Source: Sphingomonadales bacterium UBA2369
GTDB lineage: Bacteria; Pseudomonadota; Alphaproteobacteria; Sphingomonadales; Sphingomonadaceae
Reading direction: 5' to 3'
Length of the DNA: 64,000 bases
Assembly (NCBI GenBank): GCA_002344055.1
Contig: DDTH01000007.1
Span: 30,415-94,414, forward strand
Every line of letters begins with the position of its first letter. The first letter of the stretch is position 1. The notes beneath the pieces were generated by a model that was not told the DNA's origin, did not search any database, and worked only from the letters and a program-made list of their open reading frames with translations. The position numbers were made by a program, and so were the translations under genes. Of the stretch, positions 1 to 64,000 are shown one piece after another.

Positions 1-353
1 TTACTTTGGACGGCGGCGCGGCTCATCTGAAGGACGAGATCATGCCGCGCTATGCGAAGCTGATCTATAACGGCTTCTGGTTCAGCCCCGAGCGCGAGAT
101 GCTGCAGGCGCTGATCGACAAAAGCCAGGAGCATGTCACCGGGCGGGTGCGGATGAAGCTGTACAAGGGCAATGCGACGGTGGTTGGCCGGGAAAGCCCG
201 CTGGCGCTGTACGATCAGGATCTGGTGACCTTTGAGGAAGGATCGTCCAGCTACAGCCAGCGCGACGCGGCGGGCTTCATCCGGCTGAACGCGCTGCGGT
301 TGCGGACGCTGGCCACGCGGGATAGCCGCGCGAAAGCCGGCCCCGAAGGCTGA
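1..353 (+). CDS. argG: Argininosuccinate synthase, C-terminal part (5' end outside the window)
   Basis: Reads [29 protein letters not shown]...[12 protein letters not shown]...[12 protein letters not shown], the ArgG C-terminus; frame is open to the window edge. Confidence 0.93.
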
Positions 354-366
354 TGCGAACGAGACT

Positions 367-1065
367 ATGAGTATCGCAATATTGGAAACCGGCACACCGC
401 CCGGCGAGCTCGCGGCGCAATTCGGTTCCTATCCGGACATGTTCGCGGACATGCTCGGCACGGGGAAGCTGCCCACCTACGACGTCGCTTCAGGCCCCCT
501 GCCCGATCATGGCGCCCATCGGGGCTATATCGTCACCGGCTCGCCGGCGGGCGTGTATGACGGCCTGCCCTGGATCGCGGCGCTGAAGGAGTGGCTGCGC
601 GCGGCGCCCGCCAGGACCCCGCTGGTCGGCATCTGCTTCGGGCATCAGGCGATGGCGGAGGCGTTCGGCGGCCGGGTCGAGAAATCGGCGAAGGGCTGGG
701 GCATCGGCCTGCAGGAATATGCCGTGGTCGGCCGCCGGCCGTGGATGGACGAGGCCCTGTCCGTGGCCATTCCCGCTTCGCACCAGGACCAGGTCGTCGC
801 GCCGCCGGCTGACACCGATATCATCCTGGCCAGCGAGTTCACACCATATGCCGGGCTGGCCTGGCGCGGGCGCGCGGCGATCTCGTTCCAATGCCACCCG
901 GAGTTCAGCCCGGCCTATGCCAAGGCGCTGATCGAGGCGCGGCGCGAGCGCCTGCCCGATCCGGACGCCGCGATCGCCTCGCTGAACGGCTATAACGACA
1001 ATGGCCGCGTGGCGGGATGGATCGCGCGCTTCCTCGGCCTTGCGTCGCCGCAGGCTTCAAGCTAG
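367..1065 (+). CDS. Type 1 glutamine amidotransferase-like protein
   Basis: GICFGHQ nucleophile elbow and QCHPEF His-Glu motif. Confidence 0.85.
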   Translation: MSIAILETGTPPGELAAQFGSYPDMFADMLGTGKLPTYDVASGPLPDHGAHRGYIVTGSPAGVYDGLPWIAALKEWLRAAPARTPLVGICFGHQAMAEAFGGRVEKSAKGWGIGLQEYAVVGRRPWMDEALSVAIPASHQDQVVAPPADTDIILASEFTPYAGLAWRGRAAISFQCHPEFSPAYAKALIEARRERLPDPDAAIASLNGYNDNGRVAGWIARFLGLASPQASS

Positions 1066-1068
1066 TGA
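1040..1068 (+). promoter_or_regulatory. Putative sigma70 promoter of tRNA-Val
   Basis: TTGCGT-N17-TAGTGA about 45 nt upstream of the tRNA. Confidence 0.5.
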
Positions 1069-1113
1069 GCCGCCTTCCCGGCCCACCCCGCCGGGCGCTC
1101 GAAGAGCAAATGT

Positions 1114-1188
1114 GGGCGTGTAGCTCAGTGGTAGAGCACTGTGTTGACATCGCAGGGGTCGCAAGTTCAATCCTTGCCACGCCCACCA
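1114..1188 (+). tRNA. tRNA-Val (anticodon GAC), CCA encoded
   Basis: GGGCGTG acceptor stem pairs with CACGCCC; D arm AGCTCAGTGGTAGAGC; anticodon loop TTGACAT; T loop GTTCAATC; ends ACCA. Confidence 0.98.
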
Positions 1189-1280
1189 TTTTCCACCCGA
1201 TCTGAACTATTTGCCGGATCCCTTCGGGGACTTTCCGCAGCGCGTCTTCCATGCGACCCTGCGCCGGAGGGGGATGGCCG

Positions 1281-2573
1281 GTGCGGGTGCTGCTGCTGGG
1301 GGCGACGGGGCTGATCGGGAGCGCGGTGGCGGCGCGGCTTGGCACGGCGGGCCATGAGGTGGTTGGCGTTGCCCGCGGCGTGGACAGCGCGGCGCGACGC
1401 GTGCCGGTGGCGCGGTGGATCGCGCTGGATCTGCGCGCCATCCGCGGCCCGGAAGACTGGCTGCCACACCTCGCGGGAATCGACGCGGTACTGAATTGCG
1501 CGGGCACGCTGCAGGACAATGGCCGCGATTCCACCGCGCGCGTCCATGCGGAGGCGCCGGCGGCACTCTGGGCGGCGTGCGAGCGGGCCGGGGTGAGGCG
1601 CGTCTTGCAGATGTCGGCGATGGGCGTGGACCGGCCGGCGGCGACCGAATTCATGCGGACCAAGCAGGCTGGCGATGCGGCGCTCGCGGCGAGCGGGTTG
1701 GACTGGGTGATCTTGCGGCCGTCGGTGGTGCTGGGGCGGCAGGCCTATGGCGGCAGCGCTTTGATCCGTGGGCTGGCCGCTTTGCCCTGCGCGATTCCGG
1801 TGAAGGAAGCGGGCGCGGTGGATGCCGTGCAGCTGGACGATGTCGCCGAGACAGTGCTGCGGATGATCGAACCCGGCGCGCCGTCTCGGGTCGCATTCGA
1901 CATGGCGGGACCCGAGCGGCTGGAATTCGCCGACGTGGTTGCGCGCTATCGGGCCTGGCTCGGCTGGAAGCCCGCATGGACGTTGCGCGTACCGGGATTC
2001 GCGATGGCACTGGCCTGGCGGCTGGGCGATCTCGCCGCCTGGTTCGGCTGGCGGCCGCCCGTCCGCACGACGGCGCGGATCGAGCTGGCGCGCGGCTCCA
2101 CCGGCGACAATGCGGTCTGGCGGGAACTGACCGGCATGACGCCGACGCCGCTGAAAACGGCGCTCGCGGCCAGCCCGGCGGGGGTGCAGGACCGCTGGTT
2201 CGCGCAGCTCTTCCTGCTGAAACCGGTGGTCGTCATCGCCTTCGCTTTGTTCTGGCTGCTGACCGGACTGATCACGCTCGGCCCTGGCCGGGCGGAGGCG
2301 ATCCGGCTGACCGAGGCGACGGCCGCGGCGCCATGGGCGTGGGAATTGGTGGTTGGCGGGGCGTTGTTCGATGTGCTCATGGGCGTGCTGCTGCTGCACC
2401 GGCGAACGATCCGGCCGGCGCTGATCGTAGCCTTTATCGGCACGGCCGGTTATCTGCTCGCGGGCACGATGCTGATGCCGGAGCTGTGGGCGGATCCGCT
2501 GGGCCGGCTGCTGAAGATCGTGCCGGTCATGGTGCTGAACCTCGTCTGCCTCGCCATGCTGGACGAACGATGA
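1281..2573 (+). CDS. NAD(P)-binding (atypical SDR) oxidoreductase with C-terminal DoxX-like membrane region
   Basis: VLLLGATGLIG Rossmann motif, LRPSVVLG, four hydrophobic C-terminal helices; GTG start after GGAGGGGG. Confidence 0.8.
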   Translation: MRVLLLGATGLIGSAVAARLGTAGHEVVGVARGVDSAARRVPVARWIALDLRAIRGPEDWLPHLAGIDAVLNCAGTLQDNGRDSTARVHAEAPAALWAACERAGVRRVLQMSAMGVDRPAATEFMRTKQAGDAALAASGLDWVILRPSVVLGRQAYGGSALIRGLAALPCAIPVKEAGAVDAVQLDDVAETVLRMIEPGAPSRVAFDMAGPERLEFADVVARYRAWLGWKPAWTLRVPGFAMALAWRLGDLAAWFGWRPPVRTTARIELARGSTGDNAVWRELTGMTPTPLKTALAASPAGVQDRWFAQLFLLKPVVVIAFALFWLLTGLITLGPGRAEAIRLTEATAAAPWAWELVVGGALFDVLMGVLLLHRRTIRPALIVAFIGTAGYLLAGTMLMPELWADPLGRLLKIVPVMVLNLVCLAMLDER

Positions 2574-3040
2574 CCGAATATTTCCTGCTCAAATTCCTCC
2601 ATATCATCGGCGCGACAATGCTGATCGGGACAGGCGCGGGCATCGCCTTCTTCATGCTGATGGCACACCGCACCGGCGAGGCCGCGACGGTGGCGGCGGT
2701 GGCGCGGATCGTGGTGATCGCCGACTGGCTGTTCACCGCGACCGCGGTCGCCGTGCAGCCGATTACGGGCACGCTGCTAGCGTGGAAGACCGGCCTGTCG
2801 TTGAACGAAGGCTGGGTGTCGCTGTCCCTTCTTCTCTATTTGATCATCGGCGCCTTCTGGCTGCCGGTGGTCTGGATGCAGATGCGGATGCGCGATCTGG
2901 CACGCGCGGCAGCGGCGGCGGGCGAACCCTTGCCGCCGGACTATTACTATCTGTTCCGCTGGTGGTTCGCCTGCGGCATCCCGGCCTTCGCCGCGATCCT
3001 GGCGATCGTCTGGCTGATGATCACCAAGCCGGCCATTTAG
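2570..3040 (+). CDS. DUF2269 family integral membrane protein
   Basis: KFLHIIGATMLIGTGAG...ADWLFT...QPITG...WLMITKP pattern; ATGA overlap with the upstream gene. Confidence 0.8.
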   Translation: MTEYFLLKFLHIIGATMLIGTGAGIAFFMLMAHRTGEAATVAAVARIVVIADWLFTATAVAVQPITGTLLAWKTGLSLNEGWVSLSLLLYLIIGAFWLPVVWMQMRMRDLARAAAAAGEPLPPDYYYLFRWWFACGIPAFAAILAIVWLMITKPAI

Positions 3041-3120
3041 GGCGAACTCAACTCGCCTCGCCTTGCGCCGCCTAGCTGCCCTGCTACGATCGAGTTGCGA
3101 CCAAGATCAGGATGGAGGCA

Positions 3121-3495
3121 ATGATGCTCGCGGTCTGGCTTTCACTGGCACCGATGAGCTTCGCGTCTGCGAGCCTGGACGATCAGGATATTTACTGGAT
3201 TCGACGGCCGAACCTCGATTGCCTGATCGCGCACGAGCAATCCTACCTCGCCTCGCCGGATAGTCTCCTCGTGGTCTTCCCGACACTTTGTCCCACGACA
3301 CATCCGACCCGCGTCGAGCGTCAGGGGATCATGGAGAATCAGTATATTCCGGATTGCGCGGCGGGTTTCCAAAGCTGCATGATTCCGCTGAACCGGCAGC
3401 TGCGCCGCTGCTTCTTCGAACGGCTGCGCGCCCAGGCACGCAACAATCCCCGCGCGACGCGGGTTACGGTCAGCACCTACGGCTGCCGCTCATGA
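3121..3495 (+). CDS. Hypothetical small exported protein, 6 Cys
   Basis: GGAGG RBS, signal-peptide-like N-terminus, stop overlaps next ATG (ATGA). Confidence 0.6.
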   Translation: MMLAVWLSLAPMSFASASLDDQDIYWIRRPNLDCLIAHEQSYLASPDSLLVVFPTLCPTTHPTRVERQGIMENQYIPDCAAGFQSCMIPLNRQLRRCFFERLRAQARNNPRATRVTVSTYGCRS

Positions 3496-4082
3496 CGGTG
3501 GCGGCTGGCGCGACTGAGGAGAGTCAGCCGGACGCGCCGCCGCCGCGCCAGCCCGGCCGGTGGCTGATCTATCTCGAAGCCCTTTCCTACCTGTGCACGT
3601 CCCTGGCCCTGATCGGCCTTTTCCTGCAGATCAGCGCAGACAGCAGCGCACAACGCTCCGAAATGTCACTCAAGCATGTGGAGCAATTCAATACTGATCC
3701 GGTGAACACGCATCGCCTGAACCTCACTCGCGCCTGGGCAAATTGGCGGGGGGAACTGGCGACGATCAGTGCCGTCGGCGGCGGCTCGCGGCAGGCCCGT
3801 GCAGATTTTGTGAATGACAGAATCAAGCCGTTCAATCCCGAGAACCAGTCGATCCTTATCTCGATTTATGAACTCACGGCTTTCTATGACCGCACCCTGC
3901 TCTGCGTGGATGTCGGCGCCTGCGACAAACGGATCATCGACGCCTATTTCGAGACCATCATCCGCGAATTCTGGGGCCTGTACGAGCATATTATCGTCGA
4001 GGCCCGCCGACACCATTCGAAGAATCTCGGCACGGTTATCGAAGCCTATATCGCCAGAAAGGACGAGGAGAATAAGCAATGA
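3492..4082 (+). CDS. Hypothetical single-TM protein (DUF4760-like)
   Basis: One N-terminal TM helix then helical domain with FYDRTLLCVDVGACD; ATGA overlaps on both sides. Confidence 0.6.
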   Translation: MTVAAGATEESQPDAPPPRQPGRWLIYLEALSYLCTSLALIGLFLQISADSSAQRSEMSLKHVEQFNTDPVNTHRLNLTRAWANWRGELATISAVGGGSRQARADFVNDRIKPFNPENQSILISIYELTAFYDRTLLCVDVGACDKRIIDAYFETIIREFWGLYEHIIVEARRHHSKNLGTVIEAYIARKDEENKQ

Positions 4083-5296
4083 GGCTGGCCGCGACCGTCA
4101 TGAGTTTGTGCTTGTTCGCGGCTGCCCCTGCATTGGCGCAACAACAGCAACCGCCGGAGATGACTTTCGCCAAGGTCGTTTCTGCCCGCGGGTCTTGGTC
4201 GATCGAGGCCGAGGGCAGGATTTCGGGCAATACAGCGCGACGCTTCGAGGAGTTTGTTGCCGCACAGGACAGCATTGAATCCCTGCAATATATCACGCTC
4301 AACAGCGATGGCGGCAGTCTGGAAGGCGGAATGGCGCTGGGGCGGGCCATCCGCCGGATGCGGATCGGTACCGACGTCGATTTCGAAGCGCGTTGCCTGA
4401 GCGCCTGCGCTTACGCTTTCCTGGGCGGACGTTTCAGGGGCCTCGCGAGGGCATATGGCCAGGAACCGGAGCCGACGCAGGATCGCCTCGGCTTCCACAG
4501 CTTCAGTTACGGGGACAGACCTACCGTCAGCGGGATGCTGATCACCGACGTGCAGGACATGACGAGCCGGCTCAGCAACTATGTGGCGAGCATGGGGGCC
4601 AGCACCGAGATCGTCGTGCGCTCAGCCGATATTCCTGCTGGCCGGTTCCTGTACTTCACCACCCAGGAACTGACCGACCTTGGCATCGTGACCGCGCGTG
4701 GCGGTGACGTCACCGAATTCCAGCTTGTCCCCGATGGCGGCACGTTGCTCGCGGTGGCCCGGCATGAAAATCATCAGTTCATTCTGGCCTGTCGCGCATC
4801 CGCATCCGGCGTGCGCAGACCGGTTGTGGTGTTCACGCAGGCCGTCGCCGCCAGCGCTGCGGAACTCCCAGACGAACTGCCGCGACCGATCCTGCTGTCG
4901 CAGATCAACCGCGTTACAAAGCTGCCCTGGACGCAACGTGATCTGGAGCATGGCCATTTCCATGCCCAAGAGTGGATGATCCCCGCCGACTCCAACCAAG
5001 TGTACGACGATTTTCACTTTGCTGTATTCAATGACGAAGGCGACGAAGTGGAAGCGGAGCAGGTGGAGCTTTCCGCCGCCAACGCCGAATTCCGCGTGGA
5101 ACCTGCTTTCTTCCACGGGCTGGTCGAAATCCCAGTAACTATGGCCCGGCGGATCACGGGCGCGGCCTCCTTCAGCCTCTGGTTTGCCGAGGCGTTCTCA
5201 GGCTCGTCCGTCAGCGAATATCGCTGGGGCCATCGTTTCGACAGTGATCCGCTGGAGCGCGACGTGATCCGGACGGCGCTTGCGTCCTGTATCTAG
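4079..5296 (+). CDS. Exported protein with N-terminal ClpP/crotonase-like (COG3904-like) domain, paralog 1
   Basis: Signal peptide; LNSDGGSLEGGMALGRAIR, CLSACAYAFLGG, LGFHSF. Confidence 0.65.
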   Translation: MRLAATVMSLCLFAAAPALAQQQQPPEMTFAKVVSARGSWSIEAEGRISGNTARRFEEFVAAQDSIESLQYITLNSDGGSLEGGMALGRAIRRMRIGTDVDFEARCLSACAYAFLGGRFRGLARAYGQEPEPTQDRLGFHSFSYGDRPTVSGMLITDVQDMTSRLSNYVASMGASTEIVVRSADIPAGRFLYFTTQELTDLGIVTARGGDVTEFQLVPDGGTLLAVARHENHQFILACRASASGVRRPVVVFTQAVAASAAELPDELPRPILLSQINRVTKLPWTQRDLEHGHFHAQEWMIPADSNQVYDDFHFAVFNDEGDEVEAEQVELSAANAEFRVEPAFFHGLVEIPVTMARRITGAASFSLWFAEAFSGSSVSEYRWGHRFDSDPLERDVIRTALASCI

Positions 5297-5308
5297 GCGA
5301 GAGAAGGC

Positions 5309-6580
5309 ATGAAGCTGGTTCGCACCATCATTGGCTTGCTTGCGATCGCTGCGGCGCCGGCCGCCGCGCAGGAGCAAGGAGAGGAAGCACGGGAAGCTCC
5401 GCCACAGCAGGAAATGACCTTTTCCACCATAGTGGCGACTTACGGAATCTGGTGGGTCAAAGCTGAAGGAAGGATCACTGCCGATACGCCGCGCCGGTTC
5501 GAGCAATTCATGGCTGAGCAGGACGCAATCGAATCCCTGCAAGGCGTGCAGTTCAACAGCGGAGGCGGCAGCCTTCAGGCCGGAATGGACTTGGGGCGCG
5601 CGATCCGCAGGATGCGAATAGCGACCGAAGTCGATCGCGAAGACCTGTGCCTCAGCGCATGCGCCTATGCGTTTCTAGGCGGGCGCATTCGCAACCTCCC
5701 CGTCGGCATTTACGAAGATCTGGGAACGACGCAGGATCGCCTAGGATTCCACAGCTTCAACTATGACGGCGGGCGTATCACGGGACTGAATCCCGGTCAG
5801 CGCGACGTGGTCACCGGCATGATTACCGCGGATGTTCAGGGCATGACCAGCGAACTCAGCGACTATGTGGCGAGCATGGGTGTCAGCACCGCCGTGGTCG
5901 TTCGGTCCGCCGCTGTGCCCACCAGCGATTTCCGCTTCTTCACGCCGCAGGAGCTTGAGGATTTACGCGTTCTGACCCCGCGCGGGACCGACATCTCCGA
6001 ATTCCGGCTGGTACCTGATGGCGACACCTTGCTGGCGCTTGCCAGCCATGAAGACCATCAATTCATCATAGCCTGCCGCGCAACGCCATCGTCAAATGTC
6101 CGAAAGCCGGTATTCGTTTACACACAGGCGGTCGCAGCCACACCGGGAGAACTTCCGGAAGAGCTGCCGGAGCCAATACGTTTGTCCCGGATTCTTCAGT
6201 TGCCGCCTTTGCCCTGGACGCAGGAAGACGTCGCGCACGGCCACTTCCACGCGGGCCGATGGCTCAACCCGGTCGATTTCCCCCAGGTTTTCAGCCATTT
6301 CAATCTCGGCATTACCAATGAGCAGGATGAGAACCTGGACCCGGAGCAACTCGGCCTCAGTGCGGCCACAGCCCAGTTTCGCACCGAACCCGAGTTCTTT
6401 CACGGACTCGTGGAACTGCCGGTGGCAATGGCGCGGCAGATTGCCGGGGCGACGAAATTCGAACTCTGGTTTTCACAGAGGATGGGACCGGAATCCGATG
6501 AATATCGCTGGGGTCATCGGTTCGAGAGCAAATCGCTCGAAAGGGACATCATCCGGGCTGCCCTGGCGCCCTGCATCTAG
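5309..6580 (+). CDS. Exported protein with N-terminal ClpP/crotonase-like (COG3904-like) domain, paralog 2
   Basis: Signal peptide; FNSGGGSLQAGMDLGRAIR, CLSACAYAFLGG, LGFHSF; colinear with 4079..5296 to the C-terminus. Confidence 0.65.
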   Translation: MKLVRTIIGLLAIAAAPAAAQEQGEEAREAPPQQEMTFSTIVATYGIWWVKAEGRITADTPRRFEQFMAEQDAIESLQGVQFNSGGGSLQAGMDLGRAIRRMRIATEVDREDLCLSACAYAFLGGRIRNLPVGIYEDLGTTQDRLGFHSFNYDGGRITGLNPGQRDVVTGMITADVQGMTSELSDYVASMGVSTAVVVRSAAVPTSDFRFFTPQELEDLRVLTPRGTDISEFRLVPDGDTLLALASHEDHQFIIACRATPSSNVRKPVFVYTQAVAATPGELPEELPEPIRLSRILQLPPLPWTQEDVAHGHFHAGRWLNPVDFPQVFSHFNLGITNEQDENLDPEQLGLSAATAQFRTEPEFFHGLVELPVAMARQIAGATKFELWFSQRMGPESDEYRWGHRFESKSLERDIIRAALAPCI

Positions 6581-6586
6581 CGGCAC

Positions 6587-6964
6587 TTAAAGTCGCCCGT
6601 GCTGGTCCTCGGACTGGAACATGCGGTCCACTTCCATCACCAGATCCTTGAGGTGGAAGGGCTTGGAGAGGACCTTGGCTTCCGGCGTGCGGCGGCCGGC
6701 CTTCAGGGCGACGGCGGCGAAGCCGGTGATGAACATGACGCGCACGTCCGGGCAGATTTCGGCGGCGCGCTGGGCGAGTTCGATGCCGTCCATTTCCGGC
6801 ATGACGATGTCGGTCAGCAGCAGGTCGAAGCGCTCGCGCTCCAGCAGCGGCAAAGCCGCGGCGCCATTGTCGACCGACTGGACCTCATAGCCGACGCGCT
6901 CCAGCGCGCGGGCGAGATAGAGCCGCATCGCCTCATCGTCTTCCGCCAGCAGGATCCTGATCAT
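6587..6964 (-). CDS. cpdR: Single-domain response regulator CpdR
   Basis: MIRILLAEDD...DLLLTDIVMPEMDGIELAQRA...VMFITGFAAVAL...VLSKPFHLKDLV; divergent from N-formylglutamate amidohydrolase. Confidence 0.9.
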   Translation of the reverse strand: MIRILLAEDDEAMRLYLARALERVGYEVQSVDNGAAALPLLERERFDLLLTDIVMPEMDGIELAQRAAEICPDVRVMFITGFAAVALKAGRRTPEAKVLSKPFHLKDLVMEVDRMFQSEDQHGRL

Positions 6965-7102
6965 CGCCCCTATCGTCCCTGAACCCTCGTGCGGACCTGT
7001 ATGCGCGAACTCGAATCGCAATGCCAGCATGGGCGGCAGGGTTAATGTCCCGCTTTGATATGGCGTTGCCGCCGTGCCACGCCTGCCATACACCACCGGC
7101 CC

Positions 7103-7963
7103 ATGACCGCCCGTACGGACGCGCCGCCATTTCTCCGCATCGGGCCGGAACGCCCCGCCTCGCCAATCGTGCTGTCCGTGCCGCATGCGGGCCGCGGCTA
7201 CAGCGCCGCTTTGCTGCGCGCGGCGCGGGTGCCGCTGAACGTGCTCGAGCAACTGGAGGACCGGCTGGTCGACCGGCTGGTCTGGCGCGCGGCGGGGACC
7301 GGGGCGACCGCGATCGTGGCGCAGGCGCCGCGCGCTGAGATCGACCTCAATCGTGACGAGAGGGAACTGGACCCGGCGATGATCGCCCCTGCCCCGCCGA
7401 GCGGCAGCCTGCTGACGACGGTGCGGACTCGGGGCGGGCTGGGGCTGGTGCCGGCCCGGCTGGCGGGTTCGGGAGCGCTGTGGCGCGGGCGGATGAGCCG
7501 CGACGAGCTGAAGCGGCGGGTGGAGACGATCCACCGGCCCTATCACGCGGTGCTGGAACAGGCGCTGCAGGCCGCGCGGGCGCGGTTCGGCGTGGCGGTT
7601 CTGCTGGATTGCCATTCCATGCCGCCGCGCGGGCCGGGGCAGCCCGGGATCATCTTCGGCGACCGTTATGGGGTGACGGCAGGTCCGCATATCCTGGCGG
7701 CGGCGATCGCGGCGGCGCGCCAACTGGGCTTCGCGGCGGGACTCAACGATCCCTATGCGGGCGGCCATGTGATCGAACGGCATGGCCGGCCGCAGGAGCA
7801 GGTTCATGCCTTGCAGGTCGAAGTGGACCGCTCGCTCTATCTGGATGCGGCTTTGCGCGAGCCGGGCGACGGGTTCGACGGCATTGCGCGGCTGCTGGCG
7901 GCGATCTGCGAGGCGATTGCGGCCGAGGCCTGCGGCGAATCCGCGGCGATCGCGGCCGAATAG
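7103..7963 (+). CDS. N-formylglutamate amidohydrolase
   Basis: PIVLSVPHAGR, EIDLNRD, YHAVL, LLDCHSMP, NDPYAGG, HALQVEVDRSLY. Confidence 0.9.
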   Translation: MTARTDAPPFLRIGPERPASPIVLSVPHAGRGYSAALLRAARVPLNVLEQLEDRLVDRLVWRAAGTGATAIVAQAPRAEIDLNRDERELDPAMIAPAPPSGSLLTTVRTRGGLGLVPARLAGSGALWRGRMSRDELKRRVETIHRPYHAVLEQALQAARARFGVAVLLDCHSMPPRGPGQPGIIFGDRYGVTAGPHILAAAIAAARQLGFAAGLNDPYAGGHVIERHGRPQEQVHALQVEVDRSLYLDAALREPGDGFDGIARLLAAICEAIAAEACGESAAIAAE

Positions 7964-7972
7964 CCGGCCCCG

Positions 7973-8081
7973 AAAATAAAATGACCGCCGCGTGGGGTCA
8001 CGCGGCGGCCAAGTTCAGGGAGGAGCGCCCTCCGGAGAGGGCGCGGCGCGCGGCCACAAAGGGGGGGTATGGCCCCGCGCT
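7973..8081 (-). ncRNA. alpha-r8/SuhB (MmgR/GsrN-type) small RNA
   Basis: Minus strand reads CTCCTCCCTGAACTTGGCCGCCGCGTGACCCCACGCGGCGGTCATTTTATTTT (C-rich motif plus terminator), preceded by two hairpins; convergent with N-formylglutamate amidohydrolase. Confidence 0.8.
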
Positions 8082-8087
8082 TCCCCT

Positions 8088-8116
8088 CATATGGGGAATG
8101 GAGTCGCGGTTTCAAG
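8088..8116 (-). promoter_or_regulatory. Putative sigma70-type promoter of the alpha-r8 sRNA
   Basis: CTTGAA-N17-CATATG on the minus strand, 7 nt before the first sRNA hairpin. Confidence 0.5.
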
Positions 8117-8155
8117 GGATATTAAGCCGCTGAAACCTAACGACTTTTTAGGGGG

Positions 8156-8956
8156 TCAGTTGACCTGCAGCGCCGGGTTCGCGGCACCGTTCGGCGCGGC
8201 CTGCGGCGGGACCTTGCCCTGCTGCATCTGGCGGCCGAAAATGTCGCGGATCATCGACAGCGAGAAGAGATGCGCGATGACCAACGGCAGGATGCCATTG
8301 TCGCTGATCTTGCGCAGTTGCTCGTCCGTCAGCGCCTTGAACTTCTCTTCATTGACCATGAGGAAGCCGCGATAGACGTAGGGCTGCTCCTCGCTGTCCA
8401 GCTGGATGCTGACCTCGCCGTCCATCAGCAGGCCCAGATCCTGCAATTCCTTGACGAACGCGCCGGTGCGCTGGGCCGACATCTCGAAATCTTCGCAGAA
8501 TTTGACGACATTGTTGGTCGCAATGCTGGGCTTGTCGCCGTCGAACAGCGGCTCGCCATCTTCATATTCGCCGACCACGCCGCTGTCGGGATCGAAGCAG
8601 AGCGACAATTCGGGCGCATCCGGGCTGGTCCGGGCCAGCAGCCACGGATAGCGGCGGACATAGGCCGGGACGTACAATTCGCCGCGCAATTCGCCGCTAT
8701 CGTCGAGGAAGACGTTCACGCCCTCGTTCAACCCCATCAAGGCCAGCGGCACGGGATTGTCGCCCACCGAGAAGACGATCGGGTAGAAACGCTGCGCGTT
8801 GACGAACTCGTCGATCGTCAGCGGAACCGCATGCGCCTGCGCAAAGAAGGGCGCCTTGTCCGGCGTGCGAAGGCGATAATTGGCGTGAACGCCGCTCTGC
8901 AGCGGCATCAGATTCTTGTAAAACAGGGGCAAATTTTCCGCCGGCTGCGTCGCCAT
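8156..8956 (-). CDS. SapC family protein
   Basis: LPLFY..L.PL, HAVPLTIDEF, YPIVF, YVPAYVRRYPW, LAHLFSL. Confidence 0.85.
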   Translation of the reverse strand: MATQPAENLPLFYKNLMPLQSGVHANYRLRTPDKAPFFAQAHAVPLTIDEFVNAQRFYPIVFSVGDNPVPLALMGLNEGVNVFLDDSGELRGELYVPAYVRRYPWLLARTSPDAPELSLCFDPDSGVVGEYEDGEPLFDGDKPSIATNNVVKFCEDFEMSAQRTGAFVKELQDLGLLMDGEVSIQLDSEEQPYVYRGFLMVNEEKFKALTDEQLRKISDNGILPLVIAHLFSLSMIRDIFGRQMQQGKVPPQAAPNGAANPALQVN

Positions 8957-9149
8957 TCGAATGAACTCCATGGATATGGGTGCGTCTGGACCGGTCGCGC
9001 GCGCGACCTGGATTCGGTGTGTCACCCTCTATTGCGCCGTGGGCGAAACCGCAAGCCGGGGTGTCGGCAGGGGATCGGCGTCCGCCTCTGCCCAATTCAT
9101 GCCATATTCAACCGGCGGCGGCTCAAATCCGCAAAATGGAGAATTTCGC

Positions 9150-9608
9150 TTGATCCGCCTCGCCATGGTGGCTGCGCTGTCGCTCGCTGCCCCTCCCGTC
9201 GACGAGGAGGAGACCGCACCGCCGCGGATCGAGCGCATCGCCGTCGAGCTGCTGCAGATTACCGTCCAGCAGATCATCATCCGCGTGCCCCGCCGCGACG
9301 ACCGCGTCCCGGCGATGAGCAATATGGGCTGGCGCGAGACGAACGGCCCGCGCTGCATCCCCGCCCGGCAGATTGCCGGGGCGATGCCGAGTGCAAGCAA
9401 TGTCGATCTGCTGATGCGCGACAATAGCCGCGTCCGGGCGCGGCTGGTCGGGCGCTGCGCGGCGCTCGATTATTATCGCGGCTTGTATGTCGATGCGAAT
9501 CCGGACGGGCAGCTCTGCGCCGGCCGCGATGCGATCCGCTCGCGCATGGGCGGGCAGTGCGAGATCGTGCAATTCCGGGTGCTGAGGCCGCCGGCAAGAG
9601 GGCGCTGA
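9150..9608 (+). CDS. Conserved hypothetical exported protein, 4 Cys
   Basis: TTG start after GGAGA; signal-like N-terminus; PRCIP...C.ALDYY.G.Y....DG.LCAGRD.IRSR.GG.CEI pattern. Confidence 0.6.
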   Translation: MIRLAMVAALSLAAPPVDEEETAPPRIERIAVELLQITVQQIIIRVPRRDDRVPAMSNMGWRETNGPRCIPARQIAGAMPSASNVDLLMRDNSRVRARLVGRCAALDYYRGLYVDANPDGQLCAGRDAIRSRMGGQCEIVQFRVLRPPARGR

Positions 9609-9659
9609 GGCCGCATTTCCTTGACTTTGCTCTCTGCGTAACGCCTAGCCGCGCGGCCC

Positions 9660-11051
9660 ATGACGTTCGCCAACCTCCATCTGTCCGACGATCTGCTGCG
9701 CGCAGTGACCGAAGCGGGCTACGACACGCCCACGCCCATTCAGCGCGAGGCGATCCCGACCGTATTGATGGGCCGCGACCTGATCGGCATCGCCCAGACC
9801 GGCACCGGCAAGACCGCCGCCTTCGTGCTGCCGATGATCGACATTCTCGGTGAGGGCCGCGGCCGGGCGCGCATGCCGCGCAGCCTGATCCTGGAGCCGA
9901 CGCGCGAGCTGGCCATGCAGGTCGCGGAGAATTTCGAGAAATACGGCAAATATCACAAGCTCAACATGGCGCTGCTGATCGGCGGCACGAACATGAGCGA
10001 CCAGATCAAAAAGCTGGAAAAGGGCGTCGACGTGCTGATCGCGACGCCGGGCCGGCTGATGGACCTGTTCGGGCGGGGGAAAATCCTGCTCAACGGCTGC
10101 GGCTTGCTGGTGATCGACGAAGCCGACCGCATGCTCGACATGGGCTTCATCCCGGACATCGAGGAAATCTGTTCCAAGCTGCCGGCCAATCGCCAGACCT
10201 TGCTGTTCAGCGCGACCATGCCGCCGGTGATCAAGAAGCTGGCCGACAAGTTTCTGAGCAACCCGAAGCAGATCGAAGTGGCGCGGCCAGCGGCTGCAAA
10301 CGTGCTGATCGATCAGCGCATCATGAAGGTGGCCGGGCCGAAGAAGCGCGACGCGCTGGGCGGGCTGTTGCGCGGCGACGGCGTGGCGACCGCGATCGTC
10401 TTCTGCAACCGCAAGACGACGGTGCGCGAACTGGCCACGAGCCTGAAGCGCGGCGGCTTCAAGGCCGGACCGATCCATGGCGACATGGAACAGTCTGAGC
10501 GGATCAAGGAACTGGACCGGTTCAAGGCCGGCGAGATCAACATATTGGTCGCGTCCGACGTCGCCGCCCGGGGCCTCGACATCAAGGGCGTCAGCCACGT
10601 CTTCAATTATGACGTGCCCTGGCAGCCGGACGATTATGTCCACCGCATCGGCCGTACCGGTCGCGCGGGCGCGAGCGGCACGGCGGTGACGCTCGTGACT
10701 CGCGAGGATGCCGAGGCGATCGACCGGATCGAGAAGCTGACCGGCATCAAAATCCCGCTGGTCGAGGACGGCGCAGGCGCGCCTGAGCCGGCGGCCGAAG
10801 AGGAAGCGCGCGAAGAGCGTGTCGAGCGTCAGGAGCGTCCGGCACGCGACGATAAGCCGCGCCGTAGCCGGGGCGGCCGTGGCCGCGGCCGCAGCGAGGA
10901 CGCGCCGAAGGCCGCTGCCGCGCCCGCACGCGCGCCTGCTCCAGCCCCCGCTCCTCGCCGCGAACGGCGCGAGGAGCCGGAGCAAGCCGGCGGCGACGAT
11001 GGCTGGAACGGCCCGGTGCCGAGCTTCCTGGGAACCGGCTTCGGCGGCTAG
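9660..11051 (+). CDS. DEAD-box ATP-dependent RNA helicase
   Basis: Q motif TPTPIQ, AQTGTGKT, PTRELA, DEAD, SAT, ARGLD, HRIGRTGRAG; charged low-complexity tail. Confidence 0.96.
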   Translation: MTFANLHLSDDLLRAVTEAGYDTPTPIQREAIPTVLMGRDLIGIAQTGTGKTAAFVLPMIDILGEGRGRARMPRSLILEPTRELAMQVAENFEKYGKYHKLNMALLIGGTNMSDQIKKLEKGVDVLIATPGRLMDLFGRGKILLNGCGLLVIDEADRMLDMGFIPDIEEICSKLPANRQTLLFSATMPPVIKKLADKFLSNPKQIEVARPAAANVLIDQRIMKVAGPKKRDALGGLLRGDGVATAIVFCNRKTTVRELATSLKRGGFKAGPIHGDMEQSERIKELDRFKAGEINILVASDVAARGLDIKGVSHVFNYDVPWQPDDYVHRIGRTGRAGASGTAVTLVTREDAEAIDRIEKLTGIKIPLVEDGAGAPEPAAEEEAREERVERQERPARDDKPRRSRGGRGRGRSEDAPKAAAAPARAPAPAPAPRRERREEPEQAGGDDGWNGPVPSFLGTGFGG

Positions 11052-11080
11052 AAACGGCGGGCGGGATGTGCCTCCCGGCT

Positions 11081-11569
11081 ATGACGATCCGGGCCTATCA
11101 AGCGTCCGACTGGGCGGCAATTTGCCGGGTCCATGATTCTGCGCGGCTTCATGAACTCGCCGCCAGCAGCCTTTCCGCCGCCTTTCTCCCTCTCGAAGTC
11201 GCGGCCGAACGCGAAGGGCTGTTCGAGGCAGAGATCCTCGTACTCGAGCAGGACGAGCTGGTGCTTGGCTTCGTCGCCGTCGCCGGCGATGAGCTCACCT
11301 GGCTCTATGTCGATCCCGGCCAGTTCAGACGCGGACTAGGCCGACGCCTGCTCCGCGCCGCGATAGGCAGGGCCAACCGCCCGCTCTCGCTCGAAGTGCT
11401 GGTCGGCAACGACGCGGCGCTGTCGCTATATCTGAGCGAGGGCTTCAGGATCGCGGGCATTTCGGCCGGCAAGCTTGCGGGCAATGAAAGCCATGCCGCC
11501 GAAGCCCACGTGCTGCGCTACGAACCGGAAGAAGGTCTCGCCGGCCCCGGCGGGTTCAGTCGCGCCTGA
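11081..11569 (+). CDS. GNAT family N-acetyltransferase
   Basis: LYVDPGQFRRGLGRRLL motif A; NDAALSLYLSEGF. Confidence 0.85.
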   Translation: MTIRAYQASDWAAICRVHDSARLHELAASSLSAAFLPLEVAAEREGLFEAEILVLEQDELVLGFVAVAGDELTWLYVDPGQFRRGLGRRLLRAAIGRANRPLSLEVLVGNDAALSLYLSEGFRIAGISAGKLAGNESHAAEAHVLRYEPEEGLAGPGGFSRA

Positions 11570-11990
11570 AGCCGAACCGGTAGGGTGCGCGTGGGCCGCT
11601 GCTCTGGCGGTAATTTTCCGGCCAGACGCTGGCCAGGACGAGCCGCCCGCCGCCGGGCAAGACGAATGGTTCGATCGACGAAAGAGTCGCGGGGCCATCC
11701 ACGCCCGATATTTCGGCGCGCATCACGAGGCGGCCGCTCCAGACGCAATCGACATCGACCGGACAACGGCTATCCTCGATCACTTCCAGCGGCTTGATCG
11801 TCAGGTCGCCGAGGCGGATCGTCTCGTTGAGGCCGCCATAGGCATGGCCCGGCTGATCGGCGGGACGCTGCTCGCGCGGCTGGCTCTGGTTCCCGCCCTC
11901 AGGCGCGGGCGCCGTCTCCGCGACATTGGCGGCCGGCGAGGCCCCCATGCAACCGGCGACGGCGAGTCCCAGGATCAGGATCATACGCAT
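11556..11990 (-). CDS. Hypothetical lipoprotein
   Basis: Lipobox AVAGC; PLEVIEDSRCPVDVDCVWSG motif. Confidence 0.7.
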   Translation of the reverse strand: MRMILILGLAVAGCMGASPAANVAETAPAPEGGNQSQPREQRPADQPGHAYGGLNETIRLGDLTIKPLEVIEDSRCPVDVDCVWSGRLVMRAEISGVDGPATLSSIEPFVLPGGGRLVLASVWPENYRQSSGPRAPYRFGFRRD

Positions 11991-11996
11991 CAGGCC

Positions 11997-13139
11997 TCAT
12001 CCCTGCGCCCGCGCGCCATAACGGGCGGTGAACGTGGCGGCGCAGGCGTCGAGCCGTCCTTCTGCGATCGCGTCGCGGAGCTGCTGCATCAGCTGCTGGT
12101 AGAAATAGATGTTATGCTCGGTCATCAGCATGGCACCCAGCATCTCCCCGGATTTGACGAGGTGGTGGAGATAGGCGCGGCTCCAGCCGGCGCAGACCGG
12201 GCAGGCGCAGTCGGCGGCGAGCGGGGACTGGTCCTCGGCGAACTTGGCGTTGCGGATGTTCAGCGGACCGTCCCAGGTGAAAGCCTGGCCGTTGCGGCCC
12301 GAGCGGGTGGGCAGGACGCAATCGAACATGTCGATGCCGCGCAGCACCGCGCCGACGATATCGTCCGGCTTGCCGACACCCATCAGGTAACGCGGCTTTT
12401 CGGCGGGGAGCTGGCCGGGGGCGAAATCGAGGCAGGCGAACATCGCCTCCTGCCCTTCCCCCACCGCCAGGCCGCCGACCGCATAGCCATCGAAGCCCAC
12501 GTCGATCAGCGCGTCGGCCGAGGCTTTGCGCAGTTCCTGGTCCAGTCCGCCCTGCTGGATGCCGAACAAAGCGCCGTGATGGCCGAGCGTATCCAGCGCC
12601 ACGCGCGAGCGCGCGGCCCAGCGCATCGAACGGTCCATCGCCGCCGCCTGCGCCTCGCGGCTGACCGTGGTCGGCACGAGCTGGTCGAAGGCCATGACGA
12701 TGTCGCTGCCGAGCGCGTGCTGGATCTCCATCGAGCGTTCAGGCGAGAGCATGTGGCGCGAACCGTCGATGTGCGACGCGAAGGCGACGCCCTCCTCCGT
12801 GACCTTGGTCAGGGCCGACAGGCTCATCACCTGATAGCCGCCGCTGTCGGTCAGGATCGGCCGGTCCCAGCCCATGAAGGCGTGCAGCCCGCCGAGCCGC
12901 TGCATCCGCTCCGCGCCGGGGCGGAGCATGAGGTGATAGGTGTTGCCAAGGATGATGTCGGCCCCCGCCGCCCGCACATCGGCCGGCTTCATCGCCTTGA
13001 CCGTCGCGGCGGTGCCGACCGGCATGAAAGCGGGCGTGCGGATCTCGCCGCGCGGCATGCGGATCGTGCCGGTGCGGGCGCGGCCGTCGGTGGCGGCGAT
13101 AGAGAAAGTGAAACTGTCGGCGGAATTGGGGGCAGGCAT
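11997..13139 (-). CDS. tgt: tRNA-guanine transglycosylase (queuine tRNA-ribosyltransferase)
   Basis: [53 protein letters not shown] zinc site. Confidence 0.97.
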
Positions 13140-13187
13140 GGAGGCGGGCTTTAGTCCCCCGTGCGTCGAGGGCAATGGTTCAGACCA

Positions 13188-13820
13188 TCAGCCGCGCAAG
13201 CTCACCAGCGGACGGTCGGAGAAGCAGGCCTCGCGGTGGACCGGCCAGTTGAGCTGGCCACGGCCGGGCGCCGGCGACCTCGCCTCAACCCGCAGCCACG
13301 CGAAGCCAAAGGGTCCCTCGACCTGACGGACGAGCAAGCAGGCATGCCGATGGCCCGCCGACCCTTCTACCTCCACGGTCACACCGTCGTCGAAAGCGAC
13401 GATGGTCGAGGTGCGGTTGAAGGGGCTGCGTCCGTGGCTCTTGTGGCCGACAATCTGCGCCCGGACCGGCTCGGCCACATGTGCCGAACGATAGGAAATG
13501 GCCAACAGGGCGAGAAACAGCGGGGGGACGCAGAGCATCCCGATCCAGGCGAACTTCGCCGCGCGCCCCATGAAATTTGGCCGGACATCGCGATGAATGA
13601 GCAAGCCGAACAGGAGGGCGGTGCTGCACCCCAATATGGAGAGGACAGGCAGCAATATCGGAATGCGAACGAGATGATCGGGCGTAGCGCGCGCCACGCC
13701 AAAGCCTATCACAAGGGCCAAGACGGCTGCGGCGAACAAGGAACAGGCGTGGAAATAGGCCCAGCCCTTCCGCCCCTCGCGTTGGTTCCATTGCTCCACG
13801 AGCGCTGCTTCCAGCGGCAT
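13188..13820 (-). CDS. Hypothetical membrane protein
   Basis: Three hydrophobic segments followed by a small soluble domain; start uncertain (13820 or 13871). Confidence 0.55.
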   Translation of the reverse strand: MPLEAALVEQWNQREGRKGWAYFHACSLFAAAVLALVIGFGVARATPDHLVRIPILLPVLSILGCSTALLFGLLIHRDVRPNFMGRAAKFAWIGMLCVPPLFLALLAISYRSAHVAEPVRAQIVGHKSHGRSPFNRTSTIVAFDDGVTVEVEGSAGHRHACLLVRQVEGPFGFAWLRVEARSPAPGRGQLNWPVHREACFSDRPLVSLRG

Positions 13821-13929
13821 CGGTTCGCCGCGCTTCGCAATCCATTGCCGGGGATCAGGTCTGCGCCGCATCCCTCTCTATTGGCCTGGAAAGGTTAGAG
13901 ACTTGTTGGTGTGAAGCGGGCGTTCGGCC

Positions 13930-14832
13930 CTAGGCCGCAGACAGGCGCGCATAACGGCCGGGCGTGACGCCGGTGTGGCGGCTGAAGGCGACGCTGAAGG
14001 CGCTGCTGGAGCCGTAGCCGACCCGCTCCGCCACTTCGGCGAGGCCGATGCGGCCGGCGCGGAGCAGATCCCTGGCGAGCGCCATCCGCCAGCGGAGCAG
14101 ATATTCCATCGGCGGAATGCCCAGCACCCGCGTGAAGCGATCGAAGAAGACCGAGCGGGACATGCCCGCATCCTTCGCCAGCGCGCCGACCGTCCAGGGC
14201 CGGGCCGGATCGCCGTGCAATTGCCGAAGCGCCGAAGCGAGCCGCGCCTCGCCGAGGCCGCGGAGCAGGCCCGGTGGCGCCCCCTCCCCCTGCGCCGCGC
14301 GCAACGCCTCGATCAGCAGCACCTCGACCAGCCGCGACAGCACGAGATCGCGGCCCGCCATCGCGTCCAACGCTTCCTCGCCGACCAGCCGCGTCAGCGT
14401 CGCCAGCCGCTCCGCCCCGCGCAGATGCACGAGCGGCGGGAGCAATGGTACGAGCAGGTCCACGTCAGGCGAATCGAAGACGAAATAGCCGCCGAGCAGG
14501 CGCACATCGGGGTCGCCCTCCGGATCGCCGTGGCGGACTTCCTCCGCAGGCGCGGGCATCGTCTTCGGGTCGATCGCCGTCAGCGGCGCAGGCTCGAAGC
14601 CGGAGATGGTGAAGCCGGGCGTGGCGGGCAGGAGCACGAAATCGCCAGCCAGGAGGGTGACGGGCTCCTCCCCGTCCACCGCCAGCAGGCAGCTTCCCTC
14701 GATCACCGTGCAGAAGCTCGGCTGACCGAAATCGGCATAGCGGACGCCCCAGCGGCCGGCGCCGCTAATCCCCTTCGTGAACACGGTGCGGGGCCGGAGC
14801 AGGGTGACGACTTCGGACAAAGGATCGAGCAT
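13930..14832 (-). CDS. AraC family transcriptional regulator with cupin N-terminal domain
   Basis: MLDPLSEVV, WTVGALAKDAGMSRSVF, VAERVGYGSSSAFSVAFSR; divergent from an SDR. Confidence 0.92.
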   Translation of the reverse strand: MLDPLSEVVTLLRPRTVFTKGISGAGRWGVRYADFGQPSFCTVIEGSCLLAVDGEEPVTLLAGDFVLLPATPGFTISGFEPAPLTAIDPKTMPAPAEEVRHGDPEGDPDVRLLGGYFVFDSPDVDLLVPLLPPLVHLRGAERLATLTRLVGEEALDAMAGRDLVLSRLVEVLLIEALRAAQGEGAPPGLLRGLGEARLASALRQLHGDPARPWTVGALAKDAGMSRSVFFDRFTRVLGIPPMEYLLRWRMALARDLLRAGRIGLAEVAERVGYGSSSAFSVAFSRHTGVTPGRYARLSAA

Positions 14833-14928
14833 ATCAGGACTATTGCTAAATATATACGGATTTCGGATTATATATCGTCCGGCTTTTCCTGTCTAGGAAG
14901 CGTCCACCCAGATGGAAAGGACACTCCC

Positions 14929-15672
14929 ATGAAGACAGTTTTGATCACCGGTTGCTCGTCGGGCTACGGCCTGGAGACGGCCCGCCATTTCCTCGCGCAG
15001 GGCTGGAATGTCGTCGCGACGATGCGGACGCCGCGCGAGGACATATTGCCGCGCTCCGAGCGGCTGCGCATCCTGCCGCTCGACGTGACCGATCCCGCGA
15101 GCATCACCGCCGCGCTCGAACTGGCCGGCCCGATCGACGTGCTGGTGAACAATGCGGGTATCGGCGCGATCGGTGCGCTGGAAGCGACGCCGATGCGCAA
15201 GACCCGCGAACTGTTCGAGACCAATACTTTGGCCGTGATCGCGATGACGCAGGCGGTGGTGCCGCAGATGCGGGCGCGCGGTTCGGGCGTGATCGTCAAC
15301 GTCACGTCCAGTGCGACGCTGGCCCCGATGCCGCTCGCGTCGGTCTACACCGCGAGCAAGGCGGCGATCGAGGGCTTTACCGGCTCGCTGGCGCATGAAC
15401 TGGGCGCGTTCGGCGTCCGCGCGAAGCTGGTCGAACCGGGCTACGGGCCGAGCACGCGCTTCTCGCAGAATACGGACCTCAGGATCGAGGATGTGATTCC
15501 GCCCGCTTATGCGGAATTTGCCGGGCCGATCCTCGCGGCCTTCGGCCAGCCCGCTTTGGTGACCGTCGAGGCCGATGTCGCCGACGCGGTGTGGCGCGCG
15601 GCGAACGACACGACCGGCCAGCTGCGCTTTCCCGCGGGGCCGGACGCCGTCGCGCTGGCGAACACGCGCTAG
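14929..15672 (+). CDS. Short-chain dehydrogenase/reductase
   Basis: VLITGCSSGYG, NNAG, YTASK catalytic motif. Confidence 0.93.
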   Translation: MKTVLITGCSSGYGLETARHFLAQGWNVVATMRTPREDILPRSERLRILPLDVTDPASITAALELAGPIDVLVNNAGIGAIGALEATPMRKTRELFETNTLAVIAMTQAVVPQMRARGSGVIVNVTSSATLAPMPLASVYTASKAAIEGFTGSLAHELGAFGVRAKLVEPGYGPSTRFSQNTDLRIEDVIPPAYAEFAGPILAAFGQPALVTVEADVADAVWRAANDTTGQLRFPAGPDAVALANTR

Positions 15673-15679
15673 GCGTCGC

Positions 15680-16072
15680 TCAATCCTCGGCTGCCGCGTC
15701 CGCCTTCGGGCTGGCGCGGTAGCCGATGACGCACAGGATCAGCATCGCGACGTTGGCGCCGAAATCGAGCAGCATCCATGCGCTGAACAACGGCACGACG
15801 AACACGAACCAGTAGTTGAACCAGAAGAAGGGCAGCAGGGCGATCGCGTAGACGAGGAAGGTCGCGCGGGTGAAGCGGCTGAAGAAGGCGAACAGGCCCG
15901 CGAGCATCGCCTGCGCGCCGAAGCAGCCGAGCAGCAAGAGGGTGACCGCGTCGCCGCGCACATGTTCGGGGCGAAGCGACAGGCGCTCCACCATGCCCGG
16001 CAGGAACAGGCACCAGGCGCCGAGCAGCAGGAACGGCACGGCGATCAGCCGCTGGGCGAGCAAGGGGGTCAT
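15680..16072 (-). CDS. Hypothetical 4-TM membrane protein
   Basis: Four hydrophobic helices; directly downstream of the ArsR regulator. Confidence 0.65.
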   Translation of the reverse strand: MTPLLAQRLIAVPFLLLGAWCLFLPGMVERLSLRPEHVRGDAVTLLLLGCFGAQAMLAGLFAFFSRFTRATFLVYAIALLPFFWFNYWFVFVVPLFSAWMLLDFGANVAMLILCVIGYRASPKADAAAED

Positions 16073-16081
16073 GGCTTACGC

Positions 16082-16408
16082 TTACGCTTCCTCGTCGCCC
16101 GCAGCGCGGCTGGCGGCGATCGCGGCGCTTTCCTTCCGCAGCGGCCGGGAGACGGGGCAGACCGTCTGCAGATAGCCGTTCAGCGTGTTGGCGAGGCTCT
16201 CCGCCACCAGCGAATAATGGACGAACTGGCCCTTCTTGGTCCGCTCGACGAGGCCGGCATTCTCCAGAATGTTGAGATGCTGGGACACGGCCGACTTGGT
16301 GATCTCGAACCGCGCGGCAATCTCGCCTGCGGTCAGATCGGTCTCGGACAGATAGGCCAGCATCCGGCGCCGGATGGTGGAGGAGAGGGCTTCGAACACG
16401 CGCTGCAT
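16082..16408 (-). CDS. ArsR/SmtB family transcriptional regulator
   Basis: VFEALSSTIRRRML, LTAGEIAARF, SAVSQHLNILENAGLV, GQFVHYSL. Confidence 0.9.
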   Translation of the reverse strand: MQRVFEALSSTIRRRMLAYLSETDLTAGEIAARFEITKSAVSQHLNILENAGLVERTKKGQFVHYSLVAESLANTLNGYLQTVCPVSRPLRKESAAIAASRAAGDEEA

Positions 16409-16458
16409 GGGTGAGCAGTTAAGCGGTCGCTTCATTGCTTGCAACGCGCGCGCTATAT

Positions 16459-16478
16459 AATTAAGCGATTACTTAATT
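16459..16478. promoter_or_regulatory. Putative ArsR operator
   Basis: Perfect inverted repeat AATTAAG-N6-CTTAATT in an AT-rich patch upstream of the ArsR gene. Confidence 0.6.
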
Positions 16479-16495
16479 TCTGAATAGGTGATTCG

Positions 16496-16918
16496 ATGGC
16501 CGTTGACGAACGAGGGTCGGAGGTGGATGCCCCTCCTGTCATTGATCCGGGCTTCGAGAATGTCGGCTGCGCCCTTCTTCATGCGAGTGCCGCCGCTACC
16601 TTGGTAATCACGCTGATCGCCGGGTTCGGATTTCCCTTCCTGATGTTCATCGTGTTCCCGTTCGCGCTCCTCGCGGCACTATTGCTGGGCTTCGCGATCG
16701 GCATGCCGCTGTTCACGCTGGCGGCGAAACTTCGGATCGCTGGCCCAGTGTCGGCCGGGCTCGGCGGCTTTTTTGTCGGCGGCATGCTGCCCATCATTTC
16801 CATCCTTGCTGGCAGCGGCGAGGCCTGGGTGGGAGTTTTACAGATGGGCGGCGCAGGCGTGGTTGGCGGGCTTGTGTTCTGGTTTCAGCTGTTCCCGCGA
16901 AGCAACCCGTGGCGTTGA
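16496..16918 (+). CDS. Hypothetical membrane protein
   Basis: Four hydrophobic segments; TGATG overlap with the desaturase. Confidence 0.55.
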   Translation: MAVDERGSEVDAPPVIDPGFENVGCALLHASAAATLVITLIAGFGFPFLMFIVFPFALLAALLLGFAIGMPLFTLAAKLRIAGPVSAGLGGFFVGGMLPIISILAGSGEAWVGVLQMGGAGVVGGLVFWFQLFPRSNPWR

Positions 16919-17910
16919 TGCGCAGTTCATCGCATACCCGGCTCGATCCGCACGCCGTCAATTCACTGATCCCGGACGGAGCTGATCCGGTAGCGGGGCG
17001 GGTGCGCTGGGATCCGGTTCATTCGCTCTGGAATGGCGCAATGCTGGCGGCGTCGCTCGTACTAGGGCCGCTATTCTTCTCCTGGTCGGCCTTCGCGGTC
17101 TTTTTGCTGACCACCGGCGCCGGGCTGCTGCTCGGTCATTCGGTCGGCTTTCATCGCCGGCTGATCCACGGCAGCTTCCAATGTCCGCTCTGGCTGGAGC
17201 GCATCCTCGTCTGGTTCGGCACGAGCGTGGGGATGAGCGGACCGTTCTGGATGATCCGTACCCACGATCTGCGCGACTGGGCGCAAAGGCAGCCGACGTG
17301 CCACGATTATCTCGCGCACCGGGCGCCGATGCCGGTCGACGCCTGGTGGCAGATCCACTGCCGCCTGGAACTGGAGAGTCCGCCGCGCTTCGAACTGGGC
17401 CGCATCGGCCGCGACCCCTTTTACCGCTTTCTCGAACGGACCTGGATGGCGCAGCAAATCCCGATCGCCGCGATCCTCTATCTGGCCGGCGGCTGGAGCT
17501 TCGTGGTCTGGGGCGTCTGCGCGCGGGTGTCCGCATCGGTGACGGGCCACTGGTTCATCGGCCACCTCGCCCACCGGCGCGGCCCGCAAAGCTGGCTGGT
17601 GGAGGGCGCGGGCGTGCAGGCGCATGACGTGCCCTGGGCAGCGATCCCGACGATGGGGGAAGCATGGCACAACAATCACCACGCCTTTCCCGGCTCAGCG
17701 CGGATCGGGCTTTATCCGGGGCAATCGGATTGGGGCTTCGGCTTCGTCCGGCTGCTGGAGCGGCTCGGCCTCGCCTGGGACATTCAGACCCCCGACACGT
17801 TGCGGCAGACGCGGCGACTAATCGCGGTCGGCCGGCCCGGAGGCGAGGCGCCCGGGTCCTTTAGTCCCCGTCGCGCCGGGCCGGGAGCTGGCCGCCGCCC
17901 TGGTGGATGA
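16918..17910 (+). CDS. Acyl-CoA (delta-9-type) fatty acid desaturase
   Basis: His boxes GFHRRLIH, HDLRD and WHNNHHAFP. Confidence 0.85.
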   Translation: MRSSSHTRLDPHAVNSLIPDGADPVAGRVRWDPVHSLWNGAMLAASLVLGPLFFSWSAFAVFLLTTGAGLLLGHSVGFHRRLIHGSFQCPLWLERILVWFGTSVGMSGPFWMIRTHDLRDWAQRQPTCHDYLAHRAPMPVDAWWQIHCRLELESPPRFELGRIGRDPFYRFLERTWMAQQIPIAAILYLAGGWSFVVWGVCARVSASVTGHWFIGHLAHRRGPQSWLVEGAGVQAHDVPWAAIPTMGEAWHNNHHAFPGSARIGLYPGQSDWGFGFVRLLERLGLAWDIQTPDTLRQTRRLIAVGRPGGEAPGSFSPRRAGPGAGRRPGG

Positions 17911-19537
17911 CGAGGCCGGTGACGCGGCCGTCCGCGACGTCGAAGGCGATCCTCGCGCCCACCTCTTCCACCCGGAACTCGCGTTCGGAAATCGCGCGCA
18001 GCGGCAAAGCGGGCTGACCGTCGAGCTGGACGGTGAGGCCGCCCGCCTCTGCCATGGCGATGGTCACGACCGGGCCGCCGGTGAGGTAGCGGCCGACATA
18101 GGTGCGCAGCAGCGTCTCCGCGACCGCCACGGTTGGCGCTTCCGGCGGGATCGGGCCGGTGCGGGGCGAGCGGACAGCCTCGTTCTGGCCGTTCGAATGC
18201 ATGTGCATCACATGAGTGCCGTCCGCCCCGCGCTCGATGCGGAACCAGGTAAGGCTGCCGGGGCCGTAGAAGTAGCGGTCGCCACCGGCCGGGAAGACCT
18301 CCAGTTCGCGGCCGCCATCACGGCTGGTGTAGAGCTTGCCGTCGCGCGCGTAGAAGCGGCGCGCCTCGTTGTCGCTGATCCGGTAGACACCGAACAGTGG
18401 CTCGACCGCCGCCATATCGAGCGCGGCGCGGGTGAAGATCGGATAGGGATCGCCCAGCGCCAGCGCGGCGATCCGGCGCAACAATGTCGGCGGATCGACG
18501 GCCGGATTTTCGACATTGGCGAAGACCGCGATGAACATGTCTTCCGCCGGCAGATAGAGGCTGTCGGTGGCGAAGCCGTTGATATTGCCGCCATGGCCGA
18601 TCCCGGCCCTGCCCCGCGCATCCGCGTTCGTCAGGCCCATGCCATAAGGGCTTTCGCTGCCGTCCGGCAGCGGCGTGCGGGTGATCATCTCCCGATAAAG
18701 CGCTGGCGTCACGACCCGTCCGTGGTGCAGCGCACGCGCCCACTTCGCCAGATCCTCGACCGAGCCGACCAGCCCGCCCGCCGCGTGCGGGACGCTCATA
18801 TGGATCGCCATCGCGGCCTCCGGGCCGTTGTCGCCGATGCCATAGCCGCGCACCATTGCCGCGCTGGCCGCCACATCCTCGCCATAGGCGATCGTCGTCA
18901 GCCCGAGCGGGCGTGAAATCCGCTCGCTTATGGCCTCATGCCAGGCCTTGCCCGTCACCTGCTCGATGATCGCGCCGAGCAGCAGATAGCCGCTATTGTT
19001 GTAGGCGAACGCCTCGCCCGGCCGGGTGGGCGACGGCAGATCGCGGAACGCGGCGATCATCTGGGCCGTGCTGTGCGGGCGGTTCATGTTCGGCTCCATC
19101 CAGCCCGGGATGCCGGTGTAGGACTGGATGCCCGACAGGTGACGCAGCAACTGGCGGACGGTCGCACCGCCCCCGGGCTGAGGATAATCCGGAAAGAAGC
19201 GGGTCAACGGATCGTCGAGCGAGATGCGCCCCTCGCCGACCAGTTGCAGGATCACGGCAGCGGTGAATTGCTTGGTGATCGAGCCGAGCCGGAACACGCT
19301 GGACGGCGCGAGCGGCCGGTTCGCGGCGATATCGGCCATGCCGCGCCCGGCGGCGTAAACCGTCTGCCCGCCGCGAGTGACGATCACCGCCACGCCCGGT
19401 CCGTCTGCCGGATAGGCTTCCGCCAGCACCGCGTCCGCCTGGACCCGGAAATCCGCGGGCTGGGCAATGGCGGCCTGCGGCGCGGCGACGATGAAGGCGG
19501 CGGCGGCAGCCGCGCCGACCCGGCTCATGACATGCAT
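17861..19537 (-). CDS. Serine hydrolase (beta-lactamase/peptidase S12 family) with C-terminal extension domains
   Basis: Signal peptide; SITK (SxxK), YNN (YxN), GHGG. Confidence 0.88.
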   Translation of the reverse strand: MHVMSRVGAAAAAAFIVAAPQAAIAQPADFRVQADAVLAEAYPADGPGVAVIVTRGGQTVYAAGRGMADIAANRPLAPSSVFRLGSITKQFTAAVILQLVGEGRISLDDPLTRFFPDYPQPGGGATVRQLLRHLSGIQSYTGIPGWMEPNMNRPHSTAQMIAAFRDLPSPTRPGEAFAYNNSGYLLLGAIIEQVTGKAWHEAISERISRPLGLTTIAYGEDVAASAAMVRGYGIGDNGPEAAMAIHMSVPHAAGGLVGSVEDLAKWARALHHGRVVTPALYREMITRTPLPDGSESPYGMGLTNADARGRAGIGHGGNINGFATDSLYLPAEDMFIAVFANVENPAVDPPTLLRRIAALALGDPYPIFTRAALDMAAVEPLFGVYRISDNEARRFYARDGKLYTSRDGGRELEVFPAGGDRYFYGPGSLTWFRIERGADGTHVMHMHSNGQNEAVRSPRTGPIPPEAPTVAVAETLLRTYVGRYLTGGPVVTIAMAEAGGLTVQLDGQPALPLRAISEREFRVEEVGARIAFDVADGRVTGLVIHQGGGQLPARRDGD

Positions 19538-19552
19538 CAGATTCTCCCCCAT

Positions 19553-19574
19553 CTGTATTAGTCAGATAATACAG
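19553..19574. promoter_or_regulatory. Putative repressor operator overlapping the serine hydrolase promoter
   Basis: Perfect CTGTATTA-N6-TAATACAG; minus strand TTGACC-N18-TATTAT overlaps it. Confidence 0.55.
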
Positions 19575-19599
19575 TTGACTTGAAGCGGCGGTCAAGCGG

Positions 19600-20328
19600 T
19601 CATTCGGCCGAGTAAGCGTAGCGATCCTCGCTGAGCGTCTCGGCAAGCCCGCCGCCGCGCCGGACAACGCGGACCTGCCGGTGATCGTTACCGTCGCTCC
19701 GCTGGATATCGATCTCCGCCGCCTCACGCTGACCGAGCGCATGAATTTCCGCGTGCAGAGTCAGGTCGCGGACGGCCACGCGCAGGCGAACCGGGACGTC
19801 GAGCGGATTGGCGAGGCGCAGATCCTTCCAGGGCCAGACCACGGTGGCGTCGAGGCCGAGCGGGGTGAATCGCTCCTGCTCGGCATACAGGTCCTTGGAA
19901 TGGGGATGACGCTCGACCGGATTGAGTCCGGCGCGGATGCCCGCTTCATAGACGATGCCGCTGAGCTGACACAGGCCGCCGCCAATATCGCCCCCGGCCA
20001 CGCCGCCGCGGATCGAGCGGCCGAGCGCGAAACCGGCCCTGGCGCTAGGCTTCCCGACCAGCCGCCAGAAGGACAAAGTTTCACCGGGCGCGACCACGAC
20101 GCCGTCGAGCCGGGAAGCGCCAAGCGTCAGATTTGCCAGCTTGCCCGCGAGAAAGGGCGACGGCTTGATCTCCTGCACGATCGAGACAACCGGATGCGGG
20201 AAATCAGCGCCCCGTCCACGCGCGAAGCGGGGCCGTGCGCGCAGATCGCGAAGCTGCCGGCGCGCTCCGGCCACGGAGGCGCGCAGGCCATAAGGCAAAG
20301 CACGGCGGATCGCGGCGCGCAGACCCAT
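19600..20328 (-). CDS. VanW family protein
   Basis: PGETLSFWRLVG, GGGLCQLS, ERHPHS, LGLDATV.W..KDLRLAN. Confidence 0.85.
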   Translation of the reverse strand: MGLRAAIRRALPYGLRASVAGARRQLRDLRARPRFARGRGADFPHPVVSIVQEIKPSPFLAGKLANLTLGASRLDGVVVAPGETLSFWRLVGKPSARAGFALGRSIRGGVAGGDIGGGLCQLSGIVYEAGIRAGLNPVERHPHSKDLYAEQERFTPLGLDATVVWPWKDLRLANPLDVPVRLRVAVRDLTLHAEIHALGQREAAEIDIQRSDGNDHRQVRVVRRGGGLAETLSEDRYAYSAE

Positions 20329-20351
20329 CTTACCCGGTCCGCGCGGCGGGC

Positions 20352-20681
20352 TCAGCCCGCTTTCGCGACCTGTTTGTCGGCCAGAAGTTGTTGAAGTTCG
20401 CCCGCTTCGAACATTTCCATCATGATGTCGCTGCCGCCGACGAATTCGCCCTTCACGTAGAGTTGGGGAATGGTCGGCCAGTCAGAATATTCCTTGATGC
20501 CGTTGCGGATCTCGGGGTCCTGCAGCACATCCACCGTCTCGAAGCCGACATTGAGATGATCGAGGATCGCCACCGCGCGGCTGGAGAAGCCGCATTGCGG
20601 GAACAGGGCCGTCCCTTTCATGAACAGGACGACGTCGTTCGCGTTCACGATCTCGTCGATGCGGGCCTTGGCGTCGGTCAT
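20352..20681 (-). CDS. grxD: Monothiol glutaredoxin Grx4
   Basis: [30 protein letters not shown]. Confidence 0.96.
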
Positions 20682-20692
20682 TTCGTCTGTCC

Positions 20693-20926
20693 TCAATCCG
20701 GCACTGCGGTGGAAAGCTGGAGCGCGTGCAGCACGCCGCCCATGCGCCCGCCGAGCGCCTCGTAAACCATCTGGTGCTGCTTCACGCGGGGCATGCCGCG
20801 AAAGACTTCGGCCACCACGCGGGCGGCATAATGATCGCCGTCGCCGCGCAGATCGGTAATTTCGACCTGCGCATCCGGGATCGCGGCCCGGATCATCGTC
20901 TCGATCTCGTCGGCGGCCATCGGCAT
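20693..20926 (-). CDS. BolA/IbaG family protein
   Basis: [31 protein letters not shown]; adjacent to grxD. Confidence 0.93.
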
Positions 20927-20930
20927 CGCG

Positions 20931-21257
20931 TCAGCCCATCGATTCGATCAGCTGGCGGCGCGCCTCCACCGACTTCAGATCGACCTGGGCGCGGATCGCG
21001 GCCTCGTCGATCTCGATCCCGGCCGAAGTGAGGTCGCCGAGCAATTTGCGGATCACATCCTCGTCGCCCGCTTCCTCGAAATCGGCGCGGATCACGTCGC
21101 GCGCATAGGCTTCGGCCTCGACCGGGCTCAGCCCCATCAGCTCCGCCGCCCAGGCGCCGAGCAATTTGTTGCGGCGGGCAGTGATCTTGAACTGCATTTC
21201 CTGGTCACGGGCGAATTGCGTCTCGAAAGCGCGTTCGCGATCGTCGAAAGTGGTCAT
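20931..21257 (-). CDS. DUF1476 / F1Fo-ATPase inhibitor subunit zeta
   Basis: MTTFDDRERAFETQFARDQEMQFKITARRNKLLGAWAA. Confidence 0.92.
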   Translation of the reverse strand: MTTFDDRERAFETQFARDQEMQFKITARRNKLLGAWAAELMGLSPVEAEAYARDVIRADFEEAGDEDVIRKLLGDLTSAGIEIDEAAIRAQVDLKSVEARRQLIESMG

Positions 21258-21397
21258 TCCGGCTCCTCGGCTTCTTCCCATCGCAGATAGGCGGCGCGCC
21301 GTGGCTTCGCAACGCCGCGTCTCAACCGAATCAAATCGCGCTTGCATGCCGCATGAATCCTGCCAAGCGTCCGCCGCCCTTTGGAGATACCCCTATC

Positions 21398-21820
21398 ATG
21401 TTGAAAACCGGACTTTCCGCTCTTCTGGTTCTGACCGCTTCAGCCGCTGTCGCACAGCCCGCGCAGACGCCGCCGGCCGCCGGCGCCCCGGCCCAGCAGC
21501 AGCAAATCGTCCCGCCGCCCGCTTTCATGCAGACCGCCGAGGCTTTCGGTCAGTGCGTCGAAGGCGCGATTGAGCAGGTCCCGGCGTCGGCGACGCCGGA
21601 AGCAGGCGCGGCGCAGGCGCTCGCCGGCTGCGCGACGCAGAAGGCCGCGATGGAGACGCAGTTCGAGGCGTGGGTCGCCAGCGACAGCTTCCCCGCCGCC
21701 GGCCGCGACATGGCGCGCCAGCAATTCCGCACGCAGGTTGGCGGGGCGGAAGCGCAGATCGCCAATGCGATTCGCCAGCAGCGCGCCGCCCCGGCCGCTC
21801 CGGCCACGCCCTCCAACTAA
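21398..21820 (+). CDS. Hypothetical exported helical protein, paralog A
   Basis: Signal peptide, Pro/Gln linker, two Cys, W..S..F, EAQIANAIR. Confidence 0.65.
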   Translation: MLKTGLSALLVLTASAAVAQPAQTPPAAGAPAQQQQIVPPPAFMQTAEAFGQCVEGAIEQVPASATPEAGAAQALAGCATQKAAMETQFEAWVASDSFPAAGRDMARQQFRTQVGGAEAQIANAIRQQRAAPAAPATPSN

Positions 21821-21905
21821 GCCGGGCGAGCGGGGTGCCACAGCGCCCCGCTCGACAGCCTCGCCGCCGCGTGGCACCCAGAGCGCTCACCGAGGGGGAG
21901 TGCTC

Positions 21906-22241
21906 ATGATCCTGGCCATGTTCGCGGCTGCGATTTTGCTTCAGCCGGCAGAGGAAACGCCGCCGCCGGAGGTGGAGCAGGCCGGCCAGGCCTGGGCCGA
22001 TTGCATCGGCGCGGGTGTCGATGCCGCCCCGGCGCGCGGATCGGAACGCGCCGCCGCGCGCGCGATCCTGACGAATTGCCGTACCCTGCAGAACCGCATG
22101 GTGGCGGCCTATGGCAGCTGGGTGAACGCATCGTCGCTGTCCGACGCCGACAAACGGAGCGCGATTGCCGCCACACAGCGCACCATCGACGGCATGGAAG
22201 CGCAGATTACGGCGGCGATCCGCGCCAGTCGCGCGGACTGA
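21906..22241 (+). CDS. Hypothetical exported helical protein, paralog B
   Basis: Signal peptide, two Cys spaced as in 21398..21820, W..SS.L, EAQITAAIR. Confidence 0.65.
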   Translation: MILAMFAAAILLQPAEETPPPEVEQAGQAWADCIGAGVDAAPARGSERAAARAILTNCRTLQNRMVAAYGSWVNASSLSDADKRSAIAATQRTIDGMEAQITAAIRASRAD

Positions 22242-22278
22242 CGCCGGGTTATTTCGGCTCTGATCCACTAACGTGGAA

Positions 22279-22386
22279 GCGGCACCGGCCCACGCCCCCA
22301 CCCGGCCTCCCATCTAGGGTACGCTGTCTGGGTGGCCGGGTGGGGGCGTGGGCCGGTGCCGCACGGATTCAGCATAGCTGAATCCG
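22279..22386. repeat. Palindromic intergenic element: perfect 29-bp inverted repeat plus a 10-bp hairpin
   Basis: 22279-22307 is the exact reverse complement of 22334-22362; CGGATTCAGC-ATA-GCTGAATCCG at 22364-22386. Confidence 0.9.
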
Positions 22387-22397
22387 AATTCTGACCC

Positions 22398-23396
22398 TCA
22401 GTCCATCGTCACCACGAGTTTGCCGACCGCCTTGCGCGCGGCCATGTGCGCAATCGCCTCGCCGCCTTCAGCGAGCGGCCAAAGGCGGGTGACCTTCGGC
22501 GCGATCTTGCCTTCTTCCCAGAGGCGGAAGAGCGTCTGCAGGTGCGCCGCATTCGCCTTCGGGTCGCGCGCCGCGAAGGCGCCCCAGAAGACGCCGCGCA
22601 CGTCGCAGCTCTTCAGCAAGGTGAGGTTGAGCGGCAGCTTCGGGATGCCGGCCGGGAAGCCGATCACCAGATAGCGCCCCTCCCAGGCGATCGAGCGCAA
22701 GGCCGGTTCGCAATAGTCGCCGCCGACCGGATCGTAGATGACGTCCGCGCCATTGGCGCCGACCGCCGCCTTGAACTGGTCGGCCAGCGCCTTCGACGCC
22801 GCCTTGTCGAACGGGCCTTGTGGATAGACGATCGCCTCGTCCGCGCCCGCGTCGCGCGCCGCCTGTGCTTTCTCCTCCGACGAAGCGGCGGCGATCACCC
22901 GCGCGCCATAGGCCTTGCCGAGTTCGACCGCCGCCAGCCCGACGCCGCCCGCCGCGCCGAGCACCAGCAAGGTCTCGCCCGCCTTGAGCTGCCCGCGATC
23001 GAACAGAGCGTGGATCGTGGTGCCGTAGGTCAGGATCAGTGCCGAGCCATCCGCGAAGCTGCGCCCCTCGGGCAGCGGGATCGCCTGCGCGGCGCTCACC
23101 ACCACCTTCTCGACGAGGCCGCCATGGCCGATCATCGCGATCAGCCGGTCGCCGGGCGACCAGCCGGTAACGCCCTCCCCGACCGCCTCGACCACGCCCG
23201 CCACCTCGCCGCCCGGCGCGAACGGGCGCGGCGGCTTGAACTGATATTTGTCCTCGATGATCAGGACGTCGGGATAGTTGATCGCGCAGGCCTTCACCGC
23301 GACCAGCAACTGGCCCGGGCCGGCGACGGGATCCGGCAGGTCGCTCAGCCGGAGCGTCTCGGGGCCACCAGGCGCGGTCGACAGCAGAGCCTTCAT
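22398..23396 (-). CDS. NADPH:quinone oxidoreductase family (MDR, zinc-free)
   Basis: AINYPD, PFAPGGEVAG, VLGAAGGVG, DVIYDPVGG, GKLVV. Confidence 0.92.
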   Translation of the reverse strand: MKALLSTAPGGPETLRLSDLPDPVAGPGQLLVAVKACAINYPDVLIIEDKYQFKPPRPFAPGGEVAGVVEAVGEGVTGWSPGDRLIAMIGHGGLVEKVVVSAAQAIPLPEGRSFADGSALILTYGTTIHALFDRGQLKAGETLLVLGAAGGVGLAAVELGKAYGARVIAAASSEEKAQAARDAGADEAIVYPQGPFDKAASKALADQFKAAVGANGADVIYDPVGGDYCEPALRSIAWEGRYLVIGFPAGIPKLPLNLTLLKSCDVRGVFWGAFAARDPKANAAHLQTLFRLWEEGKIAPKVTRLWPLAEGGEAIAHMAARKAVGKLVVTMD

Positions 23397-24259
23397 CGCG
23401 CGGCCTGCGGAAAAGCGGGGAGCTTCGCCACGTCCGCCGGCTCGTGCTGGATGATCACCCGCGCGCCGAGATTACGGGCGATACGGTCGAAGCGGTCCAT
23501 GCTGGCGAGCGTATCGGCGCGATTGTGATTGAAGGGCGGGACGCCGCGATTCGCGACCTGCTCGGTGAAATGGTACATGTCGCCGCTCAGCAGCACCGGG
23601 CCGGAGGCGAGCCGGACGAGCAGGGCGTAGTGGCCCGGCGTATGGCCGGGCAGTTTGATCATCGTCACACGCCCGTCGCCGAACACGTCATGGTCGGCAG
23701 TCAGTTCGGTCTTCTCGCCTTCGCCGACCAGCCAATGCCCCAGCGCCGCGGCGGAATCGGCGTCGGCGGGCGGGGTGGACAGCAGCGCGCCGACATCGCC
23801 CCGGCCGATCAGCAATGTCGCGCCCGGGAAGCGCGGCGCCTGGCCGACATGGTCGAAATGGTAATGGCTGATGCCGAGATATTCGATCTGCTCAGGGCGG
23901 ACATTGAGCTGGCGGAGCTGATCGACGACGCTGCGCTGCATCCGCATCGTCCCGATCGGCAGGGTCATCGGATTGCCGACCAGAGCGTCGGGCAGGCCCG
24001 CGTCCCAGAGCAGATAGCGGTCGCCATGTTTGATCAGATAGCAGCTGGCGACGACATCCTTCGGCCCCGCAGGATAATCGAAGGCATCGTTGAAGAAGGC
24101 GCCGTACTGGGCGACCGTCAGCGCCCCGCAATCGAGCCGCCAGAGCGAGAGTTCGGCTTGCCCGGCGGGCGCGGTGACGGGCGCAGGTTGCGCCGAGGCG
24201 GGGCCGGCGGCTGCCAGACTCGCCAACGCGGCCAACAGGAAACTCTTCATCTCGCTCAC
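23393..24259 (-). CDS. N-acyl homoserine lactonase family metallo-beta-lactamase, exported
   Basis: Signal peptide; LWDAG, SHYHFDH (HxHxDH), DVFGDG, PGHTPGH, LLSGD, IIQH. Confidence 0.85.
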   Translation of the reverse strand: MSEMKSFLLAALASLAAAGPASAQPAPVTAPAGQAELSLWRLDCGALTVAQYGAFFNDAFDYPAGPKDVVASCYLIKHGDRYLLWDAGLPDALVGNPMTLPIGTMRMQRSVVDQLRQLNVRPEQIEYLGISHYHFDHVGQAPRFPGATLLIGRGDVGALLSTPPADADSAAALGHWLVGEGEKTELTADHDVFGDGRVTMIKLPGHTPGHYALLVRLASGPVLLSGDMYHFTEQVANRGVPPFNHNRADTLASMDRFDRIARNLGARVIIQHEPADVAKLPAFPQAAR

Positions 24260-24339
24260 CCCTTTTCGCGCGATCGTTCGCGCCGTTGATAAGGGGGTTG
24301 AGGCCGGTGGGGCAACGGGCTTGCGCCGCCCGCGCCGCT

Positions 24340-24990
24340 TCAGGCCGCGACGAGCGCCTCTTCATAATGCGCCGTCGTCTTGGCGCGGACTTCCTCCGCC
24401 GTCACGCCCGGCGCCAGTTCGATCAGGCGGAACGGGCTGTCATGATCGACGCGGTGGAACACGCAAAGATCGGTGATGATCATATCGACCACATTCTTGC
24501 CGGTCAGCGGCAGGGTGCAGGCCGGGATAAACTTCGGGTCGCCGGCCTTGGAATTATGCTCCATCACCACGATGATCTTCTTCACGCCGGCGACCAGATC
24601 CATCGCGCCGCCCATGCCCTTGATCATCTTGCCGGGGATCATCCAGTTGGCGATGTCGCCATTCTCCGCAATCTCCATCGCGCCCAGCACGGTCAGATCG
24701 ATATGACCGCCGCGGATCATCGCGAAGCTGTCCGAGCTGCTGAAATAGCTGGTCGAGGCCAGTTCGCTGATCGTCTGTTTGCCGGCGTTGATCAGGTCCG
24801 GATCGACCTCGTCATCGTACGGGAAAGGGCCGATGCCCAGCATGCCATTCTCGCTCTGCAGCGTCACCGTCATCCCCGCCGGAATATTGTTCGCGACGAG
24901 CGTCGGGATGCCGATGCCGAGATTGACATAATAGCCGTCGCGCAATTCCTGCGCGGCGCGGGCGGCGATCTGGTTACGATCCCAGGGCAT
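24340..24990 (-). CDS. scoB: 3-oxoacid CoA-transferase subunit B
   Basis: YVNLGIGIPTLV, LQSENG (catalytic Glu), KGMGGAMDLV. Confidence 0.93.
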   Translation of the reverse strand: MPWDRNQIAARAAQELRDGYYVNLGIGIPTLVANNIPAGMTVTLQSENGMLGIGPFPYDDEVDPDLINAGKQTISELASTSYFSSSDSFAMIRGGHIDLTVLGAMEIAENGDIANWMIPGKMIKGMGGAMDLVAGVKKIIVVMEHNSKAGDPKFIPACTLPLTGKNVVDMIITDLCVFHRVDHDSPFRLIELAPGVTAEEVRAKTTAHYEEALVAA

Positions 24991-25004
24991 TGTTCGCTCC
25001 TTCT

Positions 25005-25149
25005 CCTCCCCTCCCTGCAAGGGAGGGGCCGGGGGTGGGTAGCGGCGTCGGGGCTCGATGCCCCGGCGGCGCTTTGAAACATCGGGGCGGAAAGATGCTC
25101 GCTTCGCTCGCACCCACCCCTCGATCCCCTCCCTTGCAGGGAGGGGAGG
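25005..25149. repeat. Palindromic REP/CIR-like element with 24-bp terminal inverted repeats
   Basis: CCTCCCCTCCCTGCAAGGGAGGGG (25005-25028) matches the reverse complement of 25126-25149 exactly; each end is itself a hairpin. Confidence 0.9.
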
Positions 25150-25152
25150 CAA

Positions 25153-25860
25153 TCACGCCGCCTCCCGCTGCCTCGTCGTGCGGAATTCGATCTTCTTGTC
25201 GTAGGGCGCGCCGACGATCATGCGCTTGGCGTAGATGCTCGGCAGATGGATCGCGTCGGGATCCATGCTGCCGGTCGGGACGATTTCCTCGACCTCTACC
25301 ACGCAGATCTTCGCGGCGGTGGCCATTGGCTGGTTGAAATTGCGCGCGGTCTTGCGGAACTGGAGATTGCCGCTTTCGTCCGCGCGCCAGGCCTTCACGA
25401 TGGCGAGATCGGCGAAGATGCCGCGCTCCAGGATATAATCCTGGCCATCGAAATTCTTCACTTCCTTGCCCTCGGCAACCTTCGTGCCGACGCCGGTCTT
25501 GGTGTAGAAGCCGGGAATGCCCGCCCCGCCCGCGCGACAGCGTTCGGCCAGCGTTCCCTGCGGGCAGAATTCCACCTCCAGCTCGCCGGCCAGATATTGC
25601 CGCTCGAACTCCTTATTCTCCCCCACATAGGAAGAGATCATCTTCTTCACCTGGCGGGTGCGGAGCAATTTGCCGAGGCCTTCATTGTCGATGCCGGCAT
25701 TGTTGGAAGCGATGGTGAGATCCTTCACCCCGCTCGCCTGGATCGCGTCGATCAGCCGCTCCGGAATGCCGCACAGGCCGAAGCCGCCCGCGCAGATCGT
25801 CATGCCGTCGAACAGCAGGCCGTCGAGCGCCGCCGCCGCATCGGGATAGAGTTTTTGCAT
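25153..25860 (-). CDS. scoA: 3-oxoacid CoA-transferase subunit A
   Basis: [38 protein letters not shown]. Confidence 0.94.
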
Positions 25861-25992
25861 GTCCGCTCCTGATCGCTTTGCGGGCGCGATAGCCCCGCCG
25901 CGAACGGGGGGTCAAGCGGAGCGGGGCCGCAGGATTTGCCTGCCCGGCCGTCCCGCGGCGGGGCGGTCGGGATTGTGCGGTTGCGGGAATCC

Positions 25993-26078
25993 GCAGGTTG
26001 GGAAAGAAAGGCCGCGAGGTTCATCCTCAAAGCGACCAACCTGCCGCTCCGGACCCCAAAAGGCCCGGAGCGTTTTTT
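25993..26078 (+). ncRNA. Candidate small RNA (hairpin plus intrinsic terminator, no plus-strand gene upstream)
   Basis: GCAGGTTGG/CCAACCTGC stem with inner GAGG/CCTC hairpin, then CGCTCCGG-N12-CCGGAGCG-TTTTTT; both flanking genes are on the minus strand. Confidence 0.45.
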
Positions 26079-26093
26079 GTTCGGGCGCCGCGA

Positions 26094-26567
26094 TCAGCAG
26101 CGGATGAAGTCGATCCCGCGGCCATTCGGGTTCGTCAGGCGCAAGGTGCGGCCATTGTCGCGAAGCTCGAACCCGCCCGTCTGGCCACGACCATTTTCGA
26201 TCAGTTCCAGCCGGCCGGGCGCCGGAACCCGCCAGGTCGGCGAGCCACCACGGCCATCGGGAATGTTCACCCGCCCGTCGGCGAAGAATTCCATGGTTTC
26301 GGCGCAGCTGTTCAGCCGGCCCCAGCGGCCGACCAGGGGGCCGCTGAGTTCGGGCGCGCCGGGAATGGGTGCGCTGGCATCGACAGGCACCGGCGCCGGA
26401 GCGACGCGATTGGCGCTTTCGGCGGAGACGATGCCCCCATCGGGAGCACTGGCCGGTGCAGGTGCCGGTGTTGCCACGGCGCCATTGGCCTGCGTCTGGC
26501 TGTTGTTCGCGCCCGCGCCGCAGCCGGCGAGCAGCAGGGCGCCGAAGCCGATCGTTGCGATTCTCAT
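26094..26567 (-). CDS. Hypothetical lipoprotein
   Basis: Lipobox LLAGC, Ala/Pro linker, LVGRWG..C...MEF..DG. Confidence 0.7.
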   Translation of the reverse strand: MRIATIGFGALLLAGCGAGANNSQTQANGAVATPAPAPASAPDGGIVSAESANRVAPAPVPVDASAPIPGAPELSGPLVGRWGRLNSCAETMEFFADGRVNIPDGRGGSPTWRVPAPGRLELIENGRGQTGGFELRDNGRTLRLTNPNGRGIDFIRC

Positions 26568-26639
26568 GCCGGTCTCCCTCCCGAAAGGAGGAAGTCTAGG
26601 GGCTGGCGCGCCACCCGCAAGCGCGAAGACGCGACAGGA

Positions 26640-26939
26640 TCAGCCGCGCAGCTTGGCGAAGACGCCCTGCAGCTGCATCGCATTGCCCATGTCGCCTTCG
26701 ACCTTGAGCTTGCCCTGCATGAAGGCGGTCATGCCGTCGAGCTGGCCATCGGCCAGCGCCTGCCAGTCGTCCCACGAAATCTTGATCGTGGTGTCGGCAT
26801 CGCCATCCTCTTCGGAGGCCGAGCCGGCCACGCCGTCGAGCAAAACCACGCCTTCGGCGCCGTAATCGATCTTGACCTTCTTGCCGGGCAGCCAAGCCTG
26901 CTTCTCGTTCAGCGCCGCAACCATCTCGCTCTTGGTCAT
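26640..26939 (-). CDS. SCP2 sterol-binding domain protein
   Basis: ADTTIKIS..DW..L..G.LDGMTAFMQGKLKVEGDMG.AMQL. Confidence 0.92.
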   Translation of the reverse strand: MTKSEMVAALNEKQAWLPGKKVKIDYGAEGVVLLDGVAGSASEEDGDADTTIKISWDDWQALADGQLDGMTAFMQGKLKVEGDMGNAMQLQGVFAKLRG

Positions 26940-26972
26940 GTCTCTCTCCTTATCTGTTTATCCCCGCCTGAC

Positions 26973-26988
26973 TTTACGCAAACGTCAA
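26973..26988. promoter_or_regulatory. Putative LiuR (MerR family) box upstream of the SCP2 gene
   Basis: TTTACGCAAACGTCAA, 2 mismatches from the recalled consensus TTTACGTwwACGTAAA. Confidence 0.5.
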
Positions 26989-27052
26989 GTCAAGGGCTGA
27001 CATTGGTGTCAGTAGACAGCGGGTGGAAATCCCGCCGTGAGCCGATTAGGCG

Positions 27053-28708
27053 ATGGCCATGACAAAACGCACCGGTGGCCGCATCCTCGTCGACAATCTC
27101 GTGGCGCAGGGCTGCGACCGCATCTTCACCGTGCCGGGAGAAAGCTTCCTCGCCGTGCTGGACGCGCTGCACGATACGCCCGCGATCGACCTGGTCGTGT
27201 GCCGGCAGGAAGGCGGCGTGTCCTACATGGCGGATGCGGACGCGCGGCTGACCGGAAGGCCGGGCGCGGCCTTCGTCACGCGCGGGCCGGGCGCGACCAA
27301 TGCCTGTGTCGGCGTCCATGTCGCACGGCAGGATTCGACGCCGATGCTGCTGTTCATCGGCGACGTCGCGCGCGGCGACCGCGACCGCGAAGGCTTTCAG
27401 GAAGTCGATTTCCACACGATGTTCGCGCCGCTGGCCAAGCTGGTGCTGCGGATCGAGGATGCGCGGCGCATTCCGGAATATGTCGCGCGGGCGTGGAACA
27501 CGGCGGTGTCGGGGCGGCCCGGGCCTGTGGTGATCGTGCTGCCGGAGGACATGCTGACCGACGAGGTCGAGGCAGTGGACCGGCCGAAGGTGCCGTGCAT
27601 CGCCCAGAGCGCCGATCCGATGGCGGTCGATGCGATGATGGCATTGCTGAAGGATGCCGCGGCGCCGGTCGCCATCGTCGGCGGCGCGGGCTGGTGCGCG
27701 GGCACGGTCGCGGCGTTCAGCGAATGGGCCGAGCGGATCGGCATTCCCGTCGCGGGCGCGTTCCGGCGGCAGGATTCGATCGCGAACGACAGCCCGGTCT
27801 GGGCGGGCAATCTCGGCTACGGCCCGAACCCGAAGCTGGTGCAGCGGGTGAAGGATGCGGACCTGATCATCGCCGTCGGCGCGCGGCTCGGCGAGGCGAC
27901 GACGGACGGCTACACCCTGATTCCGCTCGATCATCCGGAGCAGACGCTCGTCCACATCCATCCCGATCCGTCCGAACTTGGCCGGGTGTACAAGACCGAC
28001 CTCGCCATCTGCGCCGACATGCGCGAATTCGCCGAATTGTGCGCGGCGTGGGAGGATGAGGTCATCCATTTCGATGCGGGCGCGGTAGCGCATGCGGAAT
28101 GGCTCGACTGGTCCACGCCGAAGCCGCGCGATGGTGTGACGCTCGACATGGGGCAGGTGCTGCTGGCGCTGCGCGACACCCTCCCCGCCGACACGATCGT
28201 GTGCAACGGCGCGGGCAATTTCTCCGCCTGGGTGCACCGTTTCTGGCGCTATGCCGCCGCGCCGAGCCAGCTCGCGCCGACCAACGGCTCGATGGGCTAC
28301 GGCACCCCCGCCGCCGTCGCTGCCGCTTTGCGCGCGCCGCGTCGGCAGGTGCTCGCTGTCGCGGGCGACGGCGATTTCCTGATGAACGGGCAGGAACTCG
28401 CCACCGCCGTCGCGCATGGTGCGAACATGCTCGTCGTGGTGGTCGACAATAGCGCCTACGGCACGATCCGCATGCACCAGGAGCGCGAATATCCCGCGCG
28501 GGTGAGCGGCACCAACCTCGCCAATCCCGATTTCGCCGCCCTCGCCCGCGCCTATGGCGCCTGGAGCGCGACGGTCGAGCGGACGGAGGATTTCGCGGGC
28601 GCGCTGGCGGAGGCGCAGCGGCAGAAGGGCGTGCGGCTGCTGCACCTGAAGACCGACGTGGAGCAGATCACCCCGGCGACCACGATCAGCGCGTTGAGGG
28701 CGAGGTAG
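27053..28708 (+). CDS. Thiamine pyrophosphate-binding enzyme (acetolactate synthase large-subunit-like family)
   Basis: VPGES, CRQEGG, TRGPGATN, GSMGYG, GDGDFLM...VVDNSAYGTIRMHQE. Confidence 0.9.
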   Translation: MAMTKRTGGRILVDNLVAQGCDRIFTVPGESFLAVLDALHDTPAIDLVVCRQEGGVSYMADADARLTGRPGAAFVTRGPGATNACVGVHVARQDSTPMLLFIGDVARGDRDREGFQEVDFHTMFAPLAKLVLRIEDARRIPEYVARAWNTAVSGRPGPVVIVLPEDMLTDEVEAVDRPKVPCIAQSADPMAVDAMMALLKDAAAPVAIVGGAGWCAGTVAAFSEWAERIGIPVAGAFRRQDSIANDSPVWAGNLGYGPNPKLVQRVKDADLIIAVGARLGEATTDGYTLIPLDHPEQTLVHIHPDPSELGRVYKTDLAICADMREFAELCAAWEDEVIHFDAGAVAHAEWLDWSTPKPRDGVTLDMGQVLLALRDTLPADTIVCNGAGNFSAWVHRFWRYAAAPSQLAPTNGSMGYGTPAAVAAALRAPRRQVLAVAGDGDFLMNGQELATAVAHGANMLVVVVDNSAYGTIRMHQEREYPARVSGTNLANPDFAALARAYGAWSATVERTEDFAGALAEAQRQKGVRLLHLKTDVEQITPATTISALRAR

Positions 28709-28712
28709 CCTG

Positions 28713-29045
28713 ATGAAGCCGCAAAATGCCTATGAAGCCTTGATGGAAGATGTCTACGTCGGGCTGGGTTATTGTGGCTGCATCAAACGTGATCGGCCCA
28801 TGCACGACGATTTTCTGATCCCGCCCTACGGACCCGTTACGGCAGACCAATTTGCCGAATGGGTCATCCTCGCCGACAATATGAATCCGAACACGGACGG
28901 TCACAAAACCGAGATCCGCCAAGCGTTTGTGAAGCACATGGGCGGAGAGGTCGTCGATGCGGCCTTGCTCCGCTGGGAAATATCTCCGTCGACCCAAGCC
29001 GGACCAGACGCGAAGCTTCGCGGGAGCCTGCCGGACCTCGACTGA
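28713..29045 (+). CDS. Hypothetical protein
   Basis: 110-aa ORF 4 nt after the previous stop; no recognised motif. Confidence 0.55.
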   Translation: MKPQNAYEALMEDVYVGLGYCGCIKRDRPMHDDFLIPPYGPVTADQFAEWVILADNMNPNTDGHKTEIRQAFVKHMGGEVVDAALLRWEISPSTQAGPDAKLRGSLPDLD

Positions 29046-29046
29046 T

Positions 29047-29784
29047 CTATCCCGCCTTGCGGTCAAGCGACTCCAAACGCCTCGCGAACCGCCGCAATAT
29101 CTCCGCTCGGCGATTATGCTCGCCGCCGGTCCAGTCGTCGGCCAGTTCGTAGCCGGCGCGGTCGGACAGGCGCTGGGCCAGTTCGCTCCGCGTGGCGCCG
29201 GGGAGCGTACTCATTTCCTTGACCAGCGCGTCGATGGCGCTTTCCCACGCTTCGAGCGAAGGCGCCGCCGGTGCATCCACGGCCGGGGCGGCGGCAAGCG
29301 TCTGCGCCCGTTCGACAGCGCAACGCTTCAGCTGCGCGGGGCGGCAGCGTTCCCACTGGATGGCGAGCGCGGCGCTGACCCACAGGCCGAAATAGCCCGC
29401 CCAGATCATCGCCCAGCGCAGGTCGCGGTTCAGATCGCGGACCTCGCCATATTGCAGAAGATCGGTGACCATCCGGGCCGCGAGCACGAAGATCGAGGCG
29501 GGCAGGATGGTCGCCAGGATCGCGGCGACGCGCGCCGCCTCCATCCGTTCCGCCGCGCGCCGGGTCCAGCCCAGCACCAGGGCAAAGCAGAGCGCCCCGA
29601 CGCCCGTCGCGATCAGCCGCGTCCCGTTGAACAGGCCGGGCGCCGTGGGGATCAGGCTCGCGATCGAACTGGTGAGGCAATAGCTGAACAGCCAGAAGGC
29701 CAGCGCCCAGCGCAGAATCGAGAAATGCCGGGAAGGCTCGGTATAGGCTGCGGCGGGGGTCGACAGGTTCATGCGGGCATCCAC
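29047..29784 (-). CDS. Hypothetical membrane protein with soluble C-terminal domain
   Basis: Four hydrophobic segments in the N-terminal half. Confidence 0.55.
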   Translation of the reverse strand: MDARMNLSTPAAAYTEPSRHFSILRWALAFWLFSYCLTSSIASLIPTAPGLFNGTRLIATGVGALCFALVLGWTRRAAERMEAARVAAILATILPASIFVLAARMVTDLLQYGEVRDLNRDLRWAMIWAGYFGLWVSAALAIQWERCRPAQLKRCAVERAQTLAAAPAVDAPAAPSLEAWESAIDALVKEMSTLPGATRSELAQRLSDRAGYELADDWTGGEHNRRAEILRRFARRLESLDRKAG

Positions 29785-29844
29785 TCGTTATCGAGGCGTC
29801 CTACCTCGCTAACGCACCTCGCGCCACCCTCGATCCGACCGGGA

Positions 29845-30345
29845 TCAAAGCCCGAACAGGCCGCTCCCTGCCAGATTCTTCCCGACCAGGGCCATCTTGC
29901 CCGCGTCGCCTTCCGCTTTCGCCTCGGCATAATTGCCGGCCATTTCCGCCTGCTGTTCCAGCATACCGGTTTTGAACGGGGTCGCCCCCTGCTCATATTC
30001 GTACATGCGCCAGGCCTGGCCGCGGACGCGGGCGAACTGGATGCCATAGCGGGCGAGGAACCAAAGCGTGCCGAGCCGGTCATATTGCCAGACATGCGTC
30101 AGTTCATGGATGAAGAGACCCTTCGCTGCGGCCTTGCCGGTGGAGAAATCGGGGAGAAACCGCTCCGGGCTGAAATGGATCGTGCGCCGCAGCGTGATCG
30201 CGGTGTTGCCGTTTTTGAACGCTGCCTTCGCGACCGGATTGCCCGCCGCGCCGTCGACGAAGCGGATTTTGGCATAAGCGAGCCGATCCCCGAACGCTTC
30301 GCGAGCGAGCGTGATTTCGCCTTCGGTCAGATGGCGTATCGTCAT
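29845..30345 (-). CDS. HExxH-motif protein (Vgr/Rhs-related, DUF4157-like)
   Basis: LTEGEITLAREAFG, FIHELTHVWQ, LEQQAEM. Confidence 0.7.
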   Translation of the reverse strand: MTIRHLTEGEITLAREAFGDRLAYAKIRFVDGAAGNPVAKAAFKNGNTAITLRRTIHFSPERFLPDFSTGKAAAKGLFIHELTHVWQYDRLGTLWFLARYGIQFARVRGQAWRMYEYEQGATPFKTGMLEQQAEMAGNYAEAKAEGDAGKMALVGKNLAGSGLFGL

Positions 30346-30365
30346 TTCGCCCCCACCCTTTCGGG

Positions 30366-30608
30366 TCAGCCCGCCGCTTCGGCCGCCTGTGCGCTCTGGA
30401 TCAGCGCATCCGCGAGTACGCGGGCGTGGGCGGGCAACATGCGCAGCTGGAGCACCGACGCTTCCCCCGCGTTCATCGCCTCTTCGGTCTCGAAATATTC
30501 CAGCCTCAGCAGCGACAGCGGCCCCGCACTGCCCGTTTCATAGCCGCCGAGCGTGAGCAGTTCGATATGGCCGCCTTCTTCCAGTTTCCAGTCCAGCAAT
30601 TCGGCCAT
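30366..30608 (-). CDS. Hypothetical protein
   Basis: 80-aa ORF with upstream GGAGA, fits the minus-strand run. Confidence 0.5.
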   Translation of the reverse strand: MAELLDWKLEEGGHIELLTLGGYETGSAGPLSLLRLEYFETEEAMNAGEASVLQLRMLPAHARVLADALIQSAQAAEAAG

Positions 30609-30726
30609 CGGGTCGTCTCCATCGGATCAAGCGACCGTCTCTAGCCGATGGTCCGGCGGAGTCGATATGGCTCGGCCGCCGCCCGGCCCGCGTCGCGCAC
30701 GAACCGGACGGCGGCCGGAAGCATGG

Positions 30727-30894
30727 TCAGAGGCTGTTGATCGCGCCCTTGACCGCGCCCTTCAGCTGCTGGCCCTTGCCTTTCAACTCCTGCGCGGCGC
30801 CTTCGGCCTGGGTCTCCGGATTGGAGCTTTGCTGCTTCAGCTTGCCGGCGGCCTCGTTCAGATTGCCTTTCACCTTGTCGATCAGTTCGCCCAT
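30727..30894 (-). CDS. CsbD family general stress protein (55 aa, absent from ORF track)
   Basis: Translated by hand: MGELIDKVKGNLNEAAGKLKQQSSNPETQAEGAAQELKGKGQQLKGAVKGAINSL; GAAGGA RBS. Confidence 0.88.
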   Translation of the reverse strand: MGELIDKVKGNLNEAAGKLKQQSSNPETQAEGAAQELKGKGQQLKGAVKGAINSL

Positions 30895-30930
30895 GACGGG
30901 ATTCCTTCAAGTGGTTGATGTTGATTGGAA

Positions 30931-30955
30931 AACGGGCGGCGGCGAATCCCGTTCC
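30931..30955 (-). promoter_or_regulatory. EcfG (general stress sigma) promoter of the CsbD gene
   Basis: GGAAC-N16-CGTT on the minus strand, the alphaproteobacterial EcfG consensus. Confidence 0.8.
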
Positions 30956-30986
30956 GCAACTCGTCGCATTCGGGCATGAAGCGGGC

Positions 30987-31583
30987 ATGGCGCACGAACG
31001 TATCGTCGATCTGTACGAACGCACCACCGCGGCCTGGGATGCGGTGCGCACCTTGCCGACGGTGGAGGAGCAGCCGCATCTGGATGCCTTCGCGGATGCG
31101 CTCGTTCCCGCCGCGGCTGTGCTCGACATCGGCTGTGGCACCGGCGTGCCGGCGCGGGGGCTGATCGCGCGCGGCTTCGCGCTGACCGGCGTCGATTCGT
31201 CGCCGGCGATGATCGACTTGTGCCGGGAGCGCTTTCCGCGGGCCGAATGGCTGGTCGCCGACATGCGGACGCTCGACCTCGACCGCCGCTTCGACGGCCT
31301 GCTCGCCTGGCACAGCTTCTTCCATCTCTCGCCGGACGACCAGCGCGCGATGTTCCCCATCTTCGCCCGCCACGCCGCGCCCGGCGGGCTGCTGATGTTC
31401 ACCAGCGGCGATGATGAAGGTATCGCGATGGGCGAATGGGAGGGCGAGCCGCTCTATCACGCCAGCCTGTCCCAGGCGGAATATCGCGCCCTGCTGACGG
31501 ACAATGGCTTCAATCTGCTCAGTTTCACGGGCGGAGAACCCCGCGCGCCCGGCCCGACCGTCTGGCTGGCGCGTAAGGGCTAG
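30987..31583 (+). CDS. Class I SAM-dependent methyltransferase
   Basis: VLDIGCGTG, GVDSSPAMI, WLVADMR, AWHSFFHL. Confidence 0.9.
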   Translation: MAHERIVDLYERTTAAWDAVRTLPTVEEQPHLDAFADALVPAAAVLDIGCGTGVPARGLIARGFALTGVDSSPAMIDLCRERFPRAEWLVADMRTLDLDRRFDGLLAWHSFFHLSPDDQRAMFPIFARHAAPGGLLMFTSGDDEGIAMGEWEGEPLYHASLSQAEYRALLTDNGFNLLSFTGGEPRAPGPTVWLARKG

Positions 31584-32284
31584 CGCGTGGCAAACCGGTC
31601 GACGATGCGGTGGAAGGCCGGGTCGCGCTTCCGGCGCAAAATGTCGATCGCGGTGCGGCCGTCCGCATCCGGAATGTCGCCGCGCGCGCCGTAGCGCGCC
31701 AGCATCTCGAAGTGCCGGGCCTCGCTGCCCTTCTTGAGCATCAGGTGGAGCGCCGTCTGCCCCTTGCCGTTGTGCGCGTCCGGGTCCGCGCCATGCTTCA
31801 GCAATTCCTCGGCGGGGCCAAACTTGCTCCAGGCGATGGCGCCAAGGAACGGCGTCTCGCCAGGCGTGCTGTCGTCATCCACTTTCGCACCATGCGCGAT
31901 CAGCAGGCGGATGGCGGCGCGATCCTCGTTCCAGACCGCCGCGAACAGGCAATAATCAGGCGTGGAGCCGAGCTTCAGCAGATGTTCGGCCAGCGCGAGA
32001 TTCTGCCCGTGCGAGACGGCATGCCAGAGCGGCGTCGCCTGCCAGCGCCCCTCGGTAAAGGCCGGGTCGCTCAGTCCCAGTCCGCGCGCCAGCAGCAGAT
32101 CGGCCATGCTTATGCTGTCCGCAGCGGTCCGCCCGTCCGCCAGCGTCCGCATCGCCGCGAGGTGCAGCCAGTTGCGCCCGCGTTCGTCGCGAACATCGAG
32201 CAACTCGCGCTTTGCATCCAGCAGCGCCGCCACCTCCCCGATGCGAAAATCGCGCACCAGTTCGCGGAGGCGGGTCTTGGACAT
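31580..32284 (-). CDS. Ankyrin repeat protein
   Basis: GRNWLHLA, ATPLWHAV, GETPFLGA, GQTALHLM repeats. Confidence 0.85.
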   Translation of the reverse strand: MSKTRLRELVRDFRIGEVAALLDAKRELLDVRDERGRNWLHLAAMRTLADGRTAADSISMADLLLARGLGLSDPAFTEGRWQATPLWHAVSHGQNLALAEHLLKLGSTPDYCLFAAVWNEDRAAIRLLIAHGAKVDDDSTPGETPFLGAIAWSKFGPAEELLKHGADPDAHNGKGQTALHLMLKKGSEARHFEMLARYGARGDIPDADGRTAIDILRRKRDPAFHRIVDRFATR

Positions 32285-32289
32285 CGCCG

Positions 32290-33075
32290 TCAGATCAGCC
32301 CGGCCAGCGGGCTTGAGGGGTCGGCATAACGCCTTTGCCCCATCCGCCCGGCCCGGTAGGCCAGCCGCCCGCTCTCGACCGCCAGCCGCATGGCCCGCGC
32401 CATCCGGATCGGATCCTTCGCTTCGGCAATGGCAGTGTTCATCAGCACGCCGTCGCAGCCCAATTCCATCGCCACAGCCGCGTCGCTCGCCGTGCCGACG
32501 CCCGCATCGACCAACACCGGCACGCCGGCGCCTTCGACAATCAGCCGGACGGTAACGCGATTCTGGATGCCGAGGCCGGAGCCGATCGGCGCACCCAGCG
32601 GCATGATCGCCACCGCGCCGGCTTCCTCGAGCTGCTTCGCGGCGATCGGATCGTCGACGCAATAGACCATCGGCTTGAAGCCCTCGCGGACCAGCACCTC
32701 GGTCGCCTTCAGCGTTTCGCGCATGTCGGGATAGAGCGTCTTCGCCTCACCCAGCACCTCCAGCTTCACCAGCTCCCAGCCCCCCGCCTCGCGCGCCAGC
32801 CGCAGCGTGCGGATCGCGCTTTCGGCGTCGAAGCAGCCGGCGGTGTTGGGCAGATAAGTGTAGCGCTTCGGATCGATATAGTCGGTCAGCAGCGGCTGGC
32901 CCGGATCGGTCACATTCACCCGCCGCACCGCAACTGTGACGATTTCGGCCCCCGACGCCTCCACCGCGGCGGCGTTCTGCGCGAAATCCTTGTATTTTCC
33001 GGTGCCGACAATCAGCCGCGAGGTGAAGGTGCGGCCCGCGACGGTCCATGTATCTGAAGATTCAACTTGGCTCAT
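32290..33075 (-). CDS. thiG: Thiazole synthase ThiG
   Basis: [46 protein letters not shown]. Confidence 0.97.
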
Positions 33076-33091
33076 TCGCTCTCCCAAACTC

Positions 33092-33176
33092 GTCATGCCG
33101 GACTTGATCCGGCATCCACCTGCCTTTCGGCGGCCGGTCAAGAAGAAGGTGGACCCCGGATCAAGTCCGGGGTGAC
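33092..33176. repeat. Palindromic RPE/REP-like element between thiS and thiG
   Basis: GTCATGCCGGACTTGATCCGGCATCCACCT ... AGGTGGACCCCGGATCAAGTCCGGGGTGAC, imperfect 30-bp terminal inverted repeats. Confidence 0.88.
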
Positions 33177-33188
33177 AAGGAGAGTGGG

Positions 33189-33407
33189 TCAACCACCGCC
33201 GACGAAGGTGACAATCTCATAATCGTCGCCATCCTCGACCATCACCTCCGCCAGCGTCGAGCGTGGGACGATCTCCAGATTGCGCTCCACCGCCACTTTC
33301 TCCGGCGCCAGGCCCAGTTCGGCGACCAGCTCCGCGATGCTCGTCCCGCCCGCCACCCGCCGGTGCTGGCCGTTCACTGTGACCGAAAGTGTCCCGTCCG
33401 CGCTCAT
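33189..33407 (-). CDS. thiS: Sulfur carrier protein ThiS
   Basis: [28 protein letters not shown]-terminus. Confidence 0.95.
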
Positions 33408-33421
33408 CTCTTCGCCTTCAA

Positions 33422-33450
33422 TTGCCGCTGCCCCTTTTTGGCCATATAGG
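33422..33450 (+). promoter_or_regulatory. Putative sigma70 promoter of aroQ-accB-accC
   Basis: TTGCCG-N17-TATAGG ending 10 nt before the ATG; near-leaderless. Confidence 0.55.
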
Positions 33451-33460
33451 ACCGCCCGCG

Positions 33461-33901
33461 ATGGCGACCGCCTCCCTCATCTACGTCCTGAACGGCCCCA
33501 ATCTCAACCTGCTCGGCACGCGCGAGCCGGAGATTTATGGCGCCGACTCGCTGGACGATATCGCCGCCCGCCTGACCGATCAGGCGGAGGACCTGGGCGT
33601 GGAGCTGGATTTCCGCCAGTCCAATCACGAAGGGCATTTGATCGACTGGCTGCACGAAGCGCAGGCGCAGGGGGCAAAGGCCGTACTGCTGAATGCGGGC
33701 GGCCTCAGCCACACCTCCGTCGCTCTGCACGATGCGGTGAAGGGCATCACCACGCCGGTGATCGAGGTCCATCTTTCCAATCCGCAGGCGCGCGAGGACT
33801 TCCGGCAGGTCAGCCTGACCGGCCGCGCCGCCATGGGTTCAATCTGCGGCTTCGGCGCGCTCGGCTATGCGCTGGCGCTGGACGCGGCCGCACGTCTCTG
33901 A
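33461..33901 (+). CDS. aroQ: Type II 3-dehydroquinate dehydratase
   Basis: LNGPNLNLLGTREPEIYG, QSNHEG, LNAGG.SHTS, EVHLSN. Confidence 0.96.
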   Translation: MATASLIYVLNGPNLNLLGTREPEIYGADSLDDIAARLTDQAEDLGVELDFRQSNHEGHLIDWLHEAQAQGAKAVLLNAGGLSHTSVALHDAVKGITTPVIEVHLSNPQAREDFRQVSLTGRAAMGSICGFGALGYALALDAAARL

Positions 33902-33914
33902 CAGGGGAATGTGA

Positions 33915-34397
33915 ATGAGCGACGATAACGGTTCCGAGGGAGCCATGCGCGTCGACACCGACATGGTGAAGACGCTTGCCCAGTTGCTGAGCGAAAACGA
34001 TCTCAGCGAAATCGAAGTCGAGGACGGCGATCGCCGGATCTCGGTGAAGCGCAAGATTCAGGCGGCAGCGGCGGCCGCGCCCGCCTTCATGGCGGCGCCC
34101 GCGCCTGCGCCCGTTGCAGCGGCGGCGCCGGCCGCGGCGGCCGCGCCCGCGGAAGGCCCGGCGGCGGGGTCCGTGCCCTCGCCGATGGTCGGCACCGTCT
34201 ACCTCTCGGCCGAGCCGGGATCGAAGGCGTTCGTCAGCGTCGGCGACCGGGTTTCCGAAGGCGACACGATCGTGATCATCGAGGCGATGAAGGTGATGAA
34301 CCAGATCGCCGCGCCGCGATCCGGCACCGTCACCGCCATCCTCGTCCAGAATGCCGAGCCGGTCGAATATGGCCAGCCGCTCGTGGTGATCGCCTAG
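33915..34397 (+). CDS. accB: Acetyl-CoA carboxylase biotin carboxyl carrier protein
   Basis: [15 protein letters not shown] biotinylation motif. Confidence 0.96.
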
Positions 34398-34400
34398 ATC

Positions 34401-35756
34401 ATGCCGGACATCGGCAAGATATTGATCGCCAATCGCGGCGAGATCGCGCTGCGCATCCACCGCGCGGCGCATGAAATGGGCATCAAGACGGTCGCGGTCC
34501 ATTCCACCGCCGATGCCGACGCGATGCATGTGCGCCTCGCGGACGAAGCGGTCTGCATCGGCCCGCCGAGCGCGACCGATTCGTACCTCAACATCCCAGC
34601 GATCATCTCGGCCGCCGAAATCTCGAACGCCGACGCGATCCACCCCGGCTACGGCTTCCTCAGCGAGAATGCGAATTTCGCGGAGATCGTCGAGGCGCAT
34701 AACCTGATCTGGATCGGGCCGAAGCCCGAGCATATCGTCACGATGGGCGACAAGGTGGAGGCGAAGCGCACCGCCGGCGCGCTCGGCCTGCCGCTCGTTC
34801 CCGGCTCCGACGGCGCCATCGAGGATGTGGCGGAGGCGAAGCGCCTGGCCCGCGACATCGGCTATCCGGTGATCATCAAGGCGGCGTCGGGCGGCGGCGG
34901 CCGCGGCATGAAGGTGTGCGAGAGCGAGGACCAGCTCGAAACCCTGATGCAGCAGGCCGGATCGGAGGCGAAGGCCGCGTTCGGCGATGCCACCGTCTAT
35001 CTCGAAAAATATCTCGGCAATCCGCGCCACATCGAATTCCAGGTGTTCGGCGACGGCAATGGCAATGGCATCCATCTGGGCGAGCGCGACTGCTCGCTGC
35101 AGCGCCGGCACCAGAAGGTGCTCGAAGAGGCCCCCTCCCCCGTCATCACGCCGGAGGAGCGCGCGCGCATGGGTGGGATCGTCGCCAAGGCGATGGCGGA
35201 CATGGGCTATCGCGGCGCGGGAACGATCGAGTTCCTGTGGGAAAATGGCGAATTCTACTTCATCGAGATGAACACCCGGCTGCAGGTGGAGCATCCGATC
35301 ACCGAGCAGATCACCGGCCTGGACCTCGTCCGCGAGCAGATCCGCGTCGCCGAGGGCAAGGGGCTGACGCTGCGCCAGGAAGACGTGCAATTGCGCGGCC
35401 ATTCGATCGAAGTGCGCATCAATGCCGAGGACCCGCGCACCTTCGCCCCGTCGCCGGGGCGCGTCGGCCATTTCCATCAGCCGGGCGGGATGAACGTCCG
35501 CGTCGATAGCGGCCTTTACTCCGGCTATTCGATCCCGCCTTATTACGATTCGATGGTCGCCAAGCTGATCGTCACCGGCACCACCCGCGCCGGCGCGCTC
35601 CGCCGCCTCCGCCGGGCGCTGGAGGAATTCGTGATCGAGGGCGTGAAAACGACGATCCCGCTCCACCAGGCGATCATCCAGGACCCGGACTTCATCGACG
35701 GCAATTATACCATCAAATGGCTCGAGGAGTGGCTCGCCAGACAGGACGCCGCATGA
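34401..35756 (+). CDS. accC: Acetyl-CoA carboxylase biotin carboxylase
   Basis: [50 protein letters not shown]. Confidence 0.97.
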
Positions 35757-36088
35757 AGGCGACCATCTGGCACAATCCGCGCTGCTCGAAATCGCGGGAG
35801 GCGCTGACGCTGCTGCAGGATGCGGGCGCGGATGTGGCCGTGTTCGAATATCTTAAGCAGCCGCTGTCGCCAGACGAGTTGAGGCGCATCCTGGCGAAGG
35901 CCGGGATCGCGCCGCGTCAGGTGCTGCGCGACAAGGAAACGGGCGCGGCCGCGCTGAAGGATGCGAGCGACGACCAGATCGTCGACGCGATGATGCTGGA
36001 TCCGATCCTGATCGAACGGCCGCTGGTGGAGACGCAGAAAGGCGCCGTTCTCGCCCGCCCGCCCGAATTGGTGCGCACCATCCTCTAG
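35753..36088 (+). CDS. ArsC family (glutaredoxin-type) arsenate reductase-like protein
   Basis: [18 protein letters not shown]. Confidence 0.88.
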
Positions 36089-36137
36089 GTCCCGCCCCGA
36101 CCCCGATGGGCTGGAGCGGGACCTGAACGGCAAGCGC

Positions 36138-37748
36138 TCAGCCTACCGGCGTGACCGGCGGCGGCGCGGCGGCGGGCATTTCATAGCCCACTCCGGCATT
36201 CGGCCCGAGCGGGATGTCGAACGCGACCCAACCTACGGTCAGCACCAACCCGGCCAGCAGGATGCCGATCGAATAAGGCAGCATCAGCGCCACCAGACTG
36301 CCCAGCCCGAAGCTCTTCTGCCAGCGCTGGCAGAAGACCAGGATCAGCGGGAAATAGACCATCAAAGGCGTGATGATGTTCGTCGCGCCGTCGCCGACGC
36401 GATAGGCGGCGGTCGACATTTCCGGGCTGATCCCGAGCAGCATGAGCATCGGTACCAGCACCGGCGCCAGCAATGCCCATTTGGCGCTGGCGGAGCCGAT
36501 CAGCAGGTTGAGCGCCGCCGACAGCACCACGATCGACGCCAGCAGCAACGGTGCGGGCAGATCGAGTTGGCGCAGGAAGTCCGCGCCGCTGACGGCACTG
36601 ATCAGGCCCAGATTCGACCAGCCGAACATGGCGACGAAATGGGCCGCGGCGAAGGCGAGCACGAGGAAGTAGGACAGGTCGCTCATCGCGCCCGCCATCA
36701 TCTTCACCACGTCCCGATGACTCTTCACCGTCCCGGCCGCGCTGCCATATGCCCAGCCGGTCGCCAGGAAGAGCACGAAGAAGCCGCCGACGAGCGACCG
36801 GTAGAAGGGATTGAGCTGCGCCTCCGGCGGTGCGGTCTCGTCGATCAGTGGCGTTCCCGGCCCAAGCGTCATCACCAGCCACAGGCCGATGACGGCCAAA
36901 GCGGCGAGTCCGGCACGGCGCAGGCCGCGGCGCTGCGCTTCGCCGACCTCGTCCTCGGCATTGGGCAAGGGCGCCTGTTCCTCCGGCCGGTAGACGCCGA
37001 GCCGTGGCTCGATCATCCGGTCCGTGACGTACCAGATGACCGGCAGGAAGATGAACGTCATGCCGATCAGGAAGTACCAGTTGCCGGCAATGTTCGGCGT
37101 CCAGCCCTGCACGATCAGCTCGACGGAGGATTCGGTGATGCCGAAGAGAAGGGCGTCGAGCTGGCCGGGCAGCAGATTGGCGGAAAAGCCGCCGGAGACA
37201 CCCGCGAAGGTCGCCGCGATGCCGGCGATCGGATGGCGCCCCGCCGCCGCATAGAGCACCCCGGCCAGCGGGATCAGCACGACATAGGCGGCGTCAGCAG
37301 CCAGATTGCCGATCATGCCGACGAGCGCGACGATCGGAGTCAGGAGGAAGGTCGGTGCGCGACTGACGCCCTTGCGCATCGCCGAGGCGAACAGGCCGGA
37401 CCGTTCGGCGACGCCCGCGCCCAGCATCACCACCAGCACATAGCCGAGCGGATGGAAGTGGGCGAAGGTCGTCGGCATTTCGACCCAGACACGCTGGATG
37501 TTGGCAGCGGACAACAGGCTCTCGGCCGCGATCACCCGCTGCGCGCCGGTGGCCTCGTCAATCTCGGTTGGATGGACAGCCGACCAGCCGAGCCACTGCG
37601 CCAGCACGCTCAGCGCGACCAGACCGGCGATCAGGTAGAAAAAGATGAAGATCGGATCGGGCAATTTGTTGCCGGCCCGTTCGATCGCGGCGAGAAATCC
37701 GCGCTTGGGAACGTCCGCTTCGTCGATGGCTGCACCCGATTCCGTCAC
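36138..37748 (-). CDS. AbgT family transporter
   Basis: IERAGNKLPDP, AGVSGGFSAN, SASAKWA, YRVGDGATNIITP. Confidence 0.93.
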   Translation of the reverse strand: MTESGAAIDEADVPKRGFLAAIERAGNKLPDPIFIFFYLIAGLVALSVLAQWLGWSAVHPTEIDEATGAQRVIAAESLLSAANIQRVWVEMPTTFAHFHPLGYVLVVMLGAGVAERSGLFASAMRKGVSRAPTFLLTPIVALVGMIGNLAADAAYVVLIPLAGVLYAAAGRHPIAGIAATFAGVSGGFSANLLPGQLDALLFGITESSVELIVQGWTPNIAGNWYFLIGMTFIFLPVIWYVTDRMIEPRLGVYRPEEQAPLPNAEDEVGEAQRRGLRRAGLAALAVIGLWLVMTLGPGTPLIDETAPPEAQLNPFYRSLVGGFFVLFLATGWAYGSAAGTVKSHRDVVKMMAGAMSDLSYFLVLAFAAAHFVAMFGWSNLGLISAVSGADFLRQLDLPAPLLLASIVVLSAALNLLIGSASAKWALLAPVLVPMLMLLGISPEMSTAAYRVGDGATNIITPLMVYFPLILVFCQRWQKSFGLGSLVALMLPYSIGILLAGLVLTVGWVAFDIPLGPNAGVGYEMPAAAPPPVTPVG

Positions 37749-37874
37749 CCGCTACTCCCGTTGCCGTTAACCCGTCGAGCCAACTGACACGGTCGGGCGG
37801 GTGCTTGTCCACCCCAAAAGCCGCTCCTCGCCTCGCCTCTTGCATGTCCGCCCGGCCTCGGCTTTTGCCGTGTC

Positions 37875-38669
37875 ATGCCCGCCATCGATCCCGACCTCCT
37901 GCTGCGCGGCTATGCGATCGGCGTGTTCCCGATGTCGGACGGGCGCGATGCGCGCGACGTCTATTGGGTGGAACCGAAGCGGCGGGCGATCCTGCCGCTG
38001 GACGGCTTTCTGCTGTCGCGCTCGCTGCGGAAAAGTCTGCGCTCGGGCCGGTTCACAATCACCCGCGACCGCGCCTTTGCGGGCGTGGTGGCCTGCTGCG
38101 CGGAGCGCGGCGAGACCTGGATCAATCCGGCGATCGAGCTGAGCTATGCGGACCTGCACGCCCGCGGCCACGCCCATTCGGTCGAGGTCTGGCAGGACGG
38201 TGTGCTCGTCGGCGGCCTCTACGGCGTCAGGCTCGGCGGTGCCTTTTTCGGCGAGAGCATGTTCTCGACCGCAACCGATGCGTCGAAGGTCGCGCTCGCG
38301 TGGCTCGTGGCACGGCTCCGGGTCGGCGGCTTCAGCCTGCTCGACTGCCAGTTCATGACGGACCATCTGCGCAGCCTGGGCGCGGTGGAGATCAGCCAGG
38401 CGGCCTATCTGGAGCTGTTGTCCGCGGCCCTGGACGGTCTGGACGGCGCGCTCTCATTGCCGGCCGCACGGCGCGGCGCCGCGGCGGGCGGCGATGGGGT
38501 CGCGGGCGCCGGCGTTTCGACTCTCGGCCGGGCGCCGGAACGCGGCGCGGCCGGTTCGGCGCCGGATTTCGAGCTGCTGGACGCGTTGCTCGAGGCGGAT
38601 GGCGTGTCGGGCGATGCCGCCGCCGAATCCGGATGGGTCATCTCGCAACTCTTGACCCAGACATCGTAA
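37875..38669 (+). CDS. aat: Leucyl/phenylalanyl-tRNA--protein transferase
   Basis: LLRGYAIGVFPM, TWIN, HAHSVEVW, LVGGLYGV, FFGESMFS, DASKVAL, LLDCQ. Confidence 0.95.
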   Translation: MPAIDPDLLLRGYAIGVFPMSDGRDARDVYWVEPKRRAILPLDGFLLSRSLRKSLRSGRFTITRDRAFAGVVACCAERGETWINPAIELSYADLHARGHAHSVEVWQDGVLVGGLYGVRLGGAFFGESMFSTATDASKVALAWLVARLRVGGFSLLDCQFMTDHLRSLGAVEISQAAYLELLSAALDGLDGALSLPAARRGAAAGGDGVAGAGVSTLGRAPERGAAGSAPDFELLDALLEADGVSGDAAAESGWVISQLLTQTS

Positions 38670-39088
38670 ATCGGGTGCTCGACCACGTTGAGCGACGGCG
38701 ATTCTTTGTAGAGCCAGCCGGAGAAGATCCGGTTCACCTGGTTCTGGCCAACGACGATATCGACCTGCACGAAAGCACCGGTCAGCTGCTCAGGCTCCCA
38801 CGGTGCGGTCGTTTCGCACGAACGCAGCCGGACGATGAGGTTGCCTTCCCGCACGGCCTCGCCCGGACGCATGGTCAGATCGCGCGAGCTGCCATTGCGC
38901 TTGTTCAGCAGGCCGATGACCGCCGTCCGCTCTGCCACAGGCGTCGTGCCCTCGGGCAGATCGTCGGCGGAGGGGCGTACCGGCTCCGGATCGATCGAGA
39001 TGTTGCTGGCATTGTTGGTCTCGCCCCCGCCGCATCCGGCGAGCGCCACGACGGCCAATGCCGACAGGGCCGTCTGCAGCGGTCTCAC
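38405..39088 (-). CDS. DUF2155 domain lipoprotein
   Basis: Lipobox ALAGC; LLNKRNG, IFSGWLYKESPSLNVVEHPIYDVWVKSC. Confidence 0.88.
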   Translation of the reverse strand: MRPLQTALSALAVVALAGCGGGETNNASNISIDPEPVRPSADDLPEGTTPVAERTAVIGLLNKRNGSSRDLTMRPGEAVREGNLIVRLRSCETTAPWEPEQLTGAFVQVDIVVGQNQVNRIFSGWLYKESPSLNVVEHPIYDVWVKSCEMTHPDSAAASPDTPSASSNASSSSKSGAEPAAPRSGARPRVETPAPATPSPPAAAPRRAAGNESAPSRPSRAADNSSR

Positions 39089-39471
39089 GCGGAGTCGGGC
39101 GTCCAGGCCTGATAATCGCCGCTCGCCGCCGCGCGGCGGCCACCGCGCTCCAGCGATCCGGCGGGACGATAGGCCGCATTGGTGCCGGTCAGGTTCGGCA
39201 GCGGCTCGGCCAGGAATTTGGGGGCGGGCGGCAGCGCCTCGTCCGGCACGTCGTCAATCTGCTTGTGCATCCAGGCGTACCAGTCCGGCGAGATGCGGCT
39301 CGCGTCATTCTGGCCGTTGTAGATGACGTAGCGGCGGTCGCCCTTCTTGCTCTGGTAATAGACATTACCCAGCGCATCGCGGCCCACCTCGCGGGCGCTG
39401 CCGCGAATGTGCATGCCGGCGCCGAAGGTCGCGCCTTCCCACCAGGTGAAGATCTTCTTGATGAAGCCCAT
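39085..39471 (-). CDS. NDUFA12 family (complex I accessory-like) protein
   Basis: VGRDALGNVYY, RRYVIY, DASRISPDWYAWMH, PNLTGT..AYRP, DYQAWTP. Confidence 0.92.
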   Translation of the reverse strand: MGFIKKIFTWWEGATFGAGMHIRGSAREVGRDALGNVYYQSKKGDRRYVIYNGQNDASRISPDWYAWMHKQIDDVPDEALPPAPKFLAEPLPNLTGTNAAYRPAGSLERGGRRAAASGDYQAWTPDSA

Positions 39472-39547
39472 AGCGGCACTGCGCCTAGCGCCGATGCGGG
39501 GCGGGTGGCAAGCGTCGAGCGGAGCGGAGACGCGTGTTCGAGGAGCC

Positions 39548-40132
39548 TTAGCGCCCCTCCACCTCCACCGCGAGCGGACCCTTGCGGCCGGGGGCGATGC
39601 GGGCGCGCAGGGGCTGGTCGGGGATGAGATCGGCCAGGCCGCCGCGACGGACGGTTTCCATATGGACGAAAATATCCTCGTCCTCATTCTCCTCGCGCAC
39701 CAGAAAACCATAGCCGCGCAGGCGATTGAACCATTTCACCTTCACCGGTTCGAACGGCCCGGCCGACTCGAGCAGGGCCGCCGGATTGATCCGGTCGGAC
39801 CTGTCGTCCTGCGCGCGGGCCAGTTCCGGCATCACCGCCTGGCTCAGGTCGATGCTCAGAATCTTGCGCGCCTGCAGCCCGCGTTCCTGGTCCGCGACCA
39901 GGCATTCGACGATCGCGCCTTCCGGCAGGCTGCGCCGGTCATGTTCCCGCAACACACTGAAATGGATCAGGATATCGCCCTGGATGTCGTCACTCACGAC
40001 AAAGCCGAAGCCGCGGGTCGCGTCGAACCATTTGACCGTCCCGGTGGCACGAACGAGTCCCTCCTCGGCATCGGGCACAGCCTTGTCCCGGCCTGTCGCT
40101 TCGGCTTCAAACTGGTCGTCGTGCGACGTCAT
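39548..40132 (-). CDS. Cold-shock protein with two CSD domains
   Basis: GTVKWFDATRGFGF...DILIHFS and VKWFNRLRGYGF...DIFVHMET. Confidence 0.92.
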   Translation of the reverse strand: MTSHDDQFEAEATGRDKAVPDAEEGLVRATGTVKWFDATRGFGFVVSDDIQGDILIHFSVLREHDRRSLPEGAIVECLVADQERGLQARKILSIDLSQAVMPELARAQDDRSDRINPAALLESAGPFEPVKVKWFNRLRGYGFLVREENEDEDIFVHMETVRRGGLADLIPDQPLRARIAPGRKGPLAVEVEGR

Positions 40133-40209
40133 CAAGCACTCAATCCCGCACACCTCGGAAAATCCCGAGCCGATGGAGTATCACGGTTTCGACTTTTGTG
40201 AACATTCGT

Positions 40210-40740
40210 TCATTCCTCATCCGGAACAATCCCCGGGTCGGCGTCGATCAGCCGCCGGGCGAGGTCCATAGGATGGCCGGCGCGCAGCATCGCCGCAAAG
40301 GCCTTTTCGCGGCCCGGCCGGTCGGGAAGCTCCGCCGCGAACGGGCCGATCCGCTTTCGTTCCGCGAAGCGCAAAGCCGCTGCCCATGCGCCGTCGCGCG
40401 CTTCCTCCAGCGCCTCGGCCTTGTCCTCTTCGCCGATCCCAGCCGCGCGCAACGCCTGATCGACGCGGCGCGCGCCATAGCCGCGCCGGCCGAGCGCGCC
40501 CGCGCGCGCCGTCGCAAAGGCGGCGTCGTCGATATAGCCCAGTTCCACGAAGCGGTCCGCCAGGCCTTCCGCCTGCGGATGGCTCTCGCCTTCCCAGCCG
40601 CGCTCGCGCACTTTCCGGACGAGGTAGACGATCAGCTTCGCGCGGGTGACGGCGTAGCGCCCCACATAATGCAGCGCGAGCCGTTCCAGCCGCTCGGCAT
40701 CGAGCGGTGGCGGTGGCGAAGAGCGGTTGCGATGCCCCAT
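40210..40740 (-). CDS. recX: RecX family regulatory protein
   Basis: LERLALHYVGRYAVT, LGYIDDAAFA, RGYGARR, MLRAGH. Confidence 0.85.
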   Translation of the reverse strand: MGHRNRSSPPPPLDAERLERLALHYVGRYAVTRAKLIVYLVRKVRERGWEGESHPQAEGLADRFVELGYIDDAAFATARAGALGRRGYGARRVDQALRAAGIGEEDKAEALEEARDGAWAAALRFAERKRIGPFAAELPDRPGREKAFAAMLRAGHPMDLARRLIDADPGIVPDEE

Positions 40741-40868
40741 CGCCTTGTTTGTGCCACAGTGGAGCCTGAATATGAACGCGCCTGCCGCATTGGGCTAATT
40801 CCCGGTTCATGCCGCGACGGCCAAAGCGCGTTTCCGAGCGGTAAGATGTTGAAAGGACTAGGTCGATC

Positions 40869-42617
40869 GTGACCGCGACTGCTGATTCCGAAGGCCCGAC
40901 GCCCACCCCGACCGACGACGGCAGTGTCCGCCGCTATGCGGATTTCGGCACGTTGGGCGAAGCGCTCGATTATGCGGCGCAGGGAAAACGCGGCCTGAAT
41001 TTTCACGATGCCCGCGCGCGGTTGGAGCGCGCCTACCCCTATTCGAAGCTGCGCACCGACGCGCTCGCCGCCGCCCGCCGTCTGATCGCGCGCGGGGTGA
41101 AGCCGGGTGATCGCATCGCGCTCATTGCGGAGACAGTGCCGGAATTCACCGCTCTGTTCTTCGGCGCTGTCTATGCTGGCGCCTGGCCAGTGCCGTTGCC
41201 GCTGCCGACCAGCTTCGGCGGCGCGCAGAGCTATATCGACCAGCTGAAGGTCCAGCTGGGCAGTTCCGATCCGAAATTGCTCTTCTGGCCGCCATCGCTG
41301 GCCGTCATGGCTTCGGCCGCGGCCGAGGAGGCCGGGGTCGAAGGGCTCGACTGGGCCGCGTTCGCGGCGGAGCCCGATGTCGAGGCGAAGCTGCCGGAAA
41401 TGCAGCCCGACGACATCGCCTATCTGCAATATTCGAGCGGCTCGACCCGCTTCCCGCATGGCGTGATCATCACGCATCGCCAGCTGCTCAGCAATCTGGC
41501 GGCGCACAGCCACGGCATGAAATTGGGCGATGGCGACCGCGGCGTTTCGTGGCTGCCTTTCTATCACGACATGGGCCTGGTCGGCTGTCTGCTCTCGCCG
41601 GTCGCAAACCAGATGAGCGCCGATTATCTGAAGACCGAGGATTTTGCGCGCCGTCCGCTCGCCTGGCTCGACCTGATCAGCCGCCACGACGGCACGACGA
41701 TGAGCTATGCGCCGACCTTCGGCTACGACATCTGCGCGCGCCGCGTCTCCACCCAGATCGACGTCGCCGAGCGTTTCGACCTCTCCCGCTGGCGGGTTGC
41801 GGGCAATGGCGCGGACATGATCCGCCCGGATGTCATGCAGAATTTCGTCGATATTTTCGCGCCCGCCGGTTTCAACGCTAAGGCCTTCCTGCCGAGCTAC
41901 GGTCTCGCGGAAGCCACCCTCGCCGTCTCGATCATGCCGCCGGGCGAGGGCATCGTCGTCGAATTGGTCGAGGAAACGCTCCTCGCGGGCGGCACCGCTG
42001 GCGAGCGCAACCGGCCGCAGCGCTACCGGGCGATCGTCAATTGCGGCAAGCCGGCACTCGGCATGGAAATCGAGATCCGCTCCGAAGCCGGCGACGCGCT
42101 GGCCGAGCGCGAGATCGGCAAGGTCTGGTGCCGGGGCACGTCGGTGATGAGCGGCTATTTCCGCGACGATGAGGCCACCGCCGCCTGCATGGCCGACGGC
42201 TGGCTGGACACGGGCGACATGGGCTACCTCAGCGACGGCTACATCTACATTGTCGGCCGCGCCAAGGACATGATCATTATCAACGGCAAGAATCACTGGC
42301 CACAGGATATCGAGTGGGCGGTGGAGCAATTGCCGGGCTTCAAGGCGGGCGACATCGCCGCTTTCTCGATCACCACGCAGGGCGGCGAAGAGACCCCGGC
42401 GGTGCTGGTCCAATGCCGCACCTCGGACCTGCAGGAGCGCGGCAAACTGAAGGAATTGATCCGCGAACGCGTCCGCGCCGTCACCGGCATCAATTGCGTG
42501 ATCGAACTGATCCCGCCGCGGTCACTGCCGCGCACGAGTTCGGGGAAGCTTTCGCGGGCGAAGGCGCGGAAACTGTATCTGGAGGGCGAAATCCAGACCT
42601 ACGACATCGCGGCGTAG
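40869..42617 (+). CDS. Fatty acyl-AMP ligase (FAAL)
   Basis: YLQYSSGSTRFPHG, SWLPFYHDMGL, PSYGLAEATL, WLDTGD, GRAKD, PRTSSGK. Confidence 0.9.
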   Translation: MTATADSEGPTPTPTDDGSVRRYADFGTLGEALDYAAQGKRGLNFHDARARLERAYPYSKLRTDALAAARRLIARGVKPGDRIALIAETVPEFTALFFGAVYAGAWPVPLPLPTSFGGAQSYIDQLKVQLGSSDPKLLFWPPSLAVMASAAAEEAGVEGLDWAAFAAEPDVEAKLPEMQPDDIAYLQYSSGSTRFPHGVIITHRQLLSNLAAHSHGMKLGDGDRGVSWLPFYHDMGLVGCLLSPVANQMSADYLKTEDFARRPLAWLDLISRHDGTTMSYAPTFGYDICARRVSTQIDVAERFDLSRWRVAGNGADMIRPDVMQNFVDIFAPAGFNAKAFLPSYGLAEATLAVSIMPPGEGIVVELVEETLLAGGTAGERNRPQRYRAIVNCGKPALGMEIEIRSEAGDALAEREIGKVWCRGTSVMSGYFRDDEATAACMADGWLDTGDMGYLSDGYIYIVGRAKDMIIINGKNHWPQDIEWAVEQLPGFKAGDIAAFSITTQGGEETPAVLVQCRTSDLQERGKLKELIRERVRAVTGINCVIELIPPRSLPRTSSGKLSRAKARKLYLEGEIQTYDIAA

Positions 42618-43253
42618 CTAGCGCCTGGAGACGCCTCGTGCCTCCGTTGGCGCCGGGTCGCCCGGATCCGCCGAGAGACGGAACACGAAGAAAGGCGGCG
42701 GCGGCGTGTCGCTGTCGAGGCTGGCCATCGTCCGGTCCGCGGCCGGGCGGACATGGTCAAGGCCGGTTGCGATGCAAAAGCCTTCGCCATCCTCCTGCCG
42801 TTCGGCACGGTCCTCGGGAGCGCAGAGCAAGGGAAATACTTCCAGCAGATGCTCGCCGACCCTGGCGATGCCGATCATATAGGCTTCGCCATTGCCGAAT
42901 TCGCCGAGATAATGGCCCGACCGGATCGGGATCAGCCGCGCCTCGATGACGCCGTGCCCAGGCGACGACATTTCGTAGGTATGATCCTCCCACTTGCTGA
43001 TCGAGCCGGTCGAGCCGGCCTGGCCCGTGGCGGGATCAACCTCGCAGAAGTGAACGACATCGCCCTCCACCGGATAGGTCAGACACCGCTCGCGCTGGTC
43101 CCGCGGTAGGCGCGCGGCCAGCCGGGTCTCGATCAATTGCGTGAAGCGGGTCGCACGCGATTCCGTCACTTCATGGCCATCGCCGAGCACAGGCTGCTCG
43201 GAAACATAACAGCCGCCCAGCAGCGCGGCGGCAAAAAGCGGCCAACAACGCAT
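42618..43253 (-). CDS. Hypothetical lipoprotein
   Basis: Lipobox LLGGC followed by YVSEQPV; divergent from the Zn-PLC-like gene. Confidence 0.65.
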   Translation of the reverse strand: MRCWPLFAAALLGGCYVSEQPVLGDGHEVTESRATRFTQLIETRLAARLPRDQRERCLTYPVEGDVVHFCEVDPATGQAGSTGSISKWEDHTYEMSSPGHGVIEARLIPIRSGHYLGEFGNGEAYMIGIARVGEHLLEVFPLLCAPEDRAERQEDGEGFCIATGLDHVRPAADRTMASLDSDTPPPPFFVFRLSADPGDPAPTEARGVSRR

Positions 43254-43369
43254 GCATTGCCCCCCGGTCTGCCCGCATCGACCGCGATCGGGCAGTCGCG
43301 GGAGCATATACAGGGGCGGTGAAGCTTGATAGCCCATGGCGGTCGGCGTGGATGGGGGGTCTCGCGCTT

Positions 43370-45952
43370 ATGCGGTCTCGCGGGGGGAAAAGGCGGCCGG
43401 TCAGGCTGTTCTTGGCATCGGCCATTTCGCTTTCGATATGGTGTGCGTCGAGTCCCGCCGCAGCGTGGGGGCTGAAAACACATGTCTGGATCGCGCGAGA
43501 GGTGATCGCCGACGTCAGCGATGACGGCGCCGTCACCATCGCCGGGCGGCGATACCGTGTCCCCTTGAACGTGCGGCGGGCCATTCAGGAACATCCGGAG
43601 CTGTTCATCGCCGGCGCGCTGGGCCCGGACGTCTATCCGGACCCGCTTGCCGGACAGACGACGACCCATCCCGGGGTCGAGAATGGCTGGCAGGCCGACG
43701 ATTGGCTGCGGTGGATCAGCCGGACCGGAAGCGCCTACGATCTGGCGGCCGATTCCGATGAGGTGCGGGACGATGCCGAAGGCCTGCGGCGGGTCGCCTT
43801 CGTCTACGGGTTCAACGCCCATTTCGCCGGGGACATTTTTGCCCACAGCTATGTGAATGCCTATTCCGGCGGCACGTTCGATCTGCTCGACGGCGAACAG
43901 GATGTGGAGCGCCGGCACGCCATCCTGGAACGCTATATCGACGCGCATTTGCCGCCCCCCGCCGGGGGCGCGATTGCATCCGCCGACGGCATGCGCCCAC
44001 CGGTGGCATTCATCGCGGACCGGCTGATCCTGCAGAATGATGCCGGCGGCCAATATTTGCGGCCGCCAACCCTGCATTTGTGGGCGATGGGCGAGATGTA
44101 TCGCCGCACCGGCGACCTGGAATCCGGCCTGCGCGCGCTGGAAAAGCCGATCGACGATGCGATGGCAGCCTATGACCGAATTTACCGGACCTTGCAGGAT
44201 CAGGTGTTCGGCGCCCGCGCCCAGGTCCATATCGCACAGGAGGGTCTGGAGAATGCGCGCAGGGCGCTGCAGCTCAAGCGCGATATCCTGGCGGCGGCCG
44301 AGCAGAAGCTGCGCGAGGCGCTGACCCTGCTGAACGCGCCCGAGGCCGTGTATCGGCAGATCGAGGACCTGACCCAGAAAATCAAGCGGCTGCGGGAAGC
44401 GATCCGGCCGGAGGAAATCGTCCTGGACAATTTCGGAGCGCAATATCGCACGCTCCAGTCGGGCCTGACCAAGGCCTATGACAAGATCACCGATTTCATC
44501 TGCACGATCGTCGATCCGTTCGACTGGTTCGGGTGCGACCGGAAGCGCAACCGCCTGATCAGGGCCCATAACCGTATCGTGCGTAACCTGGATCGCCTCT
44601 GGAGCGCCTATCAACGCGCCTATCGCACGGTGGAAGACGCAATGCCGGAAATCCGTGAGGCCGAAGAAGAATTGATCGACCTGCGCCGCCGCTTTTCCGA
44701 AGCGACCCAGGGCATGGCCACGCAGGCGCTGCAACGCGCCGTAGACGTGGCCAATGCGGCAATCGATGCGCAGGAGTCCGTCGTCGCCTTTGCCGACAGG
44801 AGGCTCGCCGACCTTGGCCGGGCGCTCGAACGGGCCGAGGCCGAATTCGCGCCGGTCAGCGACATCATGGACCAGGCGCGGGAAGCGCTGAACATTTTCG
44901 GCACGATCCGCGCGCTGGTCAGCAATTGGCGCAACGACATGCGCATCGCCGCACGCCACTATGTCGAGGCGAGCTGGCGCGCCGGCTTCCTGATGTATCG
45001 CGGCGAGACCGGCGCGCTGTCGGAATATCTGCGCTGGTATCGCTGCTACGGCGCTGTGTTCGTGGGCGTGCCGCGCCAAGTGGGCGAGGCCGGCTGCCTG
45101 GCCGGCGACTTCGTCGTGAAGCTGCGGGACGAGTTCGACAGACTTTACGGCCGTCTGCCGGAGCCGCTGCGATGGCTGCTCAACCCGACGGGCGAGCTGA
45201 AGGACATGCTCAGGGAAAGGCTGGAGCCGCAGATCCAGGAAGCGACCACCCGCCTAGCCAATCTGATCGGCGAGCATAGTTCATTGGGCGAATTGATCAT
45301 CGTTCTCGGCTATCCGGAACTGGCCACGCGCGACCGGCTGAATCGCATCTATGCCACCGATCTTGGCGGCACCGGCCTGATCCGCTTCGACGACGCCGCC
45401 AGCCTGATCGAGGCCGATTCCGGCATGAACGTCGCGGGACGGGTCGATCCCCAGCGTTTCCCGGCGCTCGCGCATAGCGTGACGCTGGCAAAGCTCGCCC
45501 TCCTTGGCGACAGCGAGTTGAACCGGCTGATCCGCGATCTTTCCAATGGCTATGTCTCGCCGCGCTACGGCGCCAGCGTTTACCGGTTCCGCGAGCCGAA
45601 CCAGACGATCCTGCACGACATGGTCCGCAGCCTGGACGGCAATCATCAATGGCAGGCCTTCGGTCTGCCGCGCCCGCGCGCAGGCGGACCTGCGGAGACG
45701 CCGCGCGAGCTCCCGTTCGGGCGCAACGGCTTTGAAGACGGCAATAGGGGCTTGCGGATCTGGACCGACCCGGGCCTGCGCGAGCGCGTGTTCGCACGCC
45801 TGTTTCCTGGCGCGATCATCGGCTCGCTGGGTAATCGGCCGGAACTTCAGCGCCCGCTTTACCCCTTTCCCCATTGTCCTGAGAACCCGTTCCCCAGCGC
45901 CCAGGACGCCTCGGGAGCACTGCAATCGAGCGACCCTGGTTGTTCCGACTGA
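43370..45952 (+). CDS. Secreted zinc-dependent phospholipase C / P1-nuclease-fold protein with long coiled coil
   Basis: Signal peptide ending AAA-WGLKTH; GALGPD, THPG, NAHFAGDIFAH, RHAILE ligand set; start uncertain (43319 or 43370). Confidence 0.75.
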   Translation: MRSRGGKRRPVRLFLASAISLSIWCASSPAAAWGLKTHVWIAREVIADVSDDGAVTIAGRRYRVPLNVRRAIQEHPELFIAGALGPDVYPDPLAGQTTTHPGVENGWQADDWLRWISRTGSAYDLAADSDEVRDDAEGLRRVAFVYGFNAHFAGDIFAHSYVNAYSGGTFDLLDGEQDVERRHAILERYIDAHLPPPAGGAIASADGMRPPVAFIADRLILQNDAGGQYLRPPTLHLWAMGEMYRRTGDLESGLRALEKPIDDAMAAYDRIYRTLQDQVFGARAQVHIAQEGLENARRALQLKRDILAAAEQKLREALTLLNAPEAVYRQIEDLTQKIKRLREAIRPEEIVLDNFGAQYRTLQSGLTKAYDKITDFICTIVDPFDWFGCDRKRNRLIRAHNRIVRNLDRLWSAYQRAYRTVEDAMPEIREAEEELIDLRRRFSEATQGMATQALQRAVDVANAAIDAQESVVAFADRRLADLGRALERAEAEFAPVSDIMDQAREALNIFGTIRALVSNWRNDMRIAARHYVEASWRAGFLMYRGETGALSEYLRWYRCYGAVFVGVPRQVGEAGCLAGDFVVKLRDEFDRLYGRLPEPLRWLLNPTGELKDMLRERLEPQIQEATTRLANLIGEHSSLGELIIVLGYPELATRDRLNRIYATDLGGTGLIRFDDAASLIEADSGMNVAGRVDPQRFPALAHSVTLAKLALLGDSELNRLIRDLSNGYVSPRYGASVYRFREPNQTILHDMVRSLDGNHQWQAFGLPRPRAGGPAETPRELPFGRNGFEDGNRGLRIWTDPGLRERVFARLFPGAIIGSLGNRPELQRPLYPFPHCPENPFPSAQDASGALQSSDPGCSD

Positions 45953-45997
45953 GTCTCGGACTTCGGTCAGGGCCGAAAACAACGCGGAAAGCGCTGC

Positions 45998-47038
45998 TTA
46001 GGCGTTTGCGGAAGCCGCCTTCTTCGCCTCGCTGAATCCCACCAGCCGGCGCGTTTCCTCGCACCACAATTTCAGCCGAACGGCGCTGAGGCTCTGCCAC
46101 AGTGTCAGCCGGCTGACCTGATGCAATTCCGGCCGGGCGCGCAGCACCTTCGGCAGATTGTAAAAGGGTATGCGGCTGGAGAGGTGGTGCACATGGTGCA
46201 TGCCGATATTCGCGCTGATCCAGCGCAGCGGCTGGGGCAAAGCATAGTGGGAACTGCCGTGCAGCGCCGATTGGTGGAAATTCCAATCCTCGTCGCGGTC
46301 CCACACCGCACCTTCGAACTGGTGCTGAACGTAGAACAGCCAGACGCCTGCGGTCGCGGCAACGATGAGCACCGGCAAATATAGCAAGACGAACACCATC
46401 CAGCCCAGGAACACGATCATCAATGCAATCGCGCCGCCAATGAACACATTGGTGCTCATGGTGCTGGCCCATGGCTTCCAGCCCTTGCGCATCAGGCCGA
46501 GCGGCAGGCGGAACTGGAACAGAAACAGGAAGGCCGGGCCGAAACCGAACAGAATCAGCGGGTTGCGGTACAGGCGGTAGGCCAGCCGCTTACGCAGCGG
46601 CAGGGCGCGATATTCGTTCAGCGTCAGCGTCGCGACATCGCCCATCCCGCGCTTGTCGAGATTGCCGGTGGTGGCGTGATGCAGCGCATGCGAGCGCTTG
46701 AAATAATCGTAAGGCGTGAAGGTGAAGATGCCGATCACCCGGCCCACCCAATCGTTCGCGGCACGGCTGCGGAAGAACGAGCCGTGACCGCAATCATGCT
46801 GGATCATGAAGAGCCGGACCAGCAATGCCCCGGCGGGCACACACAGCACGATCGCCGTCCAAAAGCCGATCGCGAACAGCACCCACATGCCGAACAGCAG
46901 GCCGAGGAACGGGATCGCCGTCACCGCCAGTTCGAACAGGCTCCGGCCGGTGGAGGAACGCGCGAAAGCCGCGATCTCCCGGTGCAGGGCGCGCGGGTCC
47001 ATCGGCGCGGGCAAGCCGGCCGGGCTGTCTGTCGTCAT
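45998..47038 (-). CDS. Membrane fatty acid desaturase
   Basis: His boxes QHDCGH, HALHH, HHVHH. Confidence 0.92.
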   Translation of the reverse strand: MTTDSPAGLPAPMDPRALHREIAAFARSSTGRSLFELAVTAIPFLGLLFGMWVLFAIGFWTAIVLCVPAGALLVRLFMIQHDCGHGSFFRSRAANDWVGRVIGIFTFTPYDYFKRSHALHHATTGNLDKRGMGDVATLTLNEYRALPLRKRLAYRLYRNPLILFGFGPAFLFLFQFRLPLGLMRKGWKPWASTMSTNVFIGGAIALMIVFLGWMVFVLLYLPVLIVAATAGVWLFYVQHQFEGAVWDRDEDWNFHQSALHGSSHYALPQPLRWISANIGMHHVHHLSSRIPFYNLPKVLRARPELHQVSRLTLWQSLSAVRLKLWCEETRRLVGFSEAKKAASANA

Positions 47039-47048
47039 CGAGGCGTGC

Positions 47049-47270
47049 TTATTCGGCGGCCATGACCGGCATCGACGCCGCCGCCGCTGCCGCCTTCATC
47101 CGTTCGGTCTGCTCGCGGCTCTGCTCGTGCCGCTCGGCCCGCTCGGCCATTTGCGTCCATGCCTCAGCGGAGCGCAGGCAGCGTTCGCGGACATTGGCCA
47201 GCGCCGCGGCTTGCGCCTGCGCTTCCATGGCCCGGGCCTGGGTACGAAAAAACTCCGCCTGATTGCTCAT
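47049..47270 (-). CDS. Small conserved hypothetical helical protein
   Basis: LANVRERCLRSAEAWTQMAERAER pattern; clean ORF. Confidence 0.65.
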   Translation of the reverse strand: MSNQAEFFRTQARAMEAQAQAAALANVRERCLRSAEAWTQMAERAERHEQSREQTERMKAAAAAASMPVMAAE

Positions 47271-47518
47271 CTAATGATTTCCATGGGCGCGGGGGCCGGT
47301 GGTGCAAGCGGGAGCGCGCCGAAGGATCGGAGGTCTCTCAGCCGCCGGCATGCTCAGCTGGAAAGGAGCCGACGATGACTCGGATATAGGCCCGCGCGCG
47401 CAAAATAACCAGCATGACCGCGGCGGAGGCGGATGCGGCCGCGGATCGGCCTTAAAGGACTGCTTACCAATCGCCGTTATGGTCGCGGCCAATTCCGGCT
47501 GTTCCCATGGAGTGACGC

Positions 47519-47902
47519 GTGCGCATCGCCATCCTTTTCGCGCCTTTGGCCCTGACCGCGTGCGGACTCGTGCAGAGCGAGCCCGAGGTCGAATATACCG
47601 AGACCAAGGGCCGCGTCGTGACCGTCAAGGATCAGTGCGAACTCGCCTTCCCGGACGGCAAGGGCGGCTCGGTCGGGCCGTGCAACGAAATCCTGCCCCG
47701 CTCCCGCGCGCAGGAGAATCGGGCCGCGACCGTCTATCGCAAGCTGGAGGTCACCTACGCCTACACCTCTCCCGCCGATGGCCAGATCTACCAGGGCAAG
47801 AATGACGTGCAGCAGCCCTTGTCGTCGCACGTGCCCCGGCCGGGCGAAAGCGTGGATGTCGAGGCGCACCCGCAGCACGCCATGGTCAGCCGCCTGCGCT
47901 AG
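47519..47902 (+). CDS. Hypothetical lipoprotein
   Basis: Lipobox LTACG; GTG start after GGAG. Confidence 0.65.
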   Translation: MRIAILFAPLALTACGLVQSEPEVEYTETKGRVVTVKDQCELAFPDGKGGSVGPCNEILPRSRAQENRAATVYRKLEVTYAYTSPADGQIYQGKNDVQQPLSSHVPRPGESVDVEAHPQHAMVSRLR

Positions 47903-47994
47903 GTCTCCCGCAGGATCCATTGCGCTGATTCTCAACAATTATGAGCCTAACGGTTTCCTAAGTTTTGGTCCGTAATGGTCGCGTCGAGAAAACC

Positions 47995-50358
47995 ATGAGC
48001 GACCGCAGTCTCCCCGAGATCAACTGGCGCGTGGTGTTCAACCGCGCCGCCCCGCCGGGCCTCCGGCACTGGGGACGGGTTCGTGCTGCCCAGCTGAAAG
48101 CGCTCGGCCCGGCGCTCGTGATCGCGGGCTGCGGCCTGCTCGTGAACACCCTCTTCACCGTCTATGTCCTGTGGGGCAGCGTCCCGGTCACGAAGCTGGC
48201 CGCCTGGGTGCTGGTGCTGGCGGCGGCCACCTTGTTCGTCACCTATCAGACGCGCCGCCTCGGCAAGCGGGAATTCCACGCCGTCGGCCGCAAGGCGATC
48301 GACCGGGTGGCGCTCTACAGCCTCATGTTCGGCTGCGTCTGGGTCATGCCGATCCGTTACTTCTTCGGTCAGGCCGGACCGTCGGAGCAGGTGGCCATCG
48401 GCGTCATGGCGGCGGTCATGATGGCGGGCGCAGGCTTCGTCTTCGCCTCCATCCCGGCCGCATCGGTCGGCTTCATCACGGTTACCGGCGTCACCATCAC
48501 GCACATGCTGAACGCACAGGATTCGGGCGTCATCTTCCTGATCGGCCCGGTCTACATGATGGCGATGTTCGGGTTCGTCTTTGTCAACGGCCGCGCCTTC
48601 ATGCAGCGCACCTGGCTGGACATCGAACTGGAGCAGAAGAGCGAGACGGTCAGCCTGCTGCTGCGCGAATATGAGGCGAGCGACGCCGACTGGCTGTGGC
48701 GCACCAATGGCGGCCTGACCTTCGAGAAGGTGTCGCAGCGCACCGCCCGCGCGCTCGGCCGCACGCCGGAGGGGCTGGCGCGCATGACCCTGCGCGAGTT
48801 GCTGACCGAAAGCCGCAAGGCCGACCAGACCACGCGCCGCGCGATCGCCGCCGCTCTGGCCTGCGTGAACCGGCGCGAGGCCTTTTCGGAGCTGCTGCTG
48901 CCGATCGAGATCAATGGCGAGGAGCGGATCATCGAGCTGTCGGCGCGGCCGCGCTCCAGCCCGCAGGGACGCTTCGTCGGCTATGAAGGCGTCGGGTCGG
49001 ACGTGACGGAGGCGCGCCGCGCCGCGGCCCGCATCACCCACATGGCGCATCACGACGCGCTGACCGGGCTGCCCAACCGCCTGCACGTGCTGGAAAGCCT
49101 CGAGGCGGCGCTCGCTGAGGCACCCAAGCGCGGCGACCGGCCGGCGATCATCCTGATCGATCTGGATCGCTTCAAATCGATCAACGACACGCTCGGCCAT
49201 GTCGCCGGCGACCATCTGCTGAGCGAAGTCGCGCGCTGCCTGGAAAACATCATTTCCGACGAGATGACCGCCGGCCGCCTGGGCGGTGACGAATTCGCCA
49301 TCGTCGTGCCTGCGGTCGAGAGCCGCGACGAACTGGAGCAGATGTGCCTGGCGCTGATCGGCGCGCTGCACGGCCCCTTCCACTATCACGATCAGCGCCT
49401 CGTGGTCGGCGCCAGCATCGGTGTCGCGATCGGGCCGCGCGATGGCGATACGGTCGAGGAACTGGTCCGCAACGCCGATCTGGCGCTGTACAAAGCCAAG
49501 GCCGGCGCGGGGAACGAGACCTGTTTCTACGACCCCGCGATGCACGAATTGTCGGAGGAGCGCCGCCGCATCGAACTGGCGCTGCGCGACGCGCCGGAGG
49601 CCGGCCAGCTGTCGCTCAACTATCAGCCGCTGGTGAACACCCAGACTGGCCAGATCGAGAGTTTCGAGGCTCTGCTGCGCTGGAACCATCCGGAGCTGGG
49701 CCAGGTCTCGCCCGCCAAATTCATTCCGATCGCCGAGGATACCGGCATGCTCGGCAAGATCGGCGAATGGGTGTTGCGGACGGCCTGCAAGGAGGCCGCG
49801 AACTGGCCGGCCCATGTCGGCGTCGCCGTCAACGTCTCCCCGCGACAGGTACAGGATGCGGGCTTCCTGGTCACCTTGATGTCGGCGCTCACGCAGGCCG
49901 GGCTTGAGCCGCGACGGCTCGAACTGGAAGTCACCGAAAGCGTCTTCCTGGAACTGACCGGCAAGACGCAGAAAATGCTGCAGCAGATCCAGAGCCTGGG
50001 CGTGAAGCTGGCGATGGACGATTTCGGCACCGGCTATTCTTCGCTCGGCTATCTGCGCCGCGCGGAATTCGACACACTGAAGATCGACCAGAGCTTCGTG
50101 CAGGCGGTGCGCGAGGACGATCCGGAAAGTACCGCTATCGTCCGCGCCGTCGTCGCACTCGCCGGCAGCCTCGGCATGAAGACGGTCGCCGAAGGCGTGC
50201 AGACCGAAGAGCAATTGGCGATCGTGCGCGAACTCGGCTGCGACAAGATCCAGGGTTATATCTTCTCGCGGCCGGTCGCCGCCGGCACCGCGCGCGCCAT
50301 GCTCGGCGCCGGCCTGACGCCTGATTCCGGCGCCGAACGCTCCGCCGCCGCGGCCTGA
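47995..50358 (+). CDS. Membrane-bound diguanylate cyclase/phosphodiesterase (TM sensor, PAS-like, GGDEF, EAL)
   Basis: About five TM helices; HDALTGLPNR, DLDRFKSIND, RLGGDEF; FEALLRW, DDFGTGYSSL, VAEGVQT, IQGY. Confidence 0.93.
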   Translation: MSDRSLPEINWRVVFNRAAPPGLRHWGRVRAAQLKALGPALVIAGCGLLVNTLFTVYVLWGSVPVTKLAAWVLVLAAATLFVTYQTRRLGKREFHAVGRKAIDRVALYSLMFGCVWVMPIRYFFGQAGPSEQVAIGVMAAVMMAGAGFVFASIPAASVGFITVTGVTITHMLNAQDSGVIFLIGPVYMMAMFGFVFVNGRAFMQRTWLDIELEQKSETVSLLLREYEASDADWLWRTNGGLTFEKVSQRTARALGRTPEGLARMTLRELLTESRKADQTTRRAIAAALACVNRREAFSELLLPIEINGEERIIELSARPRSSPQGRFVGYEGVGSDVTEARRAAARITHMAHHDALTGLPNRLHVLESLEAALAEAPKRGDRPAIILIDLDRFKSINDTLGHVAGDHLLSEVARCLENIISDEMTAGRLGGDEFAIVVPAVESRDELEQMCLALIGALHGPFHYHDQRLVVGASIGVAIGPRDGDTVEELVRNADLALYKAKAGAGNETCFYDPAMHELSEERRRIELALRDAPEAGQLSLNYQPLVNTQTGQIESFEALLRWNHPELGQVSPAKFIPIAEDTGMLGKIGEWVLRTACKEAANWPAHVGVAVNVSPRQVQDAGFLVTLMSALTQAGLEPRRLELEVTESVFLELTGKTQKMLQQIQSLGVKLAMDDFGTGYSSLGYLRRAEFDTLKIDQSFVQAVREDDPESTAIVRAVVALAGSLGMKTVAEGVQTEEQLAIVRELGCDKIQGYIFSRPVAAGTARAMLGAGLTPDSGAERSAAAA

Positions 50359-50363
50359 CCCGC

Positions 50364-50392
50364 TTGCGAAGCGGCCGATGCGGGGCTATCTG
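50364..50392 (+). promoter_or_regulatory. Putative sigma70 promoter of tRNA-Trp
   Basis: TTGCGA-N17-TATCTG, 13 nt before the tRNA. Confidence 0.55.
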
Positions 50393-50405
50393 CCCGCTCC
50401 GGCCT

Positions 50406-50483
50406 AGGAGTGTAGCTCAGTTTGGTTAGAGCATCGGTCTCCAAAACCGAGGGTCGTGGGTTCGAATCCCTCCACTCCTGCCA
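50406..50483 (+). tRNA. tRNA-Trp (anticodon CCA), CCA end encoded
   Basis: AGGAGTG/CACTCCT acceptor stem, loop CTCCAAA, T arm GTGGGTTCGAATCCCTC; upstream of secE as is typical. Confidence 0.98.
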
Positions 50484-50612
50484 GGCCCGAGCCAGCGGCG
50501 CAGCCGCGATGGCCGCGGGCCAGGCGAACGGCCGGCCAGCGGGTCGGCTTTAGCCGAACCCGTCTGACGTCACGGATTTACTCCGTGACGGCCCGCCCGG
50601 GCCCCTTCCATC

Positions 50613-50641
50613 TTGCACCCATTGCGCAGCGGCGCTATCTC
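50613..50641 (+). promoter_or_regulatory. Putative sigma70 promoter of secE-nusG
   Basis: TTGCAC-N17-TATCTC. Confidence 0.55.
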
Positions 50642-50736
50642 CCCCACTTCCGCTGACATCGGAAAGCTACAAAGACCGGCCCGCCGGTCGAGAGCGGCTG
50701 CCCGAAAGTCCGTTATGATCGCGAAGGAACAGGCAA

Positions 50737-50934
50737 GTGGCCCGCACGTCCCCCGGTGAATATTTCCGCCAGGTCCGCGCCGAAACCGCCAAGGTGGTGT
50801 GGCCGACCCGCAAGGAGACGATGATGACCGCCGTCATGGTGGTGATCATGACCACGCTGCTCGGCATCTTCTTCTTCGCCGTCGACAGCGCGTTCAGCGC
50901 GCTCGTCAAATTCCTGCTCAGCTTCCTCGGTTAA
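50737..50934 (+). CDS. secE: Preprotein translocase subunit SecE
   Basis: FRQVRAETAKVVWPTRKE, one TM helix, FFFAVD. Confidence 0.96.
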   Translation: MARTSPGEYFRQVRAETAKVVWPTRKETMMTAVMVVIMTTLLGIFFFAVDSAFSALVKFLLSFLG

Positions 50935-50951
50935 AGGGTCCGACCGCAGCC

Positions 50952-51491
50952 ATGTCCCGCTGGTATATCATCCACGCTTATTCCGGTTTCGAGAACAAGG
51001 TCCGCGATTCGATCGAGGCCGAAGCCGCGCGCATGGGCCTGACGCCGCTCGTCGAGCAGGTCGAGGTTCCGACCGAAAAGGTGACTGAAGTCCGCCGCGG
51101 CAAGAAGGTGACGTCCGATCGTAAGTTCTTCCCGGGCTATGTGCTCGCGAAGCTCAACATGAATGACGACGTCTATCATTTGATCAAGAACACGCCGAAG
51201 GTCACCGGCTTCCTGGGCAGCATGGGCAAGCCGCAGGCGATCAGCGACGCCGAGGCCGCACGCATCCTGAACACCAAGGATGAAGCCGCCGCCGCCGCGC
51301 CGAAGGCCCGGATCAAGGTGGATTACGAGATTGGCGATCAGGTGAAGGTGCTCGAAGGCCCGTTCGCCAGCTTCAACGGCGTCGTCGAGGAACTCGATTT
51401 CGACCGCAGCCGCGTGAAGGTGTCGGTCTCGATCTTCGGCCGCGCCACGCCGGTCGAACTGGAATTCGAGCAGGTCGAACGAATGAAGTAA
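50952..51491 (+). CDS. nusG: Transcription termination/antitermination factor NusG
   Basis: WYIIHAYSGFENKV, FFPGYVL, TPKVTGFLG, GPFASFNG, VSIFGRATPVEL. Confidence 0.98.
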   Translation: MSRWYIIHAYSGFENKVRDSIEAEAARMGLTPLVEQVEVPTEKVTEVRRGKKVTSDRKFFPGYVLAKLNMNDDVYHLIKNTPKVTGFLGSMGKPQAISDAEAARILNTKDEAAAAAPKARIKVDYEIGDQVKVLEGPFASFNGVVEELDFDRSRVKVSVSIFGRATPVELEFEQVERMK

Positions 51492-51579
51492 GCCGGAGCG
51501 CCCAAGCGCGGCGAGCAGGCAGCAAAGCGACTGCGAGCAGCGCGAAATGCGCACGACCGGCTGGACGCCCGCTTGCCTA

Positions 51580-51981
51580 TTAGGCGGCGCCCAGACCCCG
51601 CCCCTTCGCGAAGTCGATCCCCAGAGTCAGGCTCTCGGCGATCCGCGCGGCCTTGTCCTGCAGGGCGGCGGCGCTCGCGGCGTCGAACAATTCGTCCGTC
51701 GTCTCCCGCCACAGGCCGAGCCATCGCTGGAACGAGGCGGCATCGATCCGGTCGGCATGCTTCACATGGGCGGGCAGCGGTCGGCCCTTGTAACGCCCGC
51801 TGGTCAGCATCACCGACGACCAGAAGGCCTGCAGCCGCTCCAGATGCTCGGGGCAGTCGTCGATCGCATCGTTGAACACCGGCCCGATCTTCGGATCCTG
51901 CCGGACGCGCGAATAAAACAGGTTCACAAGCGCCGCCAGCCGCTCCTCCGTGATGCCTTTGCACGCCTCGGTCTCGCCCAT
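51580..51981 (-). CDS. Group III truncated haemoglobin
   Basis: LFYSRVRQDPKIGPVF, HLERLQAFWSSVML.SGRYKGRP..H, FQRWLGLW. Confidence 0.9.
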   Translation of the reverse strand: MGETEACKGITEERLAALVNLFYSRVRQDPKIGPVFNDAIDDCPEHLERLQAFWSSVMLTSGRYKGRPLPAHVKHADRIDAASFQRWLGLWRETTDELFDAASAAALQDKAARIAESLTLGIDFAKGRGLGAA

Positions 51982-52027
51982 GCGACGGATATGGGGAGCG
52001 ATGGCTCGCGCGTCCACGCCGCGGGAC

Positions 52028-53050
52028 TCAGGACCCCGCGAACAGCCTTGCCCTCGCCGGATCGATCCGGACGAAGCCGCGCCCGATCGGCGGCGCTCCG
52101 CCCGCATGGCGCAGCGACGCCGTCGCGCCTTCGGCTTCCACAATGATTTCGCTGAAGCCACCGCCAAGCCGCGCCGCCGTGACCGTCACCGGCGCGCCCG
52201 CTTCCGCCAACGCCAGCGCTTCGGGCCGCAGCATCAGCCGGGCCGCGCCATCGGGCAGATCGGCGGGGAGCGAACCGAACGGCGTCTCCGCTACTCCACC
52301 CCTCACCACCGCCGGAACCACGCTGACCTGTCCCAACAGCCGCGCCGCCTCGATCGAGACCGGGCGGGCGTAGCATTCCGCCGGCGTCCCCGCCTGCAGC
52401 ACCCGGCCGTCGCGCATCAGCGCCAGTGCGTCCGCCATCAGCATGGCTTCTTCCGGATCGTGGGTGACGATCAGCACCGCCGCGCGCGTCTCCGCCAATC
52501 CGTCCAGCACCTGCCGCCGTACTTCCGCGCGCAGATCGCCGTCGAGGCCGGAGAAAGGCTCGTCCAGCAGCAGCACCGCCGGGTCGCGCGCCAGCGCCCG
52601 GGCGATCGCCACGCGCTGCTGCTCGCCGCCCGACAAGGTGTGCGGCCAGGCTTTGGCGCGGTGGCTCAGCCGGAAACGTTCCAGCAGAGCCGCGACCCGC
52701 TCCGCCCGCTCGGCCCTGGCCAGATGCGCGATGCCGAAGCCGACATTCGCGGTCACGTCGAGATGCGGAAACAGGGCAAAGTCCTGAAACACCAGGCCGA
52801 TGTCGCGTTGCTCCGGCGGCACATGGCCAGCTGCGCTCGACAGCAAAGCGCCCGCCATCGCGATCTCGCCCGCATCCGCGGGTTCCAGTCCGGCGATCAG
52901 CCGCAGCAAAGTGCTCTTGCCGCAGCCCGAAGGGCCGAGCAGGCAGGTGATCCGCCCCGGCGCCAGCGCCAGCGACACGTCGTCCAGCGCGACATGGCGG
53001 CTATAGCTCTTGCCCGCATGGGCGATGGTCAGGATCGGGGCGTCGCTCAT
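52028..53050 (-). CDS. Fe(III) ABC transporter ATP-binding subunit (FbpC-like)
   Basis: GPSGCGKST, VFQDFALFPH, LSGGEQQRVA, LLLDEPFS, VTHD. Confidence 0.9.
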   Translation of the reverse strand: MSDAPILTIAHAGKSYSRHVALDDVSLALAPGRITCLLGPSGCGKSTLLRLIAGLEPADAGEIAMAGALLSSAAGHVPPEQRDIGLVFQDFALFPHLDVTANVGFGIAHLARAERAERVAALLERFRLSHRAKAWPHTLSGGEQQRVAIARALARDPAVLLLDEPFSGLDGDLRAEVRRQVLDGLAETRAAVLIVTHDPEEAMLMADALALMRDGRVLQAGTPAECYARPVSIEAARLLGQVSVVPAVVRGGVAETPFGSLPADLPDGAARLMLRPEALALAEAGAPVTVTAARLGGGFSEIIVEAEGATASLRHAGGAPPIGRGFVRIDPARARLFAGS

Positions 53051-53057
53051 CTGCTCC

Positions 53058-54587
53058 TCATGCCGCGCCCGGCCGCGAACGCGCAATCTTGCGGGTCAGC
53101 CAGATCACAGCCGGCAGCGCCAGCGCGATGATCAACAGGCTCGGCCAGCCCGCCTGCTCCAGCCTTTCGTCCAGCGCATAATTGCTCGCGATCACCGCGA
53201 GCGTATCGAAATTGAACGGCCGCAGGATCAGGGTCGCGGGCAATTCCTTCAAGATGTCGATGAACACCAGCAGACCGGCGGTCAGCAGCGCCCCGCGCGC
53301 GATCGGCAATTGCACGTGCCAGGCCGTCGAAACCGGCCCGCGCCCGAGGCTGCGGCTGGCCCAGATCATGTTCGGCGTCACCTTGGCGAGGCCGGCATCG
53401 ACCGGCTCCAGCGCCGCCGCCATCAACCGCGCCGCGTAGGCATAAAGCAGCAGCCCGATCGCCACGGCAAAGCCCGTCGCCCCCGGCACGATCCGCCAGA
53501 TCAGGGCGGCGGGCGCGAGCAGACCGATCGCCATCACCGCGCCCGGCGTCGCATAGCCCAGGCTCGCCACCCGGGCCGCCAGCGGCAGCTTGGCCGCGCC
53601 CAGCGCCAGCGCGGTCGCCAGCGCGACGGTGATCGCCGCCCCCGCCACGCTGAGGATCAGACTATGCTCCGCCGCGTCGAACAGGCGCACCCAGTCCGGC
53701 GACACATTCAGCCCGTTCCAGGCCAGCCAGAAGCAGGGAAGCAACAGGCCAAGGGTCAGCAGGAGCAGACAGAAGGTGACGGCCAGGACCGCCTTGACCC
53801 CCGTCAGCCGCGTCACCGGCAGCTCCCGCCAGCGGGCGCGATTGGCCTCATAGCCCCTGCCGCGCCGCCCGGCCCGCTCGATCCACAGCAGCAACGCCGC
53901 CGCGCCGAGCAAGGGCAAAGCGAATTGCGCCGCCGAGGCGGTCGAGCCGTAGACCGACCAGGCCCGCACCACGCCGGTGGTCAGCGTTTGCACGGACAGG
54001 AACTGGACCGCGCCATAATCGGCGAGCGTTTCCATGATCGCCAGCGCCGCGCCCGCCGCCAGCGCCGGCCGCGCCAGCGGCAGGGCCGCGCGCAGGAAGG
54101 CCCGCCGCTGCGAGCAGCCAAGCGTTCGCGCCGCCTCCAGCGCCGTCACCGACTGGTTGAGGAAAGCCGCCCGCATGGCGAGATAGACATAGGGGTAGAA
54201 AGCGCAGGACAGGACGAAGGCGGCGCCCGAAATGGTCCGCATCTCGAACGGCATGTCGAAGCCCAGCGTGCCGCGCATCCAGATGCGCAAGCCGCCCGCC
54301 ACGTCGAACAGATCGCCATAGGCATAAGCCAAAGCGAAGGCCGGGGCGGCGAGCGGCAAAGCCAGCGCCCAGGCGAAAATGTCGCGCCCCGGAAAGCGAT
54401 GCATCACCACCAGCCAGGCGGCGAGCGTACCGGCGATCGCGGTGATGACGCCGACCAGCAAGGCCAGCCCCGCCGAGGTCAGCGCGTAGCGGCCCACGTC
54501 CGCCGCCGCGATGTCAGCGGTGGCGCCGGAAAAGGCCGCGGCGACGATCCCGGCCAGCGGCAAGGCCGCCGCGATCGCCGCCAGCAA
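53058..54587 (-). CDS. Fe(III) ABC transporter permease (FbpB-like); true start probably further upstream
   Basis: FPGR, YPYVYL, ARTLG, METLADYG, KELPATLILRP, YALDERL. Confidence 0.9.
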   Translation of the reverse strand: MLAAIAAALPLAGIVAAAFSGATADIAAADVGRYALTSAGLALLVGVITAIAGTLAAWLVVMHRFPGRDIFAWALALPLAAPAFALAYAYGDLFDVAGGLRIWMRGTLGFDMPFEMRTISGAAFVLSCAFYPYVYLAMRAAFLNQSVTALEAARTLGCSQRRAFLRAALPLARPALAAGAALAIMETLADYGAVQFLSVQTLTTGVVRAWSVYGSTASAAQFALPLLGAAALLLWIERAGRRGRGYEANRARWRELPVTRLTGVKAVLAVTFCLLLLTLGLLLPCFWLAWNGLNVSPDWVRLFDAAEHSLILSVAGAAITVALATALALGAAKLPLAARVASLGYATPGAVMAIGLLAPAALIWRIVPGATGFAVAIGLLLYAYAARLMAAALEPVDAGLAKVTPNMIWASRSLGRGPVSTAWHVQLPIARGALLTAGLLVFIDILKELPATLILRPFNFDTLAVIASNYALDERLEQAGWPSLLIIALALPAVIWLTRKIARSRPGAA

Positions 54588-54611
54588 GGCCAGCCATTGC
54601 AGGAGTCCAAA

Positions 54612-54646
54612 GGACCGCCGCCGGGGGACTGATCCGGCGGCGGTCC
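54612..54646 (-). terminator. 13-bp hairpin between fbpA-like and fbpB-like genes (weak terminator or mRNA stabiliser)
   Basis: GGACCGCCGCCGG-N9-CCGGCGGCGGTCC, followed by TTT on the minus strand. Confidence 0.55.
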
Positions 54647-54661
54647 AGGCGGGAACTTTAT

Positions 54662-55723
54662 TTATCGCCAGCCGACCCGGCTCATCAGCGACTGCGCCTC
54701 AGGCTGCCGGGCCGCGAAGGCCGCGACCGGCATCGGATGCGCGGTGAAATTGGCATGCGCCGCCACGGGATCCGGCGCGGGCACGTTGGGCGAGGCAGGA
54801 TATTCGTTGTTCAGCCGCGAAATGCGCGTCTGCCCATCCGCCGAGGCGAGGAATTCCAGCAGCCGCACCGCATTGTCCCGGTGCGGAGCCCGCGCCATCA
54901 CGCCACCGGCGGCGACGTTCACATGGGCGCCCTGCCCGTCCAGGCTCGGGAACGCCAATTTGACCCGCTCGGTCACCGCGCGGTCGTCCGCATTGTCGCC
55001 ATTGGCCATGCGGATATAATAATAGGAATTAGTGATCGCGACTTCGCAGACGCCGGCGCCGACGGCGCGGATCTGGTCACGGTCGCCACCCTCGGGCGGA
55101 CGCGCCATATTGGCGACGATGCCGCGCGCCCATTCCTCGGCCCGCTGCGGCCCCCAGGCCTCGATCAGCGCGCCGAGCAGCGACAGATTGTAGACGCTGT
55201 CGGACGAGCGCACGCACAATTTGCCGCGGAAGCGCGGGCTGGCGAGCTTCTCATAAGTATCGACCTCCTCCGGGCGCACCTTGGCGCTGTCATAGGCGAC
55301 GATGCGCGCGCGGCGCACGAAGCCGAACCAGCGATTCTCCGGATCGCGATACTGGGCAGGGATGGCCGTGTTCAGCGCTTCCGACTGGGTCGGCTGGAAC
55401 AGATTGGCCTGCTGCGCCCGCCACATCGCGCCCGCATCGGCGGCGACGAACAGGTCGGCGGGGCTGGCCTCGCCTTCGCTCTGGATGCGCGCGACCAGCT
55501 CGTCCGGCCGGCCTTCGATCACGTTGACGCGAATCCCGGTCTCCTCGGTGAACTTCGCCAGCACTTCCTTGTCGCCGTCATAATGGCGCGCGCTGTAGAG
55601 GTTCACTTCCCCGGCGGCGCCACCGGCACCGCCCTCGGCCGACTGATTGGTCTGCGCGCCGCAGGCGGCCAGCATGGCGATGCCCGCGGCCAGGCCCAGC
55701 AAAGAACGTCGATTCATATCCAA
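54662..55723 (-). CDS. Fe(III)-binding lipoprotein (FbpA/FutA-like)
   Basis: Lipobox LAACG; VNLYSARHY, RARIVAY, YNLSL, GGDRDQIRAV, NSYYY. Confidence 0.9.
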   Translation of the reverse strand: MDMNRRSLLGLAAGIAMLAACGAQTNQSAEGGAGGAAGEVNLYSARHYDGDKEVLAKFTEETGIRVNVIEGRPDELVARIQSEGEASPADLFVAADAGAMWRAQQANLFQPTQSEALNTAIPAQYRDPENRWFGFVRRARIVAYDSAKVRPEEVDTYEKLASPRFRGKLCVRSSDSVYNLSLLGALIEAWGPQRAEEWARGIVANMARPPEGGDRDQIRAVGAGVCEVAITNSYYYIRMANGDNADDRAVTERVKLAFPSLDGQGAHVNVAAGGVMARAPHRDNAVRLLEFLASADGQTRISRLNNEYPASPNVPAPDPVAAHANFTAHPMPVAAFAARQPEAQSLMSRVGWR

Positions 55724-55753
55724 GCGTCTCCTTCGCGGATCGTCCTAGGAATA

Positions 55754-55770
55754 TTGAGAACGGCTCGCAA
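55754..55770. promoter_or_regulatory. Putative Fur-type iron box upstream of the Fe(III)-binding protein gene
   Basis: TTGCGA-GCCGT-TCTCAA on the minus strand fits TG(C/A)-N-A-N8-CA(A/T). Confidence 0.6.
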
Positions 55771-55782
55771 GAGGAGGCTGAC

Positions 55783-58515
55783 TCAGAACTTCACGCTCAG
55801 GCCCAGGCTGAAGGACGTGCCGATATCGTAGGAATTGACGGAAATGCGGTTGCCGCCAGTCTCCTGAAATTCCTCATAGCCCTCGCCCAATATGTTGCGG
55901 ATCTCGAGCTTGAACTCCGCCTCCCCGCCGAACATCGGCACCGCCTGGCGCGCGACCAGATCGAAGCGCAGGCCGGGCCGCTCCAGGATGTCCGGCTGCC
56001 GGTTGATGCCCTGGATCGGGCCGCGATTGGTCACGCGCTCGCTGGCATAATTGGCCAGCAGCGTGATTTGCGACAGCGTGTCGCTATCCTCCAGGCTGAG
56101 CTGGACATTGACCAGATGATCGGACTGGCCGGTCAGCGGCACACCGTCCTGGAACAGCAGATTGGCGGCCACGGGCTGAAGGTCCGGGCCGATGATCACC
56201 GACGCGTCCGAACTGACCTGGCTCTGCGTGTAGGTGTAATTGGCGATCATCAGCAGCCGCCGCGTCTCGAAAAAGCCGCCCAGGCTCTCCAGCGACTGGC
56301 TGGCCTGCAATTCGATCTCGCCGCCATAAAGTTCGGCGCGCGGTGCGTTGGCGAAGCCGGTCCGCAGCTGGCCGCCGCCCGCGAAGAAGGCCGCGGCCTC
56401 GATCGGGTTGGTGATCTCCTTGTAGAAACCGGAGGCGGTAAGCCGCTGCTGGCGACCGAAATACCATTCCACGCGCCCTTCCAGATTGGTCAGCTCGCTG
56501 TCCTGCAGGAAGGGATTGCCAGTAAATTCCCGGTCGGAATCGAAATCCTGATAGAGTTGCGGCGCCAGTTCGCGGAATTGCGGACGGGCGATGGTCCGCG
56601 ACCCGTGCAGGCGCGCCTGCATCTGCGGCGCGAATTCGTAGGTCAGGGTCAGCGCCGGCAGAAAATATTCATTCTCAAGGCCCGTCGCGGCAAGATTGTT
56701 GCCGATCGGCAGCACCGACTGCTCGGCCTGTTCGAAGCGGACGCCGCCATTCAGGCTCAGCCCGTCAAACACGTCGAAATTCGCCTGCAGATAGGCGCCG
56801 TGGATGGTGAGGTCGGCCTCGTAGCGCGCCGCGCCTTCCGCGCCCGAAACGTCGCGCAGCTGCAGATCCCAATTGTAGACGTTGAAGTCGGACAACAGAT
56901 AGTCCGGCCGCTGCTGCGCGATCTGGATCGGCAGCGGCCCGCCGCCGGGGAAATATTGGAACTGATAGCGCGAGGAGGTCCGCTCGGTCCGGCTATAGGC
57001 ATAGCCGGCGGTCACGGTCAGCGGGATCGGGTCGAAATTGTAGGTGAGGTCGATCCCGCCCGCCAGGACGTTTTCGCTCAAGTCGCTGAAGGCGATGCCG
57101 GCGGACTGGCCGGCGCCGGTCAGGTTGTTAACGTAATCGTCGACATCGGTCGCGCTCTTGGTCAGCGGGTCGCCGTCGCCCAGATAGAAATAGCTGATGT
57201 CGCGCTCATACGGGGATTCACGCTGCGAATTGGCGTAGGTGCCGCGCAGGTCGATATCGAGCGCGCCGAAATCCAGCTCGGCCACGAATTGCGTGTCGAG
57301 CAATTGCCGTTCGAACCAGTAGCTGTTCTGCTCGATGATCGAATCCGGCAGGTTCGGATCGGGATCGACGACGTTGCGGTTGAAGCCGGACGCGAGGCGC
57401 CCCTGCTTCAGCGTGTCGCGGATGAAGACGTTGGTCCAGCGGAGGCGATGCTCGCCCACTTCCAGCCCCACGCCCAGCATGCCGTTCACCAGAATGCGCT
57501 GATCGGTGATCACGGAGCGGAAGCTGCGCTGCGGAATCCCGGCCAGGTCCGGATCGTTCGACGTCTGCTGCAGCGTGTCGCGGGTGCGCCAGTTGCTGCT
57601 GTAGCCGAGCGACGCGACAAAGCCGAGTTGCCCGTCGCCGAACACGGTCGTGGACGTGCCGCCGCTGATGCTGGCCGAGAAATTGGCCGGAATATTGCGG
57701 TTGGTCTGCAGCACTGTCGTCGGCGCATTGACCAGAGCGGCGGCGAAATCGCGGCGCTGGGCGGCCGTGGTCGCGGTGTTGAAATTGCCCGGTGCGACGG
57801 CGGCGCCCAGCCCGGCGGGCAGATCGCGCGTGCCGTCGTCGAAGCCGGTGAAGTCGAAATCGCTGCCATAATAAGTGTAGCCGAGATTGGCCGTCGTCTC
57901 GGTGTCGCCGCTGACGCTCATCCCGATCGAGAAGAAGCTTTCGCGCGGCACGGCGCGAGTGGTGAGATTGATTACGCCGCCGCCGAACTCGCCCGGGAAA
58001 TTGGGCGAATAGGTCTTTTGCACCAGCGAACTGGCGATCAGGCTGGTCGGGAAGATGTCGAGCGGCACGACCCGGCGCAGCGGCTCGGGGCTGGGCAGTG
58101 GCGAGCCGTTCAGCAAAGCGAGGCTGTAGCGATCGCCGAGGCCGCGGACATAGACGAAGCCGTTGCCGACCACGCTGAGGCCGGTGACGCGGCCGAGCGC
58201 GCCGGCAATGTCGCCCTCGCCGCTGCGGGCAATGTCTTCCTGGCTGAGCAGGCTGACGACCTGCGGCGCGATGCGCTGGATGTTGCGCGAACCACGCTCG
58301 CCGGTGACGACCATTTCGGCGCCTTCATTGCCGAGACCGGCGCCGGGGATCGAAACTTCGACATCATCGCCCGGCTGCGCCGCATCCTGCGGGGCATCGC
58401 CCGCATCCGGCGTCTGGGCCGGCTGCGCGTCCGCGGCCGCCTGCGCGAGCGCAGCGGGCGAGAACAAGGCGGTGGACAGGAGCAGCATGCTGCCGAACGC
58501 GAAACTCTTCTTCAT
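55783..58515 (-). CDS. TonB-dependent receptor
   Basis: Signal peptide; EMVVTG TonB-box-like; plug FVYVRGLGDRYS; C-terminal FSLGLSVKF. Confidence 0.93.
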   Translation of the reverse strand: MKKSFAFGSMLLLSTALFSPAALAQAAADAQPAQTPDAGDAPQDAAQPGDDVEVSIPGAGLGNEGAEMVVTGERGSRNIQRIAPQVVSLLSQEDIARSGEGDIAGALGRVTGLSVVGNGFVYVRGLGDRYSLALLNGSPLPSPEPLRRVVPLDIFPTSLIASSLVQKTYSPNFPGEFGGGVINLTTRAVPRESFFSIGMSVSGDTETTANLGYTYYGSDFDFTGFDDGTRDLPAGLGAAVAPGNFNTATTAAQRRDFAAALVNAPTTVLQTNRNIPANFSASISGGTSTTVFGDGQLGFVASLGYSSNWRTRDTLQQTSNDPDLAGIPQRSFRSVITDQRILVNGMLGVGLEVGEHRLRWTNVFIRDTLKQGRLASGFNRNVVDPDPNLPDSIIEQNSYWFERQLLDTQFVAELDFGALDIDLRGTYANSQRESPYERDISYFYLGDGDPLTKSATDVDDYVNNLTGAGQSAGIAFSDLSENVLAGGIDLTYNFDPIPLTVTAGYAYSRTERTSSRYQFQYFPGGGPLPIQIAQQRPDYLLSDFNVYNWDLQLRDVSGAEGAARYEADLTIHGAYLQANFDVFDGLSLNGGVRFEQAEQSVLPIGNNLAATGLENEYFLPALTLTYEFAPQMQARLHGSRTIARPQFRELAPQLYQDFDSDREFTGNPFLQDSELTNLEGRVEWYFGRQQRLTASGFYKEITNPIEAAAFFAGGGQLRTGFANAPRAELYGGEIELQASQSLESLGGFFETRRLLMIANYTYTQSQVSSDASVIIGPDLQPVAANLLFQDGVPLTGQSDHLVNVQLSLEDSDTLSQITLLANYASERVTNRGPIQGINRQPDILERPGLRFDLVARQAVPMFGGEAEFKLEIRNILGEGYEEFQETGGNRISVNSYDIGTSFSLGLSVKF

Positions 58516-58613
58516 CTCGAAATCCCCCAGTCTCAACGCGCCACGCGCGGCCTGAAAGCATGGGGGCGGCGATCCCGGTCGAGGATCGCCGCCCCTCTTG
58601 CGTGCAACGGCGA

Positions 58614-60194
58614 TCAGGAAGCGGGGAGCGACGTGCAGGATCCGCCGCTGCCGCCGAAATTGGCGTAGCCGGAATTGCAGGTCCAACCCTGGAAGCTGGT
58701 GTCGCCCGCACCGCTGATCGCGCCGATGAAGCTGACAGCCTGCAGCCGGTTCGGAGCGGCCGCGTTCGGCTGACCGGTGCCGGCATAGATGTCGGCGTTG
58801 AACGCGGTCGGATCGGTCACCGTCACCGCATTCTCGGTCGCGCCGTTCATGAAGCTGTTGATCAGCGACGGCGTGTAGGCACTGTTATTGTTGTTCGCGC
58901 CCGAACCGAAGATCGTCGTGACCAGAGCCAGCGCGACATTGTTGTCGTCGCGGAACGGCGTGCCGCAATTCATTACGACCGAGCGGAAGACCGGGGCGCC
59001 GAGATCGAAGAGACCCGCATCGGCATCGCGCGAAGTCGTGCCGCCGGTCGCGTCGATGTCGAGGCAGGCCTGGCTGCTGACGACGATCGAGTTGAGCAAA
59101 GCGAAGTCGGTGCCGCCGCGCAGCAGGATGCCGTTGCCGCCCGAACTGTTGCGGCGCTGGATGAGGGTCGCGTTGGAGATGCGGTTATACTGGCGGGGCA
59201 GTGCATCCTCGTTGCCGTTCGAGTCGATCTCGAGCGCGCTGTCGCCGTCGCCGGTCGGCTTCTGCACCGCGAGCAGGAACTGGGCGGTGCCGCGATAGCC
59301 GAGATCGGTGTCGTAGCCGTCATCGTCGGCGCCGGTGATCGCGATATATTTGGTGTTCACACGGCCTCCGAAAATCTCGATGCCGTCGTCCGAGCTGTTG
59401 TGGACGTGGATGTGGTCGACCGTGGTCAGCTGGCCGACGCCGCCCATGGTGAGGCCCTGCAGCTCGTTGCCCGGCGCGATCTCGAAGCCAGAATAGCGGA
59501 TCTGCACGAAGCGCAGCGAGCCGGAATTGTCGTTCGGGCTGGCGCCGCCGTAAAGCGAGCCGGTCGTGCCCTCGATCACCTGCTGGCAATTGGCCGAGCC
59601 GCCCGCCACCGCCGAATTACAATCGGAGATCGGCGCGCGGCCGAGCAGGATGATGCCGCCCCACAGCCCCTGGCTGGTGTCGGTGACCGTGCCTTCCAGA
59701 TTGCTGCGGTGGGTGAAGATGATCGGCTGCGTCGCGTTGCCGACCGCGTTGATGCGCGAGCCGCGGTTCACGACCAGATAGTCGTTGCCCGACTGGGCGA
59801 CGACGACAACGCCCGGCTGCACCGTGAGCGTCACACTCTGGCAGGCGGCCAGCGGCGCGGCGGTGTCGCCGCCGCAATCGGTGCCGACATTGGTCGGGCC
59901 GGCAATCTGATAGGCCAGGCCCGGGACGTTCTGCAGCGTGGTGTCGGCGGTGAAGCGGCCCGGCAGTTCGCAGACGCGGCGATTGGCGACGACGCCCCGG
60001 TCGATCGTGCCGGTGACGCAGGACGCGGCGGGCGTACCCGGCGGCGTCGTTGGCGGCGTGGTCGGCGGGGTCGGCGTGGGCGTCGGGGTCGGAACGATGA
60101 TCACGCCCTCGCCCGGCGAAGCGATGTCGTCCGCGCCGCAGGCGGCGAGCGGCAGCATCGTGGTGACGAGCAATAGCGTACGGAATTTCGACAT
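58614..60194 (-). CDS. Surface lipoprotein with PT linker and beta-helix-like body (ElpS-like by recall)
   Basis: Lipobox LAACG; PTPTPTPTPPTTPPTTPP; NPIIFT-like, WGGIILLG, DNSGSLRFVQIRYSG, DDGIEIFGG repeats; upstream of a TBDR. Confidence 0.7.
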   Translation of the reverse strand: MSKFRTLLLVTTMLPLAACGADDIASPGEGVIIVPTPTPTPTPPTTPPTTPPGTPAASCVTGTIDRGVVANRRVCELPGRFTADTTLQNVPGLAYQIAGPTNVGTDCGGDTAAPLAACQSVTLTVQPGVVVVAQSGNDYLVVNRGSRINAVGNATQPIIFTHRSNLEGTVTDTSQGLWGGIILLGRAPISDCNSAVAGGSANCQQVIEGTTGSLYGGASPNDNSGSLRFVQIRYSGFEIAPGNELQGLTMGGVGQLTTVDHIHVHNSSDDGIEIFGGRVNTKYIAITGADDDGYDTDLGYRGTAQFLLAVQKPTGDGDSALEIDSNGNEDALPRQYNRISNATLIQRRNSSGGNGILLRGGTDFALLNSIVVSSQACLDIDATGGTTSRDADAGLFDLGAPVFRSVVMNCGTPFRDDNNVALALVTTIFGSGANNNNSAYTPSLINSFMNGATENAVTVTDPTAFNADIYAGTGQPNAAAPNRLQAVSFIGAISGAGDTSFQGWTCNSGYANFGGSGGSCTSLPAS

Positions 60195-60309
60195 GACCGG
60201 CCCCTTGGTTTTCCCTGGCATGGGAGCGACTCGGCTGCTGCCGGCTCCGCGTCCCGGGGCGGCAATTAGGGACGGTTCGTGACAGCCCGGCTGCGGAACG
60301 AAGACTCTC

Positions 60310-60360
60310 CGGACATGAAAGAGTCAGCGTTCGGACATGCATCGGTCATGGAAACGTAAC
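60310..60360. promoter_or_regulatory. Five half-sites at exact 11-bp period (Pho-box-like / OmpR-family array)
   Basis: GACAT 60312, GTCAG 60323, GACAT 60334, GTCAT 60345, GTAAC 60356. Confidence 0.45.
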
Positions 60361-60530
60361 GCTGCGCCGGGGGCAGGAGACAAAGCGCCGCTCGTCTGTC
60401 ACCGTCCGCGCATGCCGACGCCGACTCGCGCCTTCGCTGACCCTGAAACCCGACGGATTGCGCCAACGCCCGGATATGAGCGCAACCGCATGATCATCGT
60501 CACGCAAATCACGCTCTCGGGAGAGCGTTC

Positions 60531-61583
60531 TTGACCGCGGCGCGACATTTGAACGCGGGAAAGCCCAGGCGGCCGGCATGGATCGCGCCACTGGCGCTGC
60601 TGACGGTCGTCATCGGCGGCGGCGTCGGGATCGGTCTGCTGACCAGCCCGGGTGGCGGCAATGCGGACGGCACGACCGCTTTGCTCCAAAGCGGCAAGAG
60701 CGAGCTGATGCGCGGCACACCCGGCAGCATCGGTCGCGCCCGCGAGCTGTTCGGCGAAGCGGCGGCCCGCGATCCCGACAATGCCGGCAATCACGCCCAG
60801 CTCGCTCTGGCCGACCTGCGGCTGATCGAATCCACCCCGCGCGCCGCCGCTGACGCGCTGCTGCGGGCGCATGCAGCTGCGACGCGCGCCGTGGAACTCG
60901 ATCCCGATCTCGCCGACGCGCAGGCGGCACTGGGGTACACGACCTTCTTCTGGCACGGCGACTGGCCGGGCGGGATGGCTCGGCTGGAGCAAGCAGTCGC
61001 GCTCGATCCGGCCTCGGCCCGCGCCCGCCACTGGCGCGGCCTCGCCTTGCTCTACAAGGGGGACACGACGCGCGGCCTCGCTGATCTGGACGCCGCCTTC
61101 CGCGCTGCACCGGCCGAGCGCGCGATCATCGCCGATCGGGGCCTCGCTCTGGTCCTGGCCGGACGCGCCGACGAAGGTCTCGCCGCCCTGCGCCGCCTCG
61201 CCCGCGAGGAGCCTGAATTTGCCGGCGCCGCCCGCAACCTCGCTTTGGCCCAGCTGGCCCGTGGCGATGATGCCGCCTGGCTGGAGTCGGAGGAACGCGC
61301 CGCCATTCTGCTCGGCGACAATACGGGCGCTGATGCCATCGCCGCAGGCCGCGCCGCTTTGGGCAATGGCCGCGTGGCGGCGCTTACCGCCATCCTCTCG
61401 CGGGTCAGCGGGGCCTATCGCCGCGCGCGCCTGCTCGCTTTGCTCGGCCGCGCCGACGATGCCCTCGTCGCGCTGGAAAACGCACGCCGCGACCCGGCCT
61501 TTCTCACAATCCGCCTCGACCCGGCCTTCGCCTCCCTTCGCGCCGATCCACGCTTCCAGGCACTCTCCGCCTCCCTCGGCTGA
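60531..61583 (+). CDS. Membrane-anchored tetratricopeptide repeat protein
   Basis: N-terminal TM helix; A..A..A.ELDP.LA.A..ALG and A..LDP.SA.A.HWRG repeats. Confidence 0.75.
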   Translation: MTAARHLNAGKPRRPAWIAPLALLTVVIGGGVGIGLLTSPGGGNADGTTALLQSGKSELMRGTPGSIGRARELFGEAAARDPDNAGNHAQLALADLRLIESTPRAAADALLRAHAAATRAVELDPDLADAQAALGYTTFFWHGDWPGGMARLEQAVALDPASARARHWRGLALLYKGDTTRGLADLDAAFRAAPAERAIIADRGLALVLAGRADEGLAALRRLAREEPEFAGAARNLALAQLARGDDAAWLESEERAAILLGDNTGADAIAAGRAALGNGRVAALTAILSRVSGAYRRARLLALLGRADDALVALENARRDPAFLTIRLDPAFASLRADPRFQALSASLG

Positions 61584-61585
61584 CC

Positions 61586-61614
61586 TTGCCTTTGGCGCTG
61601 CCGCCCGCTAAGGG
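61586..61614 (+). promoter_or_regulatory. Putative sigma70 promoter of rplK-rplA
   Basis: TTGCCT-N17-TAAGGG immediately after the TPR gene stop. Confidence 0.55.
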
Positions 61615-61647
61615 CCGGCCCTTCCAGGCACAGGCTCGGAAAAACAT

Positions 61648-61689
61648 GCGGGAGATCGCCCTTCGGGGCGTTCGTCTGGACCGCTAAAC
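61648..61689 (+). promoter_or_regulatory. Putative L1-binding autoregulatory leader of rplK-rplA
   Basis: GCGG/CCGC stem, GGAG-containing internal loop, CGCCC-TTCG-GGGCG hairpin; position matches known L1 feedback. Confidence 0.5.
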
Positions 61690-61735
61690 TTGAACCCGTC
61701 CCGGTCCGCCGGGGCGATCTACAGAGTGAGAGACA

Positions 61736-62167
61736 ATGGCTAAGAAAATCAGCGGCTATATCAAGCTGCACGTGCCGGCTGGCGACGCCAAGCCGGCGCC
61801 GCCGATCGGCCCGGCACTGGGTCAGCGCGGCGTCAACATCATGGAATTCTGCAAGGCGTTCAACGCCCAGACCTCCAATGAGGAAAAGGGCACGCCGCTG
61901 CCCACCACCATCACCGTCTATGCCGATCGCAGCTTCAGCTTCGAGACCAAGACGCCGCCCGCGACTTTCTATCTGAAGAAGGCCGCGAAGATCAATTCGG
62001 GCTCCAAGGAGCCGGGCAAGGTCACGGCCGGCAAGGTCACGCGCGCGCAGCTCGAGGAGATTGCGACCGCGAAGATGAAGGATCTGAACGCGAACGACGT
62101 CACCGCCGCCGCGAAGATCATCGAAGGTTCGGCCCGCGCGATGGGCCTCCAGGTTGTGGAGGGCTAA
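61736..62167 (+). CDS. rplK: 50S ribosomal protein L11
   Basis: [39 protein letters not shown]. Confidence 0.99.
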
Positions 62168-62170
62168 ACG

Positions 62171-62869
62171 ATGGCCAAGCTCACGAAGAAGCAGAAGGCG
62201 ACCGCCGAGAAGATCGACACCGATCGGCTGTACAATGTCGAGGACGCGATCAAGACGCTGAAGGCGAACGCCACGTCGAAGTTTGACGAGACGATCGAGA
62301 TCGCCCTGAACCTGGGCGTCGATCCGCGTCATGCCGACCAGATGGTCCGCGGCGTCGTGTCGCTGCCCGCGGGCACCGGCAAGGACGTCCGCGTCGCCGT
62401 CTTCGCCCGCGCCGCCAAGGCCGAGGAAGCCACGGCCGCCGGTGCGGAAGTCGTCGGCGCCGAGGATCTGATGGAGCAGATCCAGGCCGGCAATATCAAT
62501 TTTGACCGCGTGATCGCGACGCCCGACATGATGGGCATCGTCGGCCGCCTCGGCAAGGTGCTCGGCCCGAAGGGCATGATGCCGAACCCGAAGCTCGGCA
62601 CCGTCACCCCGAACGTCGCCGAAGCGGTCAAGGCCGCCAAGGGCGGTCAGGTCGAGTTCCGCGTCGAGAAGGCCGGCATCATCCACTCGGGCATCGGCAA
62701 GGCGAGCTTCTCCGACGCCGACCTGAAGCGCAATTTCGAGGCGTTCGTGGACGCCATCGTCAAGGCCAAGCCGGCCGGCGCCAAGGGCAAATATGTCCGC
62801 AAGGCCGCGATGAGCTCGACCATGGGCCCGGGCCTGAAGCTGGACGTCGCCGAGGTGGCGTCGGCCTGA
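62171..62869 (+). CDS. rplA: 50S ribosomal protein L1
   Basis: [38 protein letters not shown]. Confidence 0.99.
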
Positions 62870-62895
62870 GCCTTCGTACTTCGCGAAACAGAAAC

Positions 62896-62925
62896 GGGCC
62901 GGGGCGGAAACGCTCCGGCCCTTTT
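62896..62925 (+). terminator. Intrinsic terminator after rplA (possibly bidirectional)
   Basis: GGGCCGGGGCG-GAAA-CGCTCCGGCCC-TTTT, preceded by GAAAC. Confidence 0.8.
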
Positions 62926-62931
62926 CGTTGG

Positions 62932-63056
62932 CCGGTGCGGGAACCCCTGAAACGCGTAAGCCCCGCCAGTTTTACCTGGCGGGGCTCCTACCCTCGTCTC
63001 TTTCGATCTGAGGACATGGGTAGAACGGGCGATGCAGCCAGGGGTTCCCGCGCCGG
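62932..63056. ncRNA. Unassigned structured element downstream of rtcA (three-way junction)
   Basis: 18-bp closing stem 62932-62949/63039-63056, 11-bp hairpin 62959-62986, CTACCC/GGGTAG stem 62988-63023. Confidence 0.45.
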
Positions 63057-63077
63057 GCATGAAAATCTTCGCTCGCG

Positions 63078-64000
63078 TCAGGTTAGCGCCACCAGATGCG
63101 TGCCATCGGCCTGCTGCGCGAAGCCGAAGCGCCGCCCGGTGAACAAGGCGACGATGTCCGCCGCGGTGCGGGCATGCTGGCTCGGCTTCACCGTCGTGAA
63201 GCTGCCGCCCCCAGCCAGCGCGAAGGGCAGGATCAGCTGATCGGCCAGGTAAGGACCGGCAAAGGCCCGGCTGGCCAGATAGCCCGCCATGCGCTGCGCC
63301 GCTGTCTTGGCGAGCGCTTCCGACGACACGCCCAATTTCCCGAAGCCGGTCACGATCTCCGTCACGTTCGCGAACCGCGCTTCGAGCAGCAGGGCATTGC
63401 CCGGCCCGACCTGTTCCGGCAGCTGGCGCACCGCGAACGCCTCCTCCGGCCAATCCGGCAGCAGCTTGCGCGCCATCCTCAGCTCGCGCTCGGCAATCTC
63501 GAACGGCAGCGCCGCAATAAGCGCCGTGGCCGAACATGCCTCCAGCGGACCGCGCTCCATGCAATCGATCTTGCGGAGCGGCGCGGGCGTGATTTCCACT
63601 TCGATCCGGCCACCGCCTTTCGGAAAGAAACCATGCCGCACGAGCCGCGCCGTCGCCGTTGGCCCCATGCGATTGAGCACCGGCAGGAAGACGCGCTCGA
63701 TGAATTCGAACGGCGGCGCCATCATGTTATGGGTGCCGCCCTCCAGCACGAGCGTGGACGGCCCGTCGGCAAGGACGAGCGGCATCAGCACCGTCTGCAG
63801 CACCAAGCCCGTGCTCCCCGCCGTGCCGATCGCGAACCGATAGTCGCCGGCTGTCACCTTGCCCGGCCGGAAGGTCAGCTCCGACGAGCGCAATTCCAGC
63901 CCCTCGCACTCCGCCCCGCCAAGCGCGCAGGCGGCCTCGATCGCCGTCAGATGCTGCCGCATCAGCCCCGGTTTCTCGCGGCGGCCGCGGATGTTGGTGA
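63078..64000 (-). CDS. rtcA: RNA 3'-terminal phosphate cyclase (5' end outside the window)
   Basis: IRGRREKPGLMRQHLTA, IGTAGSTGLVLQT, GGTHN..APP, GFFPKGGG, YLADQLILP. Confidence 0.95.
   Translation of the reverse strand, partial: TNIRGRREKPGLMRQHLTAIEAACALGGAECEGLELRSSELTFRPGKVTAGDYRFAIGTAGSTGLVLQTVLMPLVLADGPSTLVLEGGTHNMMAPPFEFIERVFLPVLNRMGPTATARLVRHGFFPKGGGRIEVEITPAPLRKIDCMERGPLEACSATALIAALPFEIAERELRMARKLLPDWPEEAFAVRQLPEQVGPGNALLLEARFANVTEIVTGFGKLGVSSEALAKTAAQRMAGYLASRAFAGPYLADQLILPFALAGGGSFTTVKPSQHARTAADIVALFTGRRFGFAQQADGTHLVALT

What the first reader, a model, noticed from the sequence alone, without database searches (positions are those of the whole stretch)
3121..6580. Four-gene exported-protein cassette of unknown function with tandem ClpP-like paralogs
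Seen: four co-oriented genes; the first three are coupled by ATGA overlaps and the fourth follows after 12 bp. A candidate promoter TTGCGC-N16-TACGAT lies at 3063-3090. The genes are a 6-Cys small exported protein, a single-TM protein, and two colinear ~410-aa paralogs with signal peptides. The DNA looks less GC-rich than its flanks (by eye). Known: GGS..G..LGR.IR, C.SAC and LGFH motifs mark ClpP/crotonase-fold periplasmic proteins, and the Ser and His are at ClpP-like catalytic positions. Inference: a horizontally acquired periplasmic peptidase or sensing module with a duplicated, diverged enzyme and a novel ~200-aa C-terminal domain. I recognise no described system with this layout.
Basis: partly seen in the sequence, partly recalled or inferred. 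Interest (0 to 1): 0.62.

Follow-up and report, generated by a model that had tools for sequence, protein, structure and literature searches.

The report
Mobile periplasmic ClpP-like three-protein module
This is a horizontally acquired gene cassette for three exported proteins (a small disulfide-bonded protein, a membrane-anchored helical protein and a ClpP-shaped serine hydrolase, the last duplicated here); the same trio recurs in scattered alphaproteobacteria, and nobody has studied what it does.

Summary
Four co-oriented, tightly coupled genes lie at 3121-6580. The two large ones are 57-60% identical paralogs. The cassette has 60.7% GC against 66.7% for the genome. It is missing from the same site in the nearest relative and from all 36 same-genus genomes searched.

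The large proteins have an N-terminal ClpP/SppA/NfeD-fold domain (AlphaFold pLDDT 90; Foldseek). Ser116 and His148 align with ClpP's catalytic Ser and His. This domain belongs to the large uncharacterised COG3904 family. The C-terminal ~190 residues match no Pfam or PDB sequence. The second gene is a DUF4760-type single-pass membrane protein.

New here: the core is a conserved three-gene module of small 4-Cys protein, DUF4760-like protein and COG3904 protein. Tandem large genes recur in a Hoeflea MAG and two TARA marine contigs, where one copy has lost Ser and His.

Most likely it is a self-contained periplasmic, membrane-associated Ser-His peptidase system with a partner or substrate, possibly hetero-oligomeric here. 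The function is untested. I rate it a new variant of a known kind, of moderate interest.

The parts
3031..6577 (+). Inserted segment relative to the nearest relative (the whole cassette plus its 90-bp leader)
   Evidence: blastn against G016 contig C175 aligns window 1277-3030 and 6578-9257 at about 82%, with 595 bp between them instead of 3547 bp. GC is 60.7%, the 1.5th percentile of the genome.
3063..3090 (+). Candidate promoter hexamers TTGCGC-N16-TACGAT (weak, unsupported)
   Evidence: Present in the sequence, but only a 7/12 match to the consensus. The scan finds 0 promoter-like sites in 2900-6750.
3121..3495 (+). Gene A: small exported protein (123-124 aa, 6 Cys of which 4 are invariant); the likely start is ATG 3124 after GGAGG 3114-3118
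   Evidence: Translation. Homologs lie directly upstream of the DUF4760-like gene in every related cassette, with invariant C34, C57, C97 and C122. No Pfam, NCBIfam or PADLOC family.
3492..4082 (+). Gene B: single-pass membrane protein with an all-helical DUF4760-type domain (196 aa) and a conserved C138/C144 pair
   Evidence: Pfam PF15956 DUF4760, E 1.6e-6, 28.8 bits against a cut-off of 25. The AF2 model has pLDDT 82, with a long helix at 23-66 followed by a helical bundle, and no PDB fold match. Conserved in all cassettes.
4079..5296 (+). Gene C1: exported COG3904-type ClpP-fold protein plus C-terminal beta-rich domain (405 aa)
   Evidence: 57% identical to C2 over the full length. Keeps CLSAC and LGFH. 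dN/dS against C2 is 0.16.
5309..6580 (+). Gene C2: exported COG3904-type ClpP-fold protein plus C-terminal beta-rich domain (423 aa); Ser116/His148 putative dyad, C114/C118 flank the Ser, C256/C422 invariant
   Evidence: AF2 pLDDT 90.1, pTM 0.84. Foldseek hits ClpP, SppA and 1510-N at E about 1e-4. hhalign to the genome's own ClpP aligns S116 and H148 with the catalytic Ser and His. Conservation is shown.
6587..6970 (-). Flanking core gene (not part of the module): CpdR-like single-domain response regulator, convergent, with its stop 6 bp from the C2 stop
   Evidence: Present at 78-100% identity in 21 of the 22 same-genus genomes in that search (G005 gave only a weak hit, E 3.9e-19), and syntenic with downstream genes in relatives that lack the cassette.

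Best explanation
The region is a horizontally acquired, self-contained envelope module. Its core is three genes that travel together: (A) a small Sec-exported protein held by two conserved disulfides; (B) a bitopic inner-membrane protein whose DUF4760 helical bundle, with its own conserved Cys pair, most likely faces the periplasm; and (C) an exported hydrolase. C has an N-terminal ClpP/SppA/NfeD-fold domain with a ClpP-type nucleophile Ser (Ser116, in C-x-S-A-C) and general base His (His148, in LGFH), plus the NSxGG oxyanion loop. A family-specific beta-rich C-terminal domain follows.

Most likely C is a periplasmic Ser-His peptidase that B recruits to, or regulates at, the membrane. It would act on, or be controlled by, A as substrate, pro-protein or inhibitor. 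This would resemble the way ClpP-fold NfeD proteases are paired in operons with their membrane partner stomatin.

In this genome C is duplicated into two old, diverged copies, both with intact active sites. They probably assemble as a hetero-oligomer.

Shown: gene structure, fold, residue conservation, co-occurrence of the three genes, horizontal acquisition, and purifying selection on both copies.

Inferred: periplasmic location, catalysis, oligomerisation, physical interaction of A, B and C, and the biological role.
For: Fold and active site:
- The AF2 model has pLDDT 90. Its top 50 PDB matches are ClpP, SppA and the 1510-N stomatin-specific protease.
- Viral-library matches are phage ClpP-like and COG3904-like proteins.
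- hhalign to the genome's own ClpP (E 1.1e-5) places S116 on the catalytic Ser and H148 on the catalytic His.
- S84, G86, G87, C114, S116, C118, G124, G125, R128, G146 and H148 are at least 90% conserved over 60 family members.

Module conservation:
- The order A-B-C is found in L014, L015, L016, L046, L047, L048/49, L061 (Sphingopyxis MAG), L062-64, L031, L032 (Cereibacter MAG) and L059.
- The flanking genes differ in each case. In L062/63 the module sits beside an IS transposase between thiG and thiS.
- The same parts occur in a convergent arrangement with two tandem C genes in a Hoeflea MAG and two TARA contigs.

Acquisition: absent at the same site in G016, absent from 36 same-genus genomes, and atypical in GC and GC3.

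Both copies functional: dN/dS is 0.16 with saturated dS, and both keep CLSAC and LGFH.

The hetero-oligomer idea: tandem COG3904 pairs recur. In Hoeflea/TARA and at this genome's own C6 locus, one partner has lost Ser and His.
Against: - No biochemical or genetic data exist for any COG3904 or DUF4760 protein in the papers searched.
- ClpP's Asp is not conserved: position 207 is D/R/N/Q/E. A Ser-His dyad is therefore assumed.
- TM-scores to ClpP-fold structures are moderate (0.44-0.60 normalised to the target).
- I could not read model coordinates, so Ser-His proximity and disulfide geometry are unchecked.
- Signal peptides and the topology of B were judged by eye, and gene A's signal here lacks a positive n-region.
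- No complex prediction was possible, so contacts between A, B and C rest on gene linkage alone.
Confidence: 0.55

Rival explanations
1. It is a competition or bacteriocin-like module. The small Cys-rich exported protein A is a secreted effector or pro-toxin, C is its maturation or processing protease, and the membrane protein B gives self-protection.
For: The distribution is sporadic and horizontally mobile, in varied contexts and once with an IS. A is small, exported and disulfide-rich, and is always encoded first. The module is self-contained, with no conserved neighbours.
Against: No dedicated exporter, lysis or immunity family was recognised, and PADLOC, Pfam and NCBIfam give nothing for A. 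A is rather well conserved (24-38% identity with 4 invariant Cys) instead of showing the rapid diversification typical of toxins. There is no evidence that A leaves the periplasm.
Confidence: 0.12
2. It is an envelope-level anti-phage or stress-defence module. A periplasmic protease system is triggered at the membrane by B and degrades incoming phage or damaged envelope proteins.
For: COG3904-like exported proteins are common in phages (phrog_30575 at E 1.7e-4). DUF4760 is scattered in bacteria. One COG3904 gene lies next to AbiEii in Azospirillum. The module is rare and patchy, in 3 of 401 class-level genomes.
Against: No PADLOC model matches any of the four proteins. The cassettes are not in recognisable defence islands: their neighbours are housekeeping genes, a LysR regulator, or thiS/thiG.
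Confidence: 0.1
3. C1 and C2 are non-catalytic ClpP-fold binding or scaffold proteins (pseudo-peptidases), and the module has a structural or chaperone role in the envelope.
For: ClpP's Asp is missing. Catalytically dead COG3904 paralogs clearly exist. The nucleophile is flanked by two conserved Cys that could lock the site.
Against: Ser116, His148 and the GG oxyanion loop are at least 90% conserved across 60 diverse members and are intact in every cassette's C gene. Where a dead copy exists it is always paired with an intact one. That pattern argues that the residues matter.
Confidence: 0.13

Closest known systems
COG3904 family ('predicted periplasmic protein', function unknown; the name NCBI and UniRef give to hits such as the Azospirillum canadense protein P0009)
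   Same: The N-terminal domain is homologous (E 1e-16 and below). It shares the exported ClpP-fold core with the NSxGG, C-x-S-A-C, FLGG and LGxH motifs.
   Different: Full-length relatives with this C-terminal domain are rare: about 10 clusters at 50% identity among 1.8 billion representatives. None is in the 185,579-species genome set apart from the window's own genome. This subfamily is always linked to genes A and B, whereas a typical COG3904 gene such as the Azospirillum one is not.
ClpP (MEROPS S14), the proteolytic core of ATP-dependent Clp proteases
   Same: Same fold, with the nucleophile Ser and general-base His at equivalent positions.
   Different: About 12-14% identity. It is exported rather than cytoplasmic and has no partner ATPase. 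The Asp of the triad is not conserved. There is an extra 190-aa C-terminal domain, and two Cys bracket the Ser. Pfam CLP_protease does not match.
NfeD/STOPP 1510-N protease with stomatin (PH1510/PH1511), and SppA (MEROPS S49)
   Same: ClpP-fold serine proteases that act at the membrane, without ATP, outside the cytoplasmic Clp system. 1510-N is encoded in an operon with its membrane-protein partner and substrate. These are among the best structural matches, with the highest identities at 18-19%.
   Different: Those enzymes use a Ser-Lys dyad and are membrane-anchored themselves. Here the dyad is Ser-His, the enzyme appears soluble, and the partner is a DUF4760 protein, not a stomatin. A third, small Cys-rich component is present.
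Pfam DUF4760 (PF15956)
   Same: Gene B matches above Pfam's gathering score. Relatives in other cassettes match below the cut-off over the same region.
   Different: DUF4760 has no known function. Its linkage to COG3904 and to a 4-Cys protein is not described in the papers searched. DUF4760 also occurs alone (G093).

Membership tests
ClpP/crotonase-fold serine peptidases (MEROPS clan SK: S14, S49) | ClpP-type alpha/beta fold of the catalytic domain | tested here: met
   The AF2 model (pLDDT 90.1) has Foldseek top-50 PDB hits that are all ClpP, SppA or 1510-N, with E 8e-5 to 4e-4, probability 1.00 and TM(target) 0.44-0.60.
ClpP/crotonase-fold serine peptidases (MEROPS clan SK: S14, S49) | Nucleophile Ser at the elbow after the central strand, and the oxyanion GG loop | tested here: met
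   hhalign aligns S116 with the Ser of AASMG in the genome's own ClpP, and NSGGG with NSPGG. S116, G86 and G87 are at least 90% conserved in 60 sequences.
ClpP (S14) proper | Ser-His-Asp triad | tested here: not met
   His148 aligns with ClpP's His. ClpP's Asp aligns to a variable position, and D207 nearby is D/R/N/Q/E across the subfamily and R in paralog C1.
ClpP (S14) proper | Match to the Pfam CLP_protease / NCBIfam ClpP models; cytoplasmic, with a ClpX/ClpA partner | tested here: not met
   There is no Pfam hit. The only NCBIfam hit is weak: 'ClpP-related head maturation protease', E 0.02-0.1, 12-15 bits against a cut-off of 120. The N-terminal segments look like signal peptides.
SppA / NfeD (S49-type) | Ser-Lys catalytic dyad | tested here: inconclusive
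   The conserved base candidate is His148 at the ClpP position. I did not identify an invariant Lys, but without coordinates I could not examine the S49 Lys position structurally.
COG3904 family | Sequence homology of the exported ClpP-like core to proteins named COG3904 | tested here: met
   phmmer hits to proteins that NCBI and UniRef name 'COG3904 family protein' have E 1e-16 to 5e-9 over residues ~40-230. 1949 representatives match at E<=1e-3.
DUF4760 (PF15956), for gene B | Score above Pfam's gathering threshold | tested here: met
   28.8 bits against a cut-off of 25, E 1.6e-6, covering profile positions 6-126 of 141. Orthologs in other cassettes score 14-24 bits over the same region.
Known anti-phage defence systems (PADLOC-DB v2) | Any component matches a PADLOC model | tested here: not met
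   All four proteins give 0 families at E<=1.

The most novel reading that the evidence does not exclude
The A-B-C trio is an undescribed kind of ATP-independent periplasmic proteolytic machine. In this reading, a COG3904 Ser-His peptidase has its nucleophile bracketed by a conserved Cys-x-Ser-Ala-Cys pair, which could act as a redox or compartment gate. Its C-terminal domain carries a conserved HxHFH histidine cluster, which could bind a metal. The peptidase is docked on a DUF4760 membrane anchor and processes a dedicated small disulfide-bonded protein. Paralog pairs (active plus active here, active plus dead elsewhere) form obligate hetero-oligomers, analogous to ClpP1P2 or ClpP/ClpR.
Probability: 0.2. 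Interest if true: 0.7.

Novelty: new variant of a known kind. Interest (0 to 1): 0.45.

Why it matters
COG3904 is a very large family of exported ClpP-fold proteins in bacteria and phages, with about 1,900 clusters at 50% identity detected from this query alone. No member has a known substrate or role.

This cassette supplies what the family has lacked. It gives a fixed genetic context of two dedicated partner proteins that co-travel with the enzyme across distant alphaproteobacteria. These partners are concrete candidates for substrate, regulator and membrane dock.

The recurring paralog pairs, some with one dead copy, point to hetero-oligomeric assemblies.

If the module proves to be an ATP-independent periplasmic protease with a dedicated substrate, it would assign a first function to both COG3904 and DUF4760. 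If not, it remains an ordinary hypothetical-protein islet.

Tried and rejected
- Pfam, NCBIfam, PHROGs and PADLOC scans of all four proteins gave only DUF4760 for gene B and weak ClpP-related hints for the large proteins.
- A PDB sequence search found nothing for P0004 or for a profile of the C-terminal domain.
- A Pfam scan of 13 C-terminal domains found nothing credible.
- A Foldseek search of the gene B model found no significant PDB match; the best E was 2.2.
- Profile comparison of the C-terminal domain with the Azospirillum and Cereibacter proteins was not significant. I therefore do not claim the C-terminal domain is shared across the wider COG3904 family, although MAFFT aligns a Cys pair.
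- Scans of genome contigs and metagenome contigs with the full-length alignment returned only N-domain relatives. The first attempt, with a 14-sequence alignment, failed for lack of a conserved stretch.
- I looked for mobile-element signatures at the insertion borders, such as direct repeats, an integrase or tRNA-end duplication. I found none beyond the paralog repeats. tRNA-Val lies 1.9 kb upstream, with two other genes between it and the cassette.
- I rejected the idea that the adjacent CpdR regulator belongs to the module. It is a core gene and is syntenic in relatives without the cassette.
- The promoter claim is not supported by the consensus scan.
- The look-up for P0018 found no record.
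Full report
**1. What is in the sequence**

Four + strand ORFs fill 3121-6580.

| Gene | Coordinates | Length |
|---|---|---|
| A | 3121/3124-3495 | 123-124 aa |
| B | 3492-4082 | 196 aa |
| C1 | 4079-5296 | 405 aa |
| C2 | 5309-6580 | 423 aa |

- A/B and B/C1 overlap by ATGA, and C2 follows C1 after 12 bp.
- A GGAGG at 3114-3118 favours ATG 3124 as the start of A.
- C1 and C2 are colinear and 57% identical by BLASTP, E 2e-169.
- The proposed promoter hexamers exist at 3063-3090. They match the consensus at only 7 of 12 positions, and the consensus scan finds no promoter-like site in 2900-6750. I give them no weight.
- The stop of C2 lies 6 bp from the stop of a convergent response-regulator gene. 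No terminator-like site lies between them.

**2. Foreign origin**

- The cassette has 60.7% GC against a genome mean of 66.7% (SD 2.0). That is the 1.5th percentile of 6,513 windows of equal size.
- GC3 is 0.70-0.74, against 0.83-0.88 for seven neighbouring genes.
- The closest relative found, G016, has an identical CpdR-like protein. It aligns with the window at about 82% over 1277-3030 and 6578-9257, but has 595 bp where the window has 3,547 bp.
- Two other genus members place tRNA-Val directly beside the regulator gene, so this is a variable spot.
- None of the 36 same-genus genomes has a full-length relative of C2. They have only N-terminal-domain hits from other COG3904 genes.
- I found no integrase, IS or flanking repeats at the borders.

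**3. The large proteins**

- No Pfam family matches. NCBIfam and PHROGs give only weak ClpP-related hints.
- phmmer against 5.8 billion proteins finds three full-length relatives (34-38% identity). After those come N-terminal-half matches to proteins that NCBI and UniRef call 'COG3904 family protein'.
- An exhaustive search of 1.84 billion representatives gives 1,949 hits at E<=1e-3. Only about ten span both domains.
- AlphaFold2 with a 60-sequence alignment gives pLDDT 90.1 and pTM 0.84. It shows an alpha/beta domain at ~36-225 and a beta-rich domain at ~233-420.
- The 50 best Foldseek PDB matches are all ClpP, B. subtilis SppA or the archaeal stomatin-specific protease 1510-N, with E about 1e-4 and TM normalised to the target of 0.44-0.60.
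- The viral library returns phage ClpP-like and COG3904-like proteins. The best, at E 4e-17, is aligned over 404 columns.
- Profile alignment to the genome's own ClpP (E 1.1e-5) puts Ser116 (C-L-S-A-C) on the catalytic Ser, His148 (L-G-F-H) on the catalytic His, and NSGGG on NSPGG.
- ClpP's Asp has no conserved counterpart.
- Across 60 family members the following are at least 90% conserved: S84, G86, G87, G96, R100, C114, S116, A117, C118, G124, G125, R128, G146, H148, Q177, Y186 and M190.
A Ser-His dyad is the most economical reading.
- The C-terminal domain has no Pfam or PDB sequence relative. Within the subfamily it has invariant C256 and C422, which probably form a disulfide, and a conserved W303...D307..H310-x-H312-F-H314-A motif.

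**4. The two small proteins**

- B matches Pfam DUF4760 above threshold.
- Its model (pLDDT 82) is a long helix at 23-66 that contains the hydrophobic span, followed by a helical bundle. It has no PDB fold match.
- It has an invariant C138/C144 pair. With the basic N-terminal segments seen in distant orthologs, this suggests an N-in, C-out topology. That is inference.
- A has no family. It has an N-terminal hydrophobic segment and four invariant Cys. More distant orthologs have textbook signal peptides.

**5. The unit is a conserved three-gene module**

The order A, B, C, with tight coupling, is found in the following places:

- Three Logan contigs (L014-L016) and an ENA contig (L046).
- L047 and a Sphingopyxis MAG (L061).
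- JGI contigs L048/49 and L062-64.
- In more divergent form, an alphaproteobacterial MAG (L031), a Cereibacter sphaeroides MAG (L032) and genome G380 (L059).

- The neighbours differ in every lineage. In L062/63 the module sits next to a DDE transposase between thiG and thiS.
- In a class-wide sample, a B-like gene occurs in 3 of 401 genomes.
- All these cassettes have one C gene.
- An HMM scan of every locus fetched showed a second arrangement in a Hoeflea MAG (L029) and two TARA contigs (L033, L037). Two tandem C genes are followed by a convergent B-A pair.
- In that arrangement the first C has lost the nucleophile and the base (C-I-A-A-C, L-G-F-G-P-Y), while the second is intact.
- This genome's other COG3904 locus, on contig C6, and its genus-wide counterparts are also tandem pairs. 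The one read in full, C6, has one intact copy (C-F-S-A-C) and one dead copy (C-A-G-A-C).

**6. The duplication**

- C1 and C2 are sister sequences in a maximum-likelihood tree, with support 87/99.
- Their dS is saturated at about 1.9, and dN/dS is 0.16 in both domains.
- Both copies have therefore been kept by selection for a long time. Since the nearest relative lacks the cassette, the duplication most likely predates its arrival here. That is inference.

**7. How it most likely works**

All three protein types carry export or topology signals and conserved Cys pairs, so the module most likely acts in the periplasm. C would be a Ser-His peptidase of the ClpP fold that works without an ATPase, as SppA and NfeD do.

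Its invariable linkage to a membrane-anchored helical protein and a small disulfide-bonded protein suggests a dock or regulator and a dedicated substrate, pro-protein or inhibitor. The recurrent paralog pairs suggest hetero-oligomers.

None of this has been tested.

Rival readings cannot be excluded:
- a bacteriocin-like effector with its processing protease and an immunity protein;
- an envelope defence system;
- a non-catalytic scaffold.

I rank each below the generic 'periplasmic protease with dedicated partners' reading. There is no exporter, no defence-model match and no defence-island context, and the catalytic residues are conserved.

**8. Comparison with what is known, and novelty**

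- The N-terminal domain is a member of the named but uncharacterised COG3904 family.
- It is not a ClpP proper: there is no Asp, no Pfam match, and it is exported.
- It does not show the Ser-Lys signature of S49 enzymes.
- Gene B is a DUF4760 member.
- Literature searches for COG3904, DUF4760 and periplasmic ClpP-like proteins found no functional study. One of the two COG3904 mentions uses the number for an unrelated CopG protein.
- Earlier notes of this scan describe exported COG3904 proteins in jumbo phages and suggest a Ser-His dyad with a Cys clamp. My conservation data agree with that.
- The new points are the conserved A-B-C module, its mobility, and the paralog-pair pattern.
- I classify it as a new variant of a known kind, with moderate interest.

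**9. Limits**

- There was no signal-peptide predictor, no multimer prediction and no access to model coordinates.

Noticed in passing
G000 contig C6:486975-489050 (locus L003: 1063-2211 and 2239-2892): A second COG3904 locus in the same genome. It is a tandem pair of short exported ClpP-like proteins. One has an intact C-F-S-A-C motif and the other has Gly in place of the nucleophile Ser (C-A-G-A-C) and no His. The same tandem pair occurs in same-genus genomes (L006, L008).
   Followed up: partly
L029:7782-11255 (Hoeflea sp. MAG), also L033 and L037 (TARA): An alternative layout of the same components: two tandem COG3904 genes (the first catalytically dead, the second intact), followed by a convergent DUF4760-like gene and small 4-Cys gene.
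   Followed up: partly
L050:2107-2268 (G016, the nearest relative, at the site where the window has the cassette): A small ORF, MNGKEDAARADEGRDAAARRPWIAPELRTMRAGSAEAGANPAFPEGMFATGTS, lies in the 595-bp spacer. Its W-x-x-P-x-L...AE.G pattern resembles leader or core regions of ribosomally made modified peptides. This is only an impression.
   Followed up: no
window 1114-3040: tRNA-Val (1114-1188) is followed by an epimerase-like/membrane fusion gene (1251-2573) and a small membrane-protein gene (about 2570-3040). These two genes are present in G016, but they did not align in the 16-kb stretches read around the regulator gene in G007 and G015, where tRNA-Val (inverted) directly abuts that gene. 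The tRNA-Val to cpdR interval is a variable hot spot in this genus.
   Followed up: partly
window 6578-6589: The stop codon of C2 (TAG 6578-6580) and the stop of the convergent response-regulator gene (6587-6589) are only 6 bp apart, with no terminator-like hairpin between them. Transcription from the two sides may collide.
   Followed up: no
window 6236-6250 (P0004 residues 310-314) and equivalents in C1: The C-terminal domain carries a conserved H-x-H-F-H-A motif: H310 in 11/14, H312 in 12/14 and H314 in 13/14 subfamily members. H365 is conserved in 10/14. This may be a metal-binding site.
   Followed up: partly
L062:2274-6814 and L063: In a JGI metagenome lineage the three-gene module, together with a DDE_Tnp_1 transposase and a 49-aa ORF, sits between thiG and thiS. 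This looks like an insertion into a thiamine-biosynthesis gene cluster.
   Followed up: no

Follow-up and report, generated by a model that had tools for sequence, protein, structure and literature searches.

Gram-positive pathogens use zinc phospholipases C as toxins, and it is mainly in this role that the enzymes are known. The bacterial enzymes considered here for comparison, PC-PLC from Bacillus cereus, PlcB from Listeria and the N-domain of clostridial alpha-toxin, are exported by a signal peptide and possess an all-helical catalytic domain of family PF00882, with an aromatic first mature residue and zinc ligands that follow in the order H, D, H, H, D, H, H, E. The last zinc ligand is Glu in the phospholipases C, whereas it is Asp in P1 nuclease, and both P1 and S1 nucleases show a Trp1/His6 spacing at the mature N-terminus. 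GPI-specific phospholipase D (GPLD1), which represents the eukaryotic branch of PF00882, continues into a β-propeller. Among proteins with long helical hairpins, colicin Ia is thought to use its hairpin to reach across the periplasm. The phospholipase C and S1/P1 nuclease families have a common zinc site and fold (PMC3482391), and GPLD1, a zinc enzyme that is secreted, cleaves the phosphodiester of a glycolipid (PMC3634480).

In the window, which is the whole stretch of 64,000 nucleotides of DNA from Sphingomonadales bacterium UBA2369 that was analysed, an 860-residue protein encoded at positions 43370–45952 (+) consists of four parts: a signal peptide, a PF00882 domain, a two-helix stalk and a 320-residue C-terminal domain. 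The coiled-coil hairpin and the C-terminal domain are absent from PC-PLC, PlcB and alpha-toxin, the last of which contains a C2-like β domain in their place. The preliminary description of this DNA had stated that no described protein with such an architecture was known; none was found in the searchable literature, which also yielded no paper on the family, but the protein does not stand alone and belongs to a family of more than 1200 sequence clusters.

Reading frame, export and the predicted zinc site

The open frame spans positions 43319–45952 (+) around the ATG at 43370. The annotated public start is Val45, which gives a product of 816 residues and removes the signal peptide together with two zinc ligands; comparison with the homologue sequences favours the start at 43370. 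From this start, residues 1–32 (43370–43465, +) form a predicted Sec-type signal peptide, in which a basic n-region and a hydrophobic core precede an AxA site, and signal peptidase I is predicted to cut at A-A-A/W33. WGLKTH comes directly after the presequence, MRSRGGKRRPVRLFLASAISLSIWCASSPAAA. In 132 homologues, with a median presequence length of 26 residues, the cut predicted from sequence directly precedes an aromatic residue located five residues ahead of the first His; Ala occupies position −1 in 112 of these 132, and position −3 is A, V, S, T or G. The residue at +1 is aromatic in 132 of 140 homologues, with F in 90, W in 37 and Y in five. The mature start at WGLKTH with a free N-terminal aromatic residue, as proposed in the preliminary description, is thus predicted here as well, and its cleavage position is kept in the homologues. 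Tat export, which is suggested by the KRRPVRL sequence, was rejected because the homologues lack a twin-arginine motif and because the three predicted disulfide pairs fit Sec export. The three conserved Cys pairs and the even numbers of stalk Cys residues described below also fit an oxidizing compartment.

The mechanism that we propose begins with this step: the precursor would be exported by Sec and cut by signal peptidase I directly ahead of Trp33, and the new N-terminal residue, judging from the conserved cleavage site, would complete a three-zinc site similar to that of phospholipase C and P1 nuclease. As this ligand would be made by the export cleavage itself, the enzyme would be active only outside the cytoplasm.

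Residues 33–234 (43466–44071, +) form the zinc phospholipase C superfamily domain. PF00882 matches residues 37–191 with 38.7 bits against a cut-off of 26.8 in the Pfam scan, and the genome search gave a score of 41.5 bits. The cut-off is also exceeded by most members of a set of 24 homologues, while three are at or just below it (24.1, 23.7 and a borderline 26.8). The S1/P1 nuclease family PF02265 was not matched in the Pfam scan with E up to 1. The candidate zinc ligands are W33 at the N-terminus, H38, D87 in a GPD motif, H100, H151, D155 and H159 in HFAGDIFAH, and H183 and E187 in RRHAILE; which zinc ion each of them would bind was deduced by analogy. No substitution of the eight side-chain ligands occurs in the smaller homologue alignment, and they are kept in 140–143 of the 150 sequences of the larger alignment. 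In the AlphaFold model the domain is all-helical with a pLDDT of 82–95, except for the loop at 121–133. The tri-zinc phospholipase C/P1-type domain recognized earlier from the DNA is borne out as a prediction by the PF00882 score, the retention of all ligands and the cleavage at an aromatic residue, and the domain presumably binds zinc.

All of the features listed above for the bacterial zinc phospholipases C, including the order of the ligands, are shared by this domain, but the spacing differs. In the mature protein the first His occupies position 6, whereas it is at 11–14 in the bacterial enzymes, and the third block is H-x3-D-x3-H instead of H-x3-D-x5-H. A profile of the N-domain family matched no solved phospholipase C or P1 nuclease among the PDB sequences, and with the whole model in Foldseek all of the best 50 matches listed were driven by the stalk and were chiefly coiled-coil proteins, which crowded out any match of the catalytic fold to a solved structure. 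GPLD1 shares the N-terminal x-G-L-x-T-H, the G-x-x-x-P-D block and the spacing H-x3-D-x3-H. In hhalign, the N-domain profile aligned to the N-terminus of human GPLD1 with a probability of 86% and an E-value of 4.8e-6 across 98 columns, a comparison made with an approximate GPLD1 sequence and which serves as a lead only. The alignment is confined to these first 98 columns; where GPLD1 has its β-propeller, the present protein has the stalk and the C-terminal domain.

The hairpin, its apex and the C-terminal domain

The first stalk arm, residues 235–376 (44072–44497, +), is helical with heptad periodicity and is interrupted at P324 (codon 44339), and the second arm, residues 390–543 (44537–44998, +), is a helix with a break at Q447–A453 (G448, codon 44711) opposite P324. 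In the AlphaFold model helices are found at 235–322, 324–376, 389–447 and 453–543, with a loop at 377–388, and the pLDDT at the joint (446–454) is low, below 50. The hydrophobic periodicity is 3.5 residues in arm 1 and 3.6 in arm 2, values that were reached by 0 of 2000 and five of 2000 shuffles, respectively, and the coiled-coil character anticipated for both arms is thereby supported. A peak of conserved Pro is located 51–55 residues ahead of the first tip Cys in the homologues. A survey of stalk length, which the preliminary description had recommended, revealed that the lengths vary and that the two arms do so together (r = 0.83, slope 0.86, n = 150 homologues), although these statistics, as well as those on Cys below, are counted over related sequences and not over independent events.

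The best Foldseek matches of the whole model in the PDB are antiparallel coiled coils (SMC, the MukB elbow and the dynein stalk) and chemoreceptor coiled coils, and a whole-protein profile search of the PDB sequences returned coiled-coil noise only. Taken with the AlphaFold hairpin and the co-varying arms, the structure matches agree with the antiparallel helical stalk that had been suggested, with an estimated length of about 18–21 nm. The coiled coil would comprise about 140 residues per arm, corresponding to about 20 nm if straight, with the conserved joint around 55–60 residues from the apex. A rod of about 20 nm together with the head roughly equals the distance from the inner to the outer membrane. 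The conservation score is 0.44–0.47 in the head domains versus 0.18–0.19 in the stalk, as expected for a spacer.

The apex, I377-C378-TIVDPFDWFG-C389 (44498–44536, +), has a pLDDT below 50 and is predicted from Cys conservation to be stapled by a disulfide between Cys378 and Cys389 (codons at 44501 and 44534), which are separated by ten residues. An aligned Cys is present at C378 in 105 of 150 homologues and at C389 in 98 of 150, and an alignment-free count found at least two Cys residues in 174 of 209 linkers. Among the long-stalk members, 112 of 117 have at least two apex Cys residues; the number of stalk Cys residues is even in 111 proteins, odd in six and zero in 25. The stalks of homologues contain two, four, six or eight Cys residues with spacings from three to more than 40 residues. 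The Cys-closed apex can therefore be regarded as a feature of the family, in accordance with the preliminary description, and the apex pair and the other Cys pairs presumably form disulfides. The aromatic tip noted at the same time was upheld in part: the tip loops are enriched across the family in F/W/Y (11% versus 4% in the flanks) and also in Pro and Gly, but neither their sequence nor their length is conserved. In a 93%-identical variant the apex loop is unchanged, and hypervariability of the tip over short times was rejected for this reason.

The globular C-terminal part ending in two Cys residues is present as described, with C836 and C858 at the end of the protein. Residues 544–860 (44999–45949, +) form a conserved domain. 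It contains the Cys pairs C559/C576 and C836/C858 as well as a motif, S754-x-D-G-N-H-Q-W761 (45629–45652). W556, C576, D756, G757, Q760 and W761 are kept in 96–100% of 150 homologues. This domain matched no Pfam or NCBIfam family. The AlphaFold model of residues 500–860 has a pLDDT of 86.9 and a pTM of 0.77, and it gave no match in Foldseek against the PDB (best E-value 6.5) or BFVD (0.94). In the models residues 544–860 are mostly helices and loops, with no β-rich propeller region. The catalytic and C-terminal domains would meet at the base of the coiled coil and probably form one head.

The overall arrangement can be compared with two groups of hairpin proteins. The arms of SMC, MukB and Rad50 and the dynein stalk are likewise jointed antiparallel coiled coils with a small apex element and globular parts that meet at the base. 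They are, however, cytoplasmic ATPases with unrelated heads, and at the apex they carry a hinge, a zinc hook or a microtubule-binding domain; the likeness is limited to the coiled coil, with query-normalized TM-scores of 0.07–0.17. Colicin Ia and the E-type colicins share a two-helix antiparallel hairpin of comparable length with an apex apart from the base domains, and the colicin Ia chain (1cii) gave a weak sequence match over the stalk (E = 0.005) that reflects coiled-coil composition. The colicins lack a signal peptide, whereas one is predicted here; the colicin Ia apex is a folded receptor-binding domain, whereas it is a ten-residue loop here; and many colicins are plasmid-borne with an immunity gene, whereas no conserved neighbour was found in 74 loci of this family. 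A colicin-like bacteriocin was rejected on the basis of the signal peptide, the lack of a conserved immunity neighbour in these loci and the rarity of an adjacent lipoprotein (see below).

Family distribution, accessory domains and genomic context

An exhaustive search gave 1232 clusters at 50% identity; this search was used for the family size, as word-indexed searches, whether started from the protein or from a 150-sequence profile, gave at least 11–12 matches. All 76 genome loci examined belong to diderm phyla, the habitats are soil, rhizosphere, freshwater and marine, and the hosts include Rhizobium, Bradyrhizobium, Azospirillum, Nitrospira, Chryseobacterium and Pseudoalteromonas. Clustering of the gene neighbourhoods in 74–76 loci identified no conserved neighbour gene, and a crude lipobox scan identified no recurrent adjacent lipoprotein (one was adjacent in seven of 74 loci).

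In the closest relatives, which are 36–40% identical, 14 of 47 tails contain a SPOR domain, and SPOR proteins bind peptidoglycan (PMC7642682, PMC7822825). The family members with such a domain would be expected to localize to the septum. The additions in other relatives are YARHG, CARDB, HYR with dockerin, Ig/PKD, a membrane anchor and, in one case, a class 3 lipase; no nucleic-acid-binding domain was found among around 70 accessory tails. The Bacteroidota members have fewer than 60 residues after the last conserved Cys and thus no long C-terminal tail. The length of the stalk follows the type of addition, with linkers of about 345–406 residues in SPOR/YARHG proteins and 178–214 in HYR/dockerin proteins. 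Some natural homologues have a total length of 555–600 residues. The SPOR, YARHG, HYR/dockerin and lipase additions point to a location in the cell envelope, whereas the surface or extracellular modules (HYR, dockerin and CARDB) of some relatives indicate that the periplasm is not the location of the whole family. For the present protein, which is without a sorting addition, the periplasm is most likely.

The gene is located in a 3.4 kb segment (42618–46026) that is absent from the closest relative, in which the adjoining genes for a fatty-acyl-AMP ligase (97% identical protein) and a desaturase (83%) are 48 bp apart. The segment contains two genes only, that of the stalk enzyme and a divergent orphan lipoprotein gene (42618–43253, −), for which no homologue was found within the genus or in a set of 5.8 billion proteins. 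A role of this lipoprotein as a cognate inhibitor or immunity protein was dropped, because it is an orphan and no adjacent lipoprotein recurs in the family loci. A promoter and terminator scan gave no interpretable signal.

Possible functions of the stalk enzyme

The reading that we prefer, with somewhat better than even confidence, is that of a tri-zinc phosphodiesterase from the phospholipase C superfamily that works outside the cytoplasm, in the cell envelope. It is probably lipid-directed, and the stalk would serve it for reach or for docking. The apex would be a short disulfide-stapled loop, rich in aromatic residues, Pro and Gly and varying between lineages; the stalk would provide spacing or reach, with the tip docked to a membrane interface or to an envelope partner. 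At a defined distance from this docking point the head would act on a phosphodiester substrate, for which the head group of a phospholipid or glycolipid is the most likely candidate. The lipid substrate is suggested on a thin basis, namely the PF00882 match, the one lipase fusion and the lack of nucleic-acid-binding additions.

The same features may be read in other ways. The preliminary description had likened the tip to the membrane-inserting loops of alpha-pore-forming toxins, and a secreted membrane-attacking toxin, whose tip would enter or traverse a target membrane while the phospholipase head damages it, could draw on the cytolytic phospholipases C in the catalytic family, on the three aromatic residues of the tip and the enrichment of aromatics in the family tips, on the surface or extracellular modules in some relatives and the lipase in one, and on the lytic or predatory habit of several host taxa (Myxococcota, Oligoflexia, Pseudoalteromonas and Saprospiraceae). 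The apex loop, however, with its ten residues, two of them Asp, and a summed interfacial free energy of about −1.3 kcal/mol, is too short and too polar for a bilayer span, and neither a toxin family (Pfam and NCBIfam) nor a toxin fold (top 50 structure matches) was found, so that the likeness and membrane crossing were not sustained and the alpha-pore-forming toxins of the ClyA, Hbl/Nhe and YaxAB types were rejected as models. No immunity-like or secretion gene is nearby in 74 loci, the nearest relatives bear the peptidoglycan-binding SPOR domain and the Bacteroidota members lack the long tail, and we consider such a toxin unlikely. A similarly small chance is given to an envelope or extracellular S1/P1-type nuclease or nucleotide phosphodiesterase, in which the stalk would keep the enzyme off the membranes of its own cell. 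Its mature W-G-x-x-x-H does reproduce the Trp1/His6 spacing of the P1 and S1 nucleases, but PF00882 is the family listed and no S1-P1 nuclease model is (Pfam, E up to 1), the last ligand is Glu as in the phospholipases C, and the accessory tails include a class 3 lipase and no nucleic-acid-binding domain; the N-terminal resemblance to GPLD1, as the lead that it is, leans in the same direction.

The stalk might instead be an element of assembly or control, with the tips joining two molecules as in the Rad50 zinc hook, or with the stalk folding at its joint so that the tip gates the active site. The conserved joint with P324 opposite G448, the Foldseek matches to structures that fold back (the MukB elbow and SMC arms), the weak NCBIfam matches to SMC and Rad50 over the stalk and the two apex Cys residues on an antiparallel coiled coil, which recall the Rad50 hook, are all in keeping with this. 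The SMC and Rad50 scores are, however, far under the cut-offs and look like coiled-coil composition, and the variable spacing and the counts of two, four, six or eight Cys residues suggest internal disulfides of an exported protein and not a CxxC metal hook. A zinc hook of the Rad50 type was rejected, given C-x10-C here and C-x3 to C-x40+ in the homologues, often with four to eight Cys residues, and assembly or control as the purpose of the stalk seems quite improbable. A bolder form of the envelope phosphodiesterase, rather unlikely in our view, is a periplasm-spanning 'enzyme on a ruler', in which the tip docks in one membrane, or the head is held at the peptidoglycan as in the SPOR relatives, so that the phosphodiesterase would be restricted to the opposite membrane leaflet or to changed envelope spacing. 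It would then be a distance-gated device for lipid remodelling or envelope surveillance, with the C-terminal domain as a new fold for substrate recognition.

For the mining of this family it matters that the truncated public annotation drops two catalytic ligands, and the structure of the C-terminal domain, which is confidently modelled but has no PDB match, would be worth determining. Zinc phospholipase C chemistry is found here in a family of more than 1200 clusters across diderm bacteria, in an architecture that, as far as the searchable literature shows, is unlike that of any enzyme studied so far. A stalk that fixed how far the active site lies from the docking point would make the protein a rare case of an enzyme with a reach encoded by the length of its coiled coil, and such a reach, if true, connects to how the cell uses the size of its periplasm (PMC5736177, PMC5771553).

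Predicted processing of the amino terminus and the putative zinc-binding catalytic domain

The open frame at 43319-45952 (+) encodes 860 residues when it is started at ATG 43370, with a presequence, MRSRGGKRRPVRLFLASAISLSIWCASSPAAA, that runs from a basic start through a hydrophobic core to an A-A-A site, with WGLKTH next. The database gene call for this protein (P0002) has 816 residues and starts from GTG Val45, which would remove the signal peptide together with the zinc ligands Trp33 and His38 (43370-43501); a 93%-identical variant from another assembly (P0164) is called longer, at 842 residues. Homologues support ATG 43370 as the correct start: 132 of them carry an aromatic residue (90 F, 37 W, 5 Y) five positions ahead of the first His, Ala occupies position -1 in 112, position -3 is A, V, S, T or G, and the presequence has a median length of 26 residues. 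Given the conserved aromatic residue, the Ala at -1 and the presequence, signal peptidase I is predicted to cut, as a family-wide rule, precisely at the first zinc-ligand residue. In phospholipase C and P1 nuclease, zinc is bound by the free amino terminus. The kinship of these two families has been reviewed (PMC3482391).

The Pfam scan placed PF00882 (Zn_dep_PLPC) on residues 37-191 (38.7 bits against a cut-off of 26.8) and found no further enzyme family in the protein; its own genome has a single PF00882 gene. Residues H38, D87, H100, H151, D155, H159, H183 and E187 are retained in 140-143 of the 150 aligned sequences, the exceptions being mostly gaps in fragments. As a lead only, the catalytic-domain profile matched the N-terminus of human GPI-specific phospholipase D (86% probability, E = 4.8e-6, against a provisional version of that sequence), and x-G-L-x-T-H, G-x-x-x-P-D and H-x3-D-x3-H are common to the family and this provisional sequence. 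GPI-specific phospholipase D cleaves a glycolipid phosphodiester (PMC3634480).

The stalk and its apex loop

The preliminary description proposed a helical hairpin with a Cys loop at its apex, and both modelling and homologue comparison agree with it. The AlphaFold model from a 12-sequence alignment (mean pLDDT 75.5, pTM 0.66) has helices at residues 235-322 and 324-376, a loop at 377-388 and helices at 389-447 and 453-543, and its best PDB matches as a full model, namely the MukB head and elbow, SMC arm fragments, dynein stalks and chemoreceptor hairpins, are intramolecular antiparallel coiled coils. Over residues 246-510 NCBIfam gave only SMC, Rad50 and DndD, far below threshold, which is typical of coiled-coil composition. 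The hydrophobic periodicity is 3.5 in arm 1 (residues 235-376) and 3.6 in arm 2 (residues 390-543), values attained by none and by five of 2000 shuffles, respectively. The survey of stalk-length variation outlined in the same description, with two distances as proxies for arm length (last zinc ligand to first stalk Cys, and last stalk Cys to the conserved Trp556), gave total linkers of 128 to 507 residues, with both arms changing together (Pearson r 0.83, slope 0.86; 150 homologues that are kin and so not independent events); the Cys cluster is thus always at the midpoint, where the apex must be. Column conservation is 0.18-0.19 in the arms versus 0.44-0.47 in the two globular parts (related sequences, not independent), which reads as the signature of a structural spacer. 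Periodicity, co-variation and conservation agree with the modelled antiparallel hairpin carrying the Cys loop at its apex.

If straight, the rod would be ~20 nm long, from ~140 residues per arm at ~0.15 nm per residue. The modelled helices are interrupted at 322-324 and 447-453, with pLDDT below 50 at both, P324 and G448 lie 54 residues before Cys378 and 59 residues after Cys389, and 18 of 67 long-stalk homologues share a Pro peak 51-55 residues ahead of their first tip Cys, so that the stalk probably has a joint ~8 nm from the tip.

The codons of Cys378 and Cys389 are found at 44501 and 44534, flanking TIVDPFDWFG, exactly as claimed. An alignment-free count over 209 members found at least two linker Cys in 174, none in 33 and a single one in just 2; among long-stalk members, 112 of 117 have at least two. 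Their number is even (2, 4, 6, 8 or 10) in 111 proteins versus odd in 6 (related sequences), a bias that is strong indirect evidence for predicted internal disulfides, with a small Cys-rich knot in some lineages. The loop sequences vary, from CTIVDPFDWFGC in this protein, which the 93%-identical variant shares, to CTVIDPFGVSPC, CELIFWDAKKRKKC and CKNLPWPLDQLC in homologues and CFLDPGTC in the short class. F, W and Y make up 11% of loops versus 4% of the flanking helices and Pro 7.7% versus 2.1%, Gly is also enriched, and an aromatic residue is present in 67 of 88 loops. The proposed Cys-closed aromatic tip thus holds for its cysteines and its aromatic enrichment, but not for conservation of its sequence.

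C-terminal domain, accessory tails and family distribution

Residues 544-860 match no Pfam or NCBIfam family and contain the most conserved positions of the family: W556, C576, D756, G757, Q760 and W761 are retained in 96-100% of sequences and K708, R770 and R804 in 90-94%, with the motif S-x-D-G-N-H-Q-W. C836 and C858 close this part, in line with the globular end with two Cys described from the sequence. The AlphaFold model of residues 500-860 (81-sequence alignment; pLDDT 86.9, pTM 0.77) consists mainly of helices and long ordered loops, for which Foldseek found no match in the PDB (best E = 6.5) or BFVD (best E = 0.94). This domain is the most distinctive part of the protein. Since the hairpin would juxtapose the end of the catalytic domain and the start of the C-terminal domain, we infer that the two form one head, in which the conserved polar residues of the latter may help to bind substrate.

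Among 47 surveyed tails of 95-280 residues after the last Cys pair, SPOR was matched in 14, with about ten more judged by eye to be the same module below threshold, YARHG in seven and CARDB in three, the others carrying Ig, PKD or TSP3; longer tails of relatives consist of HYR plus dockerin, and one relative (P0066) has a class 3 lipase domain. Two or three hydrophobic segments, one with a weak MerC-like match, in the tails of two homologues (P0054 and L021:5776-8874) suggest a membrane-anchored version of the enzyme, and the Cys-Gly, hydrophobic and Arg-rich ends of two others (P0121 and P0138) resemble a Myxococcus-type C-terminal sorting signal. SPOR domains bind peptidoglycan (PMC7642682, PMC7822825), and the closest relatives of the protein (36-40% identity; Microvirga, Azospirillum, Skermanella and Rhizobium) are SPOR-bearing. 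The stalk is long in all SPOR-bearing close relatives (linker 345-406) but short in HYR/dockerin forms (178-214). As the protein itself has no add-on, its default location after Sec export would be the periplasm.

A word-indexed search found at least 12 relatives, and an exhaustive search of 1.84 billion cluster representatives gave 1232 matches at E <= 1e-3, 916 at <= 1e-10 and 334 at <= 1e-30, those listed being mostly 650-1300 residues long and aligning to both query ends. A scan of one genome per species yielded 108 encoding stretches, and the 76 loci retained belong to Alpha-, Beta- and Gammaproteobacteria, Bacteroidota, Nitrospirota, Planctomycetota, Myxococcota, Oligoflexia and Acidobacteriota, all diderm. 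The catalytic superfamily of PF00882 and phospholipase C is already well known, but the family of this protein is large and unstudied, and the searchable literature contains no described protein that pairs a phospholipase C-type head with an apex-stapled coiled-coil hairpin and a structurally orphan domain.

Genomic setting and proposed role

The gene is located between a fatty-acyl-AMP-ligase-like gene (40869-42617, +; AMP-binding and DIP2-like C-terminal domains) and a convergent membrane fatty acid desaturase gene (45998-47038, -). In the genome of the closest relative (G016, locus L085), where the ligase protein is 97% and the desaturase 83% identical, these two genes are convergent neighbours 48 bp apart without the stalked-enzyme gene, and its nearness to lipid genes is therefore accidental. 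The extra 3.4 kb of the window (42618-46026) holds only the stalked-enzyme gene and a divergent gene for a predicted lipoprotein of 211 residues (42618-43253, -; beginning MRCWPLFAAALLGGC), a clean two-gene presence/absence difference from L085, and unsystematic inspection of the junctions revealed no repeats or mobile-element marks. Neither 36 genomes of the genus nor 5.8 billion proteins contained a homologue of this lipoprotein, which may be the product of an orphan gene or reflect a mis-called frame. The ligase/desaturase pair, kept in the nearest relative, could serve together in lipid modification, with no relation to the stalked enzyme. A 73-residue Ala/Glu/Arg-rich ORF (47049-47270, -) and a predicted lipoprotein of 127 residues (LALTAC; 47519-47902, +), both without a Pfam family, lie between the desaturase and PAS-GGDEF-EAL genes. 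Across 74 homologous loci there is no recurrent neighbour gene family beyond the synteny of close relatives, and a crude test found an adjacent lipoprotein at only seven; the enzyme appears to need no partner, immunity protein or secretion system dedicated to it.

We lean, with modest assurance, towards an envelope phosphodiesterase that would gain competence solely once its signal peptide is cut off, with the head borne on a jointed rod of ~20 nm and a disulfide-stapled, aromatic- and Pro-rich tip that would dock on a membrane interface or on a partner in the envelope, thereby fixing where the head can act. The favoured candidate substrate is a lipid or glycolipid head group, given that PF00882 matches, that the last ligand is Glu, that one relative is fused to a lipase and that no nucleic-acid-binding add-ons occur among the accessory domains of relatives; an S1/P1-like nuclease, for all the kinship of the two catalytic families, is improbable. 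A secreted membrane-attacking toxin has an equally small chance: the loop at the tip, which is modelled at low confidence, has a total Wimley-White interfacial energy of about -1.3 kcal/mol, a value that fits shallow docking at an interface but not a segment that spans a membrane, so that the membrane-crossing tip first envisaged is not upheld.

Periplasm size is kept under control, and other envelope systems rely on it (PMC5736177, PMC5771553). The boldest reading, a periplasm-spanning, distance-gated enzyme, is unlikely, if slightly less so than the nuclease or the toxin; a stalk serving dimerisation or fold-back control instead of reach, conceivable for a jointed coiled coil, is the least probable. 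Within the genus, relatives occur in only four of 37 genomes, three of them in a short-stalk form of 675-706 residues without apex cysteines; two such paralogue-type genes (L005 1483-3510, -, in genome G029; L006 1483-3603, -, in genome G019; linker ~214 residues) encode the same catalytic and C-terminal domains. The short-stalk type thus provides a natural 'stalk-reduced' comparison within the same genus.

Follow-up and report, generated by a model that had tools for sequence, protein, structure and literature searches.

A central post-transcriptional role in the general stress response of alphaproteobacteria is attributed to EcfG-dependent small RNAs (sRNAs). To our knowledge, GsrN of Caulobacter crescentus is the only one of them that has been studied in depth. 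The "GsrN-like" sRNAs of other Alphaproteobacteria are defined by their position (Tien et al. 2018, PMC5869019), and the same survey reported no GsrN counterpart in the one species of the sphingomonad order that it examined. The published sigmaT/EcfG promoter consists of GGAAC, 15-17 nt and CGTT (PMC5869019), and the EcfG motif of Sphingomonas melonis reads GGAAC-N17-20-GTT (PMC6599016). The locus described here carries such a promoter motif on the minus strand of the window (the whole stretch of 64,000 nt that was analysed), between rplA and rtcA. We propose that the minus-strand element is probably a compact, self-contained sRNA gene with an EcfG-type promoter and its own terminator, belonging to a conserved family.

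The spacer that holds the element is 208 nt long, from the rplA stop (62869) to the rtcA stop (63078-63080, minus strand). A previous reading of this DNA, made from the sequence only, had described in it an 18-bp outer stem with one G-T pair that encloses an 11-bp hairpin and a CTACCC/GGGTAG helix one base apart. These helices are real and their coordinates were right: the outer inverted repeat (62932-62949 / 63039-63056) even extends to 21 nt at 90% complementarity, and the minimum free energy fold contains a GC-rich stem of 11-12 bp with the CTACCC/GGGTAG helix one base off. The separate rplA terminator that this reading had placed at 62896-62925 was found again by a consensus terminator scan. 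It is common to rplA (plus strand) and, as a backstop, to minus-strand transcripts, be they rtcA read-through or the sRNA, and the closest relative has its homologue immediately after the rtcA stop. The features are the following, in window positions.

62896-62925, both strands: bidirectional intrinsic terminator, with an 11-bp stem (62896-62921) followed by TTTTCGTT on the plus strand
62932-62949, minus strand: 3' arm of the outer repeat, CAGGGGTTCCCGCACCGG, starting right after the sRNA U-run; an inverted copy of the -35 region
62950-63017, minus strand: predicted sRNA of about 68 nt, short form (match of covariance model R2 to G000:C21:93359-93470); predicted layout 5' tail, SL1, linker GGGUAGG, terminator hairpin and short U-run
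ending near 62950, minus strand: predicted sRNA tail, ACGCGUUU
62987-62976 / 62969-62958, minus strand: stem of the predicted sRNA terminator hairpin, 12 bp including a G.U pair, loop GUAAAA
63013-62992, minus strand: SL1, with a CCUC...GAGG outer stem, a UC/GA inner stem and a GAAA loop
63027-63024, minus strand: putative -10 element CGTT of the EcfG-type promoter (GGAAC-N16-CGTT, exact)
63048-63044, minus strand: putative -35 element GGAAC of the same promoter, inside the 5' arm of the outer repeat
63039-63056, minus strand: 5' arm of the outer repeat, CCGGCGCGGGAACCCCTG, upstream of the predicted transcription start
63078-63080, minus strand: rtcA stop codon TGA, 21 nt upstream of the outer repeat

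On the plus strand, the 141 nt that hold the element fold at -88.3 kcal/mol (z = -8.1; 0 of 200 shuffles were as good), and the same 141 nt on the minus strand fold at -83.4 kcal/mol (z = -7.25). With arms of 17 nt or longer, long-range inverted repeats number 79 in the genome and 8-9 in Markov-shuffled genomes. As such repeats are about nine times commoner than in the shuffled genomes, the structure is not due to chance.

The relatives of the element came from covariance models. A single-sequence model of the full three-way junction (R1) gave two marginal matches across the genus, both of them the homologous sRNA gene; together with two earlier "terminator" hits, these are four relatives that align to the minus-strand core of the element. 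They have in common with it the GGAAC-N16-CGTT motif, a hairpin around GAUCGAAAGA and a hairpin GGAGCCCCGCCnGGUnAAACnGGCGGGGCUUAC followed by a U-run, and one of them is identical to the element over 15 bases (GTTCTACCCATGTCC). A second model (R2) was built from these four relatives alone, leaving the element out. With it, the element reaches 49.9 bits (E = 2.3e-10), the best and only convincing match in this genome, and one strong match per genome (61-158 bits) is found in 22 of the 155 other genomes of the genus, a fraction whose low value may partly reflect the narrow model and the strict filters. With strict filters, R2 also detects members outside the genus, in seven further genera of Sphingomonadaceae.

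The structure is conserved along with the sequence. In the alignment of the 23 members (A6), 94.6% of the pair cells are standard pairs, compensatory changes occur at 15 of the 32 pairs (49 cells), and the covariation score is 0.218, versus at most 0.085 in slid controls and with none of 500 shuffles reaching 0.218. Helices 1 and 2 of the family are paired in 93-94% of cells and show compensatory changes, and the terminator hairpin GAGCCCCGCCnGGUnAAACnGGCGGGGCUU is the most conserved block of the family (99.6% of cells paired, compensatory G-C/A-U changes at three pairs). Conserved G.U pairs identify the minus strand of the window as the transcribed one. Rfam 15 gave no match for the element (62700-63300) at E <= 10. 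The comparison of full-length relatives with Rfam at gathering cut-offs or E <= 0.1 yielded nothing but hits below threshold that resemble terminators (ar35, 30 bits, with the cut-off at 45). No such RNA is listed in the study of the S. melonis EcfG regulon, in which the motif was searched upstream of coding sequences only (PMC6599016), or in the GsrN survey (PMC5869019). The suggestion of a new non-coding RNA, also made in the sequence-only reading, thus holds in the form of a structured family with strong covariation, and the present work is the founding description of this predicted sRNA family, conserved within the genus as well as in several further genera of Sphingomonadaceae and absent from Rfam.

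Within this family, the copy studied here has a reduced architecture. The predicted 68-nt sRNA taken alone folds into SL1 and the terminator (-34.8 kcal/mol, z = -5.1). Its SL1 overlaps the helix that had been read as CTACCC/GGGTAG and aligns with SL1 of two other short members, L210 (genome G491) and L211 (G545); its inner stem has only 2 bp, fewer than in most members. The 11-bp hairpin of the earlier description is its terminator hairpin, the stem of which is intact and includes a compensatory A-U pair also found in three other members. The U-run is short (UUU after ACGCG), comparable to those of L202-L204 and L207. The middle hairpin of the family (SL2, 12 bp with a UUCG loop) is absent, as it is from L210 and L211, and these three copies would form a short-form subgroup without SL2.

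The promoter motif, too, is a conserved part of the family. GGAAC-N16/17-CGTT stands 8-9 nt before the conserved 5' end. Of the 23 members, 19 have the exact motif, this copy among them, and the rest come close to it; the whole genome contains only 12 exact sites of this type. The 5' end of the sRNA was placed near 63017-63015 from the onset of family conservation, 8-9 nt after CGTT. The genome encodes PhyR (PF22029, PF22233 and a receiver domain) and a NepR-like peptide, and its ECF sigma factor gene is preceded by its own GGAAC...CGTT site. The scenario that we propose is as follows. Under general stress, RNA polymerase with EcfG would initiate near 63017 on the minus strand at GGAAC-N16-CGTT. 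The transcript would fold into the 5' hairpin SL1 and the GC-rich hairpin of an intrinsic terminator, and would end near 62950. By analogy with GsrN, the sRNA would then most likely act in trans on mRNAs by base pairing.

Two other observations concern the promoters. Outside the window, at C7:138013 (plus strand), an exact EcfG-type motif lies just past the nepR-kinase genes and is followed by seven C's (UUUUGCCCCCCCGC); this seems to be a candidate GsrN-like sRNA at the general stress response (GSR) locus, distinct from the family described here. In L190, L191, L193, L203, L207, L210 and L211, one to three conserved boxes that resemble a perfect DnaA box (TTATCCACAG / ATCCCCAG, about 10 nt apart) are found 15-45 nt upstream of the sRNA -35 element, in the spacer that separates the sRNA promoter from the divergently transcribed rplJ or rplK. 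They may bind DnaA or belong to the promoters of the ribosomal-protein genes. This genome, with rtcA in place of that flank, lacks the TTATCCACAG boxes.

What then is the outer stem? The 5' arm precedes the predicted transcription start and the 3' arm follows the U-run, so both arms lie outside the predicted transcript, and the sRNA itself probably does not fold as the three-way junction first proposed: the outer stem of that junction joins the -35 region to DNA past the terminator, in one species only. Indeed, the duplex between the promoter region and the post-terminator region has a z of -4.1 here, versus -1.6 to +1.9 in the 22 other members, and the outer stem is specific to this species. 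It has the appearance of an inverted 18-nt copy from the promoter region, placed just past the terminator. Its arms could pair only in RNA that reads through from rtcA, where a duplex of 18-21 bp would be a plausible target of RNase III, by analogy with Correia elements, whose terminal repeats form RNase III-sensitive stems in mRNAs (PMC2649163, PMC2229807). The case shows how, on the wrong strand, an inverted repeat that encloses a promoter and a terminator can be mistaken for a three-way-junction RNA.

The genome is rich in palindromes of other kinds. Five palindromic repeat families make up 45 of its 79 long-range inverted repeats, and the window itself holds three multi-copy palindromic families (22279-22362, 33089-33179 and 25005-25149). 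Many nested palindromes of about 130 bp have ends of the form CCTCCCC.../...GGGGAGG, and similar ones lie 3' of rtcA in L014 and L015. We considered an enrichment of palindromes 3' of rtcA and rejected it: long-range inverted repeats are found there at 2 of 77 sphingomonad loci, which equals the genomic base rate, taken roughly as about 79 inverted repeats per genome of some 3,000 genes.

The genomic position of the family is also conserved. Six of the 23 members adjoin rplA or rplJ, convergent with the former and divergent from the latter. Four occupy the nusG-rplK spacer, where they run towards nusG and away from rplK. About 10-11 of the 23 in total adjoin one of these gene pairs. In G483 the sRNA ends 70 nt from the rplA stop, versus 79 nt here, with the same geometry. 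Because relatives stand beside rplA, and at a similar spacing in G483, adjacency to rplA is a conserved feature, and the family is normally found antisense in the spacers of the nusG-rplKA-rplJL cluster. In this genome rplJL is located on another contig (C9:238647-239606, versus rplK-rplA at C21:92150-93283) and nusG about 10 kb upstream of rplK; the secE-nusG-rplKAJL cluster has therefore been broken twice. It is this lineage-specific rearrangement that brought the sRNA next to rtcA, and the rtc operon now abuts the sRNA promoter.

The closest relative shows the same neighbourhood without the sRNA. A convergent rplA/rtcA layout is present in one other genome only, G475 (locus L004; RtcA 93% and RplA 98% identical), where the spacer is 63 nt long and the terminator common to both genomes comes immediately after the rtcA stop. 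It follows that about 150 nt, including the element, are an indel. No copy of the sRNA was found anywhere in the G475 genome, which is 99% complete, and the indel is best read, by parsimony, as a loss in G475; we infer that the sRNA gene is dispensable in at least one lineage. A target-site duplication or microhomology at the L004 deletion was considered and set aside, the only trace being a weak and unconvincing AnCGAAnA similarity.

The alternative that survives best, unlikely as we judge it, is that the element is a decaying remnant of a family sRNA gene, homologous to the others and no longer yielding a functional RNA, which now merely serves as a structured 3' untranslated region of the rtc operon that generically blocks 3' exonucleases or, through its 18-bp stem, is cut by RNase III. 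This copy has the lowest score of the confident members, lacks SL2 and has a weakened inner SL1 stem and a short U-run, from which it could indeed be a decaying copy. In the same sense, the upstream box TTATCCACAG of the relatives is missing, the closest relative deleted the gene without replacement, and rtcA transcripts must cross the element to reach the terminator at 62896-62925. However, its promoter is an exact consensus and one of the 12 such sites in the genome. The intact terminator stem carries, in its A-U pair, a compensatory variant common to three other members, the form without SL2 recurs in two genomes (L210 and L211), and weak U-runs are also seen in members linked to rplA or rplJ (e.g., L202-L204 and L207). 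We therefore prefer to consider the copy as a short-form sRNA gene.

A role in cis is a further proposal. The conserved antisense placement in the ribosomal-protein spacers leaves room for such an effect: besides any role of the sRNA in trans, an antisense general-stress promoter in the nusG-rplK or rplA-rplJ spacer could cause transcriptional interference, as a stress switch that throttles read-through into rplKA or rplJL-rpoBC. In this species a second input, from RNA repair, might be added. Read-through of the operon driven by RtcR and sigma-54 would carry the sRNA in sense, and RNase III would cut at the 18-bp stem and so set the sRNA free, which would link RNA-damage signalling with the general stress response in this species. 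We regard this combined cis switch and second input as speculative and improbable.

Does the element then belong to the rtc operon? Beyond position 64000, where the sequence-only reading had pointed to possible rtcB, rtcR and Ro60 genes, all three are present: the minus strand carries a complete operon of rsr/Ro60, a YrlA-like array, rtcB, a Cys_rich_CPCC gene and rtcA, with rtcR divergent. About 110 nt upstream of rsr, on the minus strand and facing away from rtcR, lies a sigma-54-like site, TGGCACGCCTCCTGC (L003 8396-8410, window 67981-67995), which fits an RtcR-activated operon of rsr, Y RNA, rtcB and rtcA. The array consists of four to five YrlA-like modules between rsr and rtcB (L003 6082-6707, window 65667-66292, minus strand), with scores of 70.2 bits (the sole one above the Rfam cut-off), 39.0, 38.7 and 31.8, plus a weak YrlB-like stretch, and is 89-99% conserved in L004. 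The locus does have Y RNAs, therefore, at the canonical place. Between rtcB and rtcA, this genome has a 95-aa Cys_rich_CPCC gene (PF14206; L003 4511-4798, window 64096-64383, minus strand), where L004 (3255-4049) has an RlaP nucleotidyltransferase gene (PF10127) instead. Relative to this closest relative, dS is 0.59 for rtcA and 0.28 for rtcB and rsr, which suggests that the block of accessory gene and rtcA may have recombined. A mosaic origin of the rtcA block was among the explanations that we tried for the element; the dS values and the differing accessory gene are suggestive of it, but it does not account for the element.

That the whole 125-nt three-way junction is an RNA-repair RNA at the end of the rtc operon, be it a Y-RNA-like ligand of Ro60, a mimic of an RtcB/RtcA substrate or a signal for RtcR, is very unlikely. 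It is true that transcription past the rtcA stop would run through the element before it meets the only good terminator, so that read-through RNA would contain both arms and could form the 18-bp stem, and the outer repeat arose in the lineage where rtcA came to abut the element. Nevertheless, the YrlA, YrlB and Y_RNA models of Rfam returned nothing for the element at E <= 10, and the true YrlA-like modules stand between rsr and rtcB. At 157 other rtcA loci (77 from genomes, 80 from metagenomes) nothing homologous was found 3' of rtcA, and covariation among rtcA 3' flanks is consequently impossible. Five metagenome contigs of the same species have a spacer that is 100% identical, and hence hold no covariation information. 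The element is absent from the sole relative with the same rplA/rtcA layout, inverted repeats occur 3' of rtcA at the base rate, and the family is found mostly in genomes without rtcA: among the 22 other carriers in the genus, rtcA is present in only four, and relatives stand at places without nearby rtc genes. The tie to RNA repair put forward at first is thus not borne out, and the adjacency to the rtc operon is an accident of rearrangement, with no detectable link to RNA repair. Two further candidates were discarded. A self-cleaving ribozyme, hammerhead or other, has no Rfam match at E <= 10, in agreement with the sequence-only reading, which had seen no ribozyme core, and CUGAGGA, the only CUGANGA-like string read in the element, is in a hairpin tip and not in the junction. 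The resemblance of the inner hairpin to flagellin-type or other terminators (L184, L085, L186) is only that of generic GC-rich hairpins.

The weakest account, a solitary MITE- or REP-like mobile element that landed by chance after rtcA, had been suggested in the form of a fourth type of mobile palindromic element. In agreement with it, terminal inverted repeats of 18-21 bp enclose a core of 89 nt, which recalls the ~130-bp nested palindromes of this genome in size and layout, and unrelated nested palindromes lie 3' of rtcA in L014, L015 and L017. It has hardly any chance of being right, however. The element is a single copy; no direct repeat flanks its inverted repeats, and no convincing target-site duplication was seen. 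By homology, its core belongs to a chromosomal sRNA gene whose synteny is conserved, and the -35 region of that gene is the left "terminal repeat". In the 3.3-Mb genome, neither blastn (word size 7) nor the covariance model of the full junction found a copy beyond the element itself. No repeat copies were found with the terminal-repeat pattern in the species-representative genomes, with R1 in 400 genomes of the family, 156 of the genus and 80 rtcA loci, or with distant blastn in plasmids and phages. The inverted repeats do not mark the ends of the indel that separates this locus from L004, and two 14-mer matches (C7:210754 and C14:135865), which have no IS context, were dismissed as chance.

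Taken as a short sRNA gene in a conserved family, the element represents a second kind of candidate stress sRNA, this time in Sphingomonadaceae, with strong covariation and a conserved promoter. Its unexpected conserved site inside nusG-rplKA-rplJL, facing ribosomal-protein genes, offers a testable link between stress signalling and ribosome genes. At the same time, a tempting but wrong lead towards a new RNA-repair non-coding RNA is removed.

Three known systems may be compared with the element. It resembles Correia- and ERIC-type MITEs in its unit of about 125-130 bp, its inverted repeats of about 20 bp and the long duplex that would form upon co-transcription with a neighbouring gene; it differs from them in being unrepeated, in lacking a convincing target duplication and in having a conserved chromosomal sRNA gene as its interior. 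With YrlA and YrlB (RF02553, RF02565; Chen et al. 2014, PMC4201824) it shares a long terminal stem enclosing smaller hairpins and a location close to rsr-rtcB-rtcA under RtcR. However, it has neither the Ro60-binding helix (GGCGAAUGC.../...CUCGUCGCC) nor a mimic of a T-arm or D-arm, it gives no covariance-model match, and it follows rtcA instead of standing beside rsr. GsrN is the third system. No sequence similarity to it was detected, and the hairpins of the family described here end in UUCG or GAAA tetraloops, unlike the exposed, C-rich loop of GsrN. GsrN-like sRNAs are recognised by a C-rich 5' loop and a location near ecfG-nepR-phyR (PMC5869019), and here the sRNA is on C21 and the GSR locus on C7. 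What the two have in common is a short stand-alone gene with a sigmaT/EcfG-type promoter, a 5' hairpin and an intrinsic terminator (PMC5869019), in hosts that possess the PhyR-NepR-EcfG switch.
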